This document shows, piece by piece, positions 1-16,972 of a DNA stretch of 16,972 nucleotides. The first letter of the stretch is position 1, and every line of letters begins with the position of its first letter. The notes beneath the pieces were generated by a model. It was not told the origin of the DNA and ran no database searches. It saw only the letters and a list, made by a program, of their open reading frames with translations. The stretch comes from a virus: positions 128,001 through 144,972 of IMG/VR virus record IMGVR_UViG_3300045988_145100. One strand, given 5' to 3'. The translations under genes and the position numbers were made by a program.

Positions 1-63
1 GTTTAATGGCTAGGACTACTGTCTCCAAAACAGTGTATGTGGGTTCGACTCCTGCTGGGCGTG
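1..63 (+). tRNA. tRNA-Trp (anticodon CCA), 5'-truncated by the window edge. D-stem 3' half, anticodon arm, T-arm and acceptor 3' strand are present.
   Basis: Hand fold. Anticodon stem actgt/acagt (18-22/30-34) with loop ctCCAaa. T-arm gtggg-ttcgact-cctgc (39-55). Acceptor 3' strand tgggcgt (56-62), discriminator g63. The D-loop 'tttaatgg' motif is shared with the downstream tRNA-Arg. Confidence 0.7.
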
Positions 64-70
64 CTTATAG

Positions 71-179
71 CCATCATGTTAGCTGAAAGGAAAGGCTACA
101 CTTACTCTTAAAGTGTTGACAATTATGTAAGAGTAAAAATTAAGATTGTCTATATTGGGTTCAAGTCCCTTTTGATGGT
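71..179 (+). ncRNA. Degenerate tRNA-like element: possibly a tRNA pseudogene, or a tRNA-like ncRNA with an expanded anticodon arm.
   Basis: Acceptor-like pairing ccatca(71-76)/tgatgg(173-178). D-arm tagc(80-83)/gcta(95-98). A 9-bp hairpin ttactctta(102-110)/taagagtaa(128-136) with a 17-nt loop sits where the anticodon arm should be. An 18-nt linker follows. The T-loop 'ttcaagt' (160-166) is closed by only three GC pairs plus two U·U mismatches. No clean anticodon can be assigned. Confidence 0.3.
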
Positions 180-250
180 TTTCAGACAGAAACAGCAAAT
201 TTATAATAAGTAAGTTTTAGCAAAAAACCTTATAACAACTGTCTAGTTTT

Positions 251-323
251 ACTCCTATAGTTTAATGGAACAGAACATTAGATTTCTAATCTAACGATTT
301 CAGTTCGACTCTGAATGGGAGTA
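251..323 (+). tRNA. tRNA-Arg (anticodon TCT)
   Basis: Hand fold. Acceptor actccta/tgggagt. D-stem gttt/gaac. Anticodon stem ttaga/tctaa with loop ttTCTaa. T-arm ttcag-ttcgact-ctgaa. Discriminator a323. No encoded CCA. Confidence 0.85.
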
Positions 324-325
324 TC

Positions 326-361
326 AAAGCGTACTTTAATAATTAAAGTACGCTTATTTTT
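326..361 (+). terminator. Rho-independent terminator after tRNA-Arg
   Basis: Perfect 12-bp inverted repeat aagcgtacttta / taaagtacgctt (328-339/343-354), followed by the T-run attttt. Confidence 0.8.
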
Positions 362-382
362 AAATTAAGGAGGAACAAGGAT

Positions 383-610
383 ATGCCAGATATTGACCAT
401 ATGCCAGAAGAAAGTATTACTTCTAAGATTGCAGGACATCAGGCAATGATTGACCAGATGTATCGTATGATTGAAGTTAATAAAAGAGAACTTGAAGAGA
501 TGGGTGGTCACGAAGGAGGTCGTGAAAGAATGATTAAGAATTTAACTGACTACATTGCAGAAGAGAAGGAAAAGATTGCAATGTTAGAAAAGGAAAGAGA
601 TGCTCAGTAA
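383..610 (+). CDS. Small hypothetical protein (75 aa), charged and predicted coiled-coil
   Basis: Strong RBS aaggagg 8 nt upstream of the ATG. Lys/Glu-rich heptad-like sequence. No recognisable domain. A terminator follows. Confidence 0.6.
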   Translation: MPDIDHMPEESITSKIAGHQAMIDQMYRMIEVNKRELEEMGGHEGGRERMIKNLTDYIAEEKEKIAMLEKERDAQ

Positions 611-693
611 TCCTTCATCTGCTAGGTAGGCTAACGCCCGTCCGCAGGAAACAAAAACACCTTTTGGAATTTTTTAAATCGAATTTTAGAATT

Positions 694-731
694 AAGGACA
701 AATCAGGTAAAATTGATTTGTCCTTTTTTTA
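694..731 (+). terminator. Rho-independent terminator
   Basis: Stem aggacaaatca / tgatttgtcct around the loop ggtaaaat, followed by the T-run ttttttt. Confidence 0.8.
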
Positions 732-766
732 TATTAATTGAAGAATAAGAAAAGGAGGAAATAAGA

Positions 767-1672
767 ATGGATTTTCCAGTAACTAACACAAAATATGACC
801 ATGTAAACAATTTTGTAAACACTCTTGCTCCTATTGTTTGTAATGAGTGGGTTAAGCGTAGAGAGGCTGGTCAGAAAACAATTTCTCCTGCGGTTGTAAT
901 CGCACAAGGCGGAAAGGAATCCGGTTGGAATCTTAATGCAGCAACTTTATTTGGTATTAAAGGTAATGATGTTACATTAGATACAACAGAGTATATTAAT
1001 GGTGAGTATGTAAATATACAGGACGGTTTTGCATCTTATCCAGATATTGCAGGTGCTGTACAAGGTTATTATGACCTCATGCAATGGGATAATTATGATG
1101 ATGCAACTTCTGCAGATACAGTAGAAGGAGAACTTGAAGGTCTTACTAATGATATTGGTCTTGCTTATGCAACAGCTCCAGACTATTATCAAACAACATT
1201 AGATATTATTAATGATTTTAATTTAAGAGTATATAATGACTATGTTTGGGATTATGTAAATGGCGGCAGCCAGCCTGAAGAAACTCCAGTTGAGCCTGAA
1301 GAGCCAGAAGCACCAACTTCCGCAATAGATGAGGATGTAGTAGATGCTATTTATCGTGGAGAATATGGTAATGGTGAAGAGCGTAGAGCTAGATTAACTG
1401 AAGCAGGATACGATTATGACGCATATCAGGCAAGAGTTGAAGAAAAGTATTACTCTGATTCACAAGAGGAGGAAGAATCATCAGCTCCAGCTCTTGAAGA
1501 AGGAATGGATGTTTTATTTACAGGTTCAACAGATGTAAATGGAAATTCACTTGCTTATACAAATAGAACATATCAAATCAATAGCTTCTCTGATGATAGA
1601 GAAAAGATTCTGCTTGATATCTATGGTGAACATTATGCTTGGGTATGGACATCAGAAGTAACTCCTGCATAA
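767..1672 (+). CDS. Endolysin: N-terminal N-acetylglucosaminidase (FlgJ/LytD-type glucosaminidase domain), an acidic Glu/Pro-rich linker, and a C-terminal putative cell-wall-binding domain.
   Basis: N-terminal motifs 'VVIAQGGKESGWNLNAATLFGIKG ... YINGEYVNIQDGFASYPDIAGAVQGYYDLM' match the glucosaminidase fold signature (AQAxxESGWG...NLFGIK...F..Y.s...s..dY..LL). RBS aaaaggagg. Followed by two small membrane proteins, as in a lysis cassette. Confidence 0.75.
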   Translation: MDFPVTNTKYDHVNNFVNTLAPIVCNEWVKRREAGQKTISPAVVIAQGGKESGWNLNAATLFGIKGNDVTLDTTEYINGEYVNIQDGFASYPDIAGAVQGYYDLMQWDNYDDATSADTVEGELEGLTNDIGLAYATAPDYYQTTLDIINDFNLRVYNDYVWDYVNGGSQPEETPVEPEEPEAPTSAIDEDVVDAIYRGEYGNGEERRARLTEAGYDYDAYQARVEEKYYSDSQEEEESSAPALEEGMDVLFTGSTDVNGNSLAYTNRTYQINSFSDDREKILLDIYGEHYAWVWTSEVTPA

Positions 1673-1683
1673 GGAGGCGCTAA

Positions 1684-2124
1684 ATGTTCCAATCTATTAA
1701 AAAATTTTTTACATCAAGAGAAAAGAGAATTACTGTTAGCAAGATAATTCTCTTTCTCCCTTATGCTTTTTTAACTTATTTTACTTGGTTATTTACTTTA
1801 ATGCTTACGCCTATGATTGCGGAAGGGGAATATAATTATCAAGTAATTCAATATTATGGATTAGAAGTTTTAATACCTATATTAAGTCTTTGCGCAATCG
1901 CGCAGACTACTTATTCTATTAAAGCAAAAGCTGAATATCTTGCAAATGTTATGGTTTATAACATTTATAGAATGATAGATATTCAAAAAGCTTATCCAGA
2001 ATATAAAATTTATGACACAATAGAAATTAAGAAGGATGCTGCGAATGCAACTCAACCTTATGAAGAGCAGTTAAATCTGATGAATAAAACAGCTATCGCA
2101 GAAACACCTTCTTCTAAAATTTAA
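1684..2124 (+). CDS. Membrane protein with two predicted TM helices and a soluble C-terminus. Holin-like or lysis-associated.
   Basis: RBS aaggagg. Hydrophobic stretches ILFLPYAFLTYFTWLFTLMLTPMI and GLEVLIPILSLCAIAQ. Position immediately after the endolysin. Confidence 0.55.
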   Translation: MFQSIKKFFTSREKRITVSKIILFLPYAFLTYFTWLFTLMLTPMIAEGEYNYQVIQYYGLEVLIPILSLCAIAQTTYSIKAKAEYLANVMVYNIYRMIDIQKAYPEYKIYDTIEIKKDAANATQPYEEQLNLMNKTAIAETPSSKI

Positions 2125-2138
2125 GGAGTGTGAATATT

Positions 2139-2459
2139 ATGACAACAACAACACTTGCCCAATTATTAATTGCAATTGTTATTATTGCTTTTGTTACAAG
2201 TTTAGCTGTAGAAGTTGAAAAGAAAATTTGTAATGATTTTCCTAACAACATCTTAGCTATTTGTACATCTATTGTTATTACAGTTCTTGCGGCAATCGCA
2301 TATATTTGTTATGCAAAAATTACAATTACACCAGTTATTGTAATTGGTATTATAGTATTATGTATTGCAGAAGCTTATATTGCAATGTTTGGATATGATA
2401 AGTTTATTCAAATGATTAAACAATATAAAAAATATATAGATGAAAATAAAGAAAATTAA
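2139..2459 (+). CDS. Small 3-TM membrane protein (106 aa from ATG 2139), holin-like
   Basis: Three hydrophobic helices and a charged C-terminal tail (KQYKKYIDENKEN), typical of holins. The RBS aaggag (2123-2128) is well spaced for ATG 2139. The ORF-track start at 2130 is a GTG only 1 nt from the RBS. Confidence 0.6.
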   Translation: MTTTTLAQLLIAIVIIAFVTSLAVEVEKKICNDFPNNILAICTSIVITVLAAIAYICYAKITITPVIVIGIIVLCIAEAYIAMFGYDKFIQMIKQYKKYIDENKEN

Positions 2460-2464
2460 TTATA

Positions 2465-2503
2465 AGCCCATGAAGTTCTTTTTCTTCATGGGCTTATTTT
2501 TTA
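2465..2503 (+). terminator. Rho-independent terminator ending the lysis cassette
   Basis: 12-bp inverted repeat aagcccatgaag / cttcatgggctt followed by atttttt. Confidence 0.85.
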
Positions 2504-2521
2504 TTGGTCAAAAATGTTAAA

Positions 2522-2551
2522 TTTACAATTTATAAAAGTTAAAAATAAATA
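2522..2551 (+). promoter_or_regulatory. Sigma-70-like promoter (TTTACA, N18, TAAAT)
   Basis: -35 tttaca (2522-2527) and an A/T-rich -10 around 2545-2550. Downstream of a terminator and upstream of the RBS of ORF 2582. Confidence 0.4.
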
Positions 2552-2581
2552 GGAAATAATAATAAGAAAGGAGAATTTTTA

Positions 2582-2770
2582 ATGGTTGATATTACAGCAC
2601 AGAGAGGCGAAGTAGAAGCTTATGTAATAGAAGCTGTAGCAACAAGCTTATCAGATATTGATACATTACATGAAACTTGTAAAGGCGCTATTGCAGGTAG
2701 TACTTGTGTTTGCTTAGAAGATTCTTCTGTTTGGATGCTTGGCGGAGATGGAATCTGGCATGAACTTTAA
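2582..2770 (+). CDS. Small hypothetical protein (62 aa)
   Basis: RBS aaaggag. No recognisable motif. Contains C-x8-C-x-C. Confidence 0.5.
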   Translation: MVDITAQRGEVEAYVIEAVATSLSDIDTLHETCKGAIAGSTCVCLEDSSVWMLGGDGIWHEL

Positions 2771-2789
2771 TAAAAGGAGGTAATCTAAA

Positions 2790-3293
2790 ATGAGCGGATT
2801 TTCTGCTGTCACTTATGCGCTTGCTAAAAAAGCTAGTAAGCAATATGCAGACTACCTTTTTTCTAAAGTGGGTGCATTAGATATTCAATTCGTTGATTCA
2901 TTACCAACAGTTGATATAAAAGAAAAAACAATTTATTTTGTACCGGCTTCTGCAGAAAAAACTTCTTACAATCAATATATGTATGTTGATAGTAATTGGG
3001 TTTTAGTAGGAAGTACTGAACTTAATTTAGATAATTATTATACTAAAGATGAGTTAAAAAAAGAAATAGCAAATATACTTCCTATTGCGACAGAAGATAA
3101 GCTTGGTGCAATTATAATTGATAACAATTCTATTTTAATAGAAGATAATGGTAAAATTCATATATCTGATGATTATATTAAGAATTTAATATCAAAAGAT
3201 TATATCCAAGAGAGTATAGATACGGAAGTTGTTCAGGATATAATCAATAGAAGTTTAATTACTAAAGAAGATATTGATGAATTATTTATTTAA
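2790..3293 (+). CDS. Hypothetical protein (167 aa), possibly tail-associated
   Basis: Strong RBS aaaaggagg. The stop overlaps the next ATG (TAATG). No recognisable catalytic motif. Confidence 0.55.
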   Translation: MSGFSAVTYALAKKASKQYADYLFSKVGALDIQFVDSLPTVDIKEKTIYFVPASAEKTSYNQYMYVDSNWVLVGSTELNLDNYYTKDELKKEIANILPIATEDKLGAIIIDNNSILIEDNGKIHISDDYIKNLISKDYIQESIDTEVVQDIINRSLITKEDIDELFI

Positions 3294-3310
3294 TGAGAGG
3301 AGATAAATTA

Positions 3311-4516
3311 ATGGCTAAATATTTAGACAAAGAAGGTCTTGTAGCTTATGACGCAGCGATTAAAAAATATAATAAAGTTTATATCAAAGCTGCAGAGACA
3401 CCTGAGACTGGCTATGCCGCAACTTATGAAATTTATCAAGGTGTTAATGATTTAGGTGCACCTACAGGAACGGCATCTAAAATTAATATTCCTTTTAGTA
3501 AAGTATTAAAATCTGGTGAACTTAGAGAAGATGTTGATAAGGTTTATATTGATTTATTTTTTGATGAAGATAAAACAGATAAAATATCAGTAGATATTAC
3601 TTCTATTACTACAGATATTGATAATTTACAAAAAGAAATTACTAAACTTGAAGGTGAAGATAGTGTTGAAGGTTCTATTAAGAATTTAATTAAAGAGCAT
3701 GCAACAGTATCTATCACAACTAGCACTACAACAGAAGGTGCTTTAAAGACATATACTTTTACACAGAATGGCGCAGAAATTGGTAAAGTTGATATTCCTA
3801 AAGATTTCTTAGTTAAATCAGGTAAAATAACTGATTTTACTAAAATTGGAGAATTATACTATCAAGATGGTGAGAATATTCTTGCATTACCAGACGGTGT
3901 AACAGATGATAAACTTGGAAAATATATTGAATTAATTATCAATGTTCAAGAGGGAACTGCCGATAATCAAAAAATTTATATATATGTTAAAGATTTAGTT
4001 GATGTTTATGAAGGTACTGATAACAATATTATTAAAGTAGTTGTTGGTTCTAATAATAAGATTTCTGCAACTATTGATAATGCAGCAATCACAAAAGCTA
4101 TGTTATCACAAGAAGTATTAGATAGCATTGCTGCAACTGGTGAATCTCTTGTATTTAAAGGAACTATTGCTACACTTCCAACAACAGCTAAAGTTGGTGA
4201 AGTATATTTAAGCGGAAATAAATTATATATTTGTACAGTAGCTTCAAGTGAGAGTGTAACACCTACATACGCGGATGTTGCTATTGATGAAGCATTTTTA
4301 ACTTCTGTTCTTGGAACGGATTATAAAGTTAATGCAAAAGCATCAACAGTTAAAGCATATATTGATTCTCGTGTATTTATGGGAACAGAGTCAGAGATAG
4401 CTGCAGCCAAAGCTGCAGGTAAGATTGATGATACTACAATCACTATTGTAGTTGATGAAACTGCAGAAGAGCTTACTCCTATTACAGATGCAGAAATTGC
4501 AGCAATGTTTGCATAA
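3311..4516 (+). CDS. Tail fibre / receptor-binding-like protein (402 aa counted from ATG 3311)
   Basis: The N-terminus MAKYLDKEGLVAYDAAIKKYN is paralogous to the N-terminus of the 1019-aa fibre (MSKYLTKIGLTKYTTKLKEYI). The RBS ggaga is 7 nt before ATG 3311, and the upstream ATG at 3293 has no RBS. Thr/Ser-rich beta-rich body. Confidence 0.55.
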   Translation: MAKYLDKEGLVAYDAAIKKYNKVYIKAAETPETGYAATYEIYQGVNDLGAPTGTASKINIPFSKVLKSGELREDVDKVYIDLFFDEDKTDKISVDITSITTDIDNLQKEITKLEGEDSVEGSIKNLIKEHATVSITTSTTTEGALKTYTFTQNGAEIGKVDIPKDFLVKSGKITDFTKIGELYYQDGENILALPDGVTDDKLGKYIELIINVQEGTADNQKIYIYVKDLVDVYEGTDNNIIKVVVGSNNKISATIDNAAITKAMLSQEVLDSIAATGESLVFKGTIATLPTTAKVGEVYLSGNKLYICTVASSESVTPTYADVAIDEAFLTSVLGTDYKVNAKASTVKAYIDSRVFMGTESEIAAAKAAGKIDDTTITIVVDETAEELTPITDAEIAAMFA

Positions 4517-4526
4517 TTCTAAAAAA

Positions 4527-4537
4527 TATGATATAAT
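4527..4537 (+). promoter_or_regulatory. Extended -10 promoter (tatGaTATAAT), copy 1 of a 5-copy motif
   Basis: TGnTATAAT preceded by an A-tract (aaaaaatatgatataat). Lies 30 nt upstream of the glycosyltransferase RBS. Confidence 0.6.
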
Positions 4538-4568
4538 TGAATAAAAGAGATAAAAGGAGATTATTGCA

Positions 4569-5119
4569 ATGAGTAAGAAAGATGTAGCTATTGGAATTCC
4601 TGCTTTTCATGCAATAGAAACAATAAAAGATACTTTGGCATCTATTCAGATACAGAGTTATAAGACTAGATGCCAGGTTATTATTGCTAATGACGACCCC
4701 GCAGATAATGGAAAATATGATTTTTTAAAAACATTATATCCAGATTTAGAAATTATTACAGTAAACTGTGATAAAAATGCGGGTCCTGGTATTGCAAGAC
4801 AAAGAGCATTAGATGCTTGTACTGCGGAATGGATAACTTTTATAGATGCTGATGATATTTTTATTTCACCATTTTCTATTGAAAGTCTATTAGATAATAC
4901 AACTCCAAATTGTATTGAAGTACAAGGTCCATTCTTCCAAGAGATAGAACAAGGTAAGATGAGTGTTGCAGAAAAACAACAATTAATTCAGATGGGGCAA
5001 GGAGTACCTCCAAGAATGATGCCGCGTAATGATGTTACACATCCTTGGGTATTTGGTCGTTTATATCGAGTTTCATTCCTTAGAGAAGCTGGAATTAAGT
5101 TTTCTGAATTGCGCGCCAT
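4569..5119 (+). CDS. Family-2 glycosyltransferase, exon 1 (N-terminal 183 codons plus 2 nt)
   Basis: GT2 signature: IGIPAFHAIE...VIIANDDPADNG...NAGPGIARQRALDAC...ITFIDADDIF (DxD motif) ...HPWVFGRLYRVSFLREAGIKFSE. The reading frame runs into a stop (5124-5126) that lies inside the predicted intron. Confidence 0.7.
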
Positions 5120-6196
5120 TAACTAATTCAGTGGCTTTACCTTATGAAGGGTAATGAAAAATCTGTTTAATTGCTGGAAACCCCTAAAGCTCTTATACTA
5201 TTATATAAAATATAATAGGGCGAAAGCAGAAATAAGTTAAGAGATGTATTATGGAGTAATCCTAAAATATTATAAGACAATGGGCAATCAGCAGCCAAGC
5301 TTAACAATAATAATAAAATATAAAATAATAGCTATCTAATTTTAATAAAAAGGAGTTATTAAATAATAAAATGATAGGTATTTATAAAATTACTAATAAT
5401 ATAAATAATAAAGTTTATATTGGTCAAAGTATTAATATTGAATCTCGAATAAAAGACCATTTTTTTAAAAACTATAGTAATGAAAAACATTATCATGGAG
5501 TCCTTGATAAAGAAATTAGTGAGACAGGTGTTGAAAATTTTTCATGGGAAATTTTAAAAGAATGTAAAAGAGAAGAATTAAATCAATATGAAATCTATTA
5601 TATTTCTTTATATAATAGTTGTGACCCTCTTAAAGGTTATAATATAAAAGGAGGAGGGTCTCCAATTCTCAATGGTCAAAAACGAAAAATTATTGATACT
5701 GACACTTTAAAAATTTATGATGGTTGTATGGAATGTGCTAATCAATTAGGAATTAGTCAAGGTGATTTGTCTAGAGTTTGTAATCACTTACAAGGTCAAA
5801 TCAAAGGTCATCATTTTATGTATCTTGATGAGTATAATGAAAAAGGAAAAATAGATTACAAGCCTATAGAAAATCATGGACAGTCAAAACAAGTTAAATG
5901 TCTTGAAACAAATGTTATTTTTGATAGTGCGCATGAAGCAGGTCGACAAATGGGATTAAATTTTAGATTAATCTCGGCTGTATGTAATGGGAAAAGAAAA
6001 ACAACAGGTGGCTATCATTTTATTTATATTTAATTATTATTAGTTAAGAAGGTTCAACGACTATCCTCGGCGGAGGAGTAGGATTAAGCAATCCGAAATG
6101 GCAGACAACTTTTTAAAAGTTGGTGATATAGTCTAGACTAGATAGAGATATTTAGCAGTTCATAAGAGAACGGGTATAGCTTAGCGAACTATACTG
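5120..6196 (+). mobile_element. Group I self-splicing intron (IA2-like, with an ORF in the P6 loop) interrupting the GT2 gene
   Basis: P1: exon gccaU(5115-5119) pairs with IGS gtggc(5131-5135), with a U·G wobble at the splice site. P2: ttacc/ggtaa. P element aattgctggaaa (5169-5180). Q element aatcagcagc (5286-5295), with P4 covariation tgctg/cagca. R element gttcaacgacta (6052-6063). S element gatatagtc (6125-6133), with P7 gacta/tagtc. P9 hairpin gtatag...ctatac (6173-6194) followed by omega G6196. Joining 5119 to 6197 restores the reading frame. Confidence 0.75.
5371..6033 (+). CDS. GIY-YIG homing endonuclease (I-TevI-like), encoded inside the intron
   Basis: N-terminal MIGIYKITNNINNKVYIGQSINIESRIKDH...N..E..YI matches GIY-(10)-YIG...R...H/E. 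The C-terminal region is Lys/His-rich and looks like a DNA-binding domain. It lies between the Q and R core elements, which is the P6 loop position also used in the phage T4 td intron. Confidence 0.8.
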   Translation: MIGIYKITNNINNKVYIGQSINIESRIKDHFFKNYSNEKHYHGVLDKEISETGVENFSWEILKECKREELNQYEIYYISLYNSCDPLKGYNIKGGGSPILNGQKRKIIDTDTLKIYDGCMECANQLGISQGDLSRVCNHLQGQIKGHHFMYLDEYNEKGKIDYKPIENHGQSKQVKCLETNVIFDSAHEAGRQMGLNFRLISAVCNGKRKTTGGYHFIYI

Positions 6197-6848
6197 AATA
6201 TATCGGGAAGACGGACAATTCAACTGGGAAATACGAATGAGTATAGAAGGTTCTCCATTAATGATAAATCGTATTGAAGACCCTATCTATCTTTGGAGGA
6301 CTGGTTCAGAACACTCTATTACAAGAATAGGTATGGAAGAAAATGGCGGAATTCCATTATACAATTGGGATTTATGTCTTGTCGGTTCAACCGCTGCGGC
6401 AATTAATGCAATTAAATTTTGTAAAAAGAAAAATCCTTTTAATGGAGGAATTACTCGATTTACAGTTGAGCAGATGGTTTCTCATTACTTTAGCTATATT
6501 AAATGTTTAAATGAAAAACCAATGTTTGCAGAACAGAATCTTTTTAATGCAAAAAGATTTTATCATAGTTGCTATAAAGAAATTGAAAATCAGATTGATG
6601 AAGAAATTTTAAAAACTATGTATACTGCTCAATATGCGGGAATGGCTCAGGATATGATAAACATAATTCCAGAGATTACATTTTTTGAATTTATGAATAA
6701 AGTAAAAACAGAGCCTTATAACGGAAAAGAAGAATTTGATACACTTAGAGAAAAATTACCTAAATGGGTTATTGATTTAGATAAGAAGTCTGGCGTATTA
6801 GGTGATGAAGGTTATGTTTATACAGTAGATGAAAAGAACGAGAAGTAA
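6197..6848 (+). CDS. Family-2 glycosyltransferase, exon 2 (C-terminal portion; spliced protein about 400 aa)
   Basis: The predicted junction gives ...FSELRAI|IYREDGQFNWEIRMS..., restoring the conserved GT2 'ED..F.W.IR' motif just downstream of the insertion site. The frame is open from 6198 through the ATG-6237 ORF to the stop at 6848. An alternative 3' splice site after g6205 (...LRAMEDGQF...) cannot be excluded. Confidence 0.65.
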
Positions 6849-6866
6849 TTCTCGTTCTTTTTTATT
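6835..6866 (+). terminator. Rho-independent terminator overlapping the GT2 stop codon
   Basis: agaacgaga / tctcgttct around the loop agtaat, then ttttttat. Confidence 0.7.
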
Positions 6867-6886
6867 TATATAGGAAGGAGAATAAA

Positions 6887-16972: not shown

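Follow-up and report, generated by a model that had tools for sequence, protein, structure and literature searches.

The GT2 glycosyltransferase gene at positions 4569-6848 (+ strand) of the window, i.e., the whole 16,972-nt stretch of viral DNA that we analysed, is interrupted by a 1086-nt group I intron at 5120-6205. With a probability of about 93%, we assign this insertion to the mobile group I introns of the phage IA type, lying within GT2, carrying the ORF of a GIY-YIG endonuclease, and presumably able to splice and to home. By its P7.1 and P7.2 hairpins, located between P7 and the P3 3' strand, it is IA2-like. A group I intron with a GIY-YIG ORF inside GT2 had been proposed from a sequence-only reading of this DNA, and the proposal is now supported by intron-less alleles, an in-frame U|G join, a 169-bit profile match, and covariation. 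The features of the locus are as follows:

4508-4537, +: promoter-like site 5' of the GT2 start, TTTGCA-18-TATAAT with TG (consensus match only)
4569-5119, +: GT2 exon 1, codons 1-183 plus AT of Met184 (ORF list; Pfam Glycos_transf_2 on the spliced protein; collinear with intron-less alleles up to 5119)
5120-6205, +: group I intron, 1086 nt, subgroup IA-like with P7.1/P7.2 (junction from L001/L004; Rfam partial matches; nhmmer profile; covariation)
5371-6033, +: GIY-YIG homing-endonuclease ORF, 220 aa, in the P6a loop (Pfam GIY-YIG and NUMOD-like; PHROG 314; I-TevI 1MK0)
6206-6848, +: GT2 exon 2, G of Met184, then EDGQFNW... to the stop (homologue alignment; intron-less alleles)
6831-6862, +: terminator-like hairpin over the GT2 stop codon (consensus scan)

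The split gene and its junction

From the ATG at 4569, the GT2 frame runs to a stop at 5124-5126, directly 3' of ...FSELRA, and the identical absolute frame reopens at 6198, reading ...EDGQFNWEIRM... up to the stop at 6846-6848. This confirms that the frame stops at 5126 after a conserved motif and that the rest of the domain resumes near 6200 in the same frame, as first described. The predicted spliced product is 397 aa (and not "about 400 aa"), and Pfam Glycos_transf_2 (PF00535) scores it at 54.4 bits for a cut-off of 23.3. FIDADD (residues 91-96, a DxD-type motif) and the E/D following Met184 are invariant in the GT2 alignment.

The gene shows a presence/absence polymorphism for the intron among close phages. 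Indeed, the viral contig L016 carries the same intron, with an endonuclease 98% identical, while two others, L001 (protein P0001) and L004, do not. The GT2 proteins of the latter two are 98% identical to the spliced product, their flanks share about 94-96% nucleotide identity with the window, and their DNA is collinear with it up to 5119 and from 6206 on, exact to the nucleotide (the L004 site reads ...GAGCTGCGAGCTATGGAAGACGGACAG...). In addition to these two contigs, the search for intron-less homologues returned hundreds of more distant ones, full-length and uninterrupted, which read ...ELRAM-EDGQFNW.... We found 760 GT2 homologues altogether, and almost all of the best 120 of the 760 are about 394 aa.

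Because the intron-less alleles are collinear with 5119 and 6206, the intron spans 5120-6205 (1086 nt, i.e., 3 x 362), with G6205, its final base, as omega-G, and the junction is U5119|G6206 (AT|G GAA). The 5' side of the splice first proposed, 5119, holds, but the 3' side had been set 9 bases too early, with omega-G at 6196, exon 2 from 6197, a 1077-nt intron, and a protein reading ...RAIIYREDG.... That version also splices in frame, and G6196 lies directly 3' of a hairpin which had been called the terminal P9 and is actually P9.2 (6173-6195), followed by a 10-nt tail (6196-6205). We nevertheless judge it highly improbable. It adds three residues, placing IIYR where all 12 aligned homologues, one of them 98% identical, have M; aligned with the same homologues, the protein joined at 5119|6206 is gapless and reads RAM-EDG in 12/12. 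Moreover, the intron-less alleles pick up the DNA of the window exactly at 6206, the blastn likeness to Staphylococcus phage introns extends to 6205, no P10 pairing adjoins 6197, and in the homologous intron of another contig, L027, a 10-nt tail likewise separates P9.2 from the verified junction. An intein and a group II intron were rejected as well: there is no protein-level insertion and no reverse-transcriptase ORF.

Regarding its surroundings, GT2 had been placed between two tail-fibre genes. The downstream half of this statement stands, since ORF 6887-9946 has a Peptidase_G2 / pre-neck-appendage (tailspike-type) domain; the upstream half does not, ORF 3293-4516 matching no family. Among deposited/cultured phages, we obtained no megablast match for 4400-7000. 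As tblastn of the spliced GT2 against the cultured/deposited phage collection gave only three weak matches, all below 30% identity, the GT2 gene is carried by no described phage.

Ribozyme fold and family

All the core helices are present when checked base by base: P1 with its U.G pair, P2 to P9.2, P7.1/P7.2, P9.0, and a weak P10. They are distributed as follows:

5115-5135, +: P1, exon GCCAU (5115-5119) with internal guide GUGGC (5131-5135), U5119.G5131 at the 5' splice site (sequence)
5127-5129, +: P10 guide strand UUC, pairs with G6207-A6209 of exon 2
5137-5154, +: P2 hairpin, 7 bp, loop AUGA (MFE fold; structure-preserving changes in L016)
5162-5167, +: P3 5' strand UCUGUU, pairs with 6100-6105
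5172-5293, +: P4 (5172-5177/5288-5293) and P5 (5182-5184/5282-5284) (Rfam partial match 5172-5333; fold; relatives)
within 5172-5293, +: P5 extension, with P5a (5190-5195/5238-5243), P5b hairpin (5198-5218), and GAAA hairpin (5220-5227) (relatives; fold)
5295-5314, +: P6 (CC) and P6a 5' strand, pairs with 6033-6052 (P6a covaries in the family)
6033-6052, +: P6a 3' strand (bulged A6042) and P6 (GG), overlaps the final base of the endonuclease stop codon
6057-6094, +: P7 5' strand (A6057, G6059-A6063), P7.1 hairpin (6064-6077), P7.2 hairpin (6081-6094) (Rfam alignment; covariation)
6100-6105, +: P3 3' strand GGCAGA (Rfam alignment; covariation; base check)
6106-6122, +: P8 hairpin, 7 bp (fold; covariation; base check)
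6129-6134, +: P7 3' strand UAGUCU, inside conserved GAUAUAGUCU (Rfam alignment; covariation; base check)
6138-6195, +: P9 (6138-6155, GAGA loop), P9.1 (6158-6171), P9.2 (6173-6195) (fold; covariation; base check)
6196-6205, +: 3' tail GAAUAUAUCG, ending in omega-G 6205 (junction; homologous L027 tail; pattern recurs in the family)

P4 pairs UGCUGG (5172-5177) with UCAGCA (5288-5293), P7 pairs GACUA (6059-6063) with UAGUC (6129-6133), and U6203-C6204 can pair with G6136-A6137 to form P9.0. The P1, P4, and P7 first drawn, from exon gccaU with gtggc and a U·G pair at the splice site, from the P and Q elements, and from the R and S elements, respectively, are thereby confirmed. P10 has 3 bp, offset by an A.G mismatch, and this weakness counts against the intron model. 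The unconstrained MFE fold of the ORF-deleted RNA recovered P1, P2, P4, P5, P6a, P7.1, P7.2, P8, P9, P9.1, and P9.2. Its mispaired P3 and P7 (5162-5168 joined to exon 2, 6124-6130 to the 3' tail) were rejected, since they are not conserved in L027 and clash with the covarying P3 and P7; its P5-extension pairing 5191-5196/5272-5277 was replaced by P5a 5190-5195/5238-5243, which relatives back. A consensus scan for promoter-like matches within the intron gave no more than expected for AT-rich sequence.

The fold is conserved and covaries. Over 66 related cores, 90.2% of the cells pair, versus 35-44% with slid partners, the structure having been drawn from the window row, which favors it over the slid versions; 58 of the 77 pairs change on both sides, and 0/500 shuffles reach the observed values. 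P7 is paired in 95% of the cells of these 66 cores. In the family, P3 is paired in 99% of cells and five of its six pairs change on both sides, while P7.1 and P7.2 have conserved outer stem pairs and covarying loop-proximal ones.

Comparison with the Rfam model Intron_gpI (RF00028), suggested earlier as a check, gave a mixed outcome. The gathering score of this model is 50 bits. A gathering scan of the whole window reported tRNAs and a c-di-GMP-I riboswitch only, and no intron; in E-value mode, the intact sequence matched in two pieces, at 31.6 bits (E=6e-6, 5886-6155) and 12.8 bits (5172-5333). The intact sequence stays below the gathering score, and the gathering scan silent, on account of the ORF, which divides the core; P6a encloses 717 nt (5315-6032). 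Relatives with the same core motif do reach it: 11 of 14 sampled loci matched Intron_gpI, with 15 matches of 59-113 bits, all eleven matched ORF-less relatives exceeding 50. E-value scans of two whole loci, L030 and L027, gave no match, since the filters become stricter as the amount of sequence grows; when L030 was scanned by itself, over 1 kb, it scored 23 bits (E=0.002). At least 119 viral contigs of IMG/VR have the core motif in its exact form, blastn with the 3' core matched 537 phage records, and an HMM built from 63 ORF-less relatives matched the ORF-deleted intron at 169 bits (nhmmer, E=5.6e-52, profile positions 21-334 of 356).

The silence of the gathering scan, together with the fact that free-standing GIY-YIG genes are common between phage genes (general knowledge; PMC10448857), would also suit a locus without any splicing, where a free-standing homing-endonuclease gene parts two gene fragments whose halves work separately or not at all. 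We find this hardly credible in view of the complete covarying group I core on both sides of the ORF, the internal guide matching the exon end with a U.G pair, and an excision exact to the nucleotide. Moreover, the exon 2 half has neither start codon nor ribosome-binding site where homology resumes, the first ATG being at 6237, 10 codons into the conserved block.

The intron could also be a decayed one, its splicing lost or poor and this GT2 copy effectively a pseudogene. On the side of decay, splicing is a prediction, P10 is weak, and GT2 may be dispensable for the phage. On the other hand, the core helices have all been kept, as have the conserved P4, P7, and J8/7-type motifs, and the same intron is found in L016, where most differences in its 5' part sit in loops or keep pairing (one peripheral P5-extension hairpin is not clearly kept, which counts against the model). 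The endonuclease ORF is intact in both contigs, and their exons differ at 19/1194 nt, with no frameshift or stop. Decay is thus very unlikely, and we retain the mobile intron.

The endonuclease, and a proposed route for splicing and homing

An I-TevI-like GIY-YIG ORF at 5371-6033, looped out between Q and R, had been described, and we confirm it as an intact 220-aa frame in the P6a loop, between P6 and P7. It matches Pfam GIY-YIG (PF01541) at 41.6 bits for a cut-off of 22.6, the I-HmuI NUMOD-like family (PF22083) at 45 bits for a cut-off of 27 over residues 184-217, and the PHROG 314 homing endonuclease at 1e-30. The catalytic domain of I-TevI (PDB 1MK0) aligns with E=4.5e-5, including GIY (3-5), YIG (15-17), R26, E73, and N91. 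An AAGGAG lies 5' of the endonuclease, but the 15 nt from GGAG to ATG are a long spacing, which counts against the intron model. A second, weaker NUMOD-like repeat was seen, by eye only, at about residues 104-148.

Splicing catalysis, endonuclease activity, and homing are proposed from the known behaviour of the family. The intron would be transcribed within the GT2 pre-mRNA and would fold into the P1-P10 ribozyme. Exogenous guanosine would attack after U5119, held in P1 by the internal guide GUGGC, and the freed exon 1 would in turn attack after omega-G 6205, so that ligation would yield one GT2 frame of 397 codons, ...ELRA-M-EDGQFNW.... Unspliced RNA would give only a truncated protein of 185 aa, because an in-frame UAA stop lies 5 nt into the intron. 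The product of the P6a-loop ORF would be a GIY-YIG endonuclease resembling I-TevI, with DNA-binding repeats of the NUMOD-like type. Where a related phage with an intron-less GT2 allele infects the same cell, this enzyme would cleave that allele close to the insertion site, and repair templated by the intron-bearing allele would copy the intron in. For enzymes of the I-TevI type, the cut falls some 20-25 bp upstream of the insertion site.

Related introns and meaning for the phage

The T4 td intron and the introns of Twort-like Staphylococcus phages both belong to the phage IA type, and the td architecture, with P7.1/P7.2 and an ORF looped out of P6a, is well established. The window intron shares with T4 td/I-TevI the P7.1/P7.2 hairpins, the GIY-YIG ORF looped out of P6a, an alignable endonuclease catalytic domain, and the interruption of a conserved motif of the host enzyme. 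In contrast, the host gene is GT2 rather than thymidylate synthase, the DNA-binding part comprises two NUMOD/I-HmuI-like repeats instead of the zinc finger, minor-groove helix, and helix-turn-helix of I-TevI, the window intron has a P5 extension (P5a/P5b plus the GAAA hairpin), and no nucleotide similarity is detectable outside the core. At the DNA level, the 3' core (P6a 3' strand to omega-G) is matched best, with 76-77% identity over window 6044-6205 (query 15-176), by Twort-like Staphylococcus phage introns (orf142-type), the matching region in PV017447 being annotated as Intron_gpI. These have the same order, P7, P7.1, P7.2, P3', P8, P7', and P9, but are about 230 nt, without ORF or P5 extension, where the window intron has both in 1086 nt, and they sit in a virion-protein gene rather than in GT2.

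An uncultured-phage family with GTTCAACGACTATCC...GGAGTAGGA (at least 119 IMG/VR contigs) belongs to the same ribozyme lineage, as the 169-bit profile match indicates. A subset has the P5 extension, like the window; most are ORF-less, unlike it, and L027 is a member with a related P6a GIY-YIG ORF. Most of these introns interrupt genes for major head proteins, DNA polymerases, helicases, or terminases. Among 70 sampled loci that carry this ribozyme, the major head protein leads the named upstream-exon families, and the 25 commonest families include no glycosyltransferase. In the gut-phage literature, terminase, capsid, and tail genes are reported to contain introns (PMC12880540, PMC3706429). 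The idea that phage introns usually lie in DNA-metabolism or lysin genes, voiced earlier for this locus, is outdated in the light of this sample and these reports. In uncultured gut phages of the Jug and crAss-like groups, genes are fragmented by self-splicing introns and by homing endonucleases, and metatranscriptomes confirmed the splicing of many (PMC12880540). These genomes measure 360-402 kb, with terL, nrdD, and DNA polymerase as the reported hosts (PMC12880540), whereas here the contigs are roughly 150 kb and the host is GT2.

In homologous GT2 genes of other viral contigs, introns with endonucleases of their own are inserted at HP|W (L027) and at MED|G (L030), and taking out either one restores the conserved GT2 motifs. 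Relative to the window site (RA|M), the L027 insertion is 76 nt upstream and that of L030 7 nt downstream, so that two invariant blocks hold all three: HPWVFGR contains one, and the others bracket the E-D of LRAMEDG. The L027 and window introns have the same core (about 73% identity, 3' half), a related GIY-YIG ORF in the P6a loop, and the 10-nt tail after P9.2; their internal guides differ (GCGG vs GUGGC), and their endonucleases are only 34% identical. The L030 intron, although of the GIY-YIG kind too, is unrelated. We tentatively suggest, at somewhat less than even odds, that the GT2 gene family is an intron hot spot where one ribozyme lineage changed address, which could have come about by reverse splicing or by endonuclease drift.

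Mobile elements of this kind are well known, although the host gene is a less usual one, and our understanding of how group I introns and homing endonucleases work is unchanged. Gene callers will give two truncated glycosyltransferase fragments and a stray endonuclease, where the real product would be one 397-aa enzyme. An accessory, non-replicative enzyme beside a tailspike-like gene is added to the phage genes invaded by IA-type introns. Invariant motifs are where the insertions gather, which also holds for RNR, polymerase, and terminase genes; here, three independent GT2 sites fall within about 85 nt. Should one lineage truly have moved between sites of this gene family, the loci would offer a natural series in which to study the joint retargeting of intron and endonuclease.

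The split glycosyltransferase gene and its splice junction

We found that the glycosyltransferase (GT2) frame starting at the ATG at 4569 stops at 5124-5126, after ...FSELRA followed by IN, and that this absolute frame reopens at 6198 and extends to the stop at 6846-6848, with the sequence ...EDGQFNWEIRM.... ORF listing and translation thus bear out the split gene proposed in the sequence-only reading. The spliced protein of that reading matched 760 homologues, the best 120 of which are nearly all uninterrupted, at ~394 aa, and the joined protein matches Pfam Glycos_transf_2 with 54.4 bits. Neither the window DNA nor a close GT2 homologue was found in deposited phage genomes; the related IMG/VR contigs are ~120-165 kb long.

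The junction was first placed with the omega-G at 6196 and exon 2 from 6197, which gives RAIIYREDG, i.e., three residues in excess of the ...FSxLRAM-EDGxxNW... present in 12 of the 12 aligned homologues. Two intron-less alleles, in the Logan contig L001 and in L004, an IMG/VR contig of 150 kb, decide the matter at the DNA level. Since both follow the window without a break as far as 5119 and rejoin it at 6206, the intron corresponds to 5120-6205, 1086 nt (3 x 362), with U5119 as the final base of the 5' exon, G6205 as that of the intron, and a Met184 codon formed across the junction (AT before, G after). Hence, the earlier omega-G lies 9 nt early, the hairpin taken as a terminal P9 is P9.2, and the product has 397 aa instead of about 400, as does the 98% identical L001 protein (P0001) found among the GT2 homologues. 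L027, a contig with a GT2 gene interrupted at another site, offers an independent argument for omega-G 6205: in its intron, 10 nt of tail, GAAGAUUUUG, separate P9.2 from the junction, in parallel with the window tail GAAUAUAUCG.

The ribozyme and its endonuclease

The default Rfam scan gave no Intron_gpI match. In E-value mode, restricted to 5050-6300, Intron_gpI matches 5886-6155 (31.6 bits, E=6e-6), with GGUUCAACGACUA...AAUGGCAGAC...GAUAUAGUCU confidently aligned as P7, P3' and P7'; a second E-value-mode match at 5172-5333 (12.8 bits) corresponds to P4-P5-P6. The score stays below the gathering cut-off of 50 bits because the model cannot span the 717-nt stretch inside P6a (5315-6032). Three indirect tests make up for this. 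By blastn, the 3' core matched 537 phage records, including Twort-like Staphylococcus phages, for which the alignment spans 6044-6205 and ends on the proposed omega-G; in PV017447, the matching region is annotated Intron_gpI. At least 119 IMG/VR contigs contain the exact motif GTTCAACGACTATCC(N2-12)GGAGTAGGA, and 11 of 14 sampled motif loci carry Intron_gpI matches (15 matches, 59-113 bits). We trained a profile HMM exclusively on 63 non-redundant, ORF-less relatives. It gives the ORF-deleted intron (5317-6031 out) 169 bits (E=5.6e-52) over profile positions 21-334 of 356, and the intact window matches by its 3' half only (109 bits). We conclude, in support of the sequence-only reading, that the insert is a bona fide group I intron bearing an endonuclease ORF, with the 3' splice site moved to 6205/6206; it is of a kind already known. 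From the behaviour of the family, it would be self-splicing.

Intron features, with helix coordinates verified base by base
5115-5119 / 5131-5135: P1, with U5119.G5131 at the splice site
5127-5129 / 6207-6209: P10, 3 bp, weak
5137-5143 / 5148-5154: P2
5162-5167 / 6100-6105: P3
5172-5177 / 5288-5293: P4
5182-5184 / 5282-5284: P5
5190-5195 / 5238-5243: P5a, component of the P5 extension
5198-5218: P5b hairpin
5220-5227: GAAA hairpin
5295-5296 / 6051-6052: P6
5300-5314 / 6033-6048: P6a, 15 bp and one bulged A, endonuclease ORF in the closed loop
6057, 6059-6063 / 6129-6134: P7
6064-6077: P7.1
6081-6094: P7.2
6106-6122: P8
6136-6137 / 6203-6204: possible P9.0
6138-6155: P9, GAGA loop
6158-6171: P9.1
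6173-6195: P9.2
6196-6205: 3' tail

MFE folding of the ORF-deleted RNA without constraints yields P1 and every hairpin-type helix; the only helices absent from this fold, P3 and P7, are long-range and make up a pseudoknot. In P7.1/P7.2, and in having its ORF in P6a, the intron matches the layout established for the phage IA (T4 td-like) subgroup.

To look for covariation, we aligned the cores of 63 relatives with those of the window, L016 (the second contig with this intron) and L027, ORFs deleted. Standard pairs fill 90.2% of 4321 cells versus 35-44% after a shift of the 3' partners by 1-3 columns, a comparison that favours the structure drawn, since it comes from one alignment row. Both sides change in 58 of 77 pairs, the covariation score is 0.448 (at most 0.091 for the slid versions), and none of 500 shuffles reached the observed values. 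The gap from the slid versions and the compensatory counts are clear despite the one-row structure. Pairing in P3 reaches 99%, most of its positions showing four pair types, and P5a, P6a, P8, P9 and P9.2 covary. The 3' core of L016 is 100% identical to that of the window, and its 5'-part differences lie mostly in loops or preserve pairing (in P2, U.G to C-G and U-A to U.G; loop AUGA to GUGA; P6a stem retained with a different bulge), except for one change in a peripheral hairpin of the P5 extension. Between the window and L016, the P5b loop (5207-5209) switches from AAA to UUU on identical stems, which looks like a palindromic hairpin with its loop inverted.

Between the two GT2 parts lies an intact ORF of 220 aa (5371-6033), with a Pfam GIY-YIG domain (41.6 bits) and a C-terminal I-HmuI-type NUMOD-like domain (45 bits), matched as homing endonuclease in PHROGs (1e-30). 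The I-TevI catalytic domain (1MK0) aligns to its N-terminal domain, with the GIY, YIG, Arg, Glu and Asn positions kept. By analogy with its family, the protein would be an active endonuclease and promote homing. Upstream of its ATG (window 5350-5373), AAGGAG leaves a GGAG-ATG gap of 15 nt, and a small hairpin in the AU-rich spacer UUAUUAAAUAAUAA could bring GGAG nearer to the ATG. I-TevI is known to be under translational control.

Gene neighbourhood in the window

1-63, 251-323, 11019-11244 (+): five tRNA genes, one truncated where the window begins; 11019-11244 holds a tight cluster of three
767-1672: endolysin-like ORF, glucosaminidase and CW_7 repeat domains
4508-4537: promoter-like site before GT2, consensus match only
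6831-6862: terminator-like hairpin at the GT2 end, consensus match only
6887-9946: tailspike-like ORF, Peptidase_G2 / pre-neck-appendage domain
9984-10916: radical-SAM ORF, directly after the tailspike-like gene
11855-13330 (+): ORF with DUF2828, DUF7788 and vWA domains; PHROG 850 'RNA-binding protein', 3e-123
13375-13448 (+): c-di-GMP-I riboswitch aptamer (RF01051), full-length, 62.3 bits against a gathering cut-off of 35
13441-14364: ORF with a CAP/SCP domain, immediately after the riboswitch

GT2 had been placed between two tail-fibre genes: this holds downstream, with the tailspike-like ORF, and the upstream 407-aa ORF matched no family. The CW_7 domains of the endolysin-like ORF suggest a Gram-positive host. 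The ORF at 11855-13330, closely downstream of the tRNA cluster, is Ro60/TROVE-like by its domains; no Y-RNA-like Rfam match was found near it. With the riboswitch before the CAP/SCP ORF, a phage gene would be controlled by a bacterial second-messenger switch.

Host genes, mobility and other intron sites

At 70 distinct loci bearing the ribozyme lineage of the window, we scanned the exon upstream of the intron. One unnamed family and the endonuclease families set aside, these exons match mostly families of major head protein, DNA polymerase, helicase/primase and terminase; some 'endonuclease' matches are probably adjacent intron ORFs taken in by the crude exon finder. The 25 most frequent families include no glycosyltransferase. 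Capsid and tail genes with group I introns are already documented (PMC3706429), as are thousands of group I introns, many metatranscriptome-confirmed, in gut jumbo and crAss-like phages (PMC12880540). Thus, the GT2 host, previously called unusual, is uncommon and yet unsurprising in kind.

Several uncultured-phage contigs each carry two or three group I introns that pass the Rfam cut-off, either within 2-2.5 kb (L117 2939-5276, L089 8920-10885), resembling the multi-intron orf142 of phage Twort, or 4.5-6.5 kb apart (L035 2494-9007, L113 2870-7426).

The window intron and its endonuclease gene (98% identical) are also present in IMGVR_UViG_3300045988_154566 (L003/L016). L004 and L001, with flanks ~94-96% identical (GT2 protein 98%), lack both. 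At exon positions -3 and -6 (5117, 5114), the intron-bearing window and L016 have C/C, and L004 and L001 have T and A/G. The C at -3 makes the P1 pair G5133-C5117 Watson-Crick instead of G.U. These bases could reflect co-conversion, or exon adaptation to the guide sequence or endonuclease immunity.

Among 31 viral-contig homologues, two further GT2 genes are interrupted. The L027 intron (3237-4169, 933 nt), between HP and W (T before, GG after), 76 nt upstream of the window's site, is of the same ribozyme lineage; a perfect 11-bp P6a encloses a GIY-YIG ORF 34% identical to the window's, and its guide sequence GCGG/ACCU fits its own exons. The L030 intron (5082-6000, 919 nt), between MED and G, 7 nt downstream, has a core unlike the window's, group I-like (Rfam 23 bits, E=0.002), its own GIY-YIG ORF and a P1 of GGAGGAU with GUCCUCC. 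Excision at boundaries with U before the intron and G at its end exactly restores HPWVFGR (L027) and RAMEDGEFNW (L030). The chief by-product of this analysis is a GT2 family with three independent intron sites in ~85 nt, two of them occupied by one ribozyme lineage.
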